64,000 nucleotides of DNA from contig CAJQSY010000014.1 in the NCBI GenBank assembly GCA_905616605.1, forward strand, positions 10,543-74,542, written 5' to 3'. The notes under the pieces are model-generated. The model ran no database searches and was not told the DNA's origin. It was given only the letters and a program-made list of their open reading frames with translations. Source of the stretch: an uncultured Candidatus Pelagibacter sp. Its GTDB lineage: Bacteria > Pseudomonadota > Alphaproteobacteria > Pelagibacterales > Pelagibacteraceae. Numbering within the stretch: position 1 is the stretch's first letter; every line of letters begins with the position of its first letter. Position numbers and translations under genes: made by a program. Of this stretch, positions 1-64,000 are shown piece by piece.

Positions 1-325
1 ACTTAGGAGTTTTTCTATCTCTCAAAGAAATAGAGATCATTTCATTATTTATAGCAACTCTAAGAAGGTGATTATAAGATTTGGTTTTATCAATATTTAA
101 TTTAATCAACTTAAGAATATCTTTTTTAATATTTACTTTATCTAATTTATAAATTTTTAATGATTTAATTAAATTTTTAATATGTTCTTTAAAAAAAATA
201 ATTTTAGTTGGTTTACCTAAAATCCTCATTGTAGTGAACACACCTTTGTCACCCCAAAGATCTTTAAAATTAATTTCTTTGAGTGTTTTATGCTGATAGG
301 ATTTTTTTAATAAGTAAGTTACCAT
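1..325 (-). CDS. pabC: Class IV aminotransferase / aminodeoxychorismate lyase (PabC-like), runs off the window edge
   Basis: Manual translation from ATG at 325: MVTYLLKKSYQHKTLKEINFKDLWGDKGVFTTMRILGKPTKIIFFKEHIKNLIKSL. The GxFxTMR...H..xL..S pattern fits class IV PLP enzymes. Overlaps the pabA stop. Confidence 0.65.
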   Translation of the reverse strand, partial: MVTYLLKKSYQHKTLKEINFKDLWGDKGVFTTMRILGKPTKIIFFKEHIKNLIKSLKIYKLDKVNIKKDILKLIKLNIDKTKSYNHLLRVAINNEMISISLRDRKTPK

Positions 326-845
326 TTTCAGTTAAAAAAGATTCTGGATGAAATTGAAATCCATATATCTTGTCTATATTGTTTTCTATTGCCATTGCAG
401 TATGTGAAATATCACACCTCATGGTAATTTCAAAATTTTTTGCAGCAAACGGTTCTTGCAATTTAAGTGAGTGATACCTACCCACTGTGAACTTTTGATT
501 TTTTTTAAATAATGAATTATTACCAGTAACTTTAATTTTTGATTGATATCCATGATAAATCTTATTTTGCTGGACAATCTTACCTCTTTCACAGTATAAA
601 ATTTGTTGGAAACCAAGACAAATTCCAATAATCTTTTTTTTTCCCTTAAGTTCCTTATAAATCTTTGAGGTATTGGGGTAGTCTTTTGGTGACCCTGGGC
701 CTGGTGAAAAGACAACTACCTTAGCTTTATTAAGCTTACTCTGTTTGATATCATTAAAGTTATCACAATAAACATCATCAAAATTTTCGAATTGATGCAC
801 TACGTTATGAGTGAATGAGTCTTTATGATCAATAATATAAATCAT
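288..845 (-). CDS. pabA: Aminodeoxychorismate/anthranilate synthase component II (glutamine amidotransferase)
   Basis: IDHKDSFT N-terminus, SPGPGSP, GICLG nucleophile, RYHSL and QFHPES motifs. Confidence 0.85.
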   Translation of the reverse strand: MIYIIDHKDSFTHNVVHQFENFDDVYCDNFNDIKQSKLNKAKVVVFSPGPGSPKDYPNTSKIYKELKGKKKIIGICLGFQQILYCERGKIVQQNKIYHGYQSKIKVTGNNSLFKKNQKFTVGRYHSLKLQEPFAAKNFEITMRCDISHTAMAIENNIDKIYGFQFHPESFLTENGNLLIKKILSA

Positions 846-2005
846 TTATAAAGATCCATTAATGCTTTGGCTTTAATATAATTTTCGTTGAACTCGTGTT
901 TTGCATTGCTATCTATCACAACACCAGATGCAACTGAAATTTCTGAATAATTTTGATAATTTAAAACAGACCTAATAATAATATTAAACCTCATATCTCC
1001 ATTAAAATTAATATATCCAAAGCTTCCAGTATAAATATTTCTTCCTTCTTTTTCTTGAGTGTTAAGGAGGTTAAGCGTACTGATTTTAGGGCAACCAATG
1101 ACAGAACCACCAGGCATCATTGCCTTAATAATGTCTAATGATGAGACTTTTTTCTTCAGTTTGCCACCTATCAAGCTTACATAGTGATAGAGATCTCTAT
1201 ACTCTTCAACTGTTTTCTTTTTGATAATTTTTACAGAACCTGGTCTACAAACTTTTGATAAGTCACTTCTTTCCATGTCAACTATCATATTATGTTCTTT
1301 AGTTTCTTTAATATTTTTTTTGAAAAATGATAACGCTTTAGTTTTGTTTAGTTTTTTAGTTTTTTTTAAAGTGCCTGCTATGGGCTTTGTTGTTATGAAA
1401 TTATTTTTTTTTGTTATCAAATTTTCAGGTGAGCAACTTATTATTGAGTAGTTTTTATCTTTAATCATAAAAGCTTCTGGAGCTATATTGGTTTTTGTAA
1501 GTCTACAAAAAAAGTCTAGAGCATCTATTTGTGTAGCATTTTTATATTTTGTACAAATCTTTATTTGATATGTTTCACCAGATTTAATTTTTTTCTTAAA
1601 TTTATTAAAAATATTTGAATAAGAATCTTCGTTTAAATTAACTTTAAAATTCTTATTAAATTTTATTGGTTTTATTGGTTTATAATTAAGCCTGGTAGGA
1701 AGTTTTATTCTTTTTTCTGGTTTATAAAATATTCCTTTAGGAAATTTTAAAGAATTTTGCTTCTTAATCTTAACTCCTATTAAATTATTTAAAATTTCAT
1801 ATCCAAAAAAACCTATAAATAAATCAGTATCCTTTCTTTTAGATTTATTTTTACTCACATTGTTGATAAAATTTTGAATATTTTTATTTGTTAAAATGAT
1901 TTTTTTTGAAAAATTTGTAAAAAGGTCAAAGCCTTTATCTGATTTATAAATAATAAAAGGTTTTTTTGATTCGGTTATTTCTTTTAAATGATCTAATTTA
2001 GTCAA
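842..2005 (-). CDS. pabB: Chorismate-binding enzyme, aminodeoxychorismate synthase component I (PabB/TrpE family)
   Basis: SPE, PIAGT, KEHNMIVDMERSDL, PGGSVIGCPK and YTGSFG motifs; TTG start; adjacent to pabA/pabC. Confidence 0.8.
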   Translation of the reverse strand: MTKLDHLKEITESKKPFIIYKSDKGFDLFTNFSKKIILTNKNIQNFINNVSKNKSKRKDTDLFIGFFGYEILNNLIGVKIKKQNSLKFPKGIFYKPEKRIKLPTRLNYKPIKPIKFNKNFKVNLNEDSYSNIFNKFKKKIKSGETYQIKICTKYKNATQIDALDFFCRLTKTNIAPEAFMIKDKNYSIISCSPENLITKKNNFITTKPIAGTLKKTKKLNKTKALSFFKKNIKETKEHNMIVDMERSDLSKVCRPGSVKIIKKKTVEEYRDLYHYVSLIGGKLKKKVSSLDIIKAMMPGGSVIGCPKISTLNLLNTQEKEGRNIYTGSFGYINFNGDMRFNIIIRSVLNYQNYSEISVASGVVIDSNAKHEFNENYIKAKALMDLYK

Positions 2006-2009
2006 TTTT

Positions 2010-3230
2010 TTAAACTGTTTGTAATCGTTTAACTTTTTTTTCGATTATTGGTAAATGTATCAAACCAGCAAAAATTGATAATGCGATAGAAACGTACCAT
2101 GCATAATCATAAGATCCATAAACCTCTTTAAATACACCACCAAGATAGGCACCAAAAAATGAACCTACTTGGTGACTTAAAAAAACAATTCCATAGAGTA
2201 AGCCCATATATTTTGTTCCAAATATAGAGGAAACTATTCCTGCAGTTGGCGGTACTGTTGCCAACCATAAGAAACCAAAAGTAACTCCAAATAATACCGC
2301 TAAAGTTGGACTAGGTGGGAGAAATATAAATAATGCTATTACAACCCCTCTCATTAAATATATGGAACTAAGAATTAATTTCTTTGGAAACTTGATTGAA
2401 AGATATCCCGATGTAAGTGTTCCAAAAATATTAAATAAACCAATCATTGATAAAAGTGTTGCTGCATACCAATCTGGTAAGCCTCTATCATTTAAATAAG
2501 CAGGGATATGGGTTGCAATTAAAGTTATATGCCAACCACATACAAAGAAACCTAATGTCAGATAAATGAAACTCTTATTTTTAAAAGCTTCTTTAATTGC
2601 TTCCCCTGCTGTTTGTTTGTCTTCAATTATTCCACCAACCACATTTTTAGGTGTAGTTAATAAAAAAGCTAAAAATAAACCAACAACAAGAAAAATAGAA
2701 AAAAATAATAAAGTATTTGACCAGCCATATTCAGCTAAAGACATTCTAGTAAATAATGGAGAGACAAAATACCCAAATGAACCAGCTGCTGTAACTATTC
2801 CAGTTGCTATTGTTCTATTAGACGATGGAAAATGTTTTGATACTACAGATACTGGAATACTAACAGCAGTAGCTCCAAGACCAATGCCGATTAAAATTCC
2901 CATATTTATAATAAAATAAAAATCTTTATTAAAGCCAGAATACAAAAGTATAATACCCAAGAGATAAAATATAAAACCTATAAATACAGCAATATGACCA
3001 CCATACTTATCAGTAACAATTCCAAACAATGGACCAAATAAGCCCCACATAAACATTTGCAACCCTATTGCAAAACTAAATTGTCTTAATGTAATTCCTA
3101 AATCTAACTCGAAATCTAAATAAAACATTCCAAAAGTTTGTCTTATACCAAGAGATATAATTACAATTAAGCAGGCTGTAATTAACGTTACTAATGTTGA
3201 TTTATTTTTGATGAATTTTTCAGAGCTCAT
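2010..3230 (-). CDS. MFS transporter
   Basis: About 12 hydrophobic segments, G...DKYG motif-A-like loop. Confidence 0.85.
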   Translation of the reverse strand: MSSEKFIKNKSTLVTLITACLIVIISLGIRQTFGMFYLDFELDLGITLRQFSFAIGLQMFMWGLFGPLFGIVTDKYGGHIAVFIGFIFYLLGIILLYSGFNKDFYFIINMGILIGIGLGATAVSIPVSVVSKHFPSSNRTIATGIVTAAGSFGYFVSPLFTRMSLAEYGWSNTLLFFSIFLVVGLFLAFLLTTPKNVVGGIIEDKQTAGEAIKEAFKNKSFIYLTLGFFVCGWHITLIATHIPAYLNDRGLPDWYAATLLSMIGLFNIFGTLTSGYLSIKFPKKLILSSIYLMRGVVIALFIFLPPSPTLAVLFGVTFGFLWLATVPPTAGIVSSIFGTKYMGLLYGIVFLSHQVGSFFGAYLGGVFKEVYGSYDYAWYVSIALSIFAGLIHLPIIEKKVKRLQTV

Positions 3231-4402
3231 TTGATAAATTTAAGGGATTTCCTTAAATCTTCAATCAAATCCTTAGGATCTTCTAAACCTATATGTAATC
3301 TTACAAGGTGCTCATCTTTAGGTAATTTTAAAAATTGTCGGTTTCCTTGTTCTCTTTTATCTTGATACAAAGCTAAACTTTCAAATCCTCCCCAACTATA
3401 TCCGTAGCCAAATAATTTTAAAGAGTTAACAAATTTAATTACAGAATTTTTATTTTTTGATTTTATCTTAAGACCCATTAGGCCTGATGAACCAGAATAA
3501 TACTTTTTCCACATCCTGAAATTAAATGAATCTTTTTTATGTGGATATAAAAGTTTTATATTTTTATAATTAGATAAAAATTCAGCTACTGCTTTTGAAC
3601 TCTTCTCATGTTTGTCTAATCGAACATCAAGAGTTCTTAACCCTCGTGTTATTAAGTAAGCATCATCTGGACCTAGTCTTAAACCAGTGATCTTATTTGT
3701 CTTATCAACATCTTTAAAAACTTTTTTATTAACAGCAAGGCTACCACCCATAACATCTGAATGTCCTGAATAATATTTAGTTGCAGATACAATTGACATA
3801 TCAAAACCCAATGGAATTGGTTTAAGAAAATATGGAGTACCCCAAGTATTATCTATAGCAGAATAAATTTTATTCTTTTTAGCAATAGAAATTATTTTAC
3901 CCAAATCCTGAAATTCAAATGAATTACTCCCAGGGTTTTCAACAAATATTAATTTTGTTTTTTTTGTAATGTTTTTTTCTAAAGTTTTTAAATCATGAGG
4001 ATTATAAAAAGTTGTTTTAATATTAAACTCTTTTAAAAAATCCTGTGTTAATAGTCTTGTTGGTGAATATGTTGGATCAGCAACAATAATTTCATCTCCT
4101 GGTCTAACAATACTAAAAATTGCTAAAAAAACAGAACCAAACCCAGTTGGGGTTAGGAATACATGGTAACATTCTTCCATTTCTTTCAATATTTTTGAAA
4201 GAATATGAGTTGTAGAGGTGCCTTGCCTTCCATAGTCAAAATGACCACCTGTTGGGTCTTTTTTGGCTTTATCCTGCATTTTCCTGATATCCTGCATAGA
4301 TTTGAAAATAATAGTCGACGCTCTTACTACAGGAGGGTTAACTGACTGATTATGGTAATCTTTTGCTGTATGTTTAAGAAAAGTCTTAAATGATTTGGTC
4401 AT
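3227..4402 (-). CDS. metC: Cystathionine beta-lyase
   Basis: VNPPVVRASTI, YGRQGT, SATKYYSGHSD PLP-lysine, GYSWGGFESL and RLHIGLED motifs. Confidence 0.9.
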   Translation of the reverse strand: MTKSFKTFLKHTAKDYHNQSVNPPVVRASTIIFKSMQDIRKMQDKAKKDPTGGHFDYGRQGTSTTHILSKILKEMEECYHVFLTPTGFGSVFLAIFSIVRPGDEIIVADPTYSPTRLLTQDFLKEFNIKTTFYNPHDLKTLEKNITKKTKLIFVENPGSNSFEFQDLGKIISIAKKNKIYSAIDNTWGTPYFLKPIPLGFDMSIVSATKYYSGHSDVMGGSLAVNKKVFKDVDKTNKITGLRLGPDDAYLITRGLRTLDVRLDKHEKSSKAVAEFLSNYKNIKLLYPHKKDSFNFRMWKKYYSGSSGLMGLKIKSKNKNSVIKFVNSLKLFGYGYSWGGFESLALYQDKREQGNRQFLKLPKDEHLVRLHIGLEDPKDLIEDLRKSLKFIK

Positions 4403-4473
4403 AAAAAATTTGATAAGTTGTTACTAGGATGCTATATCCTCGGTTGAACGTCAATAAAATTATACAGGAAAAC

Positions 4474-4557
4474 ATGGGTTACCCAAAAAAACATAGAGGT
4501 CGAAGAAAACAGGGCTCAAAAAAAAGAAGAGCTAAGAGAAAAGCTAAGAACAAATAA
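4474..4557 (+). CDS. Unannotated 27-aa highly basic peptide MGYPKKHRGRRKQGSKKRRAKRKAKNK (possible small ribosomal or nucleic-acid-binding protein)
   Basis: Fills the metC-mnmA gap. AGGA RBS before the ATG. Candidate promoter TTGATA(4410)-17 nt-TATATC(4433) with extended TG. Confidence 0.65.
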   Translation: MGYPKKHRGRRKQGSKKRRAKRKAKNK

Positions 4558-4593
4558 TATCTTAATAATTTTCTCTAGTATTATCAAATCCTA

Positions 4594-5715
4594 CTAAATA
4601 TCATTTTTAATCCAACCACCACCAAGGACTTTATATCCATTAATGTTTTTTGAGTAAAAAACACACGCTTGTCCTGGAGCTATTCCATGCTCTTCTTCTA
4701 ACAGATTAACGTTCGCTGAAGTATTTGTGATATCTATTTTAGCTTTAATCAATCTTCCAGTAGACCTTACTTTTACAAATAATTCCTTTTGAAAATCATT
4801 TTGATCATTTGTAATAATATTTAAATCCTTTAAATTTATTTTTGTTTTAACAAGGTGTTCTTTAACACCAACAATAATTTCATTTTTATCTGCAATAATC
4901 TTTACGACATACAATGGATTCTTATCAGAAACTCCAATTCCTTTTCTTTGACCAATTGTATAATTGATAATGCCGTCATGAACACCTATCACTTCGCCAT
5001 TCATATTTTTAATGTTACCTTTACTAAAAGAGTTTGGTCTAAACTTTTCTATAACTGAAGCGTAGTCTCCATTTGGAACAAAGCAAATATCTTGACTATC
5101 AGGTTTATCTGCAACATTAAGATCGAGCTCTCTTGCAATATTTCTAGTTTCATCTTTAAGAAGATTGCCCAAAGGAAATCTTAAAAAATTTAACTGATCT
5201 TTTGTAGTATTAAATAAAAAATAACTTTGATCTCTATTTAAATCAATGCCTCTATACATATCTGTATTATCTCTTTCAGTAATACTTTTAACGTAATGTC
5301 CTGTTACTAAGGCATCAGCATTGAGTCTTTTTGATTCTTCAAATAAATCTGTAAATTTAACTGTCTTATTACATTGCACACATGGTATGGGTGTTTCTCC
5401 ATTTAAATAACTATCTATAAAATTATCAATAACCCCTTCTTTAAATTTATTTTGATAATATAAAATTTTATGTTCTATCTTTAATTTATCAGCTACTCTT
5501 TTGGCATCCATGATATCTTGGCCTGCACAACATTGTTTTGTAGAAGCTGTCTCTTTGTTATCATTATAAAGTTTTAAAGTTATACCAATGACATTGTATC
5601 CCTCATTTTTCATCATAGCTGCAACTGTTGAAGAATCCACACCTCCTGACATTGCAACAACAACTAGGGTATCTTTTGGTTCTTTAGCTATTCCAATAGA
5701 ATTCAATTTTGTCAT
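4594..5715 (-). CDS. mnmA: tRNA-specific 2-thiouridylase MnmA
   Basis: [43 protein letters not shown] and APGQACVFY motifs. Confidence 0.95.
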
Positions 5716-5756
5716 ATTTAATGATATTTATTAGTATATTAACTATAAGTAAATTA

Positions 5757-5927
5757 ATGATTTTAGATTATGAACCAGGCGACAAAGTTACTAACCCTAA
5801 TAACAAAGATTGGGGAACTGGACAAGTTCAATCAATAATTAATGGTAAAGTTACTGTAAATTTTGAAAATGTTGGAAAAAAGGTTATTAATTCAAAAATA
5901 ATTCAATTAGAAAAATTATACAAATGA
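5757..5927 (+). CDS. DUF3553-like small SH3-fold protein
   Basis: PGDKV..P...WGxGQVQS...VTVNFENVGKKVI pattern. ATG 5757 preferred because the 5709 start overlaps mnmA. Confidence 0.75.
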   Translation: MILDYEPGDKVTNPNNKDWGTGQVQSIINGKVTVNFENVGKKVINSKIIQLEKLYK

Positions 5928-6694
5928 ACCTTGAAGAAAAAAAGAAAATTACCCTTTCGCTTATAGAAACTTTTAATAAAGCAAGTCAGGTAGCTTTAGA
6001 TTTAAGAGAGCTTGGTTTAAAAAAAGAAATTAAGTCTGACAATACCCCTGTGAGTAATGGTGATATTGAAGTAAATAAAATTTTAACCAGTAAGATTCAA
6101 GAGATAACACCAAATATTGCCATTGTTTCAGAAGAGAGTGCAAATCACAAGATGGATACTGATTTAAATAATTTTTGGTTAATCGATCCAATTGATGGCA
6201 CTAGAGATTATATCAATAACCGTGATGAGTTTACTTTAAATGCAGCATTAATATTAGATAAAAGACCTGCTATTGGGATCATAACAGTTCCTGCTAAGGA
6301 AAGAGTTTTTTACTCTTACGGCCCATCTCACAGTTATGAATTAATTAACAACCAAGAAATTTCATTAATTAATAAAGAAAAAAACTATGATGGACATACA
6401 GCAGTAAGTTATTCAAAGGACCTTAAACCTGAAATTTTAGAAATTCACAAAAAATATAAGATAAGTTCTTTTCAAAAGATGAAAAGCTCACTAAAATTTT
6501 GTGTTATTGCTGCAGGTGAATTTGATATGTATGTTGCTGAGCCAAGGGCTTGTGAATGGGATATTGCAGCTGGTCATGCAATCCTTGAGCACTCAGGAGG
6601 CAAAGTAACTGATTTTAATTACAATGAAATACTCTATGGAAAATCTGAATTTAAAAACCCAAGTTTAATTTTAAAAAGCAAAAATATATTATAA
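5924..6694 (+). CDS. cysQ: 3'(2'),5'-bisphosphate nucleotidase CysQ
   Basis: KSDNTPV, SEE, WLIDPIDGT, SSLKFC and EWDIAAGHA motifs. Confidence 0.9.
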   Translation: MNLEEKKKITLSLIETFNKASQVALDLRELGLKKEIKSDNTPVSNGDIEVNKILTSKIQEITPNIAIVSEESANHKMDTDLNNFWLIDPIDGTRDYINNRDEFTLNAALILDKRPAIGIITVPAKERVFYSYGPSHSYELINNQEISLINKEKNYDGHTAVSYSKDLKPEILEIHKKYKISSFQKMKSSLKFCVIAAGEFDMYVAEPRACEWDIAAGHAILEHSGGKVTDFNYNEILYGKSEFKNPSLILKSKNIL

Positions 6695-6834
6695 TGGATG
6701 AGCAATTAAGAATAATTTTGATAATTATAGTGTCTGTTTCCATTTTTGGCTTATTAGTTTTTGTATTTGTTAAAAATGTTATTAGACATAGAATTAAGTC
6801 TCTTGTTGAAGAGGAAGAAAAGAAATTAAAGTAA
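6694..6834 (+). CDS. 46-aa single-pass membrane peptide, absent from the ORF track
   Basis: TAATG coupling to the cysQ stop. MDEQLRIILIIIVSVSIFGLLVFVFVKNVIRHRIKSLVEEEEKKLK: one TM helix plus a charged tail. Confidence 0.65.
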   Translation: MDEQLRIILIIIVSVSIFGLLVFVFVKNVIRHRIKSLVEEEEKKLK

Positions 6835-7380
6835 TCTAATTATTTTAATATAGTCAGCCTGGTCAATATCCATAATCCTTTTTGAAGTTTCAAAATCAAA
6901 GCCATTTCTTGCTAGTAAAGCAATATCCTTTTTGTAAAATAATACACGATTATCCTCTACCCTTGCTGGTCCAATTCTCTTTTTTTTACAAATTTTTATT
7001 CCTGAAAAAAAATCTTGATCTGAGTTATCTTCTTTAATTTTATCTATAGTTTCTTTAATGTAACGATCGTTAATTCCCTTAGTCATTAAATAGTTTCTAA
7101 TTTTATTAACTGAACTACCTCTTTGAATTAAGCTTCTTGATTTACTTTCAGAATAGAATTTATCATTGATAAACTTAGTTTTTTCAAGATCTTGTAAAAC
7201 AACATCAATTAAATCAGTAATATCTTGTTTTTTAATATTTTCTAAATTAGCTTTTAGATACTTCTTTAATAGATAGGTTCTAAGCTGTTGTTTAGATGGG
7301 GCATATCTTTCAATATATGCAAATGAGAAATTTCTCATCTCCTCTACTGTAACTTGTAATGTTTTTTTTCTATTTCTCAT
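6826..7380 (-). CDS. recX: Regulatory protein RecX
   Basis: YIERYAPS...L..YL, IND..Y, RGSS..KI...L..KGI and LARNGF patterns of alphaproteobacterial RecX. Confidence 0.8.
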   Translation of the reverse strand: MRNRKKTLQVTVEEMRNFSFAYIERYAPSKQQLRTYLLKKYLKANLENIKKQDITDLIDVVLQDLEKTKFINDKFYSESKSRSLIQRGSSVNKIRNYLMTKGINDRYIKETIDKIKEDNSDQDFFSGIKICKKKRIGPARVEDNRVLFYKKDIALLARNGFDFETSKRIMDIDQADYIKIIRLL

Positions 7381-7416
7381 ATGAATCTCAATAGCTTATT
7401 GTATAGTACACTAAAA

Positions 7417-7890
7417 ATGATCGATCAAATCTATACATACTTTACAATTGAAATAATTTTTCTTTGGTTAAATCTAGGTGTATTACCTTTTTGGTTAATA
7501 TTAGTCTTCTTTCCACAGTCACAAATATGTAGAGTTTTTATTACTTCAATTTTTCCTTTTATTATTTTAAGTTTTGCCTACGGTTATTTAACTTATGTGC
7601 TGTTTAACGAAGGTTATGACTTTATTAAAAATTTTGAACTATATTTAGGCTTAGATTCAATTAGCTATTTATTTAACGATAAATCCTTCTTAATTTTATT
7701 TTGGACACATTTTCTGTCTATTAATTTATTTTGTGGAGGGTGGATTGTTAAAGACTCTCAAAAATTTGGCATAAATAAAATAATAATGTCTTTTCCAATA
7801 TTGGTAACTTATTTTATTGGCCCAATTGGACTTACTCTTTATTGGATTATAAGAATTTTTTACGCAAAAAGAATTAATCTATATGACTAA
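7417..7890 (+). CDS. ABA4-like (DUF4281) membrane protein
   Basis: VLPFW.L...P, WTHFL..NLF.G.W and GPIGL..Y motifs. Start 7417 preferred because 7381 abuts the recX start. Confidence 0.8.
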   Translation: MIDQIYTYFTIEIIFLWLNLGVLPFWLILVFFPQSQICRVFITSIFPFIILSFAYGYLTYVLFNEGYDFIKNFELYLGLDSISYLFNDKSFLILFWTHFLSINLFCGGWIVKDSQKFGINKIIMSFPILVTYFIGPIGLTLYWIIRIFYAKRINLYD

Positions 7891-8467
7891 AGAAATAGAC
7901 TTCTATTTTGATTTTATTAGTCCCTATACATATTTAGCTTACAAAAAAATTCAATCTTTACCAAAAGATATTAAGATAAATTATAAACCAATCTTATTAG
8001 GTGGTCTTCATAATCTAGAAGGAATAACAGCACCAGCATTTATTAAATCTAAATTAAAGCATATGATAAATGACTGCTTGTTAATTGCAAAAAAAAATAA
8101 TTTTGATTTTAAATGGAACTCTAAATTTCCTATAAACTCATTAGATATTATGCGTGGTTATTTTGATATTAATTCATCAAATAGAGACGAGTATATTAAA
8201 ATAATGTTTGATGCTTATTGGAGGGATGATCTAGATATTTCTGAAGAAGAAATTTTAATACCACTACTTAAACAATGCAAAATTGATAAAGATATTTTTT
8301 ATAAAACAATTAAAAATCCCACTATTAAAGAGATGTTAAAAGATGCCACTAAAAAAGCTCATGAAAAAGAAGTTTTTGGAGCACCCACTTTTATCGTTAA
8401 TAATAAAATATTTTGGGGGCAAGATCGATTGGAATTTGCCATAGATGAATATAGTAAAATGGATTAA
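7883..8467 (+). CDS. 2-hydroxychromene-2-carboxylate isomerase / DsbA family (GST-kappa) protein
   Basis: IDFYFDFISPYTYLA and VFGAPTF...FWGQDRL motifs. Confidence 0.85.
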   Translation: MTKEIDFYFDFISPYTYLAYKKIQSLPKDIKINYKPILLGGLHNLEGITAPAFIKSKLKHMINDCLLIAKKNNFDFKWNSKFPINSLDIMRGYFDINSSNRDEYIKIMFDAYWRDDLDISEEEILIPLLKQCKIDKDIFYKTIKNPTIKEMLKDATKKAHEKEVFGAPTFIVNNKIFWGQDRLEFAIDEYSKMD

Positions 8468-8847
8468 ACTATTTTAAAATCACTTTGACTAATTGCTGCA
8501 AAACCACCATCGATGTGAGAAACATTTTCAAAGCCCATTTCTTTTAATGATTTAGCTGCAAGTGCAGATCTTAATCCACCAGCACAAAATAAAATTATTT
8601 CTTTATTCATATCCAATTTTCCTTCTGTAAAATATGGACCTTTTGGATCCAACCAAAATTCTAACATTCCACGAGGAATATGGTTTGAGTTTTCTACTCT
8701 TCCCATCTTATCAAGCTCACCTTTTTCTCTAATATCAATTAAATTACACTTATCATTTATTGATAATTGGCGTGCTTCTTCGGCAGATATCGTTTTTACC
8801 TCCTCTAATGCTTGTGAAACTAACATTTGAGATGATTTAATATTCAT
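8464..8847 (-). CDS. Rhodanese-like domain protein
   Basis: IDIRE, PRGMLEFW, FCAGGLRSALA and IDGGF motifs. Confidence 0.85.
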   Translation of the reverse strand: MNIKSSQMLVSQALEEVKTISAEEARQLSINDKCNLIDIREKGELDKMGRVENSNHIPRGMLEFWLDPKGPYFTEGKLDMNKEIILFCAGGLRSALAAKSLKEMGFENVSHIDGGFAAISQSDFKIV

Positions 8848-8898
8848 TTATATATTAATATATAAAAATTAATTTAAATAAAGGTTTATTATAATTTT

Positions 8899-9681
8899 AT
8901 GTTACCAAATTTTTTAAAACCTTATCATATAGACGACCATAAGTTAGTTAGAGTTGGTCCAAAACTTGATGGTGGCTACGTTATTGATAAAAAGTCAATT
9001 TTAAATACTGAAGTAATTATTACCTGTGGTTTAAATGATGACTGGGAATTTGAAAAATCCTTTTTAAAGATAAATACCAAATGTGTAGTGGAAGCTTATG
9101 ACCATACAGTTGATAAAAGGTTTTGGGTAGAAAGATTCAAAAAAGATATTAAACATTTTTTTTTATTAAAAAAAATTAGGTTAAGAAAAATTATTCATAT
9201 TTTTAGATATTTGGATTATTTAAAATTTTTCAAAAATCTCAACAATCACCATATTCTTAAAATTGGAAGAGAAGATATTCTCAATAAAGAAGTCACCATT
9301 AACAAGATACTTAAAGCTCATCAAAATGTAATATTAAAAGTCGATATTGAAGGTGATGAATATAAAATACTTAATCAAATTTTGGATAATTCCAAAAAGA
9401 TTAATACCTTGATTATTGAATTTCACGATATTCACAAAGGTATAAATAGAATTGGAGACTTTATCAATAAATCTAAAGAACTTAAATTAATTCATATACA
9501 TGCTAATAATTTTGCGGGGTCAAATAAAGATGGAGATCCAAATGTTGTAGAATTAACTTTCATAAATATTAACAAAAATGAACTAAATTTAGTAAAAACA
9601 GATAAGTCTTTTCCTGTAAAGGGACTTGATTATAAAAATACACATAGAAAACAAGATTTTCTTTTAAAATTCAATGATTGA
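8899..9681 (+). CDS. FkbM/Methyltransf_22-like putative methyltransferase
   Basis: RVGPKLDGGY, G..DDWEFE, LKVDIEGDEY, IIEFH and HIHANN motifs. Confidence 0.65.
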   Translation: MLPNFLKPYHIDDHKLVRVGPKLDGGYVIDKKSILNTEVIITCGLNDDWEFEKSFLKINTKCVVEAYDHTVDKRFWVERFKKDIKHFFLLKKIRLRKIIHIFRYLDYLKFFKNLNNHHILKIGREDILNKEVTINKILKAHQNVILKVDIEGDEYKILNQILDNSKKINTLIIEFHDIHKGINRIGDFINKSKELKLIHIHANNFAGSNKDGDPNVVELTFININKNELNLVKTDKSFPVKGLDYKNTHRKQDFLLKFND

Positions 9682-10675
9682 AAAGATTTGCATTGTTTAT
9701 TCACACCACAAATTGGGTGATTTAATTTGGCAACTACCTTACATAAAGGCCATAAGTGAACACCACAATAAAAAAATTGATTTGGTTGTTCGAGAAAAAA
9801 CGCAAGCCAAAGAAATTTTAAAAGATCTTAATTATATAAATGCAATTCATTATAACAATTTTAGAAAAAAAATTTTTTACTGGGTAGATGTTTTTAAACT
9901 TAAGAAAATATTTTCTACCGAGGATTACACGCATGTTTATATATTGGATAAAATCAACAAACCAGCCGTAGCTGCAAAACTTGCAGGTATTAAAAATATT
10001 ATAGGCCCTGGTATCAAAAGACAAAAAAAATGGCTTACAAATAAAGACTTTCTAGACGATAAAGATTGGCTTTTAAGCTATTCAGAACAATCACAGAAAT
10101 TACTAAAATTAAACAATATAGAAATTAAAGATGTTTACCCACATATAGAAGTTAAACCCTCAAGTATAAATAAATTAAAGAAAAAATTTTCTTATAGTGG
10201 AAAAAAGATAGCCTTTGGTGTTGATTCATTTGAGGATTATAAAATTTGGTATGAGGAAAATTTCATTGAACTTGCAAATAAATTTTATAACGCAAAAGCT
10301 TTTGATTATATTTATTTAGTTTGTGGAAAAGATAAACAGCATATTGCTAAAGAAATTATAACTAAATCTAATAAGGATTATTTTATTGATTGTTCTGATT
10401 TAAAACTAGTTGATATTATCAGAGTAATAAAAGACTCGGATTTTTTTGTAGGGAATAACTCTGGTCCTATAAATTTAGCTGCTGCTTTAAATGTTAAAAG
10501 TTTTGGCTTGTTTGCCAATACTGCAATAAGTCAATTAAAATTTAGCAAAATAATTCCATTAACTCCTGAAAATTATGTTGATAATCAATTTATTAAAGAT
10601 CGAGAAGAAATGAGAAAACTTAGTGTAGATAAGGTTTTTCAAGATATAATCAAATATCTTAATAATCGAATATAA
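9674..10675 (+). CDS. Glycosyltransferase family 9 (heptosyltransferase-like)
   Basis: LGDLI...P N-terminal motif and FVGNNSGPINLAAAL. Confidence 0.85.
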   Translation: MIEKICIVYSHHKLGDLIWQLPYIKAISEHHNKKIDLVVREKTQAKEILKDLNYINAIHYNNFRKKIFYWVDVFKLKKIFSTEDYTHVYILDKINKPAVAAKLAGIKNIIGPGIKRQKKWLTNKDFLDDKDWLLSYSEQSQKLLKLNNIEIKDVYPHIEVKPSSINKLKKKFSYSGKKIAFGVDSFEDYKIWYEENFIELANKFYNAKAFDYIYLVCGKDKQHIAKEIITKSNKDYFIDCSDLKLVDIIRVIKDSDFFVGNNSGPINLAAALNVKSFGLFANTAISQLKFSKIIPLTPENYVDNQFIKDREEMRKLSVDKVFQDIIKYLNNRI

Positions 10676-10680
10676 ACAAA

Positions 10681-11142
10681 ATACTAAAGATAAATACAAA
10701 AGCTCCAAATTTTACTTTAAAATCTACTTCAGAAATTTTTTATTCTTTAAAAAATTCACTTGGTAAGTATGTGGTTATTTATTTTTATCCTAAAGACGAC
10801 ACTCCAGGATGCGCAATTGAAACTAATGATTTTAACAAATTATTACCTAAACTTAAAAAACTGAATTGTGATGTATTTGGTATTTCTAAAGATGATCTAA
10901 AAAGTCACTATAAATTTAAAGAAAAATATAAGATTAAATTTGATCTTTTATCAGACGTAGAGCTTAATATTTTGAAAAAATACAGAGTTTGGGCTAAGAA
11001 GAAATTTATGGGTAGAGAGTTTATGGGTATAGTAAGAACAACTTTCTTAATTGATCCAAATAGTAAAATTGTAAAAATTTGGGACAATGTTAAAGTTAAA
11101 GATCATGCTAAAGAAGTACTTGATACATTGAAAAGCATTTAA
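10681..11142 (+). CDS. bcp: Peroxiredoxin Bcp; the homologous frame begins at ATA 10681 (first canonical start GTG 10771)
   Basis: YFYPKDDTPGC peroxidatic motif, GISKD, RTTFLID. The upstream in-frame stretch ILKINTKAPNFTL is a typical Bcp N-terminus. Confidence 0.85.
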   Translation: MLKINTKAPNFTLKSTSEIFYSLKNSLGKYVVIYFYPKDDTPGCAIETNDFNKLLPKLKKLNCDVFGISKDDLKSHYKFKEKYKIKFDLLSDVELNILKKYRVWAKKKFMGREFMGIVRTTFLIDPNSKIVKIWDNVKVKDHAKEVLDTLKSI

Positions 11143-11180
11143 AAATAAAAAAGCCCCAGTTAAGGGGCTTATTTCTTTTA
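11142..11180. terminator. Bidirectional intrinsic terminator between bcp and amtB
   Basis: AAGCCCC-agttaa-GGGGCTT (11151-11170) flanked by A and T tracts. Confidence 0.8.
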
Positions 11181-11192
11181 ATTCTTATATTG

Positions 11193-12494
11193 CTAGTCTC
11201 TTATAGCGTAAGCTCTAACACCAATCTCAGCAACATCAGTTCCTAGTTTTTCAGCCTCATCACTTATTCTCAAACCAATAAATTGTTTTAATAAAAAGAA
11301 TACAATGTATGAAAAAATAAAAGTAAAGATTGTAACTGATAGCACTCCAATTAATTGAGTTGTTAGGGTGGTATCACTATTACTTAATGTAACAGCTAAA
11401 GTTCCCCACACTCCTGCAAATAAATGTACTGGAATTGCTCCAACAACATCATCTAATCTCATTGAGTTTAACCAGCTAGTTCCAAAATACATAATTATAG
11501 ACCCAACTGCACCAATTCCGATTGCAAGCATAGGACTTGGAGCCAAAGGTTCTGCTGTAATAGAAACTAAACCAGCAAGAGCACCATTCAACATCATTAC
11601 AACATCAGTTTTTCCACCAATCAATCTTGTAACTAAAGCTGCTGTAACACAACCTGCCGAACCTGCTAAATGAGTATTCATAAATATTTTAGACATTGCA
11701 TTTGCATCTTCAAATGTGCCCAAAGCTAATTGTGAGCCACCATTAAATCCATACCAACCCATCCATAAAATGAATGTTCCAAGAGCAGTTAATGGAATTG
11801 AAGAAGCCGCAAATGGTTCCATACTTTTTAGATCTCCTTTTGGACTAAATCTTCCTTTTCTGGCACCTAGTAAAATTACACCTGCTAGTGCAGCTGCACC
11901 ACCACAAGCGTGGACTAGAGTTGAACCTGCAAAGTCAGAAAACCCAAGAGATGCTAACCATCCACCACCCCACTGCCAACCCATAGTAATTGGATAAATT
12001 AATCCACCTAAGATTGCAGAAAAGATAAAGAAAGGCCAAATTTTTATTCTTTCAGCTACAGCACCTGAAACAATAGAGCATGTTGCTGCAACGAATAACA
12101 TTTGAAAAAACCAATCAGCACTTCCTGAATAACCTTGCTCAAGGGAATTGGTTAGTGTCCATGGTTTGAATGACCCAATGAAACCACCTTCCGGTATTCC
12201 GTAAGCTAAATTATAACCACCTAAATAAAAAATTATTGCAACAATTGAAAATTTTCCAATGTTTTTTGCAACAATTGTTGATACACTTTTAGTGGTCACT
12301 AATCCTGATTCAAGCATACAAAAACCTGCTGCCATCCACATAACTAAAAATCCACAAACTAAAAATGAAAATGTATTAAAGATATATTGTACTTCTGCAG
12401 ATACTGTTGTTTCTGCACTTCCAGCACTTATCATACCTAGAAGAAAAACTAGACTCAACGAGAATGTTGATATTATTTTTTTTAACTTAGTCAT
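11193..12494 (-). CDS. amtB: Ammonium transporter
   Basis: FFQMLF..., SGAVAER, DFAGSTLVH, GWYGFNGGS and DDVVGAIPVH motifs. Confidence 0.95.
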   Translation of the reverse strand: MTKLKKIISTFSLSLVFLLGMISAGSAETTVSAEVQYIFNTFSFLVCGFLVMWMAAGFCMLESGLVTTKSVSTIVAKNIGKFSIVAIIFYLGGYNLAYGIPEGGFIGSFKPWTLTNSLEQGYSGSADWFFQMLFVAATCSIVSGAVAERIKIWPFFIFSAILGGLIYPITMGWQWGGGWLASLGFSDFAGSTLVHACGGAAALAGVILLGARKGRFSPKGDLKSMEPFAASSIPLTALGTFILWMGWYGFNGGSQLALGTFEDANAMSKIFMNTHLAGSAGCVTAALVTRLIGGKTDVVMMLNGALAGLVSITAEPLAPSPMLAIGIGAVGSIIMYFGTSWLNSMRLDDVVGAIPVHLFAGVWGTLAVTLSNSDTTLTTQLIGVLSVTIFTFIFSYIVFFLLKQFIGLRISDEAEKLGTDVAEIGVRAYAIRD

Positions 12495-12565
12495 TAGACC
12501 TCCATATAAGTCTTCACTTATATTTATAATGATTATAAAAACTATTGTTGATTGTGAAATTTAGG

Positions 12566-12582
12566 TATGCGGTGATTGCATA
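12566..12582 (-). promoter_or_regulatory. LysR-type palindromic operator upstream of amtB
   Basis: Perfect TATGC-N7-GCATA containing T-N11-A. TATAAT lies on the minus strand at 12537-12532. Confidence 0.5.
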
Positions 12583-12585
12583 TAG

Positions 12586-12620
12586 TAACAGCCTTGTTAC
12601 ATTTCTGTAAAAGGCTGTTA
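12586..12620 (-). terminator. Hairpin/terminator after hup
   Basis: TAACAGCCTT-gTTACA-tttc-TGTAA-AAGGCTGTTA inverted repeat 17 nt past the hup stop. Confidence 0.65.
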
Positions 12621-12637
12621 ATGAATTTAGTATTTAA

Positions 12638-12913
12638 TTACTTATTAAATATTTCTTTAAGTGCTTTAGCTGGTAAGAACTTAACTTTTTGAGAAGCACC
12701 AATTTGAATTTGCTCTCCAGTTCTAGGATTTCTTCCAACTCTAGCTTTTCTTTTTGCTACTTTGTAAGTTCCAAATCCAGCAATTTTCACTGTATCGTCA
12801 CCTTTTAAAGCATCTAGAATAGTGTTTGTAATAGTATCAAAAGTACGCTCAGCATCAGCTTTACTTAGGTTTAATGAACCTGAAAGTTGTGCTATTAATT
12901 GTTTTTTGTTCAT
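12638..12913 (-). CDS. hup: HU family DNA-binding protein
   Basis: MNKKQLI, GFGTY, RKARVGRNPRTGE.I.I motifs. Confidence 0.95.
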   Translation of the reverse strand: MNKKQLIAQLSGSLNLSKADAERTFDTITNTILDALKGDDTVKIAGFGTYKVAKRKARVGRNPRTGEQIQIGASQKVKFLPAKALKEIFNK

Positions 12914-13052
12914 ATTTTAGCTCCGGTTTTATTGGTTATTTCCACATAATTGACATTAAAGCCCATAAATCAAGCTTTTTATTAGTGCTTCTTGAAATAA
13001 AAACCCCAATATATGGTGATTTGTTAAATTGATGTTGGTTTTAAAGGGTTAT

Positions 13053-14186
13053 TTAAGAAATAAGATTATTAAAATACTTAAATAAACCAACATCTTTTAG
13101 GTCATTAAATGTTGTAAAAAACATCAATGATAGCAATAAAAACATTCCGATTCGAAAAAAGCCTTCTTGAGTTTTTTGTGATAATGGGCGCCCTAACACT
13201 TTTTCAATACCATAAAACATTAAATGTCCTCCATCTAACATTGGAATTGGAAACAGATTTATTAACCCTAAGCTAATAGAAATGTAAGCCATAAGGCTTA
13301 TAAAGGGTAAAATGCCAAATTCAGCAACTTGGCCACTAATTTTTGCTATCCTAATAGGGCCTCCTAACTGCGAACTATCACCCTTTCCAGTAAGCATACT
13401 ACCTATATATTTAAGAGAAGAAGTGCTTACATAATAAACTTCATTAACTGCATAAAACAGTGCTTTAGCAGGGCCAAGTTTAACGTGGTTTACTTCGTTA
13501 TTATAAGCTCCAAGTTTAATACCAACCATACGTTTATTGATTTTATTTCCAAGATTATCCTCCCCTTCAACAATATTAGGTTTTACCTTAAAGATTATAT
13601 CTTGATCATATCTGTTTACTGTAAAATTGATGATTTCATCAGTGGACATCATTATGAATTTTGATACTTCCATGATGCTCTTAACTTTATTGCCATCAAT
13701 TGAAACTATAATGTCATTGTCTTTAAGGCCAGCTACCATTGCAGGGCTGTCTTTTTGAACTTCGTTGATTACCGCTGGAGTAAAGTCTTTTCCAACAAAC
13801 GTATAAACTGAGAAAAATATTAGAATTGCTAACAAAAAATTAGCTAAAGGGCCACCAAATACAATTAAAGCTCTTTGGTATAAAGGCTTTAAAACAAACA
13901 GTTTATCTTGATCTTCTTTGCTATATTCTTTTGTGATTTTTTCATTGTCGGCTTGGCTATAAACATTTCTATCACCGAAAAATTTAACGTATCCCCCAAG
14001 TGGTATCAAACAAACCTTCCATCTAGTACCTGATTTATCATTCCAACCAAACATCTCTTTACCAAAACCTATTGAAAAATCAGTAACCCCTACTCCAAAT
14101 CGTTTAGCAAAATAATAATGACCATATTCATGAATAAAGACTACAACGACAATTAAAGCTATGAAGGGTAATATATAAGACAACAT
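13053..14186 (-). CDS. rseP: RIP metalloprotease RseP
   Basis: HEYGH zinc motif, FSIGFG, PLGGYV, PDZ domain and NLFPIPMLDGG. Confidence 0.95.
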   Translation of the reverse strand: MLSYILPFIALIVVVVFIHEYGHYYFAKRFGVGVTDFSIGFGKEMFGWNDKSGTRWKVCLIPLGGYVKFFGDRNVYSQADNEKITKEYSKEDQDKLFVLKPLYQRALIVFGGPLANFLLAILIFFSVYTFVGKDFTPAVINEVQKDSPAMVAGLKDNDIIVSIDGNKVKSIMEVSKFIMMSTDEIINFTVNRYDQDIIFKVKPNIVEGEDNLGNKINKRMVGIKLGAYNNEVNHVKLGPAKALFYAVNEVYYVSTSSLKYIGSMLTGKGDSSQLGGPIRIAKISGQVAEFGILPFISLMAYISISLGLINLFPIPMLDGGHLMFYGIEKVLGRPLSQKTQEGFFRIGMFLLLSLMFFTTFNDLKDVGLFKYFNNLIS

Positions 14187-14223
14187 GATTATAATTTAAT
14201 AATACTATTTATTATTCTAATTT

Positions 14224-14991
14224 CTAGCTTTTAATATTATAGCCTTTTTTAAGTAGTAATGAGACCAGGATTACACAAATTACTAAAAAAAATACCATCG
14301 ATCCTACACTTATCCAAATATTAAAATCAGATACACCATAAAAAGAAAATCTTAGTCCATCAATTAAATAAACTACCGGATTAAAATAACTTACCGTTTG
14401 CCAAAATGGTGGCAGCATATCAAGGGAGTATAAACTTCCACCCAAAAATACCATGGGTGTAATAACTAATGAAGGAACGATAGCCATTTGTTCAAAGTTT
14501 GAACTAAGAACACCAATTAAAAAACCGAATAAAGCAAAAGTAAAAGAAACTAATATTAATAAAAATATCATTAACACTGGATGTTTAACTGTAACATCGG
14601 CAAAAAATGAAGCAGTGGCAAAAATTACAGCACCAACTAATAATGTTTTGGTAGCTCCCGCCCCAACAAAAGCAAGAACTGTTTCAAGCGTTGAAATAGG
14701 TGCTGCTAAAATTTCATTAATGGTTCCATTAAATTTTGGAAAAAAAATTCCAAACGAAGTGTTACTTATTGATTGAGTTAATAGAGTTAACATTAATAAA
14801 CCTGGTACAATGTATGACCCATAACTAACACCATCAATTTTTTCAATATAACCTCCAATAACTGAACCAAAAACAACAAAATATAATGATGTAGATATTA
14901 CAGGTGAAAGAATAGACTGACCCACAGTTCTTATAAATCTATTCATCTCATGAACATAAATAGCTTTAAAACCGTAATAATTAAATTTCAT
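14224..14991 (-). CDS. ABC-2 type permease (YadH-like)
   Basis: Six TM segments; [18 protein letters not shown] and [11 protein letters not shown]. Confidence 0.85.
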
Positions 14992-15916
14992 TATTCTCCT
15001 TTACTAAATTAACAAATATCTTCTCCAGTGTACTTTGCTCTGTTTTTAAATCTTTTAACTTTAAGCCAGTATCTTTTAAATCTTGTAATAAATCAGTAAT
15101 ACCAGTTTTTTCAGCTTGAACATTATAAGTATAAATTAAAGACATGTGCTCCTCACCTATTTCAAGATTATATTTAAGTAAATCCTCAGGAATTTCCTTA
15201 GTTTTTTTTTGTAATTCAATGGTTAGTTTTTTGTGACCCATTTTCTTAATCAATTCTTTTTTATCTTCAACAACGATAATTTCACCTTGATTAATAACAG
15301 CTACACGATCAGCAATAGCTTCCGCTTCTTCAATATAATGAGTGGTTAAAATAATTGTGACCCCTGTTTTTCTTAACTCTTCAACAACCATCCACATATC
15401 TCTTCTAAGTTCAACATCTACACCAGCTGTTGGTTCATCAAGAAATAGTATTTTGGGCTCATGAGATAAAGCTTTTGCAATTAAAACTCTTCTCTTCATT
15501 CCACCTGACAATTGTCTAAGTCTTTGATCTTTTTTATCCCAGAGACTTAAGTCCTTTAAAATTTTTTCTATATGTTCTGGTTTAGGTGGCTTTCCATACA
15601 ATCCTCTAGAATAAGACACCGTATCAAAAACAGTTTCAAAAGATTCTAAATTTAATTCTTGAGGAACAAGCCCTATCCTTGATCTCGTCTCTCTATAATC
15701 TTTTATAATATCAAAATTATCAATTGTAACTGTGCCTGAAGAAGGTTTGGCAATTCCACAAATTATACTGATTAAAGTTGTTTTTCCCGCACCATTAGGT
15801 CCAAGCATTGCAAGAATTTCACCTTGTTTTACTTTAAGGCTAACATCATTAAGGGCTTTAAAACCATTATCATAAACTTTAGATAGGTTGTTAATGGATA
15901 TTTGGATTTCAGACAT
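14981..15916 (-). CDS. ABC ATP-binding protein (YadG-like)
   Basis: [26 protein letters not shown] and H-loop. Confidence 0.9.
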
Positions 15917-16075
15917 TTGTTAAGGTTTATATAGTTGTTAATGAGGTTAATTCAACAAACCTAATAATTTAGTGCATTATTTGATTACTATATGTTTATA
16001 TCTTGAGGTTAAAATTTGACTTAATTTAATTACTTCTTTAATTAACTTTTATATTCTTTTTTTTTAAGAATATCA

Positions 16076-16146
16076 GTTTCTGGGGTGCTGTAAAAAGCTG
16101 AGAATATACCCAAAGAACCTGTTGTATAATCACAACGAAGGGAAAA
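16076..16146 (+). promoter_or_regulatory. TPP riboswitch (compact), probably translational
   Basis: GGGGUGC...GCUGAGA-auAUACCC-aaaGAACCUG...AUAAU...CGAAGGGA conserved core. The 3' strand of P1 overlaps the RBS of thiV. Confidence 0.9.
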
Positions 16147-16147
16147 A

Positions 16148-17641
16148 ATGAACACACTATACTTAGATCAATCAACTACTATTATTACTCTACTTTTAAC
16201 TTCATTAGCCTTTGCAGCTATTGGAATAGTTTATTCAAAAGGTAAACTTTCAATTAACTCATATTTAAATGCAGATAGATCAATTGGTAAAAGATCTTTA
16301 ACTGCGTCGTTAGTTGCATCATGTTTTGGTGTGTGGATTTTAATTGGCCCATCAGAAGCTGCAACTTGGGGTGGTTTAGGTGCTATAATTGGTTATGGTT
16401 TAGGTCAAGCTCTACCCTTCTTAGCCTTTATTACCATCGGTCAGCGGATGAGAAAAATTATGCCTAATGGTAATACTCTTACTCAATTTGTTCTAATTAG
16501 ATTTGGTAAGGCGATGTTTCGTTTAGTTTTATTATTAACAATAATGTACATGTTTGTTTATTTTGCAGCAGAAGTTACGGCGATTGCAAAAGTTGTTAAT
16601 CTAATGTCTGGGTTTCCACTTTGGCAAACCTCTCTTATAATAATTGTTGCCACGCTATCGTACACTCTTTATGGAGGACTTAGAGCTTCAATTTTTACAG
16701 ATAAGATTCAATTTATTATAATTATGATTTTATTAATATTGGCTATCAACCATATTTTTAATTCTGGAAATAATACTTTTTCAATGGATTTAGTTAATGA
16801 AAAAGCTGGAACATTAATGAGTGGTAAATATTTTTATGGTTATACTGCTGGTTTAACTTTCTTCATTGCTGTTTTTGCAACCAACTTATTTGATCAAGGT
16901 GTTTGGCAAAGAGTATTTGCAGCAAAAAGTTCAGATGATTTAAGAAAAGGATTTATGTCTGCCTTCTTTATTGTAATTCCATTTATGCTTGTTTTAGGTT
17001 TCTTTGGAATTCTTGCAGTATCAGTTGATAAAGCAACAGACCCTAGTACTTTATTTTTTACGCTTTTACTTGAGCCATTCTCTGGAATTAATTCTTTATT
17101 AACTATTTCAATTTTGATTTTAGTTTTAGCCTTAGTAATTAGTAGTATGGATACACTTATTAATGCAATCTCAAGTACAATTATTATTGAAGGCAATAAG
17201 TTTATTAGTTTAAAGAATAAGAATAGTTATCTTACGCTTTCTAGGTACTTAATATGTGGTCTATCAGTAATTGTTTTTTTAATAGCATCAAAAGGATATA
17301 GCGTATTATTTATGTTTTTATTTGCAGACTTATTATGTTGTGCTGCAGTATTTCCTATTTTTTATGGAATGTTCAAAGGTGATGCAAATGAGAAACTTTC
17401 TTTAATTTCTGTTATAATTGGATTGATATCTGGATTGCTTTTGTTTCCTAATCAGACTTTTGATAAAAGTATTTTAATTGGTGGATTAATTCCTGCTGAT
17501 GCTTTTCCATTATGGATTTCAACTGCATTATTATTTTGGTCTTTTGTTTTAGCAACATTCACACCAATGATAACATTATTGATCTTTAAAAAAGACGCTA
17601 AGTTTGATTTTTCTAAGATTAAAACTTTAATCAAGGATTAG
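16148..17641 (+). CDS. thiV: Sodium:solute symporter, thiamin-pyrimidine (HMP) precursor transporter ThiV-like
   Basis: SSS motifs YTLYGGLRASIFTD and WQRVFAA; directly behind a TPP riboswitch and coupled to tenA. Confidence 0.8.
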   Translation: MNTLYLDQSTTIITLLLTSLAFAAIGIVYSKGKLSINSYLNADRSIGKRSLTASLVASCFGVWILIGPSEAATWGGLGAIIGYGLGQALPFLAFITIGQRMRKIMPNGNTLTQFVLIRFGKAMFRLVLLLTIMYMFVYFAAEVTAIAKVVNLMSGFPLWQTSLIIIVATLSYTLYGGLRASIFTDKIQFIIIMILLILAINHIFNSGNNTFSMDLVNEKAGTLMSGKYFYGYTAGLTFFIAVFATNLFDQGVWQRVFAAKSSDDLRKGFMSAFFIVIPFMLVLGFFGILAVSVDKATDPSTLFFTLLLEPFSGINSLLTISILILVLALVISSMDTLINAISSTIIIEGNKFISLKNKNSYLTLSRYLICGLSVIVFLIASKGYSVLFMFLFADLLCCAAVFPIFYGMFKGDANEKLSLISVIIGLISGLLLFPNQTFDKSILIGGLIPADAFPLWISTALLFWSFVLATFTPMITLLIFKKDAKFDFSKIKTLIKD

Positions 17642-18303
17642 TGGATATTTATAATAATAAAAAAACTTATTTTTATAAATTAAAGAGTAGCTGTAATAAA
17701 GAATGGTCTGAATACACTGATCATAAGTTTTTATCTGATTTGGTAAGTAATAAACTACCCGATAAAAATTTTAAAAAGTATTTAGTTCAAGATTATATAT
17801 TTTTGCAACAATTCTTAAAAATTTTAGCTCTTAGTGTTTATAAAGCTAAATCCTTTGAAGAGATTAATAGGTCAGTAAATTTTATTAAGGGAATTGATCA
17901 TGAAATTAAACTTCATGTTAATTATTGTAAAAAATGGAAGATACCCCTTAGATCTCTTAATAATATTAAAGTTGAGAGTGCTAATAGCGCTTATACAGAT
18001 CATGTATTGAGTGTAGGTAAAAATGGTAACAATCTTGATATATTCTCAAGTTTATCTCCATGTATTATTGGTTATGGAGAGATTGGATTTAAACTTTCAA
18101 AAATTAAAAATTGGAAAAAAAGTAAATATAGCTCTTGGATTAAGATGTACTCATCAAAAGAGTACCAACAAGTTGCCAAAGATAATATTAATTATTTAGA
18201 TATTCTTTTTAAGAACAATAAGAATAAAAATTTAAGTAAACTTAAAAGTAATTTTAAAAAATCAACTATCCTTGAACGAAATTTTTGGGAATGTTTTGTC
18301 TAA
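17641..18303 (+). CDS. tenA: TenA aminopyrimidine aminohydrolase (thiaminase II, Cys-type)
   Basis: YLVQDY, LSPCIIGYGEIG (catalytic Cys), Y.SWI..Y and LE..FW motifs; GTG start overlapping the thiV TAG. Confidence 0.85.
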   Translation: MDIYNNKKTYFYKLKSSCNKEWSEYTDHKFLSDLVSNKLPDKNFKKYLVQDYIFLQQFLKILALSVYKAKSFEEINRSVNFIKGIDHEIKLHVNYCKKWKIPLRSLNNIKVESANSAYTDHVLSVGKNGNNLDIFSSLSPCIIGYGEIGFKLSKIKNWKKSKYSSWIKMYSSKEYQQVAKDNINYLDILFKNNKNKNLSKLKSNFKKSTILERNFWECFV

Positions 18304-18307
18304 ATTT

Positions 18308-18817
18308 CTAACTATCTAAAATTTCTAGTGGTAATGGTGCTTCTGGATATTTTTCTTTACACAATTTTTCATAATTTTTACAAAGAGTAGCTATCGTTTC
18401 ATTTGCTTCATCTTTGGATGTGAGAAATTTAATAAGGGTGTCTCTTTCTTCTTCTATTTCTTTAACATCTTGACCTTTAAGAAATTCACCAGTTTCAACT
18501 TCCCAATAAGTATCATTCAATTCTTCATTTTTTAATTCATTAAGTTTTTTCTGTAACTCAATAATAATTTTGTCATTAGACTTGCTGTCTCTCATTGGAG
18601 AATTAAGTAGTTTTCCTAAGCACTTATCTTCTAAATCACTTAAAAAAGTATTGTAAGGCTTTCCTTCAGCCAATCCTTTAAAATGATTGCTTTCAAAATA
18701 TTTATTAATTGCAGCATTAGTAGTTATTTTGTTTTTACCTTTGGCAACAGCTACTTGGACATAAACTTCCTGACTAATATATTCATTTAAATAGTCTTTA
18801 ATTTTATCCGACAACAT
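18308..18817 (-). CDS. Hypothetical protein
   Basis: 169-aa ORF 11 bp downstream of ald; no recognised motif. Confidence 0.7.
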   Translation of the reverse strand: MLSDKIKDYLNEYISQEVYVQVAVAKGKNKITTNAAINKYFESNHFKGLAEGKPYNTFLSDLEDKCLGKLLNSPMRDSKSNDKIIIELQKKLNELKNEELNDTYWEVETGEFLKGQDVKEIEEERDTLIKFLTSKDEANETIATLCKNYEKLCKEKYPEAPLPLEILDS

Positions 18818-18828
18818 TTTTAAAAAGA

Positions 18829-19941
18829 TTACAGAGTTTTTAATGGATCAACGTATTCGTGCCCAAAAACATCAGCAACTGCTTTATACGTTACGTGACC
18901 TTTGCAAACATTTAATCCTGCTAGAAGGTGCTTATCTTCACTTAATGCTTTTGCATAACCGTTGTTTGCAATCTTAACTAAGTGAGGAAGTGTTGCATTA
19001 TTTAATGCTATTGTTGAAGTTCTTGGAACTCCCCCTGGCATATTTGCTACACAGTAATGAATAACATCATCAATAATATAAGTTGGATCACCATGAGTTG
19101 TTGGTTTGCTAGTTTCAACACAACCACCTTGGTCAATTGCAACATCAACTATTACAGATCCTCTTTTCATTAATTTTAACATTGATTTAGTAACTAACTT
19201 TGGAGCTTCTGCACCTGGAATTAAAACACCACCAATTAAAAGATCAGCTTCTGCAACTAATTTATTTAAATCAATTTTATCACTTTGCTCTGGAATAATT
19301 TTATCCCCAAACATTTCAACTAATTGTTTTAACCTTGCTTCTGATTTATCAACAATATGAACTTTGGCTCTCATGCCAGTTGCAATGACTGCTGCATTTT
19401 CACCAACAACACCACCACCTAAGATAACAACAGTTCCACCTTCAACTCCAGGAGCTCCGCCCAATAAAAGACCTCTGCCATTTTGATTTTTTTCTAAACA
19501 GTGCGCTCCTGCTTGAACAGACATACGTCCTGCAACTGCACTCATAGGTGCGAGTAATGGTAATCTACCATTGTCATCAGTCACAGTTTCATAGGCTATA
19601 CAAACACCTTTAGACTTAATCAAACCTTCGGTTAATTCTTTTGCTGCTGCTAAATGAAGATAAGTGTAAACGATCTGATTTTCTCTAATCATTTTGACTT
19701 CACCTGATTGAGGCTCTTTTACTTTAACAATAATATCTGCATCATTAAAAATATCTTCAGCTTTATCAATAATTTTTGCACCAATACTAGTATATTGTTC
19801 ATTCTCAAAACCAGCTTCAAAACCACCATTATTTTCAACTAAAACTTCATGACCTTCCGATATTAAAGTTTTAACACTATCGGGGGTTAATCCAATACGA
19901 TGTTCTTGAGGTTTAATTTCTTTAGGTACACCTATTTTCAT
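18829..19941 (-). CDS. ald: Alanine dehydrogenase
   Basis: MKIGVPKEIK, VKVKEP, YLHLAA, LLAPMS.VAGR, DVAIDQGG and YCVANMPG motifs. Confidence 0.95.
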   Translation of the reverse strand: MKIGVPKEIKPQEHRIGLTPDSVKTLISEGHEVLVENNGGFEAGFENEQYTSIGAKIIDKAEDIFNDADIIVKVKEPQSGEVKMIRENQIVYTYLHLAAAKELTEGLIKSKGVCIAYETVTDDNGRLPLLAPMSAVAGRMSVQAGAHCLEKNQNGRGLLLGGAPGVEGGTVVILGGGVVGENAAVIATGMRAKVHIVDKSEARLKQLVEMFGDKIIPEQSDKIDLNKLVAEADLLIGGVLIPGAEAPKLVTKSMLKLMKRGSVIVDVAIDQGGCVETSKPTTHGDPTYIIDDVIHYCVANMPGGVPRTSTIALNNATLPHLVKIANNGYAKALSEDKHLLAGLNVCKGHVTYKAVADVFGHEYVDPLKTL

Positions 19942-19976
19942 AGTTAACTCTACTTTCTTTGATTAGTTAATTTTGT

Positions 19977-21323
19977 CTAGTTCTTTTGATTTTTTTGGTA
20001 ATTAGTAATACCGGTTCTTAACTTTTCAATAATTTCATCAATGTGTTTTTCTTCACAGATGAATTGAGGAGCTATAATTAAACAATCTCCTGTAGCTTTA
20101 AAGTTAACACCAGCTTCATAACATGCTTTAAAACATTCAAACCCAGCTTTACCTGGTTTAGTGTTTAGCTTCATGTCTATTCCACCCATCATTCCATATC
20201 CTCTAATATTATCTACAGACTCTAGATCTTGAAGAGAAAACAATCCTTTTTGGAAATAAGGAGCTAAATTTTTTGCTCTATTAAAAATATCATCTTTTTC
20301 AAAAATATCCTGTACTGCTAATGCTGCAGCAACTGCAACTGGAATTCCTGAATAAGTATATCCATGAAATAATTCAACTGCACCTGTTGGTGAAGCATCC
20401 ATTACGGCATCATAAATAAAATCATTACAAGCAACAACACCCATTGGTACAACACCATTTGTTGTAGCTTTTGCCATTGTCATAATATCTGGTATTACTC
20501 CAAATTCATCTGCACCAAATTTAGAACCCGTTCTACCCCAACCTGTAATTACTTCATCAAAAATTAAAAGTATTCCATGCTTGTCACAGATTTGTCTTAG
20601 TTTTTGTAAATATCCTTTAGGTGGAACTAATGTTCCAGTTGATCCAGCTATTGGCTCAACAATACAAGCAGCAATATTTTCACCACCAAAGTTTGCACAA
20701 ATTGTCTCTAGATCGTTTGCTAAATAATCTCCAGTCTCTGGTTGACCGCTAACAAATTTATGTTCTGGTAAATGAGTATGTCTGATGTGCTGAACACCTG
20801 GCATTAGAACACTTGCGAATGTTTTAATATTGTTCACCATTCCACCAACTGAAATACAACCAATGTTCATTCCATGGTAACCACGTTCACGTCCAACAAA
20901 TCTAAATCTTTCTGCATGACCTTTGGCTCTATGGTAAGCAACAGCAATTTTAATCGCTGTCTCTACAGCAGTAGATCCACAAATTGTAAAAAACATTTTG
21001 TTTAAATCACCAGGTGTGTGTTTTGAAATTCTTGTAGCTAATTCAAAAGAACCACCGAAACCTTGTTGAAACGGTTGTGCGTAATCTAATGTTTCTAATT
21101 GTTTAGTAACAGCTTCTGTAATTTCTCTTCTTCCATGACCTAGTGGATTACAAAATAAACCTGAGCTCGCATCTATTTGTGTTTTTCCATGGTGAGTTTT
21201 TAAGTAAACACCTTTTGCTTCTGTAATTAATCTGGGGTTCGCTTTAAAATCTTTATTAGATGTAAAAGGCATCCAATGTTCGTTTAGTGAATTAGGTACT
21301 GCAGTTCTATTTTCTGAGCTCAT
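19977..21323 (-). CDS. Class III omega-amino acid:pyruvate aminotransferase (BauA-like; taurine/beta-alanine candidate)
   Basis: HWMPFT, GRERGYHG, EPIAGSTG, FDEVITGWGR, TMAK and ELFHGYTYSG motifs; co-oriented with ald and divergent from tauABC. Confidence 0.85.
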   Translation of the reverse strand: MSSENRTAVPNSLNEHWMPFTSNKDFKANPRLITEAKGVYLKTHHGKTQIDASSGLFCNPLGHGRREITEAVTKQLETLDYAQPFQQGFGGSFELATRISKHTPGDLNKMFFTICGSTAVETAIKIAVAYHRAKGHAERFRFVGRERGYHGMNIGCISVGGMVNNIKTFASVLMPGVQHIRHTHLPEHKFVSGQPETGDYLANDLETICANFGGENIAACIVEPIAGSTGTLVPPKGYLQKLRQICDKHGILLIFDEVITGWGRTGSKFGADEFGVIPDIMTMAKATTNGVVPMGVVACNDFIYDAVMDASPTGAVELFHGYTYSGIPVAVAAALAVQDIFEKDDIFNRAKNLAPYFQKGLFSLQDLESVDNIRGYGMMGGIDMKLNTKPGKAGFECFKACYEAGVNFKATGDCLIIAPQFICEEKHIDEIIEKLRTGITNYQKNQKN

Positions 21324-21535
21324 ATTTTTTTTCTCTCTATAAATAAATAATTTAAAGCAAAACTATTAGACTAAATTTATTGGTTTTCTACAATTATTTT
21401 TACACTTAACGTCCATAAATACCGTGACTTTAAATATTACAACCTAGAAGTGTACAGTTCTTTTTTGTTTTACATCTATCTTAAATTCGATTTTAATGGC
21501 GCTAATTTAATTAAATTAACAATAGAGGGATAATA

Positions 21536-22522
21536 ATGAAAAAAATAGTAAGTTTTATTCTTGGAAGTATCCTTGCTCTTAACTTATCTGTATCAGTTGC
21601 AAATGCGGCTGCTAAAGAAGTTAGAATTGCATTCTTTTTAGAATGGGCAAGTCCAAACCAAGAAGATAAAGTAAAAGGTACATTCGCAAAAGCTTTCGGT
21701 GTTCCTGTTAAATGGACAAACTTTGCAACTGGTGGTGAAATGACTGAAGCTATGATGTCAGGAGATATTGATATCTCTTACTCACAAGGTCTTACTCCAT
21801 TTGTAAATGCTGCAAACAGTAAAAAACCAATCACTTTAGTTGACGTTTCAATTCTTTACGGAATGAAAGGTACAACTTGTGTGGTTGCCGACTCTGCAGG
21901 AATTACAAAAGCAAACGCATCTTCATTAGAAGGTCAAAAAGTTGCAGTTGCTTTAGGAACTATGGCTGATTACGTATTCAGAGAAACTATGAAAGTTGTT
22001 GGAGCTGATGCTTCTAAAATGACTATCGTTGACATGGTACCTGAAGATTCAGCAGTGGCTTTAGCTAACGGTGATGTTGTTATGTCATGTTTGTTTGGTA
22101 AAAAATCAATCGCAACAGCCCTTAAATCAGGTAAATTAATGTTATCTGTTAAAGAAGCTTCTGATAATGGTATCGCTGGTATCGATATTACTTCAGTGAC
22201 TAATAAATTTATGAAAGAAAACCCAGGTATGGTTAGAACTTTCTTAGAAATTACTCACGAAGCTAATGCTAGATACAAAGCTGGTAAATCAGACATGGGT
22301 GTTATCTCTAAAGATGCAACTATGGATGTTAAATCTACATCAGATCAAATGGCTAGCTTTGGTTTCCCATCTGTTGATGAACAAATGAACAACTACTTTG
22401 CTGATAATGGAATACTTATGAAGTATTTAGCAATTATGGGTGAAATGTTTGCTACGTCTGAGAATCCTATGCTTAAGGATTACTCAAAAGTAGTTAACAC
22501 TAGTTTCCTACCAGGAAATTAG
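21536..22522 (+). CDS. tauA: Taurine/sulfonate ABC substrate-binding protein
   Basis: Signal peptide; FFLEW...; VKW.NF.TG..M..AM.SGDIDI.YSQG..PF typical of TauA-like proteins. Confidence 0.8.
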   Translation: MKKIVSFILGSILALNLSVSVANAAAKEVRIAFFLEWASPNQEDKVKGTFAKAFGVPVKWTNFATGGEMTEAMMSGDIDISYSQGLTPFVNAANSKKPITLVDVSILYGMKGTTCVVADSAGITKANASSLEGQKVAVALGTMADYVFRETMKVVGADASKMTIVDMVPEDSAVALANGDVVMSCLFGKKSIATALKSGKLMLSVKEASDNGIAGIDITSVTNKFMKENPGMVRTFLEITHEANARYKAGKSDMGVISKDATMDVKSTSDQMASFGFPSVDEQMNNYFADNGILMKYLAIMGEMFATSENPMLKDYSKVVNTSFLPGN

Positions 22523-22535
22523 TAGTTAAAAAATT

Positions 22536-22571
22536 AAGGCGCTAATTTTTATAGATTAGTGCCTTTTTTTT
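22536..22571 (+). terminator. Terminator/stabilising hairpin after tauA
   Basis: AAGGCGCTAAT-ttttatag-ATTAGTGCCTT followed by a T-run. Confidence 0.8.
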
Positions 22572-22599
22572 AATAAAAATTCTTATATAAAATTCATTT

Positions 22600-23397
22600 A
22601 TGAGTGAGCTAATTTCTCAAAATTTAAATATGATCTTTACTTCTCCTAAGGGAGATACTGTTCATGCACTTAAAGATGTAAACTTTACTCTTAAAAAAGG
22701 AGAACTATTAACAGTTCTGGGGCCTTCTGGTTGTGGAAAGACAACTTTATTAAATATTACAGCCGGATTTCTTAGACCCACTTCAGGAATAATTAGCCTT
22801 GGTGGTAATGAAATTAATGGACCTGGTGTTGAAAGAGGTATGGTTTTTCAACAAGGTGCTTTGTTCGAATGGTTAACCGTTGCTGAGAATGTCAACTTTG
22901 GTCTACGAATGAAAAAAGAAGATCCAATTAAAACTGCAAAAAAAGTTGAAGAATGGTTAGACATAGTTGGCTTGCAAGGTTTTGGGAATACTCCTACTTA
23001 TCAATTATCAGGTGGTATGCAGCAAAGAGTTGCTCTTGCCAGATGTTTAATTAATGATCCAGATTTAATTTTAATGGATGAGCCTTTGGGTGCTCTAGAT
23101 GCACTAACAAGAGAAAAGATGCAGTCTTTAGTTTTAAAAATTTGGAAAGAGACGGGCAAAACAATTATTCTAATTACTCACTCTGTTGAAGAAGCACTCC
23201 TATTAGGTGAGAGAGTTTATGTTATGGCACCAAGACCAGGCCGAATACATAAAGAGTATAAGCTTCCCTTCGCAACAATGGGTTTAAATAAAGATTTAAG
23301 AGAAATTAAAAATGACAAAGAGTTTGTTAGTAAAAGAGAAGAAATTCTTACTATGATATGGGATATGGAAGAAGAAATTATGGGTAAAGATATTTAG
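22600..23397 (+). CDS. tauB: Taurine/sulfonate ABC ATP-binding protein
   Basis: GPSGCGKTT, ERGMVFQ, LSGGMQQRV, MDEPLGALD and ITHSVEEA motifs. Confidence 0.85.
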   Translation: MSELISQNLNMIFTSPKGDTVHALKDVNFTLKKGELLTVLGPSGCGKTTLLNITAGFLRPTSGIISLGGNEINGPGVERGMVFQQGALFEWLTVAENVNFGLRMKKEDPIKTAKKVEEWLDIVGLQGFGNTPTYQLSGGMQQRVALARCLINDPDLILMDEPLGALDALTREKMQSLVLKIWKETGKTIILITHSVEEALLLGERVYVMAPRPGRIHKEYKLPFATMGLNKDLREIKNDKEFVSKREEILTMIWDMEEEIMGKDI

Positions 23398-23398
23398 T

Positions 23399-25294
23399 AT
23401 GGCTATAGGTTTTTTAACGATTGGAATTATTGTGGCTGTAATTGGAGCTATTTTATATGGAAGAAGATTAGTTAAAACTGAAAAGACTGATGCTGTATTT
23501 GGCAATCCAGAAAGAGCAAAAGGAGGAGCACACTGGGTTGTGGTTGGTGCTAGTTTTCTTATTTTTTCTTGGCTCTATTATTCATGGGATATTGCTAAAG
23601 CTTTTTATCCAAAATCTGCAAATGAACTTTGCCAAGTAGGAAAAGTTACAGACTCGTTAATGTCTTTAAAATATCTTTTTCCAATTGATGAACGTCAACA
23701 CAAAAGTACTGACATTATTGATCGTGAGAATAAAAATATAACTAAATACATTATTGAAATAAAAAATCATCCAAAGTTAAATAGTCAGGATAAAATAATA
23801 CTATTAAAATTTGTTGAGAGAGCTGGACTTACAATTCCATACCTAACCAATGAAAAATATTTAGAATTTGAAACTAAAGATAAGATAAAAAATTTAACTA
23901 ATAGAATTACTCATTTAACTGAAAAATTTCAAAAAGCTGACTACCCTCCAATAAAAAGTATTGAAGAAGAAAACAAGAGATTAGAAGCTTTAAAAAAACA
24001 AAAAGGATGGGGCTTTACTGGTGAAGAGGTTCCAACTTTAGCTGAAACAGCTTCTGGATTAAAATTTGAAGCTGCTGCAAAAACTTTAAATGAAATAAGT
24101 GATGAATTCTTTGCACTGAGAAATCATAACCCCGAATATAAAAAAGCAATAACAAAACTAAGAGATGATATCAAAACATATAGAAAAGGATTATCAGAGG
24201 AAAAAGAGGTTGAAACACAGTTAGCAAAAGAAATAGATAAACTTGCTAGAAGAATTCAATTTGCTAGTATTTTTCCTCCTAAAGCACTAGATAATATAGA
24301 GCAATCTATTATAGACTTTGATGTTGTTCAAAGAGAAGCTCAAGGGAATTTAATATTTATTGATGCAGTATTCTTTCCTGGTGGAACAATCCTTTCTAGT
24401 GGCCCCACTTGTTCAGAAGATGGTCCTGGAAGATGGTTACCCAAACCTTCAGATACCTTTAGAATTTTTAAAGATCTCTTAAGACCAAGTGTAGGATTTA
24501 AATATGTTCCTTTAATTTGGTATGAAATGATGGATGTTAGTAAAATAGTTGGTTTCATGCTTCCAGATTGGATTGCAGATGCCGTACCAGGTAAATACCC
24601 AGTTCACAATCAAGATGGAACAGTTACTCCAAATTTTAAAAGTAAAGTTTTAAACATTGTGACTGGTGAATTTAAACTTTTCAAAATACCTATCCCTTAT
24701 GGTCATATATGGGATTCTTTTTTAAGAGTATTTATGGGTTTAACTATAGGAATTTTACTTGGGGTACCGCTAGGCTTATTTATGGGTTTAAATAGATTTG
24801 CAAAAGGATTCTTCGATCCAATAGTTGAACTATATAGACCTGTTCCACCATTAGCTTGGGCACCACTTGTTATTACAGTATTTGGAATTGATAATGTTGG
24901 AAAAGTTTTCTTATTATTTATGGTTTCTTTTTCAATTATGATCATCTCAGCTAGAGCTGGTGCATCAGGAACTCAATTATCTAAAATTCATGCTTCTCAC
25001 TCCTTGGGAGCATCAAGATGGCAAATATTAAGACATGTTATATTCCCAAATTCTTTACCAGAAATTTTAACTGGTATTAGAGTTGCTGTTGGGATGTGTT
25101 GGGGAACATTAGTTGCTGCAGAATTTTTAGCTGGAACTACGGGTATTGGTTTTGTTGAAAACGTTGCAAGAAAATATATGCAGTATGAAGTTATCTGGAT
25201 AACAATATTTGTTATGGGTATGTTAGGTCTTTTATTTGATGTGACTATTAGAAAGATAATAGACAAAACTATTCCTTGGCGTGGAAAAGGTTAA
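23399..25294 (+). CDS. tauC: Taurine/sulfonate ABC permease with ~430-aa N-terminal extension
   Basis: C-terminal SLRV..G...G.PLG, RPVPPLAW and EAA-like SLGASRWQ motifs; long soluble insert after two N-terminal TM helices. Confidence 0.8.
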   Translation: MAIGFLTIGIIVAVIGAILYGRRLVKTEKTDAVFGNPERAKGGAHWVVVGASFLIFSWLYYSWDIAKAFYPKSANELCQVGKVTDSLMSLKYLFPIDERQHKSTDIIDRENKNITKYIIEIKNHPKLNSQDKIILLKFVERAGLTIPYLTNEKYLEFETKDKIKNLTNRITHLTEKFQKADYPPIKSIEEENKRLEALKKQKGWGFTGEEVPTLAETASGLKFEAAAKTLNEISDEFFALRNHNPEYKKAITKLRDDIKTYRKGLSEEKEVETQLAKEIDKLARRIQFASIFPPKALDNIEQSIIDFDVVQREAQGNLIFIDAVFFPGGTILSSGPTCSEDGPGRWLPKPSDTFRIFKDLLRPSVGFKYVPLIWYEMMDVSKIVGFMLPDWIADAVPGKYPVHNQDGTVTPNFKSKVLNIVTGEFKLFKIPIPYGHIWDSFLRVFMGLTIGILLGVPLGLFMGLNRFAKGFFDPIVELYRPVPPLAWAPLVITVFGIDNVGKVFLLFMVSFSIMIISARAGASGTQLSKIHASHSLGASRWQILRHVIFPNSLPEILTGIRVAVGMCWGTLVAAEFLAGTTGIGFVENVARKYMQYEVIWITIFVMGMLGLLFDVTIRKIIDKTIPWRGKG

Positions 25295-26303
25295 GGTGAA
25301 ACAAAATATTTTAAAAAAAGAAATCATACAAATATTCAAAAAGTATAAATTAAGTAAAGAGCATGCTTTAATTTGTGCAGAAGCTTTGATAAATGCAGAA
25401 TTGGTTGGGGCTCCTTCTCACGGTTTATCTAGGCTAAAAATGTATTGTGACCGAATATCTAAAAAATTAATTAATCCCAAACCTAAGATAAAAATTAAGA
25501 AAATTTCTCAATCAATTGCTCATGTAGATGCGAATAATAGTATTGGCTTTGTTGCAGCAGATATTGCTATCAAAACCGCTATAAGTAATGCCAAAAAAAC
25601 TGGGATTGGTTTAGTTGCAGTTAAAAATAGCGGACATTATGGTTTGTCTGGCTATTACGCTGAGCAGGCTGTTAAAAAAAACTTAATGGTTTTGGTGTTT
25701 ACTAATGCACCGCCAGCAGTTGCGCCTCATGGAGCATTAAAAAGTTTATTTGGAACAAACCCTATTTGTTTTGGAACTCCAACGGGATCTAAGGTTCCTT
25801 TTATTTTGGATACTTCAATATCTATGATTAATAGAGGAAAAATTAGGGTTGCAGCAAGAGAAGGTGGAAAAATTCCTGAAGGTGTTGCGCTAGATAAATT
25901 TGGTAAACCAACAACAGACCCTAAAAAAGCATTAGAAGGTGTTCAGCTACCTATTGCTGGATTTAGAGGTTCTGGATTAGCTTGGATGGTTGATATTTTA
26001 AGTGGTGTTTTAACGGGTGGTAATCATGCCGGTAGAGTTAAAGATCCATTTACTGATTTTAGTGGTCCACAAAATATTGGTCATTTATTTTTTGTAATGA
26101 GGCCCAATTTGTTTGTAGGTAATTCTTTTAATAAAAGAATAAAAGAGAATATTAAAACAATAAAAAAACTACCTAAAATTAAAGGTGTTAAAGAAATTCT
26201 TTATCCAGGGCAAAGTAAATACAATAGATATAAGGATAATCTTAAAAAAGAGATTAAAATCTCAAAGAATATATTAGAAGATTTAAATAGTTTAATAAAA
26301 TAA
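25281..26303 (+). CDS. Ldh_2 family oxidoreductase (malate/L-sulfolactate dehydrogenase, ComC-like)
   Basis: SHGLSRL..Y, DANNSIG, SGHYG, FGTNPI and G.GLA.MVDILSG motifs. Confidence 0.85.
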   Translation: MEKVKVKQNILKKEIIQIFKKYKLSKEHALICAEALINAELVGAPSHGLSRLKMYCDRISKKLINPKPKIKIKKISQSIAHVDANNSIGFVAADIAIKTAISNAKKTGIGLVAVKNSGHYGLSGYYAEQAVKKNLMVLVFTNAPPAVAPHGALKSLFGTNPICFGTPTGSKVPFILDTSISMINRGKIRVAAREGGKIPEGVALDKFGKPTTDPKKALEGVQLPIAGFRGSGLAWMVDILSGVLTGGNHAGRVKDPFTDFSGPQNIGHLFFVMRPNLFVGNSFNKRIKENIKTIKKLPKIKGVKEILYPGQSKYNRYKDNLKKEIKISKNILEDLNSLIK

Positions 26304-26326
26304 AACTACTATAGTAAGTTTCTAAT

Positions 26327-26572
26327 ATGCGTCCAGTATTTAAAATTATTATAGTATACGAAGTTATTTTTTTTATTTTCTGGAATTTTCTTTATTATTC
26401 TAATCCAGGTGTTGAGAGTTGGTTTAAACTAGAAAATCTGACAGCGATATATACCGTTCTATCAACTATGGCTTTAGGATTTATTTTTGTGTATGTGGTT
26501 TTTATCACCATGAAAATAACAGGTGTGCTTAGTAAGGTTAAAACTTTAAAAGATCCAAGAAAAAACTTTTAG
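26327..26572 (+). CDS. Small hypothetical membrane protein (2 TM)
   Basis: 81-aa ORF filling the gap, two hydrophobic stretches. Confidence 0.6.
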   Translation: MRPVFKIIIVYEVIFFIFWNFLYYSNPGVESWFKLENLTAIYTVLSTMALGFIFVYVVFITMKITGVLSKVKTLKDPRKNF

Positions 26573-27715
26573 TTAACGAATAGTTCTAGCAAATTTTACA
26601 ATGTCTTTAACAAGTAATTCTGGCTGTTCCATTGCAGCAAAATGTCCACCACTTGGCATTTCTGTCCATTGGGTGATATTAAAAATTCTATCTACATAAG
26701 AACGAGGTGGCCATTCAGACATTTCAGCTGGGAAAATTGCAGCTGCAGTTGGAATTTCTATCTTATGGAAATCTTTTGGAAAAAAACGTCCCCCCTCTTC
26801 TCTTCTTCCATAATAAATCCAAGAAGCTGTATTAAAAGTTTTTGTAACGATATAAACCATAATATTTGCCAACAAAGTATCTTTAGAATAAACACTTTCA
26901 ATATTATTATCTTTTAAATCTGACCAAGAATACATTTTTTCAATAATCCAAGCTGCAACACCAACAGGACTGTCCATCATTCCATAGCTTAATGTTTGTG
27001 GTTTTGTTGCTTGTTGAGTTCTATAGCCATCTTGCATAACTTGATCTTTATCAAATCTTTTTTGCCACTCTTCTTCTTCTTTAGTTTTAGTGCCTTCTGA
27101 GTGACGCATAGTTAAACAATTAATATGAATTGCTTTACAATTTTTAGAATGATCGTAGCCTATCCAATTAGCGATAGTTGCTCCCCAATCTCCACCTTGT
27201 GCCAAATAATTTTTATATTCAAGATTTTCTGTCATTAGTTTATTTAAAATAGCTGCCATTTTTCTGGGACCTATTGGTTTAGATGGTCTTCCCGAAAACC
27301 CAAATCCCGGTAAAGATGGTGCTATAACATCAAATGCATCCTCTACATTTCCACCAAATTTTTCAGGGTGTGCAAGTTTTTCAATTATATGTAAAAATTC
27401 TACAACTGATCCAGGCCATCCATGCATAAGTAGTAATGGAGTTGGGTTAGAACCACTACCTTTTTCACGAATAAAGTGCATTTCAATGTCATCTACAATA
27501 GTTGTAAAATTTGAAAAACTATTTATTTCTGCTTCGTGTTTTCTCCAGTCAAAATCATTCACCCAATAACTTGAGATCTCCTTCATATAATCAAGGTTAC
27601 TTCCGTATTTCCAACCACCATCATCTGGCATTTCGTGCCATGGATAATTTTTCACCTTAGTATAAATTTCTTGAAGTGCTTTATCGGGAATATTTAGTTT
27701 AAAAGGCTTAATCAT
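26573..27715 (-). CDS. Epoxide hydrolase (EHN + alpha/beta hydrolase)
   Basis: HGWPGS, PSLPGFGFS, QGGDWG and GGHFAA.EQP motifs. Confidence 0.9.
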   Translation of the reverse strand: MIKPFKLNIPDKALQEIYTKVKNYPWHEMPDDGGWKYGSNLDYMKEISSYWVNDFDWRKHEAEINSFSNFTTIVDDIEMHFIREKGSGSNPTPLLLMHGWPGSVVEFLHIIEKLAHPEKFGGNVEDAFDVIAPSLPGFGFSGRPSKPIGPRKMAAILNKLMTENLEYKNYLAQGGDWGATIANWIGYDHSKNCKAIHINCLTMRHSEGTKTKEEEEWQKRFDKDQVMQDGYRTQQATKPQTLSYGMMDSPVGVAAWIIEKMYSWSDLKDNNIESVYSKDTLLANIMVYIVTKTFNTASWIYYGRREEGGRFFPKDFHKIEIPTAAAIFPAEMSEWPPRSYVDRIFNITQWTEMPSGGHFAAMEQPELLVKDIVKFARTIR

Positions 27716-27764
27716 TGTTAATTTACAGTATATACTTTCTAATAATTCAGTCTAAATATACCTC

Positions 27765-28676
27765 ATGCTTTCAAATAAAGAAATCGTTTGTCCCAATAAC
27801 TTACTAGATCATGCCCATAAAAAAAAAGGTGTAAATGCAGCTATAGTCAATGCAGGTTTACCCTTACCAATGCTCTCAGTTCAAGATGCTGTAAAAGAAA
27901 ATCTTATTACACCAATTTTTATAGGAGATAAAAAAGAAATCCTAAAATGTGCAGAACAATTAAAGTGGGATATTTCAGCTTATGAAATAATTGACGAACC
28001 TATAGAAAATAACACAGCAGCAATAGCAGCAAAACTTGCAAGTGAAGATAAGGTAAAAATTATTGTCAAAGGTCATATTCATACAGATGTCTTGATGAAA
28101 GAAATTTTAAAAAGAGAATATAATTTACTTGGAAAGACTAGACTTAGCCACATTTGGCACATGACTACTGCAAAGGATGATAAACCACTTATAATTACTG
28201 ATGGTGCTTTAAATGTTTTACCAAATGTTAAAACAAAAATGCATATTTTAAGAAATGTAATTGATTTTTCAAATCGTATAGGAATCGAAAGACCCAAAGT
28301 TGCTGTACTTTCTGCAACAGAGGAAGTTTTAGATAGTGTACCAAGTTCAATTGATGCAAATGAAATTACAAAACTTGCAAAAGAAGATAATTTAAATGCT
28401 GATGTTTTTGGCCCTTTAGCATTTGACAATAGTATTTCAAAAAAATCTGCAGCTATCAAAGGTGTTAAAAACCTTGTTGCTGGCCAAGCAGATGTATTAC
28501 TAGTTCCAAGTGTTGAAACTGGAAATAGCTTAGTTAAAATGATGATATATTTTATGGGTGCTTGTGCAGCTGGTGTTGTGATAGGTGGAAAGGTTCCAAT
28601 CGTAATTACTAGTAGATCTGATGAAGCACCAGCAAGATTGGCATCAATCGCTGCTGCTGTTGTTGCTTTAGATTAA
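27765..28676 (+). CDS. pta: Phosphate acetyl/butyryltransferase
   Basis: KGHIHT, RLSH, ITDGALN..P, GPLAFDN, GN.L.K and TSRSD motifs. Confidence 0.85.
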   Translation: MLSNKEIVCPNNLLDHAHKKKGVNAAIVNAGLPLPMLSVQDAVKENLITPIFIGDKKEILKCAEQLKWDISAYEIIDEPIENNTAAIAAKLASEDKVKIIVKGHIHTDVLMKEILKREYNLLGKTRLSHIWHMTTAKDDKPLIITDGALNVLPNVKTKMHILRNVIDFSNRIGIERPKVAVLSATEEVLDSVPSSIDANEITKLAKEDNLNADVFGPLAFDNSISKKSAAIKGVKNLVAGQADVLLVPSVETGNSLVKMMIYFMGACAAGVVIGGKVPIVITSRSDEAPARLASIAAAVVALD

Positions 28677-28739
28677 TTCTTCATTGAAATAACTTTATTA
28701 TTGCTTTAAATAAAAGCTTGAAATTAATGAGAGAGAATA

Positions 28740-30026
28740 ATGGCTATAATTTATTTAAAAAAATCACCTAAGACATCATCAACAGATGATACAAAAACTA
28801 CAGAAATTGTTAAAGGTTTATTAAAAGATATTGAAGAAAATAAAGAGCAGGCTTGCATAGATCTTACAAAAAAATTTGATAAGTATGATGGTGATATTAT
28901 TGTTTCTAAAGAAAAAATTGAAGAAATTAAAAAAAACTTAGATCAAAAAACTAAAGATGATATTCAGTTTTCTTACGACAGAGTTAGAACATTTGCTGAA
29001 GCACAATTAAAAAATTATGGACAAGATTTTGAAGTTGAGCTTTCTCCAGGTTTGTTTGCAGGTCAAAGATTAATTCCTGTTAATACAGCAGGTTGTTATA
29101 TACCTGGTGGAAGATATGCTCACATAGCCTCGGCTGTTATGAGTGTAACAACTGCAAAAGTTGCAGGTGTAAAAAATGTAATTGCATGTAGCCCTCCCAA
29201 AGAAGGTGTTGGTGCTCATCCAACTATAGTTTATACAGCTGATCTTTGTGGAGCTGACGTAATCTTAAATTTAGGTGGTGTACCTGGTATTGCTTCAATG
29301 ACTAATGGATTATTTAATAACCCTTCTGCTGATATTATAGTTGGTCCTGGAAACCAATTTGTTGCAGAAGCAAAAAGAATTTTATTTGGTAAAGTTGGAA
29401 TTGATTTATTTGCAGGTCCAACAGAAATTGCTGTTATTGCAGATGATAAAGCAGATGCGGAAATGGTTGCTGTTGACCTAGTTGGTCAAGCGGAGCATGG
29501 TTATAATTCTCCTGCTTGGTTGTACACTACGAGTAAAAGAGTTGCCGAGGAAGTAATGAGAAGAGTTCCAGAATTAATTGCTGATTTACCTGAAGTTCCA
29601 AGAACTAGTGCTGAAGCTGCTTGGAGAGATTATGGTGAGGTTATTCTTTGTGATACTGATGAAGAAATGGCAACAATCAGTGATGAGTACGCTCCAGAAC
29701 ACTTGGAAGTTCATACTGAAAACTTAGAATGGTTTCATAAAAGACTAAAAAACTACGGATCACTATTTATTGGTGAGGAAACAACTGTAGCGTATGGAGA
29801 TAAATGTTCAGGAACAAACCATATATTACCTACTAAAGGTGCAGGTCGTTATACTGGTGGTTTATTTGTTGGTAAGTTTATTAAAACATTAAGTTTCCAA
29901 AGAATGACTAAAGAGTCTACAAAAACTGTGGGAGCTGCTTGTGCTAGAATATCAAGATATGAAGGCATGGAAGCTCATGCAAGAACTGCTGATGAGAGAC
30001 TTAGAAAATATGGTTTTTCTAATTAA
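28740..30026 (+). CDS. hpsN: Histidinol dehydrogenase-family enzyme, most likely sulfopropanediol (DHPS) 3-dehydrogenase HpsN
   Basis: HisD fold (GPGN, AGPTE, QAEH, APEHL), but with YIPGGRYAHIASA and YGDKCSGTNH instead of the HisD-type GDY..G.NH. Sulfonate gene context, no his operon. Confidence 0.8.
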   Translation: MAIIYLKKSPKTSSTDDTKTTEIVKGLLKDIEENKEQACIDLTKKFDKYDGDIIVSKEKIEEIKKNLDQKTKDDIQFSYDRVRTFAEAQLKNYGQDFEVELSPGLFAGQRLIPVNTAGCYIPGGRYAHIASAVMSVTTAKVAGVKNVIACSPPKEGVGAHPTIVYTADLCGADVILNLGGVPGIASMTNGLFNNPSADIIVGPGNQFVAEAKRILFGKVGIDLFAGPTEIAVIADDKADAEMVAVDLVGQAEHGYNSPAWLYTTSKRVAEEVMRRVPELIADLPEVPRTSAEAAWRDYGEVILCDTDEEMATISDEYAPEHLEVHTENLEWFHKRLKNYGSLFIGEETTVAYGDKCSGTNHILPTKGAGRYTGGLFVGKFIKTLSFQRMTKESTKTVGAACARISRYEGMEAHARTADERLRKYGFSN

Positions 30027-30627
30027 TTATCTCAAATAAAACAAACAAAGCTAATAGACTCATAAAAAATATTATCAATAGATTAATCTTTCTCCATATT
30101 TTATCACTTTGAAGATGTTTAGATAAAAATTTTGAAAGATATCCTATTGTAAAAAAGAAAAGAAATGATGCTATCGAGGCCCCAATTCCAAAATAGTATT
30201 TATCAATAGCTAATAAATTTTTAGAAAAATTTCCCAGAAAGAATACAGTATCTGAATAGACATGAGGGTTGAGATATGTGAAGGCTAGAGTTTTAGCTAT
30301 TATACCAGTTAATGATATGTTTTTTATTCCTTGATTAAAATTAATCTTATTTTTTTGGATAGAAATCTTTCCATAAATAAAATGAGCTAAAAATATGAAT
30401 AAGAGAATATTTAAAATAAGCTCTATTGTAGAATTAAAAAAATTGCCAAAATATTGAAATAAGAAAATACCTAAAAATATTAATATCAAGTCAGATATTG
30501 AACAAATTATACAAACAAGAAATATATATTGTTTTTTTAACCCTTGTTCTATTACAAAAATATTTTGAGCACCTATTGCTAAGATTAAACTAAGTCCAGT
30601 AAAAAACCCTAGTATTAAAAAACTCAT
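30019..30627 (-). CDS. LysE/ArgO family amino-acid exporter
   Basis: LILAIGAQNIFV and TYLNPHVY.DT motifs. Confidence 0.9.
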   Translation of the reverse strand: MSFLILGFFTGLSLILAIGAQNIFVIEQGLKKQYIFLVCIICSISDLILIFLGIFLFQYFGNFFNSTIELILNILLFIFLAHFIYGKISIQKNKINFNQGIKNISLTGIIAKTLAFTYLNPHVYSDTVFFLGNFSKNLLAIDKYYFGIGASIASFLFFFTIGYLSKFLSKHLQSDKIWRKINLLIIFFMSLLALFVLFEIIN

Positions 30628-30640
30628 TAATTACTTGAAA

Positions 30641-32122
30641 TTATGAATGACTAATCCAAATAGTCTTAGTCTGCAGGTATTGATCTAGAGCTTCTGTACC
30701 CTGATCTCTGCTTAATGAACCTGATTGTTTGTATCCACCAAATGGTGTTTTAATATCTCCCTCTGAGAAAGTGTTAACCGAAACAGTTCCACAAGGAAGA
30801 CTTTTAGCCATATGAAAAGCTCTATCAATGTCTTGAGTAAAAACACTAGCATGCAAACCGTACTTAGAGTTACTTGCTATTTTTAATGCTTCTTCATCAC
30901 TATTGATTGTAAGCACTCCCAATACTGGACCAAAAATTTCTTCCTGAGCAATTGTCATATTCTCTTTTAAACCATCAAATAAAGTTGGTTTTGCGTAAAA
31001 TCCTTTTTGATCACCACTTGATACACCTCCAAATAAAAGTTTAGCCCCTTCATCGATGCCTTTTTGAATATAGCCATCTACTGTTGCTAAGTGTTTTTTA
31101 GAAATCATTGATCCCATATTACTCTCTGGATCTAGCGGATCTCCAGCCTTAAGAACTTTTACTTTTTTTGAAACTTTATCTAAAAATTCATCTTTAACTT
31201 TACTATGAATTATCTGTCTCATATTTGCAGAACAGTTTTGGCCACCATTCCAAAAAGCAGAGTTAATTGCATTATCAATTAAATCATCTGTAATCTTTGC
31301 ATCTTCTAAAACTATGAATGGGCTTTTTCCGCCCATCTCTAAACCAATTGTTTTTAAATTACTTTCACCTGAATATTTCATGAATAAACCACCAACTTCA
31401 GTTGAACCTGTAAATGAAACTGCATCAACATCTTGATGTCTTCCTAGTGCTTCACCTACATCACCAAAACCTGGAATTATATTAAGAACTCCATCTGGAA
31501 TTCCTGCTTCCTTAGCAATTTGTGCAACTCTAATAGCAGTTAATGGTGTATCTTCTGCTGGTTTAATTATAATTGAACATCCCGCAGCTAATGCTGGAGC
31601 CATTTTCCATACTGCCATCATTAAAGGGAAATTCCATGGAACAACACCAGCAACTACTCCAATTGGTTCTTTAACAATTAAACTAGTTAGCGATGGTTCA
31701 GTTGGTCCAACTTTACCAAATACTTTGTCTATTAATTCTCCATACCATTGGAAATGCATTGGAGCATCATTTGCAACTTCGTTAATGCAATCACCAATTA
31801 ATTTTCCAGTATCTACACATTCAAGAACTGAATTTTCTTCACCTGTTTGTCTTAATAATTCTGCAAACTTTAGTAATATATCTTTTCTAAATTCTGGAGA
31901 TGTTCTTGACCAAACACCACTATTAAAAGCTTTTCTCGAAACTTTAACTGCTAAATCAACGTCTTTATGATTACATTTTGCTACAGAACAAAGGGTTTCA
32001 CCAGTTGCAGGATTAATATTCTCAAATTTTTCACCATCAATAGCATCAACATACTTGCCATCTATAAAGGCCCTACCCTCAAACTTTAATTTAGCTGCTA
32101 TTGCTTTGTAATCTGGATTCAT
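30641..32122 (-). CDS. Aldehyde dehydrogenase (PuuC/AldH-like)
   Basis: PWNFPL, FTGST, LEMGGKSP, GQNC catalytic Cys, EEIFGP and PFGGYKQSG motifs. Confidence 0.9.
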   Translation of the reverse strand: MNPDYKAIAAKLKFEGRAFIDGKYVDAIDGEKFENINPATGETLCSVAKCNHKDVDLAVKVSRKAFNSGVWSRTSPEFRKDILLKFAELLRQTGEENSVLECVDTGKLIGDCINEVANDAPMHFQWYGELIDKVFGKVGPTEPSLTSLIVKEPIGVVAGVVPWNFPLMMAVWKMAPALAAGCSIIIKPAEDTPLTAIRVAQIAKEAGIPDGVLNIIPGFGDVGEALGRHQDVDAVSFTGSTEVGGLFMKYSGESNLKTIGLEMGGKSPFIVLEDAKITDDLIDNAINSAFWNGGQNCSANMRQIIHSKVKDEFLDKVSKKVKVLKAGDPLDPESNMGSMISKKHLATVDGYIQKGIDEGAKLLFGGVSSGDQKGFYAKPTLFDGLKENMTIAQEEIFGPVLGVLTINSDEEALKIASNSKYGLHASVFTQDIDRAFHMAKSLPCGTVSVNTFSEGDIKTPFGGYKQSGSLSRDQGTEALDQYLQTKTIWISHS

Positions 32123-32166
32123 TTTATAGTGAAAAAGTATTCTAAAAATTCTTTATAGTAAAGATA

Positions 32167-32577
32167 CTAATCTGGATTAGCTGTAAGTGTTTTGATCTCT
32201 AGAACATTATTATTTGGATCCTGAACAAACATTGTCTCTTGCTCATATTCAGTTCCTTTAAATCTTAAGTAAGGTTCATCATGATACTTAACATTTTTTT
32301 CTTTAAGTCTATTTTTAAGTTCATTAAAATTTTTTCTTGATAAATGCACACCAAAATGAGGCACAGAAACATTACCCATATCCACATCATGTCTCTCATT
32401 TTCAAGCTTATGCTCACTTGCATGAAGAGTTAACTCATTTCCCCAAAAATCTACATCTGCCCATTCCTGAGCTGAATTATCTAATCTACAACCTAAAACC
32501 TCATTATAAAAATGTTTAGCTTTTTCTAAATCACCACATGGTATTGCTAAATGGAAGCAGTTAGTATTTTTGTACAT
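32167..32577 (-). CDS. VOC/glyoxalase family protein
   Basis: FHLAIP, VPHFG and EQ.TMF..DP.NN.LE.K motifs. Confidence 0.85.
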   Translation of the reverse strand: MYKNTNCFHLAIPCGDLEKAKHFYNEVLGCRLDNSAQEWADVDFWGNELTLHASEHKLENERHDVDMGNVSVPHFGVHLSRKNFNELKNRLKEKNVKYHDEPYLRFKGTEYEQETMFVQDPNNNVLEIKTLTANPD

Positions 32578-32660
32578 TAATTTTTTTCCTTTAAATTACA
32601 CATTTAGTCACTATATAAATCATAACTAATTATTAATCAATAGGTCAACCTAAGCACGCT

Positions 32661-33239
32661 ATGAGTGATTTTTTACAATCTATAATTGATAGAGATCCTG
32701 CCGCCAAGTCTAAGTTAAGTTTAATTTTAACTTATCCAGGAGTTAAGGCAGTATTTTTCCATAGAATTGCTAACTTTTTTTATCTAGCAAAGTTTGATCT
32801 TATTGCGAGATTTATCTCTCAACTATCCAGATTTTTAACAGGTATAGAAATTCATCCGGGTGCAAAAATTGGAAAAAATTTATTCATTGATCATGGTATG
32901 GGTGTTGTTATCGGTGAAACTTCTGAAATTGGAAATAACGTAACAATTTATCATATGGCAACACTAGGTGGAATAGCACCAAGTATTAATTCAAACCAAC
33001 AAAGAATGGTTAAAAGACATCCAACATTAAATGACTGTGTTGTTGTTGGCTCTGGTGCTCAAATATTGGGACCAGTGGTGATTGGAGCTAATGCTAAAAT
33101 TGGAGCAAATGCTGTAGTGACTAAAGACGTTCCAGAGAATGCAGTAATGGTTGGAATACCTGCTAAAAATGTTGGTACAGCCACAAAAGAGTTTAAACCT
33201 TATGCTGTTGAAGAGGCAGATAAAGATACTTCTAACTAA
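32661..33239 (+). CDS. cysE: Serine O-acetyltransferase
   Basis: [35 protein letters not shown] and hexapeptide repeats. Confidence 0.95.
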
Positions 33240-34240
33240 TGAAAAATTCTCACGATAATTTTATCTCGGGCATTGGCAATACACCACTAATCAAATTAAG
33301 AGCAGCTTCAGAAATTACTGGTTGCAATATTTACGGTAAAGCTGAATTTATGAATCCAGGTGGCTCAGTTAAAGATAGAGCTGCGCTTGCTTTAATTAAA
33401 GATGCTGAAAGTAAAAAACTAATTTCAAAAGGTGGGACTATTGTTGAGGGTACTGCTGGCAACACCGGTATTGGTTTATGTCTACTTGGTAATTCACTTG
33501 GTTATAAAACAATAATTGTAATGAATGATAATCAAACTCAAGAGAAAAAAGATCTACTTAAAAATATGGGTGCTGATCTCAGGTTGGTTCCAGCAAAACC
33601 ATATAAAGATGAAGCTAATTTTGTAAAAGTTGCTGCAAAACTTGCTGAAGAATTAAGACCATCAAATAACAATGGTGTTGTTTGGGCCAATCAGTTTGAT
33701 AATATTGCAAATGCTAAAGGTCACTATGAAGGTACGGGACAAGAAATTTGGGAACAAACCGAAGGTAAAGTAGATGGTTTTGTATGTTCATCTGGAACTG
33801 GTGGAACAATTTCTGGAGTAAGTAATGCTCTTAAAGAAAAGAATAAAGATATTAAAATATTTCTATCAGATCCTAAAGGTTCTGCTCTTTATAACTATAT
33901 AAAAAATGGTGAGTTAAAATCTGAAGGTGGCTCAATTACGGAAGGTATAGGCTCAAGTCGAATTACTAAAAACTTTGAAGATGCTAAAATTGATGATGCT
34001 TACTCTATTGATGATCATGAAGCTCTTCCAATATTATATGATTTAATTGAAAACGAAGGTTTAAACCTAGGTACTAGTTGTGGAATCAATATTGCTGGAG
34101 CCATTAAAATGGGCAAAGAACTTGGGCCTGGTAAAACTATCGTCACAATACTTTGTGATAGAAGTGATAAATACTCAACTAAAATGTTTAATAAGAAATT
34201 TTTACAAGAAAAAGGGCTACCCTTTCCTCATTGGATTTAA
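33239..34240 (+). CDS. cysK: Cysteine synthase
   Basis: IGNTPLI, KAEFMNPGGSVKDR, EGTAGNTG, GTGGT and TEGIG motifs. Confidence 0.9.
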   Translation: MKNSHDNFISGIGNTPLIKLRAASEITGCNIYGKAEFMNPGGSVKDRAALALIKDAESKKLISKGGTIVEGTAGNTGIGLCLLGNSLGYKTIIVMNDNQTQEKKDLLKNMGADLRLVPAKPYKDEANFVKVAAKLAEELRPSNNNGVVWANQFDNIANAKGHYEGTGQEIWEQTEGKVDGFVCSSGTGGTISGVSNALKEKNKDIKIFLSDPKGSALYNYIKNGELKSEGGSITEGIGSSRITKNFEDAKIDDAYSIDDHEALPILYDLIENEGLNLGTSCGINIAGAIKMGKELGPGKTIVTILCDRSDKYSTKMFNKKFLQEKGLPFPHWI

Positions 34241-34668
34241 GGATATATTTTATCTGCCAATCCATAACAAAGGATTGCACTGAGTAACGTTAATATCCCT
34301 GGAGCTATAATACCTTCTACAGAAGTCTTTTCATTATTACCAAGTTTGCTTATTTTAATACTATAAAATCCAACCAAGAAAGCTGATAAATTTTGTAAGA
34401 AGATTAAGTTAAAAAATGCCCAAGTATTCTCTAAGCCAATATCACCATGAATCATTGGTCTTATAAAAATAATATATAATGCCATTATCACTGAACCCAA
34501 AAACATAGCTCCAAAAAATCTAGTCATTGTAGCTGCTGAGTGATCCACACCATATTGATCTAAGAAGGATTTAGTAGAAACAATGCATCTGTATCCATAG
34601 ACTGCGTAAGCTAGAAAATGCATAGTAAAAACAATTAGATAAATAATTCCGTTAAAGTGTTCAATCAT
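34237..34668 (-). CDS. Hypothetical membrane protein (about 4 TM)
   Basis: 143-aa hydrophobic ORF convergent with cysK. Confidence 0.7.
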   Translation of the reverse strand: MIEHFNGIIYLIVFTMHFLAYAVYGYRCIVSTKSFLDQYGVDHSAATMTRFFGAMFLGSVIMALYIIFIRPMIHGDIGLENTWAFFNLIFLQNLSAFLVGFYSIKISKLGNNEKTSVEGIIAPGILTLLSAILCYGLADKIYP

Positions 34669-34864
34669 AAATTTAGTATTTTAAAATACCACTATAATAC
34701 AGCACTTTTATTAAATCTCGTAAGCTTTAAGCGCACAGTAAAGAATTAAAATACAAATAAATTTATATAAGAATGCCTTGCGGAAACTAAAAAACTTAAT
34801 CGCGACAAAAATAACATTTTAAAAAATTAAATCATTATTTAGGTTAGAATGGTAATAATTTTAT

Positions 34865-36202
34865 ATGAAAAAATACGACTTAATTGTTATTGGTGCTGGA
34901 TCTGGTGGCGTAAGAGCTGCAAGAATTGCAGCAAATCATGGAGCTACAGTTTTAATTGCAGAGGGCTTAAATTATGGAGGTACTTGCGTTAATAGGGGGT
35001 GTGTTCCAAAAAAACTTTTTACTTATGCGGCCCAGTTTAATAGTGACTTTGATACTGCCAAATCTTATGGTTGGGAGGTTCCAGATCAAATCCCTTTTAA
35101 CTGGCAAACATTAATTAAAAACAAAGATCAAGAAATTGAACGATTAAATAATATTTACAAGTCTATTTTAGAAAAAAATAAAGTAGATCGAATTGATGGC
35201 TATGCATCGTTTAAAGATTCTCACATAATAGAAATAAACAATGAAGTATTTAAAGGAAAAAAAATTTTAATAGCATCGGGTGGAATTTGTAACAAGCCTG
35301 CTTATACTGCAAAAGATAAAGTTTTGACATCAGATGATATCTTTCACATCAAGAAACTGCCTAAGGATATTTGTATTTTAGGTGCTGGCTATATTGCAGT
35401 TGAATTTGCATGCATAATGAACGGTTTAGGAGTTAAAACGACTTTAATTTACCGTGGTGAAAGAATTTTAAAAAGTTTTGATCAAGACTTAACTAATTTA
35501 CTACAGGATGAAATGATCAAAAAAGGAATTGATATAAAATTTAATACAAATATTGAAGATATTGTTGAAAAAAATGAAGGATTAGAAATCAAAATTAAAC
35601 AAGGACCCAGTATAAAAGTAGCCTGTGTTTTATCAGCCCTTGGAAGATCTCCAAATGTTGATCAACTCAATCTTGATAAGATTGGTATTCTGCAGAAAAA
35701 AAATGGGGCTATTATTGTTGATGATTTTTCAAAAACAAATATTGATCATATTTATGCAATAGGTGATGTAACTGATAGGGTCAACTTAACTCCCGTTGCA
35801 ATTAGAGAAGGTCATGCGTTTGCAGATACTGAATTTGGTAACAATAAAAGATCAGCTTCACATAAAAATATACCTTCCACTGTTTTCACAGATCCACCTT
35901 TATCTACCGTTGGTATAACTAGTGAAGAAGCTCTAAAACTAGAAATTAAAGTTAAAACATTTAAAACTCAATTCGCACCAATGAAATATACTTTTGCTGA
36001 TAAAAAACCTAAAATTTTAATGAAGCTATTAGTTGATGATAAAACTGATAAAGTTTTAGGAATTCATATGTTGGGCCAAGACAGTCCTGAAATTATTCAA
36101 AGTTTAGCTGTTGCTTTAACTGCTGGGGCTACTAAAAAAGACTTTGATAACACAACAGCCATACATCCAACATCTTCTGAGGAATTTGTTACCTTAAGCT
36201 AA
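34865..36202 (+). CDS. gor: Glutathione-disulfide reductase
   Basis: GAGSGG, GGTCVNRGCVPKK redox disulfide, GAGYIAVE and HPTSSEE motifs. Confidence 0.95.
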   Translation: MKKYDLIVIGAGSGGVRAARIAANHGATVLIAEGLNYGGTCVNRGCVPKKLFTYAAQFNSDFDTAKSYGWEVPDQIPFNWQTLIKNKDQEIERLNNIYKSILEKNKVDRIDGYASFKDSHIIEINNEVFKGKKILIASGGICNKPAYTAKDKVLTSDDIFHIKKLPKDICILGAGYIAVEFACIMNGLGVKTTLIYRGERILKSFDQDLTNLLQDEMIKKGIDIKFNTNIEDIVEKNEGLEIKIKQGPSIKVACVLSALGRSPNVDQLNLDKIGILQKKNGAIIVDDFSKTNIDHIYAIGDVTDRVNLTPVAIREGHAFADTEFGNNKRSASHKNIPSTVFTDPPLSTVGITSEEALKLEIKVKTFKTQFAPMKYTFADKKPKILMKLLVDDKTDKVLGIHMLGQDSPEIIQSLAVALTAGATKKDFDNTTAIHPTSSEEFVTLS

Positions 36203-36319
36203 ATAACTACCTATCAATTTTCTTGAGACATTTTGCACATACTAAGTGACAATAATAGCTATGTTAATAGACTGAGAAATTCATACTGTCATTACTTTAA
36301 TTACAAACAAAGGAAACAT

Positions 36320-36526
36320 ATGAAAAAAATAGTAATAACATTATTCTTAGTACTTTTCACAAGTTCTGTTTATGCAGGTTCTTGCCCAATGATGGCAAAA
36401 AGCATAGATGATAAAATTGCAGAAGCACAAATGCTAAGAGATCAAGGTATGGCAGCACACGATGCTGGTGACCATGCAAAATCAGAAGAACTTTTGGGTA
36501 AAGCTATGGAGCTTTTTAAAAGTTAA
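36320..36526 (+). CDS. Small secreted Met/His-rich helical protein (68 aa)
   Basis: AAAGGA RBS before ATG 36320; signal peptide ending VYA; mature part GSCPMM...HDAGDH. Confidence 0.75.
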   Translation: MKKIVITLFLVLFTSSVYAGSCPMMAKSIDDKIAEAQMLRDQGMAAHDAGDHAKSEELLGKAMELFKS

Positions 36527-36541
36527 CAAATAATTATATAT

Positions 36542-36586
36542 TTAGCGGGATTTCATTTAAAGCTATTAAATGAATCTCGCTAATTT
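36542..36586 (+). terminator. Long-stem terminator
   Basis: TTAGCGGGATTTCATTTAA-agcta-TTAAATGAATCTCGCTAA. Confidence 0.75.
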
Positions 36587-36714
36587 GTACGCATTCTTAA
36601 TATTAGCTGTTATTTAAGTGTCATATCAAATAGTTTTTCTAAAATTACATTACTTCTTCAAATCAACTAAAAAACGTAGTTACAAAATTAATAAATAATA
36701 CAAAGGTTAAAAAT

Positions 36715-36924
36715 ATGACTGGTCAAAGACGTTGGTTAAAAATATGGGCTAGAACAGTTGGAATGCCAATTGGTATTAATGATGAAGATAAGCCTGAGTT
36801 TTTACCTATTAAACAAACAGATGTTAAGAAAGCATTAGCTTTTAGAACATTCTGGGTTCTGCTTCATGTTCTAACTTGTCTCTTAATTATTGCTGGTAAT
36901 GGCAGAGTAATGGGTTGGTGGTAA
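36715..36924 (+). CDS. Small hypothetical membrane protein
   Basis: AAAGG RBS; 69 aa with a C-terminal TM helix. Confidence 0.7.
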   Translation: MTGQRRWLKIWARTVGMPIGINDEDKPEFLPIKQTDVKKALAFRTFWVLLHVLTCLLIIAGNGRVMGWW

Positions 36925-36984
36925 TTAAAAAATATTAATAAAAACATTGTTTGTCACGGTAATATTTCATGTATATTTTGACCA

Positions 36985-37049
36985 CATAGATTGTAATACA
37001 AATCTCCTTAATTAATAGAGTTGGGATTTTCTTAAGTGTCCCAACTTTA
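36985..37049 (+). ncRNA. Candidate ~65-nt sRNA with anti-SD CUCCUU
   Basis: TTGTCA-17 nt-TATTTT promoter candidate, 5' hairpin, CTCCTT at 37004-37009, 3' stem AGTTGGGA/TCCCAACT plus a short U tail. Confidence 0.4.
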
Positions 37050-37071
37050 AATAATAAATAAAAAAGGTTTT

Positions 37072-37401
37072 ATGTATTTGGCAATGAGTAGACTTCAAGT
37101 TATGTCTGGCAAAGAAAATGAATTTGAAACAGCTTGGAAAAATCGTGAACAAGAGACTCATGGTGTGAAAGGCTTTAAGAAATTCAACTTATTCAAAGGT
37201 AAGGTAAATGAAGAATTCTCTCTTTATATTTTTCATAGTGAATGGAATACCGAGAGTGACTTTATTAACTGGACAAAATCTGATTCATTTCAATTAGCTC
37301 ATAAAAATCCTACACTACAAGGAAATTTATATCTTGGACCCCCAAATTTTAATGGATATGTAGGGTTTCCTGATTTTGAAGGTTTTAAAGTAGTTATATA
37401 A
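37072..37401 (+). CDS. Antibiotic biosynthesis monooxygenase / IsdG-HmuQ-like protein
   Basis: MY.AM.R..V..G.E..FE..W, GF..F.L, W.....F..WTKS.SF..AH and P.FEGF motifs. Confidence 0.8.
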   Translation: MYLAMSRLQVMSGKENEFETAWKNREQETHGVKGFKKFNLFKGKVNEEFSLYIFHSEWNTESDFINWTKSDSFQLAHKNPTLQGNLYLGPPNFNGYVGFPDFEGFKVVI

Positions 37402-37431
37402 TTTTAAAAAGATTTCATTTAAGATAATTAA

Positions 37432-37764
37432 ATGAACATGACAACTTCATATTTATTTCTGATTTTAGCTGTTTTTTTAGGAGTCACATCAAATAGTTTT
37501 GCAAAAAATGCTGAAGGCTTTACCCTTCTCTTTCCAAGTATTATCACAGGAATTACAATCGTTTTATGTATGTATGCTTTATCTTTGGTTATGAAAAATA
37601 TCCCAATGGGAATTACCTATGCTTCATTTGCTGGATTAACAATTATTTCAACTGTAATTGTTGGTGTAATTAGATTTAATCAAGTACCAAATATTTATTC
37701 AATGATTGGTTTGGGTTTAATTATTATAGGTGTATTAATGGTCAACTTATTAGGAAATAATTAA
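37432..37764 (+). CDS. SMR/DMT family transporter (EmrE-like, non-canonical)
   Basis: Four TM segments, K..EGF, IP.GI.YA and G..LII.GV; the Glu14 position is Gly. Confidence 0.8.
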   Translation: MNMTTSYLFLILAVFLGVTSNSFAKNAEGFTLLFPSIITGITIVLCMYALSLVMKNIPMGITYASFAGLTIISTVIVGVIRFNQVPNIYSMIGLGLIIIGVLMVNLLGNN

Positions 37765-37766
37765 TT

Positions 37767-37994
37767 ATGATTTCAAAAAAATATTCTCAAACTTTATTTA
37801 TGATTTTTATGGCTTTTGGAATGAGTGTTATAATGAGTGGTGTTGTTACTGCTGTAAATACCGGTATTGGTAATGGGTTCTTAGAAAGATATTTTAACTC
37901 TTGGTTATTTGCTTTTCCAGTTGCATTATTTGCAGCTTTTACTCTAGCCCCAATTATGAGACCTCTAGTTAATAAAATTGCATCAAAAGATTAA
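37767..37994 (+). CDS. DUF2798-like membrane protein
   Basis: MS..MS...T..N.G....F...W..AFPVA pattern. Confidence 0.75.
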   Translation: MISKKYSQTLFMIFMAFGMSVIMSGVVTAVNTGIGNGFLERYFNSWLFAFPVALFAAFTLAPIMRPLVNKIASKD

Positions 37995-37996
37995 TC

Positions 37997-38332
37997 ATGA
38001 AACCATTTTATGGCTATATAATTTTAAGTGTTGGAATATTAACTGGTATTGCTGCTAATAGTTTTGCAAAAATATCAGATGGATTTTCAAAATTAACACC
38101 TACTATTGCGTGTTTAATTTTAATGTGTGTAACAATGTTTTGCCTGTCAAGGGCAATGTCCGTAATTCCAGTTGGTTTTGCATACTCCACTTATAGTGGA
38201 TTAACAGTTACAGGTGTTTTGATATTTGCCATGATTAAATATAATCAAATTCCAAATCTGTATGGAATTATAGGAATTTTTTTAATTATCATTGGAGTGG
38301 TTATGGTTAATTCTTTAGGAAGATTAACTTAA
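37997..38332 (+). CDS. SMR/DMT family transporter (second paralog, non-canonical)
   Basis: K.SDGF, IPVG.AY and GI.LII.GV; the Glu14 position is Gly. Confidence 0.8.
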   Translation: MKPFYGYIILSVGILTGIAANSFAKISDGFSKLTPTIACLILMCVTMFCLSRAMSVIPVGFAYSTYSGLTVTGVLIFAMIKYNQIPNLYGIIGIFLIIIGVVMVNSLGRLT

Positions 38333-38462
38333 AACTAAAAAAAATTTTATAATTTTTTACGGAAAAAAATATTGTAAGAGTAGTTCTTAAAATTATCGAA
38401 ATTCTATTACTTCATAAAGTTGCATTCAATAAATATATTTAACATAAAACTAAATAAATGTT

Positions 38463-38491
38463 TTGAATACAATATTTAGAAATGTTATTAT
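38463..38491 (+). promoter_or_regulatory. Near-consensus sigma70 promoter
   Basis: TTGAAT(38463)-17 nt-TATTAT(38486) with extended -10 TG. Confidence 0.65.
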
Positions 38492-38497
38492 ATAAGT

Positions 38498-38667
38498 ACC
38501 AATAAAGGAGGATGATTATGAATTTATCACCACCTGACACATAACTGGTGTGATTAAATAATCAAAGACTAGAAAAGACAAAAAAAAATAAATCCATTAT
38601 GGATTTTAGCGTATACCGCTGACTTACAGGGGAACTCTTTTGGAGTTTACCGAAAGGGTGACCCCCT
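38498..38667 (+). ncRNA. Candidate structured RNA containing the 8-codon ORF MNLSPPDT* (38518-38544)
   Basis: AAGGAGG SD, mini-ORF, three hairpins and a GC-rich three-way junction; no downstream same-strand gene. Confidence 0.6.
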
Positions 38668-39011
38668 TAGAAATTAGCTGGTAGATTGTGAGAGCCATCA
38701 TCATTTAAGGTAATTTCAAATTCATCAACAACATTAGACATATCAAGCACAGAATATAAATGAGGAAACATGTTTCCATCAGATGCTTGTTCCCACAATA
38801 AATGATCAAGTTTTAAAGTATCTACTTTTAATAAGATTAAATCTTTTTGATTAGTGTAAAATTTCTTGAGCGTATCTTCAACCTGATCTTCACCAGAAAA
38901 ATGGATATAACCATCTTCTAAATCTTTTTTTGATCCTGTTAGTTGACCCTTTTTTTTATACTTATCCCATTCAAATTTAGAGCATATTTTATAAACAAAC
39001 TTAAAATTCAT
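38667..39011 (-). CDS. DUF952 family protein
   Basis: YKI, GS..D..DGYIHFS..Q and FPHLY motifs. Confidence 0.85.
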   Translation of the reverse strand: MNFKFVYKICSKFEWDKYKKKGQLTGSKKDLEDGYIHFSGEDQVEDTLKKFYTNQKDLILLKVDTLKLDHLLWEQASDGNMFPHLYSVLDMSNVVDEFEITLNDDGSHNLPANF

Positions 39012-39044
39012 TCAAAATTTATAGTATTTGGTGAGGATTTTAAC

Positions 39045-39148
39045 AATAAGAAACTTCCCTCTTTCGAGGGAAGCTAATATTAACTATCTAATAGAGAGAG
39101 AAGATAATGTTAATTTTTGAATTTCGTAAGTGTCTTATAGGAGCACAC
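39045..39148 (-). ncRNA. Candidate trans-acting sRNA with CU-rich anti-RBS loop
   Basis: Terminator CUUCCCUC-GAAA-GAGGGAAG-UUUCUU; hairpin with loop UCUCUCUCUAUU; upstream LysR-type box and TGACA palindrome. The 5' end is uncertain. Confidence 0.6.
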
Positions 39149-39206
39149 ATATAAAAAGTGAAATGACATATTGTCACTTCAGCTATGCAAATAAGGAATA
39201 ACATTT

Positions 39207-39231
39207 AGTTTGTTCACATAGTGAACAAACT
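39207..39231. terminator. Perfect inverted repeat after DUF924 (terminator or operator)
   Basis: AGTTTGTTCAC-ATA-GTGAACAAACT. Confidence 0.55.
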
Positions 39232-39233
39232 TC

Positions 39234-39797
39234 TCAAGATGAGTTCGATTGATTTAGAAATTCTATTTCTTCAGGAGTAGATTGTCTCTCTAATACTTTG
39301 TTTCTGTGAGGATACCTCTTAAATTTCTTGATCACATCAGTATGATCTTTCCAAGATCTTTTAATTAATGCTATTTGTGGATGATCTTTCAAGTGAACAT
39401 TAGATAAATTATGAACATATGTGTGATCACTAATTTCCTCACTATGCAAAAGTGGTAGAAGGAAGAAAAGTTTTTCATTAATAGCTAGTTTTTCAAGGTC
39501 TCCCCTATCGATAGCTTCATTAACAATTAATCTACATTTATGATCTTGCTCAAATGCTTTCTTATCATTTCTAAATAAGTTACGTGAAAATTGATCTAAT
39601 AAAATAATCAAGGCTAAACAGGCTTTTGACTCATCTTGCCAATCATCATATTCATTTATTATAGCTTTTTCATAATTATTGAAAAATTTGTCTCTTATTT
39701 TTTTATCAAAAGAATCTTTTTGTCTAAAAAGTTCTTCGGGTAAAGATTCCTTAAACCAAAAATCTAATATTTTTTTTGCATTTTCTGTAACCATCAA
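39234..39797 (-). CDS. DUF924 family protein
   Basis: ILDFWF, IILLDQFSRNLFR, F..LP..HSE and F.RYPHRN..L.R.ST.EE motifs. Confidence 0.9.
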   Translation of the reverse strand: MMVTENAKKILDFWFKESLPEELFRQKDSFDKKIRDKFFNNYEKAIINEYDDWQDESKACLALIILLDQFSRNLFRNDKKAFEQDHKCRLIVNEAIDRGDLEKLAINEKLFFLLPLLHSEEISDHTYVHNLSNVHLKDHPQIALIKRSWKDHTDVIKKFKRYPHRNKVLERQSTPEEIEFLNQSNSS

Positions 39798-40603
39798 TAT
39801 TTTGATACAGGTTTTAAAAGTTTAAGCATCTTATTATGTATAGATTGATTTGCAGAAACTAAAATACTTCCAGCATTAACAGCATCTCTATTGTCCCAAG
39901 TTGTTACAACTCCACCTGCAGCTTTTATAATTGGCATTAATGGATGAATATCCCAAATTTTATTTGTAGCTTGAAAGACAACATCAATTTTTCCCTCACA
40001 TAAATGTGAATAACTTAGAGCATCGGCTGTAGGAAATTGCATTAATTTTAAAACTTTTGGAATTGTCATTTGCTGTTTAAGAGAGACTGCACCGTGAAAT
40101 GCTCCTGATACTTTTATCTTACTAAATGGTATATTTTTTGAAACAAAGATTTTTCTTTTTTTACCTTTTTCAAAAACAAAAGAGTTTTTATTATCAAAAT
40201 TTAAATAGTATTTATTTAATATTGGAAAGTTTGCTAACCCAACAACAGGTATACCTTTAAAATTAAGAGATATTAAATTACTCCACGTTGGATTACCTAT
40301 TACAAATGATCTTGTCCCGTCAATCGGATCTATGACCCATGTGTAATCACTAGTTGATTTTTTGTGACCAAATTCTTCACCTATAACTTGATGACTTGGA
40401 AATTTTTTTTTAATTTTTAATCTAATAAACTTTTCAAATGCTTTGTCAGATGTTGTTACTGGGTCATAACCTTTATCTTTAAGTTTGTTAGATATCTTGA
40501 AAGTTTTGTTAAGTTTTGAAAAATAAAATTTATTTAAGTCTTTTGCTAAGGTGTTTAGAAATATAGAATATAATTTGTAATCTTTTTTATTTAATAAATT
40601 CAT
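39794..40603 (-). CDS. Inositol monophosphatase family protein (HisN-like histidinol-phosphatase)
   Basis: DPVT..D, GEEFG, WVIDPIDGTRSF and WDI......AGG motifs. Confidence 0.8.
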   Translation of the reverse strand: MNLLNKKDYKLYSIFLNTLAKDLNKFYFSKLNKTFKISNKLKDKGYDPVTTSDKAFEKFIRLKIKKKFPSHQVIGEEFGHKKSTSDYTWVIDPIDGTRSFVIGNPTWSNLISLNFKGIPVVGLANFPILNKYYLNFDNKNSFVFEKGKKRKIFVSKNIPFSKIKVSGAFHGAVSLKQQMTIPKVLKLMQFPTADALSYSHLCEGKIDVVFQATNKIWDIHPLMPIIKAAGGVVTTWDNRDAVNAGSILVSANQSIHNKMLKLLKPVSKY

Positions 40604-41184
40604 TAAATTATATTTTCAATTTGCTTTTCAGCTTCTCTAATTGATTTCTCATAATCTAACGCCATTTGATCAGCACTTATTACTTCAACTTTTTCAATTC
40701 CAAAGAAATTTAATATGAATTTTAACCATGGAGTTAAAAAATCCTCTGAGCTATTTAATTTAGTTCCACCTGAAGTAATTACTAAATAAGCTTGTTTATT
40801 TTTAAGTAATCCCTCTCTTCTCCCATTAGGTTTAAACCTGAAAGTCTCACCAATTCTTGCTGCTAGGTCACACCAAGCTTTAAGAGTTGCAGGAGGACCA
40901 TAATTATAAATTGGCGCTGAAATTATAATGATATCGCTTTCTTTTAATTCACTTACAAGTTTATCTGATAGTTCAAACATTTTTTTATGCTCTTCAGTCT
41001 GGTCTTTTTCTGCGATCTTCATTCCAGACTCGGTTAAACCACTAACAAAAAGCATATCGTCATCTAAATCTCTATAAATTACTTCATCGCCTGGTTTTTT
41101 GATTTTATCTAATAATTTTTTTGCTAATGCTCTTGAACTTGATCCTTCTTTTCTGGCACTTGAATCAATTTGATAAATTTTCAT
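40603..41184 (-). CDS. azoR: FMN-dependent NADH-azoreductase
   Basis: I.SSAR...S.SR, PIYNYG.P..LKAW.D and TSGG motifs. Confidence 0.85.
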   Translation of the reverse strand: MKIYQIDSSARKEGSSSRALAKKLLDKIKKPGDEVIYRDLDDDMLFVSGLTESGMKIAEKDQTEEHKKMFELSDKLVSELKESDIIIISAPIYNYGPPATLKAWCDLAARIGETFRFKPNGRREGLLKNKQAYLVITSGGTKLNSSEDFLTPWLKFILNFFGIEKVEVISADQMALDYEKSIREAEKQIENII

Positions 41185-41207
41185 AAGTATAGATAGTTAT
41201 TAACCTA

Positions 41208-41915
41208 TTAACCAAAGTTTTGCAAAAATGGTACGGTATTTAAAATATAATAGCCTAAAATTTGTAATTGGTTTGTTAAAATTAGAACTCCTGTAATTAA
41301 TAGAATAATTCCACCAATTTTAGATACTAGATTAATATTTTGTTTGAAATTTTTGGAAAACATTAAAAATCTTTGCATCAAATAACCTGATAAAATGAAA
41401 GGTATCGCTAAACCAAGTGAGTAAAAACTAAGCAAAACTACTGCTTTAAATATTGTTTCTTCTGTGGAGGCCAACGCAAGAATTGAACCTAAGATTGGGC
41501 CTATACAGGGTGTCCAACCAAAACCAAACGCCATACCCACTATAAAAGAAAACCAAATATTACTATTCTTTTTGGTATAAATTTTTTTTTCAAAATTTAA
41601 AAAACTAATATTTATAATTCCAATTAATTGTAGAGAGAATATTATGATGATTAGTCCTGCAATTATTCTTAAAATTTCTGAATTTTGTAAAAGTACTTGA
41701 CCCAAATAAGACGCTGCAGCACCAAATATAATGAAAACTGTAGAAAAACCTAAGGTAAATAGAATTAAAGGTATTAAGTTTATTTTCTTATTTTTAAGTA
41801 GCTCATCCAAAGATGCTCCTGAAATAAAAGAAATGTAACCTGGTATTAAAGGCAAAACACAGGGTGATAAAAAACTAATTAGGCCTGCGCCAAAAGCAAT
41901 AAATAATTCAATCAT
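41208..41915 (-). CDS. ccdA: Cytochrome c biogenesis protein CcdA
   Basis: SFLSPCVLPLIP and GWTPCIGPILG Cys pair. Confidence 0.9.
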   Translation of the reverse strand: MIELFIAFGAGLISFLSPCVLPLIPGYISFISGASLDELLKNKKINLIPLILFTLGFSTVFIIFGAAASYLGQVLLQNSEILRIIAGLIIIIFSLQLIGIINISFLNFEKKIYTKKNSNIWFSFIVGMAFGFGWTPCIGPILGSILALASTEETIFKAVVLLSFYSLGLAIPFILSGYLMQRFLMFSKNFKQNINLVSKIGGIILLITGVLILTNQLQILGYYILNTVPFLQNFG

Positions 41916-41921
41916 ATAAAT

Positions 41922-42764
41922 TTATTCTGCTATTACTTTTGCATTTTGTGAACCAAGTATATCAATTGACAGGTCCATTCTATCACCATCTTTTAAAAAA
42001 AGTGGGGGATTCATTCCAAGTCCTACTCCTGGGGGAGTTCCAGTAGTAACTATGTCTCCAGGCATTAAAGTTATAAAACTTGTTATATGAGCTATCAAAA
42101 AGTTAAAATTAAAAATCATTTGGTTGGTGTTACCTGTTTGATGTCTATTACCATTAACATCTAGCGCTAAGTTCAAATTATTAACATCTTTAATTTCATC
42201 TTTGGTTACTAAATAAGGGCCTAAAGGTCCAAATGTATCACCTGATTTTCCTTTAACCCATTGACCCCCTTTTTCTTTTTGCCATTCACGCTCACTGACA
42301 TCGTTACAAATACAGTATCCAAAAATATAATCTTGTGCATCTTTTTCTAAAACTCTTTTTGCTTTTTTTCCTATAACAAAAGCTATCTCAACTTCATGAT
42401 CTAATTTTTTTGAAGTCTTAGGCATAATTACATTGTCATTTGGTCCAACTATAGAATGAACTGACTTATTAAATAAAACGGGGTTCTCGGGTGTTTTTGC
42501 CCCAGTCTCTTTTGCATGCTCAACATAATTTAAACCGATTGCAAAAAAATTTCCTGGTTTAGAAATACAAGCTCCTATTCTTTCATTTTGATTTACCTCT
42601 TCCAAACTCTTCAAATCTATTTCTTTAATTTTATCTAGAGTTTCAAAATTAATACTTTCAGGATTTAAATCTTTAATAACTGAAGATAAATTTCTATATT
42701 TTCCTTCATCATCTAATGCTACAGGAATTTCTTGTCCTACTTTTCCAATTCTTAAAAATTTCAT
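41922..42764 (-). CDS. Fumarylacetoacetate hydrolase family protein
   Basis: IGLNY..H, DHEVE, NDVSERE.Q, GQWVKGKS and TGTPPGVG motifs. Confidence 0.9.
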   Translation of the reverse strand: MKFLRIGKVGQEIPVALDDEGKYRNLSSVIKDLNPESINFETLDKIKEIDLKSLEEVNQNERIGACISKPGNFFAIGLNYVEHAKETGAKTPENPVLFNKSVHSIVGPNDNVIMPKTSKKLDHEVEIAFVIGKKAKRVLEKDAQDYIFGYCICNDVSEREWQKEKGGQWVKGKSGDTFGPLGPYLVTKDEIKDVNNLNLALDVNGNRHQTGNTNQMIFNFNFLIAHITSFITLMPGDIVTTGTPPGVGLGMNPPLFLKDGDRMDLSIDILGSQNAKVIAE

Positions 42765-43630
42765 TTTTTATTTATCTTTTCAATTGCACTATATAAAGAG
42801 CTATGATCAGTATTACCATATCCATCTGCTACTAGATCTTTATACATTTCTTTAATTAAACTAGAAATAGGCAAATGAGTATCAACAGCTTTTCCAGCAT
42901 TAATAATATTAGTCATATCTTTTAATTGCGTTGTAGTTTTTCCTTTTGGTGAGAAGTCTTTACCAATCATTCTTTTTCCATGAGTTTGTAATATTTTACT
43001 ATCAGCCCATCCTCCTGATAAGGCTTCAATCATTTTACTTGGGTCGGTTCCAGATTTTTCGCATAAAGTAACTGCTTCTGCTACAGCTCCAATAGTAACA
43101 CCTACAATTATTTGATTTGCTAGTTTTGAAATTTGACCAGATGTGACTGGGCCTACTAGTGTTGGGTTACCTAATATTTTAAGAAGATCATAACAATCTT
43201 TAAATATTTTTTCATCACCACCGACCATGATAGCTAAAGAAGCCTCTTCTGCTCCAATTGTTCCTCCAGATACAGGTGCATCTAGATAGCTAATATTCTT
43301 TTCTTTTAAAATCTCAGCATATTTTTTTGTAATAACCGGATTGACAGAACTCATATCAATTACTGTGGCACCTTTTTTAATATTGGATATAAATTCATTA
43401 CTACCCATTACTTTCTCTACTGCGGCATCATCTGTAAGCATTGCAATAACTACATCAGAATTTGCAACAACTTCTTTGATGGATGTGGATATTTCTGCAC
43501 CGAACTCTTTAAGTCTAACAGCTTTATCTTGGGATCTATTATAAGCTTTTAAATTATAGCCTGATTTAAGAAGGTTTTTTGCCATTGGAAAACCCATGAG
43601 ACCAATCCCTATAAAACCAACGTTTTTCAT
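42761..43630 (-). CDS. Beta-hydroxyacid dehydrogenase (tartronate semialdehyde reductase GarR/GlxR-like)
   Basis: GFIGIGLMG.PMA, DAPVSGG, KLANQ and GGWADS motifs. Confidence 0.85.
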   Translation of the reverse strand: MKNVGFIGIGLMGFPMAKNLLKSGYNLKAYNRSQDKAVRLKEFGAEISTSIKEVVANSDVVIAMLTDDAAVEKVMGSNEFISNIKKGATVIDMSSVNPVITKKYAEILKEKNISYLDAPVSGGTIGAEEASLAIMVGGDEKIFKDCYDLLKILGNPTLVGPVTSGQISKLANQIIVGVTIGAVAEAVTLCEKSGTDPSKMIEALSGGWADSKILQTHGKRMIGKDFSPKGKTTTQLKDMTNIINAGKAVDTHLPISSLIKEMYKDLVADGYGNTDHSSLYSAIEKINKK

Positions 43631-43647
43631 TAAGAGAAGTATATAGC

Positions 43648-43746
43648 TTATATTCTTTGTTTGGTATCTTTATCAAAAAAAGAAAAATTTTTTAAATCAT
43701 TAAATGCAGTGATTGTTTCTGCAAACTCTATATTTTTTATATTTAA
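43648..43746 (-). pseudogene. 3'-end remnant of a MalK/UgpC-type ABC ATPase
   Basis: Startless frame LNIKNIEFAETITAFNDLKNFSFFDKDTKQRI*, ending in the FD..T..RI* TOBE-domain tail. Confidence 0.45.
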
Positions 43747-43747
43747 A

Positions 43748-44590
43748 TTATTCTGCTACAACTTTTGAGTTTTGTTCACCTAAATTATCAATCGATAGTC
43801 TAATTGTATCACCTGCTTTTAAAAATACTTGAGGTTTTTTTCCCATTCCTACACCTGGAGGTGTTCCAGTAGTAATAATGTCACCTGCTTGTAATGTCAT
43901 GAACTTACTTAAATATGAAACTATAAAAAACACATTAAATATCATCTTATCTGTATTCCCAGTTTGCATTCTTTGTTCATTAACATCCAAGCTTAAATTA
44001 AGACTGTTAATGTCAGAGATTTCATTCTTAGTGACCAAATAAGGTCCAATCGGTCCATAGGTGTCATGTGATTTTCCTTTAACCCACTGTCCCATCTTTT
44101 TAAGTTGCCACTCTCTTTCGCTCACATCATTTACTAAACAATACCCAAGAATATGGCTTTCAGCTTCTTTTTCGCTAATATTTTTAGTGTCTTTTCCAAT
44201 AACTATTCCTAATTCAACTTCCCAATCAAGTTCTTTTGAATCTTTTGAAATTTCAATATCATCATTTGGGCCATTGATTGAACTTGTCGCTTTCATAAAT
44301 ACTATGGGTTCTGATGGTTCATCCATGCCAGACTCTGCTGCATGATCAGAATAATTCAAGCCAATTGCTACAAACTTTCCAGGTTTATTAATGCAAGCAC
44401 CTATTCTTTTAGAATTTGAAATTTCGGGTAAGTTTTCTAAATCTACACTTTCTAACTTTTTAATAGTTTCAAAATTTATGGTATCCGAATTTAAATCAGC
44501 TACATGAGAACTCAAATCTCTGATTTTTCCATTTTTATCTAATGCTGCTGGTTTTTCTTTTCCTTTGATGCCTACTCTTAATAACTTCAT
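43748..44590 (-). CDS. Fumarylacetoacetate hydrolase family protein (second paralog)
   Basis: IGLNYSDH, DWEVELG, NDVSERE.Q and TGTPPGVG motifs; clearly similar to 41922-42764. Confidence 0.9.
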   Translation of the reverse strand: MKLLRVGIKGKEKPAALDKNGKIRDLSSHVADLNSDTINFETIKKLESVDLENLPEISNSKRIGACINKPGKFVAIGLNYSDHAAESGMDEPSEPIVFMKATSSINGPNDDIEISKDSKELDWEVELGIVIGKDTKNISEKEAESHILGYCLVNDVSEREWQLKKMGQWVKGKSHDTYGPIGPYLVTKNEISDINSLNLSLDVNEQRMQTGNTDKMIFNVFFIVSYLSKFMTLQAGDIITTGTPPGVGMGKKPQVFLKAGDTIRLSIDNLGEQNSKVVAE

Positions 44591-44618
44591 TATATTCTCC
44601 TTTAATTAATTTACTTAA

Positions 44619-45365
44619 TTAATAAGTTGCTCTTCCTCCACTTAAATCAAAAACTGCAGCTGTTGAAAAGGAATTTTCTTCAGCCGCCAACCAAGTAACT
44701 AATGATGCTAATTCATCTACTTTGGCAAATCTATTTCTTGGAATTTTAGAGAGCATATAGTTTATGTGCTCTTCAGTCATTTGGTCAAAGATTCTAGTTT
44801 TAGCTGCAGCTGGTGTAACAGCATTCACTGCAATATTTTTATCTGCTAACTCTTTTCCTAAAGATTTTGTAAGTCCAATAACTCCTGCTTTTGCTGTACT
44901 ATATGCACTAGCATTTGGGTTTCCTTCTTTTCCAGCTATAGACGCAATGTTTACTATTCTTCCATAATTATTTTTAATCATATGAGGTGCGATTGCTTTA
45001 CAGCAATAAAAAACTGAATTTAAATCTAAATTCATTACTTTTAACCATTCATCATTTGGATAATTCCAAACTTGGGTATTTTTACCGGCCATACCTGCAT
45101 TATTTACAAAGATATCTATATTTTTTTCTTTGGTACTCAATTCAATATTTTTTGTTATGTCATCAAAATTAGTTACGTCAACTATTTGATAGCTACATTT
45201 TTCCGATGACAGTTCCTTTAATGCTTCATCAATAGCTTTTTGGTCAATATCCCAAATTATAACTTCAGCACCTGACTCAAGAAATCTTTTTGTAATAGCG
45301 TACCCAAAACCTTGTGCCCCACCAGTTACTATTGCTCTTCTGCCTTTTAGATTATAATCATTCAT
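44619..45365 (-). CDS. SDR oxidoreductase (2-keto-3-deoxy sugar-acid dehydrogenase-like)
   Basis: TGGAQGFG, NNAG, SIAGKEGNPNASAYSTAK (YxxxK) and FDLSGGRATY motifs. Confidence 0.85.
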   Translation of the reverse strand: MNDYNLKGRRAIVTGGAQGFGYAITKRFLESGAEVIIWDIDQKAIDEALKELSSEKCSYQIVDVTNFDDITKNIELSTKEKNIDIFVNNAGMAGKNTQVWNYPNDEWLKVMNLDLNSVFYCCKAIAPHMIKNNYGRIVNIASIAGKEGNPNASAYSTAKAGVIGLTKSLGKELADKNIAVNAVTPAAAKTRIFDQMTEEHINYMLSKIPRNRFAKVDELASLVTWLAAEENSFSTAAVFDLSGGRATY

Positions 45366-45382
45366 ATGTTTGACCTTTTATT

Positions 45383-46870
45383 TTAACTTTTTTTTAATTT
45401 AATTATTTTTGTTTTTTTCTTAAATAATGGAAAAAGTAAAGCAATTATTGCTAAAGTAAAAAAAGTTAAAGCTATTGGTCTTGTTAGAAACATTAACCAA
45501 TTGCCATCAAATATTACTAAAGACTGTCTTAATGTTCCCTCAACTAATTCTCCTAAAATCAACCCTATAATAACTGGGACTACAGAAAAACCATATCTTC
45601 TCATAAAAAAACCTACAACACCAAAGAATAACATTATCCAAACATCTGTAATAGATTGACTTAATGAGTAGGTCCCACATACTGAAAGTGCAAAAATCAT
45701 TGGCCATAAAATCTTGTTTGGCACTAAAGTAATTCTAGCAAAAAGTTTAGCTCCAAAAAAACCAAAAATAAAAAATAATATATTTGCAATCAACATTGAT
45801 CCAAAAATTCCATACAGAAACTCTGGCTGTTCTCTAAATAACTCTGGACCTGGTCTCACTCCATGAATTATTAGACCAGTTAAAATTACTGCTGTAGTTG
45901 CGCTGCCAGGAATTCCCAATGCTAATGTTGGCACCATTGCCCCACCAGTTGCAGCATTATTTGCAGCTTCTGCTCCAGCAATTCCTTCTATGGATCCCTT
46001 TCCAAATTCTTCTGGGGTTTTTGACCAACGCTTAGCCTCTGAATATCCAATTAAAGAAGCAACCGTTCCACCTTCTGCAGGTAGCACACCAATAAATGAA
46101 CCTATTCCTGAAGACCTAAGTATTGTTTTCCAAGTTAATTTATAATCTTTTAATGATGGTAATTTTACAGCTTTTAAAGCAACTCTTTTAAACACTTGAT
46201 CTAACATAGTTGACTGGGTTAACATTTCACTAATTGCAAATAACCCAACTACTACGGGGATAAAGCCTATACCTTCTGATAATTCATTTATACCATACGT
46301 AAATCTATCTATTGAGGTCATAAAATCTTTTCCAACAGTTGAAATCAAAATACCAAATGCTGCTGCAATTAAATTCTTAACAGGACTACCCTCACCAATT
46401 GATGCAAGCATTGTTAAACCAAATATTGCTAGAGCAAAATATTCTGGTTGACCAAATTCATAAGCAAGCTTTGCTAGTAAGGGTGCAAAAAAGACCAGAA
46501 TGATAACACTAAAAATTCCACCAATTGTACTAGAAACGGTTGCCATACCCAATGCCCTTCCAGCTTCTCCTCTTTGTGCTAATGGATATCCATCAAGACA
46601 TGTGGCGGCGGCGGCGGGTGTTCCAGGTGTATTAATTAATATTGCTGTAATTGCACCACCATATGTTCCAGCACAATAAATTGCTGTCAAAAGTACGATT
46701 GCTGAAAGAGGATCAAGCGTCATTGTAAAAGGCAAAATTAATGCACCCCCAGTTGTGGGACCTAAGCCAGGCAACACTCCTAAAATTAATCCAAACAAAG
46801 TCCCAAAAAATAAAACTATTAATAGCTTAGAGCTAAATAGAGGAGCTAACATATAAGATAAATTTTCCAT
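45383..46870 (-). CDS. tctA: Tripartite tricarboxylate transporter large permease
   Basis: GVLPGLG, YGGAITAILINTPGT, EAANNA and PTLALGIPGS motifs. Confidence 0.95.
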   Translation of the reverse strand: MENLSYMLAPLFSSKLLIVLFFGTLFGLILGVLPGLGPTTGGALILPFTMTLDPLSAIVLLTAIYCAGTYGGAITAILINTPGTPAAAATCLDGYPLAQRGEAGRALGMATVSSTIGGIFSVIILVFFAPLLAKLAYEFGQPEYFALAIFGLTMLASIGEGSPVKNLIAAAFGILISTVGKDFMTSIDRFTYGINELSEGIGFIPVVVGLFAISEMLTQSTMLDQVFKRVALKAVKLPSLKDYKLTWKTILRSSGIGSFIGVLPAEGGTVASLIGYSEAKRWSKTPEEFGKGSIEGIAGAEAANNAATGGAMVPTLALGIPGSATTAVILTGLIIHGVRPGPELFREQPEFLYGIFGSMLIANILFFIFGFFGAKLFARITLVPNKILWPMIFALSVCGTYSLSQSITDVWIMLFFGVVGFFMRRYGFSVVPVIIGLILGELVEGTLRQSLVIFDGNWLMFLTRPIALTFFTLAIIALLFPLFKKKTKIIKLKKS

Positions 46871-46871
46871 A

Positions 46872-47381
46872 TTAATTATAATAAATATTAGTAATTATTC
46901 CTGGTGGAAATCTTAAGCCTAAAAATGTTTCAAAAAATATAAATACAATTATTGGAAATAATATACTTACAATCAAAAGATAAATTATTCTTTTTTCTCC
47001 CCAGTAATAAGAAACTAAAGCTGAAAAGACTGCAATAGCTAAGAAAAAATCTAATGTTTTTGCAATGACTAAAAATAAAACAAAAGCCATTAATGTTATA
47101 AAAAATGACTTAGGTAATTTACTTTCTTTTTTCCAAGGTGTTTTAATTGATAAATAAAAAACAACTGATGTTAAAAAAATTATTAAGACTAATAATGCTT
47201 TAGGAAATGTGGCAGGCTGAATACCTCTGTTTAAAATTGGTGGAACTGCATCGAATGTAAATGTTGTTATTAATAAGATTAGTGAAATTAATATTATTAT
47301 AAAGGATACTTTAAAAGAGCTTCTTAAAAAAAAGGGCAAACTACTTTTGTTCGCCCTTTTTTTCTTAAGTACATTATTCAT
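46872..47381 (-). CDS. tctB: Tripartite tricarboxylate transporter small permease
   Basis: Four TM segments, PA.FP and F...L....P.G; lies between tctC and tctA. Confidence 0.85.
   Translation of the reverse strand: MNNVLKKKRANKSSLPFFLRSSFKVSFIIILISLILLITTFTFDAVPPILNRGIQPATFPKALLVLIIFLTSVVFYLSIKTPWKKESKLPKSFFITLMAFVLFLVIAKTLDFFLAIAVFSALVSYYWGEKRIIYLLIVSILFPIIVFIFFETFLGLRFPPGIITNIYYN
47326..47363 (-). terminator. Intrinsic terminator after tctC, embedded in the first codons of tctB
   Basis: GGGCGAAC-aaaagua-GUUUGCCC followed by U8 on the minus strand. Confidence 0.7.
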
Positions 47382-47403
47382 ATTAAAAATGTACTATTTT
47401 TAA

Positions 47404-48375
47404 TTACTTAAGGTAACCTAAAGCTTTTAACTGAGCAGTCATTTCTTTAAGCATTTCTTCCATTTGCTTACCCCACTCATCAGCACCAACTACACTAGTG
47501 TCATCAAGACCAATTTCAGTTAAGAAATTTTTGTAATAGTTATGTCCCATAGCTTTCATCATTCCAGCTTCAAGCTCTTTAACTCTTGCGGCAGGAGCGC
47601 CCTTTTTAGTTACAAATCCTCTAACAGTAGATAAAGAAACTGGTATTCCCAACTCTTTAGCTGTTGGAGAATCCCCAATTTTAGCCATTCTTTCGTTTGC
47701 AAGAACTACAGAAACACACAATGTTCCCTCGTTAATCTCAGTTAATGCTTCACCTAAATTTAAAACACCCACATCAATATCTCCTTTGATTAAGTTTGTT
47801 TTAATTGGTGCAACACCTTTGTATGCAACAATTGTAGGATCTTTTAATCCACCTTTTTTTGTAAAAGCAATTGCACTTACATCATCAATTCCACCTGTAT
47901 GAGTTGTTCCATATTTAAGTGATTTTGATTTTTGAACACTAATAAATTTTTTAGCGTCTTTAATGTCAGCTTTACAGTTAACAACAAATAATTGAGGATC
48001 ATCAGTTCCTCTAGCTAAAGGTTGCATATCACTTAATTTAACTTTTGTTTTACCTAGTGCCATAGAAACAGCATGTCCAGTAGTCCAAGTTAAAGTGTGT
48101 TGACCATCAGCAGGAAGTGACATCATGTAATCCATAGATACTGCTCCACCACCACCTTTTTTATTAACTAGCTGCATATCTTGTTTAAGAACTCTTCTTG
48201 CTCTTAAAAGCATCATTCTAGTAGTAACATCTGTACCACCACCAAAACCAGCATGCGTAATTGCTTGAATAGCACCCTCTGCTTTTGCAGAAGTAGTTAC
48301 TAAAGGTAATGCAATCACAAAAAATTCAGTTACTACAAAAGCAGCAACTAAAAAAGCTTTAAATGTTTTTTTCAT
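47404..48375 (-). CDS. tctC: Tripartite tricarboxylate transporter substrate-binding protein (Bug/TctC)
   Basis: Signal peptide, GGGTD..R, VNKKGGGG, ADG.TL, YKG and PT.KELG motifs. Confidence 0.9.
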   Translation of the reverse strand: MKKTFKAFLVAAFVVTEFFVIALPLVTTSAKAEGAIQAITHAGFGGGTDVTTRMMLLRARRVLKQDMQLVNKKGGGGAVSMDYMMSLPADGQHTLTWTTGHAVSMALGKTKVKLSDMQPLARGTDDPQLFVVNCKADIKDAKKFISVQKSKSLKYGTTHTGGIDDVSAIAFTKKGGLKDPTIVAYKGVAPIKTNLIKGDIDVGVLNLGEALTEINEGTLCVSVVLANERMAKIGDSPTAKELGIPVSLSTVRGFVTKKGAPAARVKELEAGMMKAMGHNYYKNFLTEIGLDDTSVVGADEWGKQMEEMLKEMTAQLKALGYLK

Positions 48376-48467
48376 TATTTCCCTCTCGTTTGTTGTTATA
48401 TAATATCTATAATATAAATATTACTTAGTAAAAAACTACCGTAAAAAATATTTAAGTACAATAAATA

Positions 48468-49466
48468 ATGACAACAAATAAAAAAAAAATTGCTTTACTA
48501 TTAGGTGATCCGTCAGGTATAGGACCTGAATTGGTCAGCAAACTATTATCAGAAGAAATTACGAATAAAGCAAATATTGTTGTTATAGGTGAAAAAAATA
48601 TTCTTGAAGAAGGGAATAAAATTTCAAGAAAATCACATAATTTAAAAGTTGTAGAAAGTTTTGATCAAATTAATTTTGAAAGTGGAAATAAATTTTTCCT
48701 AGATATTTCTAATGGTAAAAATCATAACTATAAATTATCTGAATGCTCAAAAGAATCTGGTGAAAGTGTTTTAGACGCTTTAAATTTAGCATTAGACTTA
48801 GCAAAAGAAAATAAAATTGATGCAATCAATTTTGGTCCCTTTAATAAAACAAGTTTAAAACTAGGAGGCAACAAATTCTCTGATGAACTTCATTTAATGG
48901 CTGAAAAATTAGAGGTAAAAAATTTTTTTTGTGAATTTAATGTTGTGGATAATTTTTGGACTGCTCGAGTTACTTCCCATATACCTATTAGTGAAGTTCC
49001 TTCACATATTAAAAAAGAAAAAATTATTAAGCCCATTAAATTGATTAATGAAGCTATGATACTTAATGGTGTTAAAAATCCTAGGGTTGCTGTTCAGGCT
49101 CTTAACCCCCATGCAGAATTTGGTACAGAGGAAAAAGATGAAATTATACCAGCCATTGAGTTGGCTAAAAGTTTGGGTATTAATGCTGATGGTCCACTAC
49201 CCTGTGACACATCTTTTATTACTGCTTTTAAAAATAAAAAATTTGACTGTATTGTTGGCATGTATCATGACGCACTACAATCTGGCTTAAAAGCATTTGG
49301 CTTTGATAGAGGTGTTACTGTTCAAGGCGGTTTACCAGTTCCAATAACAACTCCAGCACATGGTACTGCCTTCGATATTGCTGGAAAAAATGAAGCTAAT
49401 TTAGAACCTACTTTAAATTCTTTTAAAATTGCATTAACTATGGCTGAAAATAAACCTAATGACTAA
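48468..49466 (+). CDS. PdxA-family dehydrogenase (catabolic PdxA2-type paralog)
   Basis: [23 protein letters not shown] and [13 protein letters not shown] motifs; catabolic context. Confidence 0.8.
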
Positions 49467-50634
49467 AATTAAAAATATAAAAACTACCGTTTATCAATGG
49501 AAAGGTAAAACCGTTCCTCCTCAAAAAAATTTTTGCACCAATGCCTCTGATGTTCTTTATGAAAAATCAGATGCAATGGGTTCTTTTAGGTTTCATGAGT
49601 GGTTAGTATGTGAGATTGAAACTGACGATGGTATTATAGGAATTGGCAACGCAGCCTTAGCCCCTCAAGTTACAAAAAAGACTATTGATGTATATTTAAA
49701 GCCACTGGTTATTGGTGAAGATCCTTTTGACTATGCTTACATTTGGGAAAAAATGTATCGAAGAACTTTGGCTTGGGGAAGAAAAGGTGTCGGTATGACT
49801 GCAATTTCTGCAATTGATATTGCTATTTGGGACATTATTGGAAAAATAACTAAAAAACCTGTCTTCAAGTTATTAGGTGGAAGAACAAAAGAAAAAATTC
49901 CTGTTTATGCATCTAAACTTTATAGCCAACCACTAAAAGAGCTTCAAAAGGAAGCTGAACTTTATAAAAGCCAGGGTTTCAATATGTATAAAATGAGATT
50001 TGGCTGGGGCCCTCAAGATGGTCCCGAAGGCATGAAAAATAATATTCAATTAGTTGAAGCTGTGAGGGAGGTTATAGGTGAAGATGCAGATCTGATGCTT
50101 GAATGCTATATGGGTTGGAATTTAGATTACACAAAAAGAATGATGCCTAGATTAATGAAATTTAACCCTAGATGGTTAGAAGAGCCTGTTATAGCTGATG
50201 ATATTCATGGATATGCAGAACTTAATAATATGAACATGATACCTATTTCTGGTGGCGAGCATGAGTTTAGCTTATTTGGTTTTAAACAATTACTAGATCT
50301 AAAAGCAATAAGTTACATTCAATATGATACTAATAGAGTTGGTGGAATAACTGCTGCTCAAAAGATTAATGCTTTAGCTGAGGCATATCAGGTTCCTGTT
50401 GTTCCACATGCGGGACAGATGCATAACTATCATTTAACAATGGCAAATGTAAATTGTCCAATTTCAGAATACTTTCCAGTGCATGATGTGGAAATTGGTA
50501 ATGAGTTATTTTATTATATTTTTGAAGGGGACCCCACTCCTATAAATGGTTTTATAGATTTAAAAGATGACTTACCTGGATTAGGCCTAACACTTACTGA
50601 TAAGTATAAATCAGACTTTACAATTATAGAATAA
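49459..50634 (+). CDS. Enolase-superfamily (mandelate racemase-like) acid-sugar dehydratase, L-lyxonate/L-rhamnonate dehydratase-like
   Basis: [16 protein letters not shown] (KxR), [17 protein letters not shown] and VPH motifs. Confidence 0.8.
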
Positions 50635-52077
50635 TTAACCCTTAATACCGATGTGAGTATATTTAACATTAAGGTAATCTTTAATAGCCATTGAGCCACC
50701 TTCTCTACCGTATCCACTTTGTTTAATTCCCCCAAATGGGGCTTCAGCAATTGCAACAACACCTGTATTCACGGCTACCAATCCTGTTTCCAATTGTTCT
50801 GATGCTTGGTTTGCCCTCTCCATTGAATTAGTACAAACATAACTACATAAGCCAAGGTCATGATCATTGGCCCTTTCAATAACTTCGTCAAAAGATTTAA
50901 ATGATAACATTGGAACTAATGGTCCAAATGGTTCTTGTTTCATGATTGTAAAGTCATCTTTTACATCATCGAAAACTGTTGGCTCATAATAAAAACCTTT
51001 ATTGAAACCAGCAGGTCTTTTACCACCTAATAAAACTTTAGCTCCTTCTTGTTTGGTTTTTTCAACCAACTCCTCAATTTCTTCCAATCTTTTTTGAGTT
51101 GTTAATGGGCCTAGTTGAGTGTCTGGATCCATTCCATTTCCAATTTTTAACTTTTTAGTTTTTTCTATAAATTGATTTATGAATTCTTCTTTTTTTGATT
51201 CGTGAATATAAAACCTATTAGGAGAGATGCACACCTGGCCATTATTTCTAAATTTTGCAGCAATAGCCATATCGGTTGCTTTTTTAATATCAGCATCATC
51301 AAAAACTATAAAAGGAGAATGACCACTTAGTTCCATTGTTACTCTTTGAACTTTATCTGCGGCTTGTTTTAAAATCAATTTTCCAACCCTTACAGATCCA
51401 GTAATTGAAATCTTTTTAATTATATCTGATTGAATTAATTGAGAAGCTATGCTTGGTGGATCACCTGATAAAAGATTGACTACTCCGGGAGGAACGCCAC
51501 ATTCTCTACAAATATCTACTAATTCCATTACTACACCTGGTGTAATAGTATCTGGTTTAATAATTACTGAACAACCAGCCGCAAGTGCAGTTGATATTTT
51601 TCTAGCAGCCAAAACAAGTGGAAAATTCCAAGGGGATAATGCAGCAACAACTCCTACTGGCTGGTAATAAACATGTACTCTTGTATCTTCAAATCTACTT
51701 TCTATAGTTTGACCAAAAATTCTTTTTGTCTCTTCAGCATTCCATTCAAAAATATCAGCAGCTCCATTTGTTTCACCAATGCCTTCTGCTAAGGGTTTTC
51801 CATTTTCTAAAGTCATCCATTTAGCTAAGACATCTTTTTTTTCTCTCAGTTTATCCGCTATCCGCCTCAGGATATAAGATCTTTCCCATGGTGTTATTTT
51901 TTTCCAAACTTTTAATCCTTTTTCAGCAGACTTTAGTGCTCTATCAACATCAGCAGCTGTAGCTTTTGATGCATGACCCAAAACTTCTTCTGTTGCAGGA
52001 TTAATAACTTCATAAGTTTCTTTATTAGAAGAAGGAGACCAATTACCATCAATGAATTGTCCAAATTTTTCGTACAT
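50635..52077 (-). CDS. NAD-dependent semialdehyde dehydrogenase (SSADH / alpha-ketoglutaric semialdehyde dehydrogenase type)
   Basis: PWNFP, MELSGHSP, KFRNNGQVCISPNRF, EPFGP and PFGGIKQSGYGREG motifs. Confidence 0.85.
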   Translation of the reverse strand: MYEKFGQFIDGNWSPSSNKETYEVINPATEEVLGHASKATAADVDRALKSAEKGLKVWKKITPWERSYILRRIADKLREKKDVLAKWMTLENGKPLAEGIGETNGAADIFEWNAEETKRIFGQTIESRFEDTRVHVYYQPVGVVAALSPWNFPLVLAARKISTALAAGCSVIIKPDTITPGVVMELVDICRECGVPPGVVNLLSGDPPSIASQLIQSDIIKKISITGSVRVGKLILKQAADKVQRVTMELSGHSPFIVFDDADIKKATDMAIAAKFRNNGQVCISPNRFYIHESKKEEFINQFIEKTKKLKIGNGMDPDTQLGPLTTQKRLEEIEELVEKTKQEGAKVLLGGKRPAGFNKGFYYEPTVFDDVKDDFTIMKQEPFGPLVPMLSFKSFDEVIERANDHDLGLCSYVCTNSMERANQASEQLETGLVAVNTGVVAIAEAPFGGIKQSGYGREGGSMAIKDYLNVKYTHIGIKG

Positions 52078-52172
52078 AATTTGCTAAACCTTAAGTTGAT
52101 TTTAAAAAAATATTTTGTCTCAAATTTTTAACAAATATGTTTTAATGTTTCAAATTAATAAAGGAGTTAACA

Positions 52173-52496
52173 ATGGCTAAATTTATAGTTATGGGATGTT
52201 ATACGGCTAAAGGTCTTGGTGGGTTTGTAAATAATCCAGACACTGACAGAAAAGTTGCAACAACGGCTCTTTGTGAGGCTGCTGGAGCAAAACTCACTAG
52301 TTACGCTGGTCTTAGAGGAAAGTATGATTTTATGGTGGAAGTAGAAGGTACTTTTGAACAAGCTTCTGCATCTGGGATGGTAGCGGTATCTAGTGGAGCT
52401 GTTACAGATTTTACAATTCATGAAGTAATTAATCTGAATGCAGTTGCAAAAATTGCAAACAAAATGTCTTCTGGATACAAAGAGCCAGGAAAATAA
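52173..52496 (+). CDS. GYD domain protein
   Basis: YTAKG..G, R......EAAG, G.YD motif; AAGGAG RBS. Confidence 0.8.
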   Translation: MAKFIVMGCYTAKGLGGFVNNPDTDRKVATTALCEAAGAKLTSYAGLRGKYDFMVEVEGTFEQASASGMVAVSSGAVTDFTIHEVINLNAVAKIANKMSSGYKEPGK

Positions 52497-52503
52497 AAAA
52501 TTA

Positions 52504-52531
52504 AACTTCTAGTTTGAAAGAGCTAGAAGTT
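52504..52531 (+). terminator. Hairpin terminator after the GYD gene
   Basis: AACTTCTAG-tttgaaagag-CTAGAAGTT. Confidence 0.65.
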
Positions 52532-52575
52532 AATTAGTTTCAAATATTGTTGTAATATAATATAATAAGAATTAG

Positions 52576-53568
52576 ATGAAAACACTTACCGATACATTTG
52601 GAAGAAAATTTCCTTATATAAGATTATCTATTACAGATGTTTGTAATTATAGATGTACTTACTGTTTGCCTCAAGGTTATAAAAAGACACCTGGAGATAT
52701 GAGAAGCTTTATGTCTGCTGAAGAAATATCCAGATTAACAAAAGCATTATCTGAATTGGGTGTTTGTAAAATTAGATTAACTGGTGGAGAACCGACAGTT
52801 AGAAAAGATTTTTTTGATATTCTTAAGGACATGAAACAAAATTCAAATATTCCTAAAGTAACAATGACCACTAACGGATATCGTTTAGATAAAATTGCTG
52901 AACAATTATATAAATCTGGTTTAGATGGAATTAATATAAGTATAGATAGCTTAGATAGAGAGGTATTTAAAAAACTAACTGGTCATGACAGGCTTCTAGA
53001 GATTTTAGAGGGAATAAAAATTTTACAAGACTTAAATTTTAAAAATATAAAAATCAATGCTGTTTTGCTTAAAGGTATTAACGACACTCATAAAGATTTT
53101 GAAAAATTTGGAAATTTTATAAAAGAAAATAAAATTGATTTTAGATTTATAGAATTAATGCAAACTGGGGATAATTTAGATTATTTTAACAAAAATCATG
53201 TTCCTTCAAAAATATTTAAGGACTATATAGAAAAAAATAACTGGATATATCAAACACATGGCAAAGACGCAGGTCCATCATTAAATTATGTACATTCTGA
53301 GTATAAGGGTAAATTTGGATTAATTGCACCCTACTCTAAAGATTTTTGTAAAACATGTAACAGATTGAGGGTTACTTCAAGAGGCGATTTAAGATTATGC
53401 TTGTTTGGGAATACTGGAATTAGTATTCGCCATTTATTACAAAATGACGATCAAAAAGAAGAGCTTACAGATCTTATAATTAAACAACTGCACCTTAAAA
53501 AAGAGTCTCATTATTTAGAGCTTGGGGATACTGGTATTACTCCAAATTTATCAAGCACAGGAGGATAA
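52576..53568 (+). CDS. moaA: GTP 3',8-cyclase MoaA
   Basis: CNYRCTYC radical-SAM motif, RLTGGEP, FCKTCNRLR...C and C-terminal GG. Confidence 0.95.
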   Translation: MKTLTDTFGRKFPYIRLSITDVCNYRCTYCLPQGYKKTPGDMRSFMSAEEISRLTKALSELGVCKIRLTGGEPTVRKDFFDILKDMKQNSNIPKVTMTTNGYRLDKIAEQLYKSGLDGINISIDSLDREVFKKLTGHDRLLEILEGIKILQDLNFKNIKINAVLLKGINDTHKDFEKFGNFIKENKIDFRFIELMQTGDNLDYFNKNHVPSKIFKDYIEKNNWIYQTHGKDAGPSLNYVHSEYKGKFGLIAPYSKDFCKTCNRLRVTSRGDLRLCLFGNTGISIRHLLQNDDQKEELTDLIIKQLHLKKESHYLELGDTGITPNLSSTGG

Positions 53569-54126
53569 ATGTCAAATTTAAAAGTATTAAATAATGAAAA
53601 ACTAAAAGATTGGGCTCAAGAAATTTTTAAAAAAAATTCTTTTAATATGATTGATGTTTCTTCCAAAAAAGAAACCTTTAGAAGAGCTTTAGCATCTGGA
53701 AAAATTTATGTTGGAAAAGAAGTTTTTGAATTAATTAAAAATAAAGAAATGCCTAAAGGAGATCCTATTACTTTAGCTGAAGTGTCTGCTGTTCTAGGGG
53801 TAAAAAAAACAAGTGAATTAATCCCTTTGTGCCACCCACTTCCTATAGACCACACTGCAACTAAGATTATTATGCATGAAGAAGATACTTCACTTGAGGT
53901 ATTTTGTGTCGTGTCAGCTGTTGCCAAAACTGGAGTTGAGATGGAAGCTATAATGGGAGTTAATGCAGCCTTAATTACTATCTATGACTTAAGTAAAATT
54001 GTAAATCCACACCTTAGAATTGATAATATTAAACTACTAATCAAAGAAGGTGGAAAAAGTGGAATATGGACTAATCCAGATGGACTACCAGATTTTTTAA
54101 AAGATATTTTTAAACAACAAGGATAA
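53569..54126 (+). CDS. moaC: Cyclic pyranopterin monophosphate synthase MoaC
   Basis: MIDVS.K, LIPLCHP, TGVEMEA, IYD..K and KEGGKSG motifs. Confidence 0.95.
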   Translation: MSNLKVLNNEKLKDWAQEIFKKNSFNMIDVSSKKETFRRALASGKIYVGKEVFELIKNKEMPKGDPITLAEVSAVLGVKKTSELIPLCHPLPIDHTATKIIMHEEDTSLEVFCVVSAVAKTGVEMEAIMGVNAALITIYDLSKIVNPHLRIDNIKLLIKEGGKSGIWTNPDGLPDFLKDIFKQQG

Positions 54127-54138
54127 AAGATTAATTCC

Positions 54139-54597
54139 ATGAAAATAATAACTTTTATTTTTCTATTACTTTTTTCTTCAGCCTCAGCTGAAAATATTAA
54201 GCCACTAGCTAATAGCTCTATAGATCAACTACTGTCAGATGATAATCTTAATTATGAATTTATTAAAAGTTGTGTTTCTATATATTCAAGCTTAACTGAG
54301 CTAACAAGAGCTAAAGAACCTGAAATTGCAAATCAATTTTTCAAATCTGCAAATTTTTTATATCCTTATGGTATTCTTACTTTGGTAAAATTAAAAAAAA
54401 TTTCACGTCCAGATGCAGAAAAAATATTTTTCAAAAGCGTTGAAAAGCTTACAAATGAATACATGAACTTAATGTTAGAAAATGGAAAAAAAAATGAAAG
54501 TTTTTTTAAAGGTAGTTTTTTAGCTGATGACATTTATTTCTGCAATGAGGTTGCCAGCGCTATTCAAACAGTAGTATCTAAGACTAAAAAGAACTAA
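54139..54597 (+). CDS. Hypothetical secreted protein
   Basis: Signal peptide (ASA cleavage site), two Cys. Confidence 0.7.
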   Translation: MKIITFIFLLLFSSASAENIKPLANSSIDQLLSDDNLNYEFIKSCVSIYSSLTELTRAKEPEIANQFFKSANFLYPYGILTLVKLKKISRPDAEKIFFKSVEKLTNEYMNLMLENGKKNESFFKGSFLADDIYFCNEVASAIQTVVSKTKKN

Positions 54598-54600
54598 ATT

Positions 54601-54906
54601 TTAGTTAGTTTTTTTAGGCTTTCTTGGTATTTTTGATTTTTTCTTCTTTTTTGGAATTTTCGATTTAAAAGATTTCTTTTTAGTTTTTGTTAAAGAAGAA
54701 GCCCCACTATCTTCCATTGCTTCCATTACTTGTTTACATTTTTCTGAGTTACAAAAGTAAGTAGCTCCTGTGTTACTGTCATAAAGATAAGCTCCGCAAT
54801 TAGCTATTTTTTTTCCAGTACAGGTTACAGGCTCCATTCGATATTCAGCAAACGAATTTGTTGAAAAAAAAGAAACAACAAAAAAAACTATAAAAAATTT
54901 TTTCAT
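54601..54906 (-). CDS. Hypothetical secreted protein with 4 Cys and a Lys-rich tail
   Basis: Signal peptide ending SFA; C-terminal KSKIP repeats. Confidence 0.65.
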   Translation of the reverse strand: MKKFFIVFFVVSFFSTNSFAEYRMEPVTCTGKKIANCGAYLYDSNTGATYFCNSEKCKQVMEAMEDSGASSLTKTKKKSFKSKIPKKKKKSKIPRKPKKTN

Positions 54907-55128
54907 ATAATTGTTATAAATTAAAAATTACAAAAATATAATCTTAATTCAACTGATAGGAGAATTTAAGATAACATAATCTAAAAAATTAACTTATCAG
55001 CAAAATTCCCTCTTAAATAGTCAATAATACAATATTTAGATTATATATATAAATTATAGAAATATATATTTATAGAAAACCATTTTAACTCATGAGAGTA
55101 TGTAATTTAAACATAAGGAGAGAGAGAG

Positions 55129-56322
55129 ATGAAAATAAAAAAAATACTTTACACATTGTTGTTCTCTTGCGCTTTGAGCTTTAGCTCAAACGTATCTGCA
55201 CAAGAATTGTGTACTAAATGCTTAGATAACGTACCTCAAGATGTTCGAGATTACGTTTATAATATGGACTATATGGATCCACTTCAGCCATTAGGTGAAA
55301 GCCCAATGTTGAACTGGAAAAGTACAAGAACACCACCATGGACTATTGGTTATGCAAGTACGTATGCTGGTAACACATGGCGTAAAGGAGCAATGGAACG
55401 ACTAATGGAAGTTGTTTTTCCTAAATGGAAAGCACTTGGATTAGTAGATGAAATTGTTATTACTCAATCAAACTTAGATGACTCTTTGCAAATTCAGCAA
55501 ATGAGGCAGATGATTGATGGTGGAAAAGTTGATGCAATGATTATTTGTTGCTCTAATGCTACTGCTCTTAACCAAACTATCAAGTATGGTTGGGAAAAAG
55601 GTGTTCCAACTTTTTCTTTTACTGGATACACAACGTCTCCGTATTCAATCAATACATCAGTTAACTACCAATTAGTTGGTTTTTATATTGGTGCATGGAT
55701 GGCTGAATTAATTGGTGAAAAAGGAAATGTAGTAGTTATCGAGGGAATTCCTGGATACTCCGCTTCTGATTCACAAAATAATGGAATGTTAGCTGGTCTA
55801 AAAGAATATCCAGATGTAAAAGTTGTTGGACAATTAGCTCATAACTGGACATCACAAGTTGCTCAGAAAGAGTTATCTCAATGGCTTGCAACACACCCTG
55901 AAAAAATTGATGGTGTTGCTGTTCAGTCTTCAGGAGAAACTGGTACTTTGCAAGCATTACTTCAATCTGGTCGTGATATAATCCCACCAATCGCTTTAGG
56001 AGGCGAACTGGGTGCTTTATGTTATTGGAGACAAAATGCTAATTACATAGATGAAGCAATCTATGCTTGGCCTCCAGGAGATGAAGTCGAGTTTGGTTTC
56101 AATGTAATGATGAGAACTATGCAAGGTCAAGGTCCTAAGATTCAATCTATCTTGGTTGGTCCTGCTACAAACAGTTTTGCTGAAATCTCAACTTTCTTAA
56201 ATGAAGATTGTGATAGAAACTCAACTGGTTGGGCAAACCCTGGTATTGAAAATTGGGCTGGTAAAGAATATGTAGATAATTTCTTTGCGAGACCTGCTGA
56301 TCCAACTAAGTGGAAAAAGTAA
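55129..56322 (+). CDS. Sugar-type (RbsB/LacI-like fold) ABC substrate-binding protein
   Basis: Signal peptide; PPWTIGYA..YAGNTW, QIQQ.R, VDA.II and EGIPG.S.S motifs; strong RBS. Confidence 0.85.
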   Translation: MKIKKILYTLLFSCALSFSSNVSAQELCTKCLDNVPQDVRDYVYNMDYMDPLQPLGESPMLNWKSTRTPPWTIGYASTYAGNTWRKGAMERLMEVVFPKWKALGLVDEIVITQSNLDDSLQIQQMRQMIDGGKVDAMIICCSNATALNQTIKYGWEKGVPTFSFTGYTTSPYSINTSVNYQLVGFYIGAWMAELIGEKGNVVVIEGIPGYSASDSQNNGMLAGLKEYPDVKVVGQLAHNWTSQVAQKELSQWLATHPEKIDGVAVQSSGETGTLQALLQSGRDIIPPIALGGELGALCYWRQNANYIDEAIYAWPPGDEVEFGFNVMMRTMQGQGPKIQSILVGPATNSFAEISTFLNEDCDRNSTGWANPGIENWAGKEYVDNFFARPADPTKWKK

Positions 56323-56349
56323 TCTAGCTAATACTTTAAAAATTTAAGT

Positions 56350-58116
56350 ATGAGCTCAGAAAAAAATACAGACAACACCTCTCAAAAGGAGGTGTTGTTA
56401 GATAAATCAAAAACAGCTACAGGCGATATATACGTTCAAGATGTTCATAAATATTTTGGCGTTACTAAAGCTTTGAATGGTGTTAACTTTAATGCTAATT
56501 ATGGTGAAATTCATGCCATAGTTGGTGGTAATGGTTGTGGAAAAAGTACTCTTGCAAAAGTAATGTCAGGTGTATTACCAATTGATAAAGGTAAAGTCTC
56601 AATAATGGGACAAACACCCACTTCACCCGTGATGGCAAGAAATTTAGGTATAGCAACAGTTTTTCAAGAAGTTATGATTGCAGAAGAAGCTTCCGTAGTA
56701 GACAACTTATTTGTTGGATCAGATGACTTTTGGTACAAAAGCCTAACACAAAGAGAAAAAAATTTAAAAGCCCAAGAACTAATGGAAGATCTTGTTGGCG
56801 AATATGTCGATCCTAATACACTAGCATTTAATTTATCCCTTCCCATTAAAGCATGGATTACAATTGGAAGAGCCTTCTTAAGAGATAATACAAAAGTGTT
56901 AATTCTTGATGAATCCTCAGCAGCATTAGACTTTGATTCAACCGAAAGATTATTTAAAAAGATGAGAGAACTTCGTGATAATGGAGCAGCAATATTTATT
57001 GTCACTCACCGTATAGCAGAACTAATAAGAATTAGTGATAAAGCAACTGTATTGAGAGATGGCAAAGATGTTGGTGTTTTAGAAAAAAAGGATCTTAACG
57101 AAAAAAATCTATTAGGCTTAATGACAGGTAAAACAGAATCGAAAAGCCAAGTAACAACAAAAGCACTAGAAACAAAAAGTGATCAAGTTGTAATGAAGGC
57201 AACTAATGTAATAGTTTGGCCAGAAAGTGAGCCTGTTAACTTAGAACTAAATAAAGGAGAGATAATAGGCATAACTGGTTTAGATGGACACGGTCAAGAT
57301 GACTTTGTTAAAATCTTAGCTGGTGTTCAAGAGTCTAACGGAGGAACTACTGAGGTATTAAGTGATGATAATAAATTTACAAAATATAACGATTTAGATA
57401 ATGCAAAAAGAAATGGAATATCTTTTGTCTCAGGAGATAGAAAAAAAGAAGGGATACTTGCAAATTTAAGTATTTATGAAAACTTAGTAGTGCCCCTTTA
57501 TAAGTCAAAAACTACAGGTGGCTTCTTGGGTTTTATTGACTGGCTAGAATTAAATGGAATATTTGATTGGGAGGTTGAAAGATTGAATATTAAAACAGGC
57601 CCTCGTGATAATTTAATTGGCTCATTAAGTGGAGGCAATCAACAAAAGGTTATGATAGCACGATCCTTTGCACAACACCCTAAGGTTCTTATTTTAAATG
57701 ATCCTGCAAGAGGCATTGATGTTACAACAAAAAGAGATTTATACAGTCACTTAAGAAAATTTGCCGAAGAAGGTAATACTGTAATTTTTTTATCTAGTGA
57801 ATTAGAGGAGTTTATTGGTCTTTGTCCTAAAGTTTTAGTTTTTAGAAATGGATCAATTTTTGATATTTTTGAAAACGAAAGAATTAACTCAGATACATTG
57901 CTCGAAGGTATGTTTGGTCAAACACAAGGTGTTGATTCAACTAAAACAATTTCAAAAGATAACTCAAGTATTAATAAAAAAACAAATAATAAAGGGAGTC
58001 ATGATGACAATCCAATCATTGAAAGTAAAAAAATTATAAAGATTGTAGATTTTGATAAAAATAAAGAATTCAAAGATAATAATATACGTAGTAAAATAAA
58101 AATTAAGACTTTCTAA
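56350..58116 (+). CDS. Sugar ABC ATP-binding protein (double NBD, RbsA-type) with C-terminal extension
   Basis: GGNGCGKST, ILDES, second NBD GLDGHG, LSGGNQQKV and NDPARGID; ~70-aa low-complexity tail. Confidence 0.9.
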   Translation: MSSEKNTDNTSQKEVLLDKSKTATGDIYVQDVHKYFGVTKALNGVNFNANYGEIHAIVGGNGCGKSTLAKVMSGVLPIDKGKVSIMGQTPTSPVMARNLGIATVFQEVMIAEEASVVDNLFVGSDDFWYKSLTQREKNLKAQELMEDLVGEYVDPNTLAFNLSLPIKAWITIGRAFLRDNTKVLILDESSAALDFDSTERLFKKMRELRDNGAAIFIVTHRIAELIRISDKATVLRDGKDVGVLEKKDLNEKNLLGLMTGKTESKSQVTTKALETKSDQVVMKATNVIVWPESEPVNLELNKGEIIGITGLDGHGQDDFVKILAGVQESNGGTTEVLSDDNKFTKYNDLDNAKRNGISFVSGDRKKEGILANLSIYENLVVPLYKSKTTGGFLGFIDWLELNGIFDWEVERLNIKTGPRDNLIGSLSGGNQQKVMIARSFAQHPKVLILNDPARGIDVTTKRDLYSHLRKFAEEGNTVIFLSSELEEFIGLCPKVLVFRNGSIFDIFENERINSDTLLEGMFGQTQGVDSTKTISKDNSSINKKTNNKGSHDDNPIIESKKIIKIVDFDKNKEFKDNNIRSKIKIKTF

Positions 58117-58124
58117 TAAATAAT

Positions 58125-58640
58125 ATGATCAAAAAAAAAATTAGCAATAATTATACTGATAATGATTTGATTGCTTTTGAAAAATTAGAAAATTTTAATA
58201 ATTATAAAATTACATTAAACGACGAGGAAAATAAGATTACTCCTACTAAATATAGCCTATCAGATAACATTTATTTTAAAAATTTAATTAATAATTCCAG
58301 TAATTCAAATGAACATATTTTAGCTGATAAAAAAAAAGAAAATACAAAAGCTGATTATTATACAGAGCGTGATGATAGCAACTTTGAAAGAATTAAACAA
58401 TTTCCACCACAAACAAGTGATGAATTTATAAAAAAGAAGAATGATAATTATGTCTTAAGCAATAATTACAAAGTTAGTGATGTCAGTGCTTTTGAACAAA
58501 TAATCAAATCTAATAATATACAAAAAAATACAAGTACATCAGTTAATAATAGAAATATCAAAATAATAGATTCAGACAAATTAAATAAAGATAAAAAAAA
58601 ATTAGGTATAGAAAAAATTAAAGTAATTTATTTCGATTAA
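58125..58640 (+). CDS. Hypothetical Asn/Lys-rich protein inside the ABC operon
   Basis: 171-aa ORF with 8- and 15-bp spacers; internal repeat and a C-terminal motif shared with the ATPase tail. Confidence 0.65.
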   Translation: MIKKKISNNYTDNDLIAFEKLENFNNYKITLNDEENKITPTKYSLSDNIYFKNLINNSSNSNEHILADKKKENTKADYYTERDDSNFERIKQFPPQTSDEFIKKKNDNYVLSNNYKVSDVSAFEQIIKSNNIQKNTSTSVNNRNIKIIDSDKLNKDKKKLGIEKIKVIYFD

Positions 58641-58655
58641 CTTAAAATTCATATT

Positions 58656-60989
58656 ATGGAATTAATAAAAAAAATTAAAAAAACCTATAGATCTAGTACA
58701 GATCATTCAGCAAATAAATATTTAATGGTACCAATATTTATTTTCTTTGCTTTATTAATTTTTGCTTTAATTAGAAGTCCAATTTTGATCTCTTCTTCTG
58801 GTATTGGAAGTGCCATAATTCTAACTTCTCCATTAATACTGGCAACTTACTCTTTAACATTTATAGTTATGGCAGGTCGTGGAGGTGTTGACTTATCAAT
58901 AGGACCTTTCATGGGCTTTATCAACGTGAGCTGTATTCAGCTCTTTGCTGCAGGATATTTACAAAGCCCAGTTACTTTTTTTGTTTATGCCATATTTATG
59001 GGGATGCTTTATCAATTATTTTTTGCTTTGGTAGTTTGTTTTGTTAGGGTTTCACCAATCATAGTTTCTCTTGCAGGATATTTAGCATTTGTAGGAATGA
59101 ATATTGTAATTTTACCTAGACCTGGAGGTATTGCACCTGACTGGTTAATTCCATGGGGGGAAGGCTTTACAATTTTTAATGAAATATTTCTTCTAATGAT
59201 TTTAGCAACAATATTATTTTACATGATAACTCATACTGCTTTTTGGGGACATCTTAAACTAATGGGTTCAGATGAACGTGCAGCTTTTACAAGTGGTGTA
59301 AAAATTAACTGGGTTAGAATAGTTGCTCATTTGATAGCTGGAATTTTTGCAGCTTTATCTGCAATAACATTTACAGCTTTGATTGGTTCAGGAGACCCTC
59401 TCCAAGGTACAAAATATACATTGCTTGGAATAACAGCTTTAGTGCTTGGAGGTGCAAGTCTAGCTGGTGGTAGAGGTGGAGCCTTTGGTGCTATACTTGG
59501 TGCAGGCACCCTATACTTAATAAACTTTATTTTAGTTACATTTAATTTTGGAAGACTCCAAAGTTTTATATCAGATTTATCTTATGGGGCAGTTTTAGTT
59601 TTAGCATTACTAGTAAGTCTTTTTCTTCCTGCCGTGCAAAGAGTAACTAAGGGTTTATCTGTTATAGTATTTTTTATTTTAATGTCGTTTGCGGGTCTAT
59701 TTGCGGTTATTCATGGAGTTTATGACCAGCCAATAATTGATGAAGCAGCACTTGCTCTTGAAAAAGCAGAAGCCGTAAAGGTATATGAAGATACGTCAAA
59801 AGGTGAACGTAAAATTGATGCTACTGGAAATATTATTGTTGAAGATGGATCGTCAACAACCGGAGAAGGTTCTTCTCAAGGTGGTTCATTAGCAGGACAT
59901 GGTATCACTCAGTTTACAGAAACCCCAGGCACTATAGTTCTTTATATAATTCTTGGCCTAGCTCTATTAGCAGGATTGCTATATTTACTTACCAAGCATA
60001 GAAGTCCTTCCATAATATCTTTTGTAGTCATTGTTGTTGTCATGATTGTAGGATTAATATTTGATCCTGATGATAAAAAAGAAAACTTATTAAAAAATGA
60101 TAATCAAATCAATCTTCAATCAAATCAAAGTAGTATTGAAACATTTTCACCTCAATATTTCAGTCTTGAAAAAATAGACTTTTTATCAGATATTTCTTCA
60201 CCAGCGAGCCTACTAACTAGTACAAGCTATACAATTATCTTAGCTGCTGGAATAATTTTACTTGTCTCTTTAATAGTTATTGCGATGTTACCGCAGTTTA
60301 CTGTTAGAGCAAAATCTACAGCTATACTTTTATTTCTTGCTGCCTTATCAGTAATAATTTTAGGGGGAATTTCTTATAACAATTTAATTGGGGAAGTTGA
60401 TAGTAGCACTTTTGGTATTCAGGGATATGGTGTTATACTGGTAGGATTGCTTCTTTTTGTAATAACCGCCCCTTTTGTTCATTCAAAGATAAAAAATTTA
60501 ACTAATGTTTACATATTTGGATTTAGTATTTTAGCAATACTTGCTGTTTATTTTGTAGGAGGAAATACATTTAATGTTGAAACAGACGTTTCTTTTTACC
60601 AGCCTCAGATTATTAGCGACATAAATGTTGGAGATCTTTCGGCAGTAACGTATGGAGAGCCTAAGAGATTTTTTGGTGAAAGTTTGACCTCAGGCTATGC
60701 TCAATTTGCGTATAGCATATTATTTGTATTCTTATTTCAATTTTTTACATTCATAGCTATGGACCATAAGAATAACTATAAAAGTTTTTCTCCATTAATT
60801 TATATTGTTATTGCAGCTTCACTTTTATGGTCTGTAATATTTTATTCTATTGGCTATTCTTTCTATAAAATTTTAATTGTATATGTGGTTGGTATACCGA
60901 TTACACCTTTGGTTTGGCAGTTTATGGGTGTCTATGTTGAAAAACTTTCAAGAGATCAGCAATTAAGTCAATGGGAGGAAATTAAATAG
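58656..60989 (+). CDS. RbsC-type ABC permease with ~450-aa C-terminal multi-TM extension
   Basis: GGVDLSIG, G..L..MGSD.RAA..SGV and VLGGASL.GGRG motifs in the first ~320 aa. Confidence 0.85.
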   Translation: MELIKKIKKTYRSSTDHSANKYLMVPIFIFFALLIFALIRSPILISSSGIGSAIILTSPLILATYSLTFIVMAGRGGVDLSIGPFMGFINVSCIQLFAAGYLQSPVTFFVYAIFMGMLYQLFFALVVCFVRVSPIIVSLAGYLAFVGMNIVILPRPGGIAPDWLIPWGEGFTIFNEIFLLMILATILFYMITHTAFWGHLKLMGSDERAAFTSGVKINWVRIVAHLIAGIFAALSAITFTALIGSGDPLQGTKYTLLGITALVLGGASLAGGRGGAFGAILGAGTLYLINFILVTFNFGRLQSFISDLSYGAVLVLALLVSLFLPAVQRVTKGLSVIVFFILMSFAGLFAVIHGVYDQPIIDEAALALEKAEAVKVYEDTSKGERKIDATGNIIVEDGSSTTGEGSSQGGSLAGHGITQFTETPGTIVLYIILGLALLAGLLYLLTKHRSPSIISFVVIVVVMIVGLIFDPDDKKENLLKNDNQINLQSNQSSIETFSPQYFSLEKIDFLSDISSPASLLTSTSYTIILAAGIILLVSLIVIAMLPQFTVRAKSTAILLFLAALSVIILGGISYNNLIGEVDSSTFGIQGYGVILVGLLLFVITAPFVHSKIKNLTNVYIFGFSILAILAVYFVGGNTFNVETDVSFYQPQIISDINVGDLSAVTYGEPKRFFGESLTSGYAQFAYSILFVFLFQFFTFIAMDHKNNYKSFSPLIYIVIAASLLWSVIFYSIGYSFYKILIVYVVGIPITPLVWQFMGVYVEKLSRDQQLSQWEEIK

Positions 60990-60992
60990 CTT

Positions 60993-62408
60993 ATGAAAAA
61001 ATCTGCATTCATTTTTTTTAAAGGTTTGGGATTATTATTTGCAGTTTTATGCGGTATTGGTACTGCAATTCTTGGTTGGTATGATGGAGCTGATTGGATC
61101 AATATAGTTTCCTACTCACTTGCGGTATCTGCTTTAATATTATGGGGCTGGTATCATTTTTCAATTCGATGGATTCATGGTGACCTAAAACAAGATATTT
61201 TTTCACAGATTTCAAAAAAAGAAAATATTGATAATAAAGAATTAGCTCCAGAAGATTATGAAGAAAATTTCCTTTTAAAAAATATTCGTCAAAATAGATG
61301 GGTTGTAAGTGCTTTTATTTTGATGATTACTATTTTCATATTTATTTCATTTATTGCTGATGGCTTTTTTTCTGGTCGTACCCTTGTTTCTTTTATTATA
61401 TTTATAGCTTTCATTATCTTTATGGGGGTTATTGGCCAATATGTCCGAGGTCAAAAAAGTGTTTTTATTGGTATTTCAGTTTTAATTGGACTTTTTATTA
61501 TAGGATCTTTGACCATCCCTGGATTCCTTTCACTACTTAATATGAAATCAATGTTAGTTTTTGCTGCATTCTTAGGAATAGCAACAGTAGGTCAAACATT
61601 TGTTGCTCTATTAGGTGGCCTTGATTTGTCAATTCCATTTGTTATTGGCTCTAGCAATGTTGCTTTAATGTCTCTGATTACAAAAGGAGTTCCACCTTGG
61701 CTTGCCTTAGTTGCAGTTTTGATACTAGGTTTGCTAATAGGTTTAGTGAATGGAGTATTAAGCTTTAGACTTCAAGGGCAAGCAATAATATTAACCCTTG
61801 GGGTTGGCTTTATGGTTAAGGGTGGTGTTCAAATCCTTGTTTCAATGGGTACCTTTTCAGCTGGAACAGTTTTTGGTGTGGTGCCAGAATGGATGAGAAA
61901 CCTTGCTTCTATGGGTGGCAAAACTGTTGGCTTACCAATTCCTCCTGTCATAATAATTTGGATAGTAATTTCTATAGCTGTTATTGTTGCCCTTCGATTT
62001 ACTAGTTGGGGAAGGCATCTTTATGCTCTAGGAGGAAATAGATTGTCATCAGCAAGATTATCTATTTCAGAAAAAGGATATTGGATTGGTGCCTACATGA
62101 TTAGTGGTTTTTTCTCGGCTTTAACAGGTGCTCTACTTCTTGGATGGAGTGGCGGTGGTTATGTGGGAGCTGGAGATATATATTTATTTACAACTATTGC
62201 TGCTGTTGTAGTTGGAGGCACTTCTTTACTTGGTGGTAGTGGTGGATATGGTCTTAGTATTCTTGGGGTTTTAATTCTACAAATCATTACATCTGTATTA
62301 ATAGGTTGGGGTTTAAGTTGGGAAGCACAACAGTTTATTTTAGGTTTATTAATTATACCAATGGTGGCTTTATATGCGAGATCGCCCCACATTAGGTCAC
62401 AGATATAG
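60993..62408 (+). CDS. RbsC-type ABC permease with N-terminal extension
   Basis: GQTFV.L.GGLDLS, GRHLYALGGN and VVVGGTSL.GG.G motifs. Confidence 0.85.
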   Translation: MKKSAFIFFKGLGLLFAVLCGIGTAILGWYDGADWINIVSYSLAVSALILWGWYHFSIRWIHGDLKQDIFSQISKKENIDNKELAPEDYEENFLLKNIRQNRWVVSAFILMITIFIFISFIADGFFSGRTLVSFIIFIAFIIFMGVIGQYVRGQKSVFIGISVLIGLFIIGSLTIPGFLSLLNMKSMLVFAAFLGIATVGQTFVALLGGLDLSIPFVIGSSNVALMSLITKGVPPWLALVAVLILGLLIGLVNGVLSFRLQGQAIILTLGVGFMVKGGVQILVSMGTFSAGTVFGVVPEWMRNLASMGGKTVGLPIPPVIIIWIVISIAVIVALRFTSWGRHLYALGGNRLSSARLSISEKGYWIGAYMISGFFSALTGALLLGWSGGGYVGAGDIYLFTTIAAVVVGGTSLLGGSGGYGLSILGVLILQIITSVLIGWGLSWEAQQFILGLLIIPMVALYARSPHIRSQI

Positions 62409-62422
62409 AAAAGGAAATTTGA

Positions 62423-63142
62423 ATGGTAAAACTTAATTGTGATATGGGTGAGAGTTTTGGAATTTATTCTGCAGGTAATGATGAGGAAATAATGCCATTA
62501 ATAGATATAGCTAATGTTGCTTGTGGATTCCATGCTTCAGACCCTAACCATATGAGAAAAACTGTTTTATTGGCTAAAAAATATGGTGTTAAAGTTGGTG
62601 CTCATCCTTCTTTTCCTGACTTGCAAGGGTTTGGTAGAAGAGAAATGAAAATGCCAAGACAAGATATAAAAAATATGATCATGTATCAAGTTGGTGCATT
62701 GAAATCATTTTTAGACGAACAAGGTATGCCTCTAAACCATATTAAACCACATGGATCATTATATGTTATGGCTGCAAAAGATGAAAATATGGCTCATGCT
62801 ATTGCTGATGCTGTTGAAACTTTTAATGTCAGTATTTTTGGAATGGCAAATACTTGTCATGAAAAAATCTATAAAGATGAAAGAGGCTTAAACTTTATTG
62901 CAGAGTTTTATGCTGACCTAGATTACGATGAAAATGGAAAACTAGTAATAGCAAAAGGTAAAAATTCAAAATATGATAGTAAAATTGCTACTGATCGTGT
63001 TATGCGCGCTCTATCAGAAAAAAAAGTTACAAATACAATCGGTAAAGATATTGATGTTGGGTGTGATACTGTCTGTGTTCATTCAGATACCCCCAATGCA
63101 GTCGAAATTATTACTAGTATAAAGTTAGCTCTCAAAAAATAA
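62423..63142 (+). CDS. pxpA: LamB/YcsF family protein, 5-oxoprolinase subunit PxpA
   Basis: LNCDMGES.G, ANVACGFHA.DP, GAHPS.PD..GFGRR, HIKPHGSLY and CVHSDTP motifs. Confidence 0.9.
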   Translation: MVKLNCDMGESFGIYSAGNDEEIMPLIDIANVACGFHASDPNHMRKTVLLAKKYGVKVGAHPSFPDLQGFGRREMKMPRQDIKNMIMYQVGALKSFLDEQGMPLNHIKPHGSLYVMAAKDENMAHAIADAVETFNVSIFGMANTCHEKIYKDERGLNFIAEFYADLDYDENGKLVIAKGKNSKYDSKIATDRVMRALSEKKVTNTIGKDIDVGCDTVCVHSDTPNAVEIITSIKLALKK

Positions 63143-63147
63143 AATAC

Positions 63148-64000
63148 ATGAAGCGAATTCTAATAGCTAATCGAGGTGAAATAGCTTGCAGGATTATTGA
63201 TAGTTGTAAAAAATTAAATCTCCACTCAATTGCTGTATATTCTGATGTAGATAGAAATAGTAAGCATGTAAGAAAAGCTGATGAATCAATTCACATAGGC
63301 GGTTCTAAAGCTCAAGAAAGCTACCTTTCAATGGATAGAATAATTGATGCTGCTAAAAAATTAAATGTAGATGCAATACATCCAGGGTATGGTTTTATGG
63401 CAGAGAACGCAGAATTTGCTAAGAAAATAATTAACTCAGGAATTATTTGGATAGGCCCTACACCGAGTACAATTTTATCAATGGGGAATAAGGATATAGC
63501 GAGAGAACTTGCTATAAAAAATGATCTTCCTATTTGTCCGGGCTTAAAAAATGATGAGCTAGATAGTGAGGATTTAGAGGATAAATGTAATAAAATAGGT
63601 TTTCCAATTCTAATAAAGGCAAGCGCTGGTGGTGGGGGAATTGGAATGCAAATTGCAAATAATTATGAACAGCTAGTTCAATCAATAGAAAAAACAAAAA
63701 ATTTAGCACAAAAAGCTTTTGGTAATAGTGATATTTTTTTGGAAAAATTTATATCCAATGCAAGACATATCGAAATACAAGTCTTTGGCCTTGGTGACAA
63801 AAAAGCATTACACTTCTTTGAAAGAGATTGCTCAATACAAAGACGTTTTCAAAAAATTATAGAAGAGAGTCCAGCAATCAAAATTGAAAAATCAATTATT
63901 GATAAAATGGCTGAAAGTGCTGTAAATTTTGTAACTAATCAAAAATATGAGGGAGCAGGAACAGTAGAGTTTATATACGATATAGATGATAAAAAATTTT
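63148..64000 (+). CDS. Biotin carboxylase subunit/domain (acyl-CoA or urea carboxylase-like), runs off the window edge
   Basis: Manual translation: MKRILIANRGEIACRI..., HPGYGF.AEN, KASAGGGGIGM, RHIEIQ, ERDCSIQRRFQK and GAGTVEF. Confidence 0.9.
   Translation, partial: MKRILIANRGEIACRIIDSCKKLNLHSIAVYSDVDRNSKHVRKADESIHIGGSKAQESYLSMDRIIDAAKKLNVDAIHPGYGFMAENAEFAKKIINSGIIWIGPTPSTILSMGNKDIARELAIKNDLPICPGLKNDELDSEDLEDKCNKIGFPILIKASAGGGGIGMQIANNYEQLVQSIEKTKNLAQKAFGNSDIFLEKFISNARHIEIQVFGLGDKKALHFFERDCSIQRRFQKIIEESPAIKIEKSIIDKMAESAVNFVTNQKYEGAGTVEFIYDIDDKKF

What the first reader, a model, noticed from the sequence alone, without database searches (positions are those of the whole stretch)
38463..38667. 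Stand-alone structured RNA carrying an 8-codon ORF (MNLSPPDT*): possible ribosome-stalling or ribosome-sensing RNA
Seen in sequence: a near-consensus promoter (TTGAAT-17-TATTAT, extended TG) and a perfect AAGGAGG SD (38505-11), stronger than most RBSs in the window, precede ATG AAT TTA TCA CCA CCT GAC ACA TAA (38518-44). The ORF sits in a hairpin (AUCAC-C-ACC/GGU-GUGAU) with the stop codon in the loop. Then come an A-rich linker, hairpins AAAUCCA/UGGAUUU and UUAGCG/CGCUGA, and a GC-rich three-way junction AGGGG[AACUC-UUUUG-GAGUU][UACC-GAAAG-GGUG]ACCCCCU that abuts the convergent DUF952 stop. There is no downstream same-strand gene, so this is not an ordinary attenuator. Established: PPD is an EF-P-dependent pause triplet. 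From memory and unverified, PPDx-stop resembles termination-stalling motifs selected in E. coli. Inference: an abundant RNA that recruits and holds ribosomes, or couples translation status to an RNA function, in a genome with almost no spare DNA.
Basis: partly seen in the sequence, partly recalled or inferred. Interest (0 to 1): 0.85.

Follow-up and report, generated by a model that had tools for sequence, protein, structure and literature searches.

The report
SAR11 diproline mini-ORF structured RNA
This is a published but untested small-RNA candidate of the ocean bacterium SAR11 ('sORF-2'), in which a conserved tiny reading frame ending Pro-Pro-Asp-Thr-stop lies ahead of three conserved hairpins; it is likely translated, and a ribosome pausing on the prolines likely controls how long the hairpin part survives and acts.

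Summary
The element is real but already published. It is the sORF-2 motif of Stav et al. 2019 (PMC6429828): SAR11, 802 examples, conserved PPDT peptide, SMR gene upstream, convergent DUF952 downstream. It is not in Rfam, and I found no functional study.

Coordinates check out. The three-way junction is wrong: the 3' part is one bulged hairpin (65 of 66 variants). The hairpin over the ORF is not conserved; three 3' hairpins covary on the + strand.

Added here:
- Of 73 distinct homologues found by the 3' part alone, 72 carry SD-ATG-(P/A)Px(T/I)-stop.
- ORF length varies (6-9 codons) and all three stops occur.
- It was found in 65 of 74 genomes of the genus and not in 20 others re-searched.
- A dedicated upstream DNA box travels with it.
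- No Hfq was found in 5 genomes.
- A sister family has a shorter PP(A/T)-stop form.

Best guess (0.4): a diproline pause gates the lifetime of a protein-binding 3' domain. Stalling is untested. The scan had not noted this element before.

The parts
38417..38429 (.). Conserved upstream DNA box, 38 bp before the -35; candidate regulator site; on the - strand it reads as a divergent -35 (38429-38424) with a -10 at 38406-38401
   Evidence: TCAA end of the box at this spacing in 53 of 66 homologues (48 directly, 5 with the anchor shifted 3 nt). The exact 12-mer occurs once, at this place, in 3 of 3 genomes with the RNA and not at all in 2 of 2 without it. Divergent promoter match. Function inferred.
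38463..38491 (+). Predicted promoter: -35 TTGAAT, 17 bp, extended -10 TATTAT; start near 38498 inferred
   Evidence: -35 position conserved, -10 variable
38505..38511 (+). Shine-Dalgarno AAGGAGG
   Evidence: GGAGG invariant in alignment A1 (the extraction required an SD-like word) and present in 72 of 73 homologues found by the 3' part alone; rare before ordinary genes
38518..38544 (+). Short ORF MNLSPPDT*; the conserved part is the C-terminal PP(D/E)(T/I)-stop; its Ser-Pro-Pro codons resemble an anti-SD
38526..38554 (+). P1, weak hairpin over the ORF end; lineage-specific; competes with SD:Pro-codon pairing
38565..38589 (+). A-rich unpaired linker; stop-to-P2 distance 31-48 nt in 67 homologues (45 here)
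38590..38606 (+). P2 hairpin
   Evidence: 96% of cells paired, 6 of 7 pairs with two-sided changes
38607..38621 (+). P3 short hairpin; A-rich or GAAA loop in relatives
   Evidence: 89.5% paired, 4 of 4 pairs with two-sided changes; loops listed
38629..38666 (+). P4 terminal long hairpin with a conserved asymmetric internal loop near its base; not a three-way junction; no U-tract in this copy
37997..38332 (+). Upstream neighbour: small multidrug resistance family gene (context only)
   Evidence: Pfam PF00893
38667..39011 (-). Convergent neighbour: DUF952 gene whose stop abuts P4 (context only)
   Evidence: Pfam PF06108

Best explanation
This is the SAR11 sORF-2 element, a free-standing gene likely transcribed as a ~170-nt RNA whose conserved Pro-Pro mini-ORF is likely translated, and a ribosome pausing there likely sets the lifetime or accessibility of a 3' three-hairpin domain that is predicted to act by binding a protein. 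Shown here: family identity, reading-frame conservation, + strand structure of P2-P4, independence from the neighbouring genes, a co-inherited upstream box. Inferred steps: (1) transcription starts just upstream of the SD under its own regulated promoter; (2) the strong SD loads a ribosome at the 5' end, opening a weak hairpin that the Pro codons form with the SD or with P1; (3) dwell time at Pro-Pro depends on EF-P activity and charged tRNA-Pro; (4) the resident ribosome shields the 5' end from RNase J and possibly limits RNase E entry at the A-rich linker; (5) P2-P4 is the effector. Its partner is unidentified.
For: Identity: Stav Table S1 and supplementary text. Translation: 72 of 73 distinct homologues recovered with the 3' part only have SD-ATG-ORF with Pro third from the end (PPDT 50, PPEI 12, PPYT 4, PPET 3, APDT 2, PPQI 1). 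On a tree built from the 3' part, the five codons P-P-x-x-stop show 38 codon changes but 8 residue changes, and the stop stays a stop through 8 changes among TAA, TAG and TGA. The N-terminus is free in length and sequence, as expected if the ribosome's behaviour matters more than the product. Structure: 23 of 34 pairs with two-sided changes, 0 of 500 shuffles as high, slid controls much lower; G-U on + outnumbers A-C 68:0 in P4 and 22:1 in P3; the + strand folds better in 64 of 67. Independence: neighbours include DUF952, cytochrome c', aminotransferase, GNAT, SOUL and folD-type genes. EF-P in 41 of 41 genomes. RNase J-like and RNase E/G genes in 5 of 5. Hfq in 0 of 5, and the conserved 3' sequence lies in stems, which favours protein binding over pairing. 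Precedent for a 5' ribosome or strong SD stabilising RNA in Bacillus: PMC3997798 passages. Contigs from RNA libraries overlap the element in 8 of 8 runs laid.
Against: No direct evidence of start site, strand, level, translation or pausing; the RNA-library contigs cannot give these, and those of X3, X4 and X5 run through the promoter like DNA. In E. coli only 2.8% of PPX motifs paused significantly even without EF-P (PMC4140641 abstract), and SAR11 has EF-P. Two homologues have Ala-Pro instead of Pro-Pro. The Pro codons are constrained at nucleotide level too (first Pro third base only A/G; second Pro CCU in 62 of 67 against 38% genome-wide), so Pro-Pro could partly be a by-product of an RNA requirement. 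A 5'-bound ribosome does not protect against RNase E in E. coli. No partner protein was identified. A2 was aligned to the model's structure and the model includes the ORF, so those counts lean toward the model; relatives are not independent.
Confidence: 0.4

Rival explanations
1. Translation is only a constitutive 5' shield or unfolding device for the RNA; Pro-Pro follows from an anti-SD-like nucleotide requirement and senses nothing.
For: Third positions around the prolines fit pairing with the RNA's own SD. SD:Pro-codon pairing of at least 3 expected base pairs is predicted in 64 of 67 nascent 5' ends and beats P1 in 42 of 67 longer fragments. A strong SD alone can stabilise RNA.
Against: Any GGAGG can pair with CCxCC, so the pairing is partly automatic. 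It does not explain the conserved (D/E)(T/I) and the fixed stop register.
Confidence: 0.2
2. The 6-9-residue peptide is the functional product; the hairpins only terminate and stabilise its mRNA (one reading offered by Stav et al.).
For: Residue-level conservation of PP(D/E)(T/I); very strong SD; in the sister-family form the last hairpin looks like a plain bidirectional terminator.
Against: Free N-terminus and length; P2, P3 and the P4 internal loop keep specific sequence beyond what a terminator needs; so short a peptide is probably degraded fast (general knowledge).
Confidence: 0.12
3. Dual-function base-pairing sRNA: when untranslated, the anti-SD-like Ser-Pro-Pro codons pair with ribosome-binding sites of target mRNAs.
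For: Stav et al. propose a trans-acting sRNA plus sORF; these codons are the most conserved unpaired sequence; anti-SD seeds are known in alphaproteobacterial cuckoo RNAs (PMC4615179 passages).
Against: No Hfq found in 5 genomes; few SAR11 genes have a strong SD (GGAG before 56 of 798 ORFs); no target search was run.
Confidence: 0.12
4. Ribosome sponge: an abundant RNA that captures ribosomes and holds them at PPDT-stop, with the 3' hairpins contacting the ribosome.
For: Strongest class of SD; limited range of the stop-to-P2 distance, 31-48 nt; weak termination context TARC in most copies against 37 of 798 genome ORFs; no downstream gene to regulate.
Against: The last two residues, the stop codon and the base after it vary; the sister-family form is one codon shorter; not found in some near-complete genomes; abundance not established.
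Confidence: 0.1
5. The hairpins are only the 3' end or terminator of the convergent gene on the - strand, and the ORF is incidental.
For: P4 abuts a convergent stop in most copies, and on the - strand P2 is followed by a U-run.
Against: G-U bias and GAAA loops point to the + strand; the convergent gene changes while the element persists; 8 of 69 copies have no convergent neighbour; one orthologue of a usual neighbour has no element behind it.
Confidence: 0.03

Closest known systems
sORF-2 motif (Stav et al. 2019, BMC Microbiol 19:66, PMC6429828, Fig. 6a, Table S1, supplementary text)
   Same: SAR11 range, short ORF with conserved PPDT next to hairpins, flanking genes diverse and often pointing toward it, SMR upstream and DUF952 downstream. 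This is the same element.
   Different: Nothing in identity. The text I could read gives no experiments and does not mention the PPEI/PPET variants, the upstream box, second copies, the lack of Hfq or the sister-family form; Fig. 6a itself was not visible to me.
Unnamed GC-rich spacer SAR11_0785/qacH in Meyer et al. 2009 (PMC2704228, Table 1)
   Same: 335-nt spacer between SAR11_0785 (DUF952 according to PMC2864753) and a convergent qacH; 334 nt here.
   Different: Listed with 76 BLAST hits, below their threshold of 200, and not analysed.
Leader-peptide attenuators and Pro-sensing leaders such as Salmonella mgtL (mgtL recalled, not checked)
   Same: Short ORF with prolines next to alternative hairpins; ribosome speed as the likely signal.
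   Different: No downstream same-strand gene in 61 of 69 copies; no terminator-antiterminator pair overlapping the ORF.
5' stabilisers (STAB-SD of cryIIIA, hbs, ermC leader stall; PMC3997798 passages)
   Same: Strong SD or slow ribosome at the 5' end, in a cell with an RNase J-like gene.
   Different: Those protect an mRNA in Bacilli; here the protected part would be a non-coding domain in a cell that also has RNase E/G.
Dual-function sRNAs (SgrS/SgrT, rnTrpL/peTrpL; recalled) and cuckoo RNAs (PMC4615179 passages)
   Same: Small RNA plus small ORF; anti-SD-like sequence; Alphaproteobacteria for rnTrpL and cuckoo.
   Different: No Hfq found; no CCUCCUCCC loops; no demonstrated seed or target; no Rfam match.

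Membership tests
sORF-2 motif (Stav 2019) | Short ORF with highly conserved PPDT behind an RBS | tested here: met
sORF-2 motif (Stav 2019) | Adjacent conserved RNA hairpins | tested here: met
   P2-P4 covariation
sORF-2 motif (Stav 2019) | Confined to the SAR11 group | tested here: met
   Named hits with the full architecture are Pelagibacteraceae. Among 150 class-wide genomes, one true hit, in the same family, plus one weak hit without SD or ORF.
sORF-2 motif (Stav 2019) | Diverse flanking genes, often pointing toward the element; SMR upstream and DUF952 downstream among the common ones | tested here: met
sORF-2 motif (Stav 2019) | Match to the published alignment or consensus drawing | not testable with these tools
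   Figures are not held; no alignment file among the 11 supplements listed; not in Rfam
Leader-peptide attenuator | Regulated gene downstream on the same strand | tested here: not met
   Convergent in 61 of 69; the 8 same-strand cases lie 72-148 nt away and differ in gene
Leader-peptide attenuator | Terminator with U-tract and a competing antiterminator overlapping the ORF | tested here: not met
   No + strand terminator called here; P4 lies more than 80 nt from the stop and pairs only locally apart from a copy-specific SD:3'-end pairing
EF-P-dependent pause / arrest peptide | Strong PPX pause triplet | tested here: met
   PPD; variants PPE, PPY, PPQ and APD occur
EF-P-dependent pause / arrest peptide | EF-P encoded by the host | tested here: met
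   41 of 41 genomes including G000
EF-P-dependent pause / arrest peptide | Measured ribosome arrest | not testable with these tools
   Needs toeprinting or Ribo-seq
Termination-stalling peptides selected in E. coli (recalled) | Match to the reported consensus motifs | tested here: inconclusive
   Source paper not held and not returned by the search
Hfq-dependent pairing sRNA | Hfq in the host | tested here: not met
   PF17209 in 0 of 5 genomes, 4 of them at least 99% complete; control rang in 5 of 14 reference genomes
Hfq-dependent pairing sRNA | Conserved unpaired seed with conserved mRNA targets | not tested
   No target search was run; the only conserved unpaired sequence is the SD and the ORF
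Cuckoo RNA | CCUCCUCCC in each hairpin loop | tested here: not met
   no Rfam hit
5' stabiliser | Strong SD at the transcript's 5' end and a 5'-3' exonuclease (RNase J) in the host | tested here: inconclusive
   SD present; full-length TIGR00649 matches in 5 of 5 genomes, 2 over the cut-off, 3 within 5 bits of it; 5' end not mapped

The most novel reading that the evidence does not exclude
sORF-2 is a free-standing translation gauge: an Hfq-independent RNA in the ocean's most abundant bacterium that loads a ribosome on a six-to-nine-codon ORF, reads EF-P or proline-tRNA status through a diproline pause, and converts it into the level of a compact three-hairpin effector acting in trans, an attenuator leader that has no operon and regulates only itself.
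Probability: 0.25. Interest if true: 0.8.

Novelty: already known. Interest (0 to 1): 0.42.

Why it matters
SAR11 keeps very little non-coding DNA, yet most genomes of this genus spend about 250 bp on this element and its own upstream box, and some carry two copies. It has been an orphan since 2019. The comparative data narrow the problem: the ribosome-facing part is PP(D/E)(T/I)-stop, the structured part is P2-P4, and Hfq-type pairing is unlikely. That makes a toeprint, half-life and pull-down test straightforward. If a diproline pause really controls a trans-acting RNA, it would be a new way of coupling translation capacity to regulation in a streamlined cell.

Tried and rejected
Rfam: no match at gathering thresholds over the window; only chance matches at E up to 10 in the region and none at the element in 5 divergent loci. 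tRNA/tmRNA: none in the window; G000 has a separate tmRNA.

Three-way junction rejected. Phage or mobile origin: 0 hits in three viral contigs pattern scans and in 50,697 phage records; one copy in G000.

A loose SD-PP-stop pattern in 5 genomes lacking the RNA gave chance-level counts and no candidate among the listed rows; 29 matches were not listed. Weak model hits L324, L325 and L327 lack the architecture. Five of the 9 pattern hits in family f2 are near-identical to each other; the 2 inspected lie inside a gene on the other strand. A regulon for the upstream box was not found: hits with 1 mismatch were no more frequent than the reversed control, and G000 had only 5 hits outside my called ORFs at up to 2 mismatches, 2 of them at this locus.

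RNA-library contigs: summed depth over the element was far above the flanks in X2 and X11, and X1, X2 and X10 had little or no cover at the promoter. Contig depth and gaps cannot rank expression or give strand, and the runs were chosen for holding this stretch, so this is not used as evidence.

The Red Sea mdRNA-Seq supplement holds no SAR11 start-site table; its PDF was too large to read and may bear on the start site. Follow-up literature: searches returned no functional study of sORF-2 in the listed rows (30 of 120, 4 of 4, 2 of 2, 15 of 410, 25 of 78); subscription journals are not covered.

Full report
Observation. The promoter-like hexamers, SD, ORF, linker and hairpins are at the stated coordinates. 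The spacer lies between an SMR gene on + and a convergent DUF952 gene. The + strand folds far better than shuffles (z = -4.49) and the - strand does not (z = -1.58). Rfam has no matching family.

Identity. Named relatives are Pelagibacteraceae. Stav et al. 2019 (PMC6429828; I read main-text passages, section 15, part 1 of Table S1 and part 1 of the supplementary text, not the figures) list 'sORF-2': SAR11, 802 unique examples, upstream 3-hydroxyisobutyrate dehydrogenase or SMR genes, downstream convergent DUF952, cytochrome c or unknown genes. [quoted passage not shown] I recovered the same neighbours. Meyer et al. 2009 (PMC2704228, parts 1-4 of 8 read) had listed a 335-nt SAR11_0785/qacH spacer without analysing it; SAR11_0785 is DUF952 (PMC2864753 passages). 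The element is therefore a published candidate. My searches found no functional follow-up.

Is the ORF real? My first pattern demanded PPDT-stop and is circular. I therefore scanned metagenomes with the 3' part only (110 matches; 6 dropped for under 110 nt of upstream sequence; 104 collapse to 73 distinct regions). Of these, 72 have GGAGG or GAAGG, an ATG 3-12 nt later and an ORF with Pro third from the end: PPDT 50, PPEI 12, PPYT 4, PPET 3, APDT 2, PPQI 1. The exception keeps the codons but lacks SD and start. I built model R1 from 44 representatives (45 at under 93% identity out of 207 extracted copies; L162 left out for an internal duplication). With it I aligned 69 loci that I chose to span the score range (57 from the genome searches, 12 earlier; 67 distinct). 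All 67 have an in-frame ATG behind GGAGG, with ORFs of 6-9 codons; the model includes the ORF, so this set leans toward it. On a tree from the 3' part (124 columns, many forks unresolved) the codons P, P, x, x and stop change 6, 2, 15, 7 and 8 times but the residues 1, 0, 5, 2 and 0 times; TAG 45, TAA 17, TGA 5. That is the signature of translation (inference). There is also nucleotide constraint: the third base of the preceding codon and of the first Pro is always A or G, and the second Pro is CCU in 62 of 67 against 38% in the genome. These bases fit pairing with the RNA's own SD, predicted in 64 of 67 nascent 5' ends, though any SD can pair with Pro-Pro codons to some degree.

Structure. 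On the model-fitted alignment P2, P3 and P4 are 89-100% paired with two-sided changes at 19 of their 25 pairs, while P1 over the ORF is 50-75% paired with none in its core. The unfitted MAFFT alignment of closer relatives points the same way (8 of 34 pairs, 4 of 500 shuffles as high). G-U pairs on + outnumber A-C 68:0 in P4 and 22:1 in P3 (13:9 in P2), the + strand of the 3' module folds better in 64 of 67, and distant members have GAAA loops on P3. The stop-to-P2 distance is 31-48 nt and A-rich.

Distribution and context. R1 found it in 78 of 151 family genomes including G000 (genus g1 65 of 74; g11 6 of 10; g14 4 of 4; g8 1 of 1; g7 1 of 37; none in six other genera) and in 0 of 27 genomes of the sister family. 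Seven of those genomes have two copies. A broader model found nothing in 20 g1 genomes that were negative before (one of them, G183, is unpublished and counts only as a negative). In one of them the usual neighbour runs straight into another gene. Among 150 class-wide genomes there was no credible hit outside the family. In the sister family, 4 of 5 genomes of genus g3 carry MNPP(A/T)-stop followed by a hairpin, an A-rich linker, P2- and P3-like hairpins and a terminator-like hairpin; homology is likely but rests on architecture and one E = 1e-5 hit. The nearest downstream ORF is convergent in 61 of 69 copies, and the neighbours vary widely. A 12-13-bp box sits 38 bp before the -35 in 53 of 66 copies whatever the upstream gene's strand; its exact form is unique to this site in 3 genomes with the RNA and missing from 2 without it.

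Cellular setting. EF-P is in 41 of 41 genomes, RNase J-like and RNase E/G genes in 5 of 5, Hfq in 0 of 5. One tRNA-Pro (UGG) was found in the 68%-complete G000. Twenty listed runs from 12 studies hold part of the stretch, 17 on record as RNA, and contigs from 8 of 8 runs laid overlap the element. These cannot show strand, ends or level, and three look like DNA.

Mechanism. PPD is among the strongest EF-P-dependent pause triplets in E. coli (PMC13602936 passage; PMC4140641 passages), but only 2.8% of PPX motifs paused significantly even without EF-P. A strong SD or stalled ribosome at a 5' end stabilises RNA in Bacillus but not against RNase E in E. coli (PMC3997798 passages). The free N-terminus, fixed C-terminus, separate structured domain, own promoter box and lack of Hfq fit best with a ribosome-gated RNA whose 3' domain binds a protein (0.4). 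Rivals are a purely constitutive shield (0.2), a functional peptide (0.12), a pairing sRNA (0.12), a ribosome sponge (0.1) and a - strand terminator (0.03). None of the mechanistic steps was measured.

Verdict. Real, conserved and correctly read as stand-alone, but already described as sORF-2. It remains an open orphan in SAR11, and the comparative detail here makes it directly testable. Interest 0.42.

Noticed in passing
window 38401-38429 (-): The conserved upstream box also reads as a divergent -35 with a -10 17 bp away. It would drive a divergent gene in some lineages but is kept where the upstream gene is on the same strand, so it may be a regulator site or give a short antisense transcript.
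   Followed up: partly
L331-L334 (family f2, genus g3): Distant form with MNPP(A/T)-stop, one codon shorter after Pro-Pro, the same hairpin order and a terminator-like last hairpin with A- and U-runs on both sides. Not mentioned in the Stav text that I read.
   Followed up: partly
L303:1469-1646, L304, L305, L140, L160: Paralogous second copies (MSLSPPEI*, MNVSPPET*) lie about 145 nt upstream of a same-strand 58-59-aa charged ORF with no Pfam match that ends in a Pro/Cys-rich tail.
   Followed up: partly
window 37432-37764 and 37997-38332: The two SMR-family genes are separated by a DUF2798 gene, and neither has a glutamate in its first 27 residues, in line with earlier scan notes on glutamate-less SMR pairs in SAR11.
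   Followed up: partly
G000, G119, G137, G068, G037: No Hfq (PF17209) found in any of five Pelagibacterales genomes, while RNase J-like and RNase E/G genes were found in five of five of an overlapping set.
   Followed up: partly
L270:1153-1329 (-), L319:982-1506 (+), L264:1127-1315 (-): Frequent neighbours of the element without any Pfam match: a 59-aa hydrophobic protein, a 175-aa protein and a 63-aa basic protein.
   Followed up: no
window 41922-42764 and 43748-44590: Two similar 280-aa ORFs flank a 289-aa dehydrogenase-like gene; they look like fumarylacetoacetate-hydrolase-family paralogues (label recalled, not scanned).
   Followed up: no
window 39052-39075 (-), 39159-39181 (-), 39207-39231 (-): Three terminator-like hairpins within 180 bp between the DUF924 and DUF952 genes; 4 found in the region against 0.8 expected.
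   Followed up: no
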